From Naegleria gruberi (lineage: Eukaryota), in NCBI GenBank assembly GCA_000004985.1, contig GG739073.1: a DNA stretch of 8,318 bases. One strand, 5' to 3'. How positions within the stretch are numbered: the first letter of the stretch is position 1; every line of letters begins with the position of its first letter. Shown here piece after piece: positions 1 to 8,318 of the stretch. Position numbers and translations under genes: made by a program. The notes beneath the pieces are model-generated. The model did not search any database and was not told where the DNA came from. It saw nothing but the letters and a program-made list of their open reading frames with translations.

Positions 1-1
1 C

Positions 2-1387
2 AGGTTGTTTGGCCATCCACCAAAAGAATATATAGTGTATAACAAGAGAGAGACCAAGTATGAACTAAAGAAAGGATATACTAATTTCAATTTACAATGC
101 TCTATCAAGAGCGACCAGTATGTCACTAGAAAGGATGACAAGAAAAGACCAAGAAATGAAAAAACAGGTTCCTTAGAAACTTTGGAGGATCTTGTTGAAA
201 AATCCTTTGTAATGAAAAGCAAATTTGATCACAAAGGTAAATTTACTCCTAATTTTTATCCAAACAGATTCAAGTTGAAGGATGAAATATACTTTCAATA
301 CCCAGAGGTGCTAACATTGTTGTTGATGCATACCTTGATAGAGTATGCCAATAATAATGTTGAGTATGTTGAGTACTCGATAAGTGTAAAAGATTTAAAG
401 AACCATTATGACTGTCTCCAACCTGGCAAAGTTAAAGAACTGTTTAAAATTTTCAAAGACGATTACAATCTCATTTTTACAAAATGTGACACTATTGATT
501 TTAAAGATGATAAGTTGATAATAGATTTAAATGAGATCAAGTATTACTTTTTGGGAGCATTCAATAGAGGTAAAACATCATTTTATCCAAATGATGTTAT
601 TACAGGAAGTCAAAAATTTAACTATATGATTTCTAAAAGTGGAGAGGCTTGGTGCAGAGCCTTTCAACCAGAAAGTTACAATGATATCAGAAATCAAATT
701 TCGGCTGAAAACTTTTTAAGTTCTCTCAATATGAATTGTGTACGAACTATTGGATCGGTTGTTGGGTTTGATTGGGTAGGAGATGAATTACTTTACCCAT
801 TCTGTGCTTTTGTATTAAACGAGTTTACAATTCTAGCAAAGAAATACGAGGAGAACACTCAAACTAAATTAGGACTGAGGTATCATTGTGGGGAAAACAT
901 TATTGTTGATCATGAACAGGATGCAAAGTATTTTTTAGTTCATATGGAAATAAGTTACAGGACAATAAGACAATTGGTGGCTTCAAAAACTTTCAATATT
1001 AGATTAGGTCATGGTGTGGGATTTTTGTTAAAATCTACTAATTATGCATTCAGTTCTGAACTAACAAAGAAAGTTCTAAACAAGATGGAAGAGCATGCTG
1101 GCAATTTAAAGGAAGTTACTTTTGAGTGGTGCCCAACCAGTAATGAGTACTTGTTGTTTGACTTCCACGATATTTATCTTCCTAATGGCTTCTCCAATCT
1201 TGTTGTAGCAACTGACAATGACGGAATCATGGATGTGGGTGGTGTTGCAAAAGAGACTGAAAAAGCGGCTAACTACTTACTTAGTATCGGTTATGACAAT
1301 GACTTAAATGAAATCGTGGAAAAGTTAAAACAAAATGCAATCGGTTCAAGATTCATACCAGTAACAGACATTGCTAAGCATGAATAG
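2..1387 (+). CDS. Adenosine/AMP deaminase-family protein (amidohydrolase superfamily, ADA-like). It is 5'-partial, because the ORF is open to the window's left edge.
   Basis: A 460-codon open frame ends on TAG at 1385-1387. There is no ATG upstream within the window; the track's 'M' at nt 5 is a TTG. ADA-family signature motifs occur in canonical order and spacing: H-C-G-E at nt 884-895 (cf. HAGE), R-L-G-H-G-V-G at 1001-1021 (cf. RIGHG), E-W-C-P-T-S-N at 1124-1144 (cf. CPxSN), and A-T-D-N-D-G at 1208-1225 (cf. TDDP). About 52 aa follow the last motif, as in ADA enzymes. No in-frame TAA/TAG/TGA occurs over 460 codons. Confidence 0.85.
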   Translation, partial: RLFGHPPKEYIVYNKRETKYELKKGYTNFNLQCSIKSDQYVTRKDDKKRPRNEKTGSLETLEDLVEKSFVMKSKFDHKGKFTPNFYPNRFKLKDEIYFQYPEVLTLLLMHTLIEYANNNVEYVEYSISVKDLKNHYDCLQPGKVKELFKIFKDDYNLIFTKCDTIDFKDDKLIIDLNEIKYYFLGAFNRGKTSFYPNDVITGSQKFNYMISKSGEAWCRAFQPESYNDIRNQISAENFLSSLNMNCVRTIGSVVGFDWVGDELLYPFCAFVLNEFTILAKKYEENTQTKLGLRYHCGENIIVDHEQDAKYFLVHMEISYRTIRQLVASKTFNIRLGHGVGFLLKSTNYAFSSELTKKVLNKMEEHAGNLKEVTFEWCPTSNEYLLFDFHDIYLPNGFSNLVVATDNDGIMDVGGVAKETEKAANYLLSIGYDNDLNEIVEKLKQNAIGSRFIPVTDIAKHE

Positions 1388-1422
1388 TTCGTTGTAGTTT
1401 ACATTAAAATCCTTCTTGTTGG

Positions 1423-1428
1423 AATAAA
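1423..1428 (+). terminator. AATAAA polyadenylation/positioning-like hexamer in the 3' flank of the deaminase-family gene.
   Basis: AATAAA lies 36 nt downstream of the TAG stop, in a T/A-rich 3' flank. It is a weak, generic signal. Confidence 0.25.
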
Positions 1429-1812
1429 CTTTGTAAACGTTGTAATAATCTAGATGCTGGGTTGAGGGCATTACCATTTCAAACTTGCTGCTAGCCAACA
1501 TTTCAATTCCATCCAATATTTAATTGAGATCAGTTGTCAAACCACCATTCCATTAAGATTGGACTATTATATGGACTATTAGCCGTTGATGATAAACCAT
1601 CCTCCAATGTAATGGTCACTCGTGTGAGCTCTAAGGTGCCATGACAAACGAACAAATTTTCACATGAAGAAATAGATGAAATCAATAAGTGTAAGAATTC
1701 GTATAGTGATGATAATCGAGTTAGCTCGTTGATGGACTCTCTTTAACAACATAAACATGCACAGTAAACAGCTACCGTAGTTTTTCGCTTTGTACATGTT
1801 GTGTTTCTCATT

Positions 1813-1823
1813 AATTCGCGAAT
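1813..1823. promoter_or_regulatory. Palindromic AATTCGCGAAT element with a CGCG core (SCB/MCB-like) in a GC-rich island about 240 bp upstream of the gene-2 ATG.
   Basis: ATTCGCGAAT at 1814-1823 is a perfect 10-bp palindrome. CGCGAA reads on both strands and matches 6 of 7 positions of the SCB consensus CRCGAAA; it also contains the MCB core CGCG. It sits in a 60-bp stretch (1811-1870) that is far more GC-rich than the surrounding intergenic DNA, and a second GCGCCCGC lies at 1861-1868. Confidence 0.3.
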
Positions 1824-1990
1824 GGTCCAAGTTGGGGTGGCACTAATTGCGTGCAAATTAGCGCCCGCAAAATATCTTCTGTTTTCTCACTGGTCCTAGC
1901 ATTTCATATCTTTTGTAATCTCTTTGAACATTTCACACAAGCATTTTAAGGCAAATTTTAGATACTTTACTCTACTCCGAACTAAACTCC

Positions 1991-1998
1991 TTTATAAG
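1991..1998 (+). promoter_or_regulatory. Candidate TATA box (TTTATAAG) for the downstream + strand gene.
   Basis: TATAAG at 1993-1998 lies about 65 bp upstream of ATG 2061. The start context AAAAAATATG is A-rich with A at -3, which is typical of fungal starts. Confidence 0.4.
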
Positions 1999-2060
1999 CA
2001 TGTCTAAATCAATAAATAGTCAACTTACCACCAACATTCGTATAAACGATTAGAAAAAAT

Positions 2061-2129
2061 ATGAAAACCTCATTGATTGCATTAATTGCCTTCATTCTTT
2101 CTTGCCAACTAGCTTTAGTAACCTGCGCA
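2061..2129 (+). other. Predicted signal peptide of 23 aa, with cleavage after TCA.
   Basis: It has a charged n-region (MK), a 17-residue hydrophobic h-region, and a small-residue c-region (T-C-A) before CPPG. Confidence 0.65.
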
Positions 2130-2504
2130 TGCCCACCAGGCATGTACATTGCTAATTCTCAATGTAAGCCTTGCTCACCAGGAAACTATTGTTTAAATGA
2201 TGAATCCAAGCCATGTCCTGCAGGAACCATCAATACTGATGTTGGACAAACCACATGTCGAGCATGTCCAAAAAATTACATTACCAACCAACAACATACT
2301 GCATGCATTCCATGTCATTACAGAACCAATGAAGATTTGACATTCTGTCTCTTGCCAAACACCCCAATGAATGCTTTGGAGATTACTAAAGTAGAAAATC
2401 ATTTGACTAATATCACTGAAGGAGAATCTAACTACTTTTTCANAAAAATCAAATTTGGAAATGGTCAAGCAACTGAACTAGTCACTGTTCAAGAAACTTT
2501 CTCC
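2061..2504 (+). CDS. Secreted cysteine-rich repeat protein (ephrin-receptor-like / TNFR-like CxxGxY repeats). It is 3'-truncated by the assembly gap.
   Basis: ATG at 2061 has a good context. The N-terminus MKTSLIALIAFILSCQLALVTCA is a classic signal peptide. It is followed by 12 Cys in 77 aa arranged as CPPGMY..C, CSPGNYC, CPAGT..C, CPKNY..C, CHY..C. An N-I-T sequon is present. The frame stays open for 148 codons until the N-run begins at 2505. Base 2443 is an ambiguous 'n' (codon X). Confidence 0.8.
2130..2360 (+). other. Cysteine-rich repeat module (CxxGxY / GCC2_GCC3 / ephrin-receptor-like type).
   Basis: A repeating C-P-x-G-x-(Y/I)...C-x-x-C periodicity recurs four to five times. The arrangement is characteristic of disulfide-rich extracellular repeats. 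Confidence 0.55.
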
Positions 2505-5500
2505 NNNNNNNNNNNNNNNNNNNNNNNNNNNNNNNNNNNNNNNNNNNNNNNNNNNNNNNNNNNNNNNNNNNNNNNNNNNNNNNNNNNNNNNNNNNNNNNN
2601 NNNNNNNNNNNNNNNNNNNNNNNNNNNNNNNNNNNNNNNNNNNNNNNNNNNNNNNNNNNNNNNNNNNNNNNNNNNNNNNNNNNNNNNNNNNNNNNNNNNN
2701 NNNNNNNNNNNNNNNNNNNNNNNNNNNNNNNNNNNNNNNNNNNNNNNNNNNNNNNNNNNNNNNNNNNNNNNNNNNNNNNNNNNNNNNNNNNNNNNNNNNN
2801 NNNNNNNNNNNNNNNNNNNNNNNNNNNNNNNNNNNNNNNNNNNNNNNNNNNNNNNNNNNNNNNNNNNNNNNNNNNNNNNNNNNNNNNNNNNNNNNNNNNN
2901 NNNNNNNNNNNNNNNNNNNNNNNNNNNNNNNNNNNNNNNNNNNNNNNNNNNNNNNNNNNNNNNNNNNNNNNNNNNNNNNNNNNNNNNNNNNNNNNNNNNN
3001 NNNNNNNNNNNNNNNNNNNNNNNNNNNNNNNNNNNNNNNNNNNNNNNNNNNNNNNNNNNNNNNNNNNNNNNNNNNNNNNNNNNNNNNNNNNNNNNNNNNN
3101 NNNNNNNNNNNNNNNNNNNNNNNNNNNNNNNNNNNNNNNNNNNNNNNNNNNNNNNNNNNNNNNNNNNNNNNNNNNNNNNNNNNNNNNNNNNNNNNNNNNN
3201 NNNNNNNNNNNNNNNNNNNNNNNNNNNNNNNNNNNNNNNNNNNNNNNNNNNNNNNNNNNNNNNNNNNNNNNNNNNNNNNNNNNNNNNNNNNNNNNNNNNN
3301 NNNNNNNNNNNNNNNNNNNNNNNNNNNNNNNNNNNNNNNNNNNNNNNNNNNNNNNNNNNNNNNNNNNNNNNNNNNNNNNNNNNNNNNNNNNNNNNNNNNN
3401 NNNNNNNNNNNNNNNNNNNNNNNNNNNNNNNNNNNNNNNNNNNNNNNNNNNNNNNNNNNNNNNNNNNNNNNNNNNNNNNNNNNNNNNNNNNNNNNNNNNN
3501 NNNNNNNNNNNNNNNNNNNNNNNNNNNNNNNNNNNNNNNNNNNNNNNNNNNNNNNNNNNNNNNNNNNNNNNNNNNNNNNNNNNNNNNNNNNNNNNNNNNN
3601 NNNNNNNNNNNNNNNNNNNNNNNNNNNNNNNNNNNNNNNNNNNNNNNNNNNNNNNNNNNNNNNNNNNNNNNNNNNNNNNNNNNNNNNNNNNNNNNNNNNN
3701 NNNNNNNNNNNNNNNNNNNNNNNNNNNNNNNNNNNNNNNNNNNNNNNNNNNNNNNNNNNNNNNNNNNNNNNNNNNNNNNNNNNNNNNNNNNNNNNNNNNN
3801 NNNNNNNNNNNNNNNNNNNNNNNNNNNNNNNNNNNNNNNNNNNNNNNNNNNNNNNNNNNNNNNNNNNNNNNNNNNNNNNNNNNNNNNNNNNNNNNNNNNN
3901 NNNNNNNNNNNNNNNNNNNNNNNNNNNNNNNNNNNNNNNNNNNNNNNNNNNNNNNNNNNNNNNNNNNNNNNNNNNNNNNNNNNNNNNNNNNNNNNNNNNN
4001 NNNNNNNNNNNNNNNNNNNNNNNNNNNNNNNNNNNNNNNNNNNNNNNNNNNNNNNNNNNNNNNNNNNNNNNNNNNNNNNNNNNNNNNNNNNNNNNNNNNN
4101 NNNNNNNNNNNNNNNNNNNNNNNNNNNNNNNNNNNNNNNNNNNNNNNNNNNNNNNNNNNNNNNNNNNNNNNNNNNNNNNNNNNNNNNNNNNNNNNNNNNN
4201 NNNNNNNNNNNNNNNNNNNNNNNNNNNNNNNNNNNNNNNNNNNNNNNNNNNNNNNNNNNNNNNNNNNNNNNNNNNNNNNNNNNNNNNNNNNNNNNNNNNN
4301 NNNNNNNNNNNNNNNNNNNNNNNNNNNNNNNNNNNNNNNNNNNNNNNNNNNNNNNNNNNNNNNNNNNNNNNNNNNNNNNNNNNNNNNNNNNNNNNNNNNN
4401 NNNNNNNNNNNNNNNNNNNNNNNNNNNNNNNNNNNNNNNNNNNNNNNNNNNNNNNNNNNNNNNNNNNNNNNNNNNNNNNNNNNNNNNNNNNNNNNNNNNN
4501 NNNNNNNNNNNNNNNNNNNNNNNNNNNNNNNNNNNNNNNNNNNNNNNNNNNNNNNNNNNNNNNNNNNNNNNNNNNNNNNNNNNNNNNNNNNNNNNNNNNN
4601 NNNNNNNNNNNNNNNNNNNNNNNNNNNNNNNNNNNNNNNNNNNNNNNNNNNNNNNNNNNNNNNNNNNNNNNNNNNNNNNNNNNNNNNNNNNNNNNNNNNN
4701 NNNNNNNNNNNNNNNNNNNNNNNNNNNNNNNNNNNNNNNNNNNNNNNNNNNNNNNNNNNNNNNNNNNNNNNNNNNNNNNNNNNNNNNNNNNNNNNNNNNN
4801 NNNNNNNNNNNNNNNNNNNNNNNNNNNNNNNNNNNNNNNNNNNNNNNNNNNNNNNNNNNNNNNNNNNNNNNNNNNNNNNNNNNNNNNNNNNNNNNNNNNN
4901 NNNNNNNNNNNNNNNNNNNNNNNNNNNNNNNNNNNNNNNNNNNNNNNNNNNNNNNNNNNNNNNNNNNNNNNNNNNNNNNNNNNNNNNNNNNNNNNNNNNN
5001 NNNNNNNNNNNNNNNNNNNNNNNNNNNNNNNNNNNNNNNNNNNNNNNNNNNNNNNNNNNNNNNNNNNNNNNNNNNNNNNNNNNNNNNNNNNNNNNNNNNN
5101 NNNNNNNNNNNNNNNNNNNNNNNNNNNNNNNNNNNNNNNNNNNNNNNNNNNNNNNNNNNNNNNNNNNNNNNNNNNNNNNNNNNNNNNNNNNNNNNNNNNN
5201 NNNNNNNNNNNNNNNNNNNNNNNNNNNNNNNNNNNNNNNNNNNNNNNNNNNNNNNNNNNNNNNNNNNNNNNNNNNNNNNNNNNNNNNNNNNNNNNNNNNN
5301 NNNNNNNNNNNNNNNNNNNNNNNNNNNNNNNNNNNNNNNNNNNNNNNNNNNNNNNNNNNNNNNNNNNNNNNNNNNNNNNNNNNNNNNNNNNNNNNNNNNN
5401 NNNNNNNNNNNNNNNNNNNNNNNNNNNNNNNNNNNNNNNNNNNNNNNNNNNNNNNNNNNNNNNNNNNNNNNNNNNNNNNNNNNNNNNNNNNNNNNNNNNN

Positions 5501-6533
5501 NNNNNNNNNNNNNNNNNNNNNNNNNNNNNNNNNNNNNNNNNNNNNNNNNNNNNNNNNNNNNNNNNNNNNNNNNNNNNNNNNNNNNNNNNNNNNNNNNNNN
5601 NNNNNNNNNNNNNNNNNNNNNNNNNNNNNNNNNNNNNNNNNNNNNNNNNNNNNNNNNNNNNNNNNNNNNNNNNNNNNNNNNNNNNNNNNNNNNNNNNNNN
5701 NNNNNNNNNNNNNNNNNNNNNNNNNNNNNNNNNNNNNNNNNNNNNNNNNNNNNNNNNNNNNNNNNNNNNNNNNNNNNNNNNNNNNNNNNNNNNNNNNNNN
5801 NNNNNNNNNNNNNNNNNNNNNNNNNNNNNNNNNNNNNNNNNNNNNNNNNNNNNNNNNNNNNNNNNNNNNNNNNNNNNNNNNNNNNNNNNNNNNNNNNNNN
5901 NNNNNNNNNNNNNNNNNNNNNNNNNNNNNNNNNNNNNNNNNNNNNNNNNNNNNNNNNNNNNNNNNNNNNNNNNNNNNNNNNNNNNNNNNNNNNNNNNNNN
6001 NNNNNNNNNNNNNNNNNNNNNNNNNNNNNNNNNNNNNNNNNNNNNNNNNNNNNNNNNNNNNNNNNNNNNNNNNNNNNNNNNNNNNNNNNNNNNNNNNNNN
6101 NNNNNNNNNNNNNNNNNNNNNNNNNNNNNNNNNNNNNNNNNNNNNNNNNNNNNNNNNNNNNNNNNNNNNNNNNNNNNNNNNNNNNNNNNNNNNNNNNNNN
6201 NNNNNNNNNNNNNNNNNNNNNNNNNNNNNNNNNNNNNNNNNNNNNNNNNNNNNNNNNNNNNNNNNNNNNNNNNNNNNNNNNNNNNNNNNNNNNNNNNNNN
6301 NNNNNNNNNNNNNNNNNNNNNNNNNNNNNNNNNNNNNNNNNNNNNNNNNNNNNNNNNNNNNNNNNNNNNNNNNNNNNNNNNNNNNNNNNNNNNNNNNNNN
6401 NNNNNNNNNNNNNNNNNNNNNNNNNNNNNNNNNNNNNNNNNNNNNNNNNNNNNNNNNNNNNNNNNNNNNNNNNNNNNNNNNNNNNNNNNNNNNNNNNNNN
6501 NNNNNNNNNNNNNNNNNNNNNNNNNNNNNNNNN
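2505..6533. other. Scaffold/assembly gap of 4,029 N's.
   Basis: An uninterrupted N run, probably size-estimated. All ORF-track 'proteins' consisting of X across this span are artefacts. Confidence 0.99.
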
Positions 6534-6573
6534 AAACTAAAATCTCACTAATTTCATTTATCACTTCTCTGAT

Positions 6574-7644
6574 TTACACTTGCTGATTCTTTACAAAATT
6601 ATAAAAATCAATCGTGAATATTGAAATTCTCCATGCATGCTTTCGTTCTGATTGAGATCGATGAGTATTCTCTCTAAATAATTGTTTGTACTCTTCACTG
6701 GAGAGAACTACTTTACAATTCTTGTCAGGAAACTGACTCTGATATAATGGAACGAAATAATTCATGATTTGAGTTCGATTTTTGAAAACATCCACCAGCA
6801 CATAATTTTCTCCTTTCCATTTGACTGAAAATTGCTCAATTCCTCCAAGAACTGGAGCTTCTTCAATATCAACTGGTTGCTTACTAGCTCCTGATTCATC
6901 AACTAATGAAAACGTTGTTTGAGTAGTAAGTAAATTATTCGAAAGTTGTTCATTAGAAACAGGTGAAGTTTTCCTCTTTTTCTGTGCTTTCTTTTTCCTT
7001 GGTTCGTTTTGATTTTGCAATTCAGAATTTTCTCGTTTGTTAGGTGCAGTTTTTAGTTCATAATTTTCTCTCTGCAATTCAGCAATTGTTTTGTGTTGAG
7101 TTTCTAATTCTCTTTCCAATAGATGGATTCTTTCTCTTAGTTGGTTGATTAAATGTTGTTGAGAATCTGCTGCATGTACTTCATGTTGGATGTGGTGATT
7201 GTAGGGAGAATTTGTTGAGAGAATGTTTGTTGGTGATGAAGTGGAAGAATTGAAATCTTTCGTCTACTGTACATGCCCTTCTTCATGCCACATGTGTTGT
7301 GATGGCATGGAAGCGGATGGCAAACTGCAAGACACATTATTAGAAAGATTATTAGAAAGATTATTAGAAAGGTGGAGGACATGATTGTTTGGTAATGTCG
7401 ATCCTTGGAAGTTATCTTGGAATAAATCTCTCAAGTTTGGTAATGGCATGGGTTTCGTAGTCCAATTATCTGAAACATTTACTTGCCGAGAGTCTTCGAA
7501 AGTAGACGAAACTTGTCGTATTCTTGTTGGTGGTGAAACAGATGAAGAATAAACCTCTTGTGATGATGATGAAACTGGATAATTGGATGTAGCAAAGAAA
7601 TTGGCCGAATTTGCACTTCTTTGATTTGGATAGTTAGGAGACAT
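6574..7644 (-). CDS. N/S/Q-rich protein with a leucine-zipper-like coiled coil and basic patch. It is interrupted by one in-frame TAG at 7264-7266, so it is a possible pseudogene or sequencing error.
   Basis: ATG at 7644-7642 is the first ATG after an upstream in-frame stop at 7765-7767, with an A8 run just 5' of it. The frame then runs 126 codons to TAG at 7266-7264. It continues in the same frame, with no ATG for about 160 codons, to TAA at 6576-6574. That is 357 codons in total with one internal stop. It encodes the LSNN repeats, the coiled coil LINQLRERIHLLERELETQHKTIAELQRENYELK, the basic patch PRKKKAQKKRK, and a C-terminal globular-looking region. Confidence 0.6.
7051..7155 (-). other. 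Leucine-zipper-like heptad coiled coil within the minus-strand gene.
   Basis: The d positions read L, L, Q, L, L and the a positions read I, I, L, I, N over five heptads. Asn at an a position is typical of dimeric zippers. A lysine-rich basic patch (6970-6999) lies C-terminal to the zipper, not N-terminal as in a classical bZIP. Confidence 0.45.
7336..7371. repeat. Perfect 12-bp tandem repeat (ATTATTAGAAAG)x3, which codes (LSNN)x3 on the minus strand.
   Basis: Three identical consecutive 12-mers are read directly from the sequence. They are in-frame within the minus-strand CDS. Confidence 0.95.
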
Positions 7645-7954
7645 TTGTTTAGTTTTTTTTCGAATAGATTAAACAATTCAGTGGTAAAGTCTGCGTCTAA
7701 AACAAAGTAAACAACACACTTTGATAAAGGAAATATCGGATGAGTCTTGATAACGAAACAATTCTAATGATTTTCACAAGATGAAACCTCGTTTCGAATA
7801 AGCTTGTTTTAGTCTTAAGAATTTGCACAAATTAGACAGGTGTCACAACTTACAACTTGAAATGCTGAGGTTTCCTCGCAAGATTCCTCTTGTTCATGTA
7901 AAGGAAACAAGTGTCCCTATTTAACTCAATTGATTTGCAAAGAAAACTGAAAGA

Positions 7955-7960
7955 TTTATA
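7955..7960 (-). promoter_or_regulatory. Candidate TATA element (TATAAA on the minus strand) about 310 bp upstream of the minus-strand ATG.
   Basis: TTTATA on the + strand equals TATAAA on the - strand. It is the only canonical TATA in the 5' flank, but the distance makes the assignment weak. Confidence 0.2.
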
Positions 7961-8318
7961 AGGAACTTTGTGCGATGAGATCATTAATCCGTAAACGATA
8001 GTCCAATAACACGATGTATCAGATTGCATCCAATGTTTCAAGTGTAATTGTGTCTTCTTTTTCTTTCGTACAAATAGCTGTTATCATGCAAAGCCAACCG
8101 ATATTACCAAAAGTGGAAATGACATCCTAGTATAAAATTGTGTTGTTTCCAAAGGTCTGATAAAGGACTCCATTGTCTTGTCTTTATTATATTCATTTCA
8201 TGTTCTCTTATAATAATGGTTAACTTTAGGCAAGTTTCGTCTAGGATTCATTTGATTGCAAATTATGATAATCCACACAGTCCAACAACTGTAAAGTTGA
8301 AAATTCAGTAAAGATAAT

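What the first reader, a model, noticed from the sequence alone, without database searches (positions are those of the whole stretch)
7255..7275. A single in-frame TAG splits an otherwise continuous 357-codon minus-strand gene.
ORFs 7644..7264 and 7119..6574 are in the same frame and are separated by exactly one TAG at 7264-7266. The downstream ORF stays open for 49 codons right up to that TAG. It has no ATG until roughly codon 160 of its own reading frame, so it cannot be an independent gene. No GTATGT/GTAAGT 5' splice site or TACTAAC branch point flanks the stop. Any intron would also have to be tiny and a multiple of 3, so splicing does not explain it. The possibilities are a base-call error in a draft assembly (the scaffold also carries an ambiguous base and a gap), a genuine nonsense allele or young pseudogene, or programmed UAG readthrough. 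The context is CAG-UAG-ACG.
Basis: seen in the sequence. Interest (0 to 1): 0.55.

Follow-up and report, generated by a model that had tools for sequence, protein, structure and literature searches.

The report
Deletion-made stop in spare Naegleria gene copy
The lone TAG sits exactly where this second copy of a Naegleria gruberi gene lacks 84 bases that the intact copy elsewhere in the same genome assembly has, so it is most likely a broken allele or duplicate (or a draft-assembly flaw), not programmed readthrough.

Summary
A minus-strand gene runs from ATG 7644 to TAA 6574-6576 (357 codons) and has one in-frame TAG at 7266..7264.

The window is a complete 8,318-bp scaffold of the Naegleria gruberi draft assembly. 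The gene is a second copy of NAEGRDRAFT_81602 (XP_002671254, 380 aa, intact, on a 275-kb scaffold). The two match at 349 of 352 aligned positions; one of the three mismatches is the TAG itself.

There are two indels. The window has one extra 12-nt repeat unit. At the TAG, the intact copy has 29 sense codons (Y-27 residues-N-Q) where the window has only TAG. TA from the Tyr codon plus G from a CAG Gln codon would make TAG, so a single 84-nt, out-of-phase deletion explains the stop. I could not obtain the reference DNA, so the junction is inferred from protein.

All relatives carry the N-terminal motif, coiled coil and C-terminal domain in one polypeptide, so this is one gene.

The neighbouring annotated gene on this scaffold ends in TAG. 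The stop is not conserved and its context is unremarkable, so readthrough, recoding and splicing are unsupported.

Best reading: a null allele or young pseudogene copy. The main rival is a cloning or assembly artefact in a 1.8-kb low-coverage contig. This is ordinary.

The parts
6574..7644 (-). Whole interrupted gene: 357 codons including the TAA. It is a second copy of N. gruberi NAEGRDRAFT_81602 and is not annotated on this scaffold.
   Evidence: Searches give the reading frame. Searches show 349 of 352 aligned residues identical to P0001 (XP_002671254).
7264..7266 (-). In-frame TAG, codon 127. This is the point where the intact copy has 29 sense codons (YPPTTERNLFNRTSSCTSSSYGYASIGN + Q). 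It is the inferred junction of an 84-nt deletion (TA|G).
   Evidence: The DNA-level junction is inferred from the protein alignment and was not seen in reference DNA.
7267..7644 (-). N-terminal 126 codons. This is all that would be made if the TAG terminates.
   Evidence: No Pfam hit.
7420..7443 (-). LPNLRDLF, the family's conserved N-terminal motif (LPNF/LxEF in paralogues). It lies upstream of the TAG.
   Evidence: Alignments.
7336..7371 (-). Perfect 12-nt tandem repeat with 3 copies (LSNN units). The intact copy has 2 units, a 4-aa length difference.
6577..7263 (-). 229 codons downstream of the TAG. They have no usable ATG and differ from P0001 at one residue (A188 in the window, T212 in P0001).
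7048..7173 (-). Predicted long helix or coiled coil (residues 31-72 of the downstream part), followed by a basic KKKAQKKRK stretch.
   Evidence: AlphaFold2 model. Conserved heptad-like columns.
6577..6846 (-). Conserved C-terminal domain of about 90 aa that defines the family (…VKWKGENYVL…AWRISIFTIDFYNFVKN…).
   Evidence: 23 invariant columns in 10 sequences. pLDDT is 83-95. Fold matches to Dachshund/Ski DHD and the SMARCB1 winged helix are weak.
6574..6576 (-). TAA terminator, at the same position as the end of P0001.
2505..6533 (.). Scaffold gap of 4,029 N. It leaves the gene on a 1,785-bp contig (6534..8318).
1385..1387 (+). TAG that terminates the annotated neighbouring gene (P0004 = XP_002668417). 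It shows TAG is annotated as a stop for a neighbouring gene on this scaffold.

Best explanation
The window is a small, unplaced 8.3-kb scaffold of the Naegleria gruberi draft genome. On its 1.8-kb right-hand contig it carries a second, nearly identical copy of NAEGRDRAFT_81602. This copy is either the other haplotype of this heterozygous diploid or a very recent duplicate. Relative to the intact 380-codon copy it has lost 84 nt. The deletion is a multiple of three but its ends fall inside codons. It fuses TA of a Tyr codon to the G of a CAG Gln codon, which creates TAG at the junction. Translation therefore stops normally at codon 127. The product is a 126-aa fragment that keeps the N-terminal LPNLRDLF motif but lacks the coiled coil, the basic stretch and the family-defining C-terminal domain, so this copy is a null allele or young pseudogene. 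The downstream frame is still open only because the deletion preserved the frame and the lesion is recent. The intact copy and at least five paralogues in N. gruberi presumably cover the function.

Shown: the two ORFs are one gene; an intact copy exists; the stop coincides with the indel; TAG is used as a stop on this scaffold.

Inferred: the exact DNA junction; the direction of the event (deletion rather than insertion); that the copy is real in the organism; and allele versus duplicate.
For: The window is a whole N. gruberi scaffold. P0004 (EFC35673/XP_002668417, 'predicted protein, partial [Naegleria gruberi]') is 100% identical to ORF1 and sits on a contig of exactly 8,318 bp.

The gene matches P0001 (NAEGRDRAFT_81602, 380 aa, on a 275,174-bp scaffold) at 349 of 352 aligned residues. 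Differences are T19 in the window for S19 in P0001, A188 for T212, a +4-aa LSNN unit, and TAG in place of Y + 27 residues + N + Q.

Tyr codons always start with TA, and CAG is a Gln codon, so one 84-nt deletion can generate TAG.

A separate nonsense change landing next to an independent in-phase deletion would have to hit about 2 of 356 codons, which makes one event much more likely (inference).

The 12-nt repeat-number difference is the kind of variation expected between alleles and is not a base-calling error.

All family members found have the N-terminal motif, coiled coil and C-terminal domain in one chain, so this is one gene.

No protein from this locus is in the databases; the P0001 cluster has one member, so the annotators did not model it.

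The adjacent annotated gene ends at TAG. Across the three coding stretches of the window (the two neighbouring ORFs and this gene), Gln is written CAA or CAG 46 times, and the only stop triplets are TAG twice (this one and ORF1's terminator), TAA once (this gene's terminator) and no TGA.

Naegleria is described as mainly a heterozygous diploid, with heterozygosity reported for N. gruberi (PMC9928731).
Against: I could not obtain the reference DNA of NAEGRDRAFT_81602, so the TA|G junction is inferred from the protein. It requires that Gln codon to be CAG, which is only 8 of 46 Gln codons in this window.

No reads were available. The contig is only 1,785 bp, and the TAG lies 730 nt and 1,052 nt from its ends, roughly where Sanger read tails would meet, so an artefact is not excluded.

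The scaffold is not simply a redundant haplotig. ORF1 has no second copy anywhere in the protein database, so allele versus paralogue is open.

No outgroup covers the indel region, so the direction of the event rests on functional logic only.
Confidence: 0.6

Rival explanations
1. Draft-assembly or cloning artefact. The 84-nt deficit, or only the stop at its junction, does not exist in the amoeba. It arose in a plasmid subclone, from a mis-join of low-quality Sanger read tails, or from a base-call error at the junction of a real in-phase deletion allele.
For: The gene sits on a 1,785-bp contig of an 8.3-kb scaffold that also has a 4,029-N gap and an ambiguous base. The TAG is 730 and 1,052 nt from the contig ends, where read quality falls. 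No independent assembly or gene call with this product is on record.
Against: An 84-nt deletion together with a clean 12-nt repeat-unit gain and two substitutions looks like real sequence divergence, not base-calling noise. The rest of the 356 codons are free of frameshifts and stops. A miscall falling exactly on the junction codon is a coincidence of about 2 in 356 unless the junction itself is the artefact.
Confidence: 0.3
2. Programmed UAG readthrough or natural suppression. Ribosomes decode the TAG at some rate and produce a full-length 356-aa protein from this copy.
For: The frame stays open for 229 codons after the stop and encodes an intact conserved domain.
Against: The stop is not conserved; the intact copy has 29 sense codons there. 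The open downstream frame is explained by a recent frame-preserving deletion. UAG-ACG-AAA matches none of the readthrough contexts I know from the literature, such as UAG-CAR-YYA or UGA-CUAG (from memory). TAG terminates the annotated neighbouring gene. A literature search gave five papers that contain both terms; judged by title and abstract start, none reports readthrough in Naegleria, and none was opened.
Confidence: 0.03
3. A small spliceosomal intron removes the TAG, so the mRNA is continuous.
For: 54 formal GT…AG intervals of 9-400 nt span the TAG and keep the frame. One of them has a GTAAAT donor (7482..7264, 219 nt).
Against: That many combinations are expected by chance in 400 nt. Each one removes sequence that is read as uninterrupted coding sequence in the intact 380-codon copy. 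The best-looking donor would delete the conserved LPNLRDLF motif. The shortest options (9 and 16 nt) are too short for a spliceosomal intron, from general knowledge.
Confidence: 0.02
4. Two separate genes, or a non-standard genetic code in which TAG is a sense codon.
For: None beyond the bare presence of two ORFs.
Against: Paralogues and the intact copy join both parts in one chain. There is no ATG for 167 codons after the TAG. TAG ends the annotated neighbouring gene. Gln is always CAA or CAG in the coding stretches counted in the window.
Confidence: 0.01

Closest known systems
NAEGRDRAFT_81602 (XP_002671254 / EFC38510 / UniProt D2VXH9), 'predicted protein' of Naegleria gruberi
   Same: Same start, same end and same domain order. 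349 of 352 aligned residues are identical.
   Different: The window copy lacks 28 net codons at the TAG, has one extra LSNN unit and two substitutions, lies on another scaffold, and is not annotated.
Heterozygous loss-of-function allele, or unprocessed young pseudogene, left as a separate small scaffold in a Sanger whole-genome shotgun assembly
   Same: There is a near-identical intact counterpart in the same assembly, a single disabling lesion, an otherwise intact frame, and a small low-coverage scaffold.
   Different: The scaffold also carries a gene (ORF1/P0004) with no counterpart elsewhere, so it is not a purely redundant haplotig. Allele versus duplicate is unresolved.
Programmed stop-codon readthrough genes (for example the tobamovirus-type UAG-CAR-YYA context, or the UGA-CUAG context of animal genes)
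   Same: There is a single in-frame stop followed by a long open, coding-looking extension.
   Different: The stop is not conserved even in the closest copy, there is no known stimulatory context, and the extension holds the core domain of the protein rather than an optional tail.
Naegleria-restricted family of LPNF-motif, coiled-coil, C-terminal-domain proteins (NAEGRDRAFT_73755, 73756, 73745, 63351, 79841; N. fowleri FDP41_003939; N. lovaniensis C9374_001186)
   Same: The window gene has all three elements.

Membership tests
Null allele or young pseudogene copy of NAEGRDRAFT_81602 | A near-identical intact counterpart exists in the same genome | tested here: met
   P0001 is 380 aa with 349 of 352 aligned residues identical, on the 275,174-bp scaffold of the same assembly.
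Null allele or young pseudogene copy of NAEGRDRAFT_81602 | A disabling lesion removes essential parts of the protein | tested here: met
   TAG at codon 127 lies upstream of the coiled coil and the conserved C-terminal domain. There is no in-frame ATG for 167 codons.
Null allele or young pseudogene copy of NAEGRDRAFT_81602 | The lesion is explained by one mutational event (84-nt deletion with a TA|G junction) | tested here: inconclusive
   The protein alignment is compatible: Y is the first and Q the last residue replaced. Reference DNA could not be obtained.
Null allele or young pseudogene copy of NAEGRDRAFT_81602 | The variant is present in the organism's DNA, not only in the assembly | not testable with these tools
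   No reads or traces were available. Exact-product look-ups in other assemblies found nothing.
Programmed stop-codon readthrough | The stop codon is conserved at this position in orthologues or alleles | tested here: not met
   The intact copy has 29 sense codons there. Paralogues have unrelated linker sequence.
Programmed stop-codon readthrough | A known readthrough-promoting sequence context lies 3' of the stop | tested here: not met
   The context is UAG-ACG-AAA-GAU. It does not match UAG-CAR-YYA or UGA-CUAG (motifs recalled from the literature).
Programmed stop-codon readthrough | Translation is detected beyond the stop | not testable with these tools
   This needs ribosome profiling, tagging or proteomics.
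Spliceosomal intron spanning the stop | GT…AG boundaries of plausible length that restore the frame and remove only non-coding sequence | tested here: not met
   54 formal options exist, but all remove sequence that is read as coding in the intact copy. The 9- and 16-nt options are too short.
Stop-codon reassignment (TAG as a sense codon) | TAG occurs in-frame within genes and is not used as a terminator | tested here: not met
   The annotated neighbour P0004 ends at TAG 1385-1387. ORF1 has 460 codons without TAA or TAG, and all 46 Gln codons in the counted coding stretches are CAA or CAG.
Naegleria LPNF-motif / coiled-coil / C-terminal-domain family | N-terminal LPN(F/L)xE/D(F/L) motif, central helix and conserved C-terminal domain of about 90 aa | tested here: met
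   Alignments (23 invariant columns in the C-terminal domain). Profile search E-values are 1e-37 to 1e-107.
Ski/Sno/Dachshund DHD or SMARCB1-type winged-helix DNA-binding domain | Significant structural or sequence similarity to the domain | tested here: inconclusive

The most novel reading that the evidence does not exclude
The TAG-bearing copy is a real, expressed allele whose UAG is partly read through, or whose 126-aa N-terminal fragment carrying the LPNLRDLF motif acts on its own, for example as a dominant-negative partner of the family. That would be a functional 'split' isoform in Naegleria created by an out-of-phase deletion.
Probability: 0.03. Interest if true: 0.45.

Novelty: already known. 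Interest (0 to 1): 0.1.

Why it matters
It matters mainly as housekeeping. It explains why this locus has no gene model. It flags the 8.3-kb scaffold as partly redundant with the NAEGRDRAFT_81602 region. It also shows that an in-frame stop in a draft scaffold should be compared with the other copy before readthrough is considered.

If the deletion is real, it is one example of a heterozygous loss-of-function variant in a clonally propagated laboratory strain, within a small, tandemly clustered gene family that so far is found only in Naegleria.

The family itself, which may bind DNA and has no known function, is the more interesting by-product, but it is not the finding.

Tried and rejected
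I could not get reference DNA for NAEGRDRAFT_81602:
- Exact-product look-ups for P0001, P0003, the 126-aa fragment, the 63-aa ATG-started tail and the 181-aa TTG-started ORF all found nothing.
- A JGI metagenome scan with P0001 found no relative.
- P0005, a member of the P0003 cluster, gave a metagenome contig, L001 (ENA ERZ929261). It carries three tandem paralogues from an N. gruberi-like strain but not 81602, and it has no overlap with the window flanks. Synteny could therefore not be settled.

Other tests:
- Intron test: 54 formal GT…AG options, none credible.
- Alternative genetic code: rejected.
- Structured RNA or tRNA: none found.
- Pfam on both halves: nothing above threshold.
- Literature: no paper mentions these locus tags. 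No paper that I could identify from titles and abstract starts reports readthrough in Naegleria. The N. gruberi genome paper is not in the library.
- The afdb50 fold library was unavailable.

Full report
**1. The observation**

On the minus strand there is an ATG at 7644-7642, an in-frame TAG at 7266..7264 (codon 127, context CAG-TAG-ACG) and a TAA at 6576..6574. That makes 357 codons including the terminator. The mechanical ORF list shows the same two pieces, 7264..7644 and 6574..7119.

The first in-frame ATG after the TAG is codon 294. With this strand's composition a stop is expected every 15 codons or so. The probability that 229 codons stay open is about 9e-8, and none of 20,000 shuffles stayed open. 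The other two frames have 10 and 31 stops. The ambiguous base (2443) and the gap (2505..6533) are real.

**2. Where the window comes from**

A protein search with the joined translation found three proteins, all from Naegleria gruberi. The left-hand ORF (5..1387) is 100% identical to P0004, 'predicted protein, partial [Naegleria gruberi]' (EFC35673/XP_002668417). The contig that carries P0004 is exactly 8,318 bp long. The window is therefore a complete small scaffold of the N. gruberi draft assembly. P0004 ends with …AKHE, followed by TAG at 1385-1387.

**3. What the gene is**

The best hit, P0001 (NAEGRDRAFT_81602, XP_002671254, 380 aa), lies on a different scaffold of 275,174 bp in the same assembly. 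The two proteins agree at 349 of 352 aligned positions. The differences are:
- T19 in the window where P0001 has S19;
- A188 in the window where P0001 has T212;
- four extra residues (LSNN) in the window, from a third copy of a perfect 12-nt tandem repeat at 7336..7371;
- at the TAG, P0001 has YPPTTERNLFNRTSSCTSSSYGYASIGN followed by Q, which is 29 sense codons where the window has one stop codon.

The net difference at the TAG is 28 codons, or 84 nt.

**4. How the TAG most likely arose**

Both Tyr codons begin with TA, and Gln can be CAG. A single 84-nt deletion that starts after the TA (or the T) of the Tyr codon and ends before the G (or AG) of the CAG gives exactly …CAG TAG ACG…. It keeps the downstream frame and creates a stop at the junction.

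The alternative is an in-phase 28-codon deletion plus an independent nonsense change or base-call error. That change would have to fall on one of the two codons next to the deletion, out of 356. I therefore treat the stop as a by-product of the indel.

This step is inferred. I could not obtain the reference DNA. CAG is the minority Gln codon here, at 8 of 46.

**5. One gene, not two**

The family was collected with a profile search and an exhaustive HMM search, which found only 18 representatives among 1.84 billion proteins. All named members are Naegleria: six N. gruberi genes, one N. fowleri and one N. lovaniensis. Four N. gruberi genes, including 81602, lie on the 275-kb scaffold. A metagenome contig from an N. 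gruberi-like strain (L001) shows three paralogues in tandem.

Every member found has, in one chain:
- an N-terminal LPN(F/L)xE/D(F/L) motif;
- a variable Ser/Thr/Asn-rich linker;
- a long helix with a basic stretch;
- a conserved C-terminal domain of about 90 aa.

In the window the motif (7443..7420) lies before the TAG, and the helix and domain lie after it. The indel falls in the unconserved linker, where length changes are expected.

**6. Alternatives tested**

- Recoding of TAG. The annotated neighbour ends at TAG. Across the three coding stretches of the window (the two neighbouring ORFs and this gene), Gln is always CAA or CAG, and the only stop triplets are TAG twice (this one and ORF1's terminator), TAA once (this gene's terminator) and no TGA.
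- Readthrough. The stop is absent from the closest copy. UAG-ACG-AAA matches no stimulatory context that I know (from memory). The part after the stop is the core of the protein, not an optional extension. I identified no report for Naegleria from the titles and abstract starts listed.
- Intron. 54 formal GT…AG, frame-keeping intervals exist, as expected by chance. All remove sequence that the intact copy reads as coding. The only decent donor would delete the conserved motif.
- RNA genes. None were found.

**7. Real variant or artefact?**

This cannot be settled here.

For a real variant: the copy differs from 81602 by clean, biologically typical changes (a repeat-unit gain, two substitutions and one deletion) with no other damage. 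Naegleria is described as a mainly heterozygous diploid, with heterozygosity reported for N. gruberi (PMC9928731).

For an artefact: the gene sits on a 1,785-bp contig of a gapped scaffold. The TAG lies 730 and 1,052 nt from the contig ends, roughly where Sanger reads lose quality. No independent data set contains this product.

It is also unresolved whether the copy is the other allele or a recent duplicate. ORF1 on the same scaffold has no second copy in a database of 5.8 billion proteins. The scaffold is therefore not a plain redundant haplotig. It may fill or border a gap next to 81602, or it may be another locus.

**8. Verdict**

The new information is that the stop marks an 84-nt deficit relative to an intact copy in the same genome. 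That removes the case for readthrough and shows that a one-base correction would not restore the reference gene.

My confidence is split as follows:
- null allele or young pseudogene: 0.6;
- assembly or cloning artefact: 0.3;
- readthrough: 0.03;
- intron: 0.02;
- other: 0.01.

The remainder is not assigned. Interest is low.

Noticed in passing
window 7336..7371: A perfect 12-nt tandem repeat (ATTATTAGAAAG on the + strand; LSNN units in the protein) is present in 3 copies here and in 2 copies in the intact copy P0001. It is a small length polymorphism inside the coding sequence.
   Followed up: yes
window 5..1387 (+): ORF1 (P0004/XP_002668417) is an orphan. It found only itself among 5.8 billion proteins, and it has no Pfam hit and no PDB sequence hit. 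By eye, motifs such as HCGEN, GHGVG, WCPTSNEY and TDNDG recall adenosine/AMP-deaminase-type metal hydrolases. That resemblance is from memory and was not confirmed by any tool.
   Followed up: partly
window 2061..2504 (+), running into the gap: This ORF starts with a signal-peptide-like stretch followed by Cys-rich repeats (CPPG…C.PC.PG.YC). It has weak, sub-threshold hits to ELAPOR1-like TNFR and ephrin-receptor-like repeats. The single N at 2443 lies inside it.
   Followed up: partly
L001 2379..6385 (ENA metagenome ERZ929261 contig) and the 275-kb N. gruberi scaffold: The gene family forms a tandem cluster. EFC38506, 38510, 38512 and 38513 lie on one scaffold, and L001 carries three paralogues in a row. 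The family has only 18 representatives among 1.84 billion proteins, and all named ones are Naegleria. It is an uncharacterised, lineage-restricted family with a possibly winged-helix-like C-terminal domain.
   Followed up: partly
L001 245..1714 (+): Next to the paralogue array, an N. gruberi-like metagenome contig encodes a 489-aa protein made largely of (V)EEKKPEPV repeats with a globular C-terminal end. It was not examined further.
   Followed up: no
window 6556..6588: An imperfect 14-16-nt direct repeat (2.2 copies) straddles the TAA of the gene, 23 nt or more from the edge of the 4-kb gap. It is possibly noise, and possibly related to why the contig ends there.
   Followed up: no
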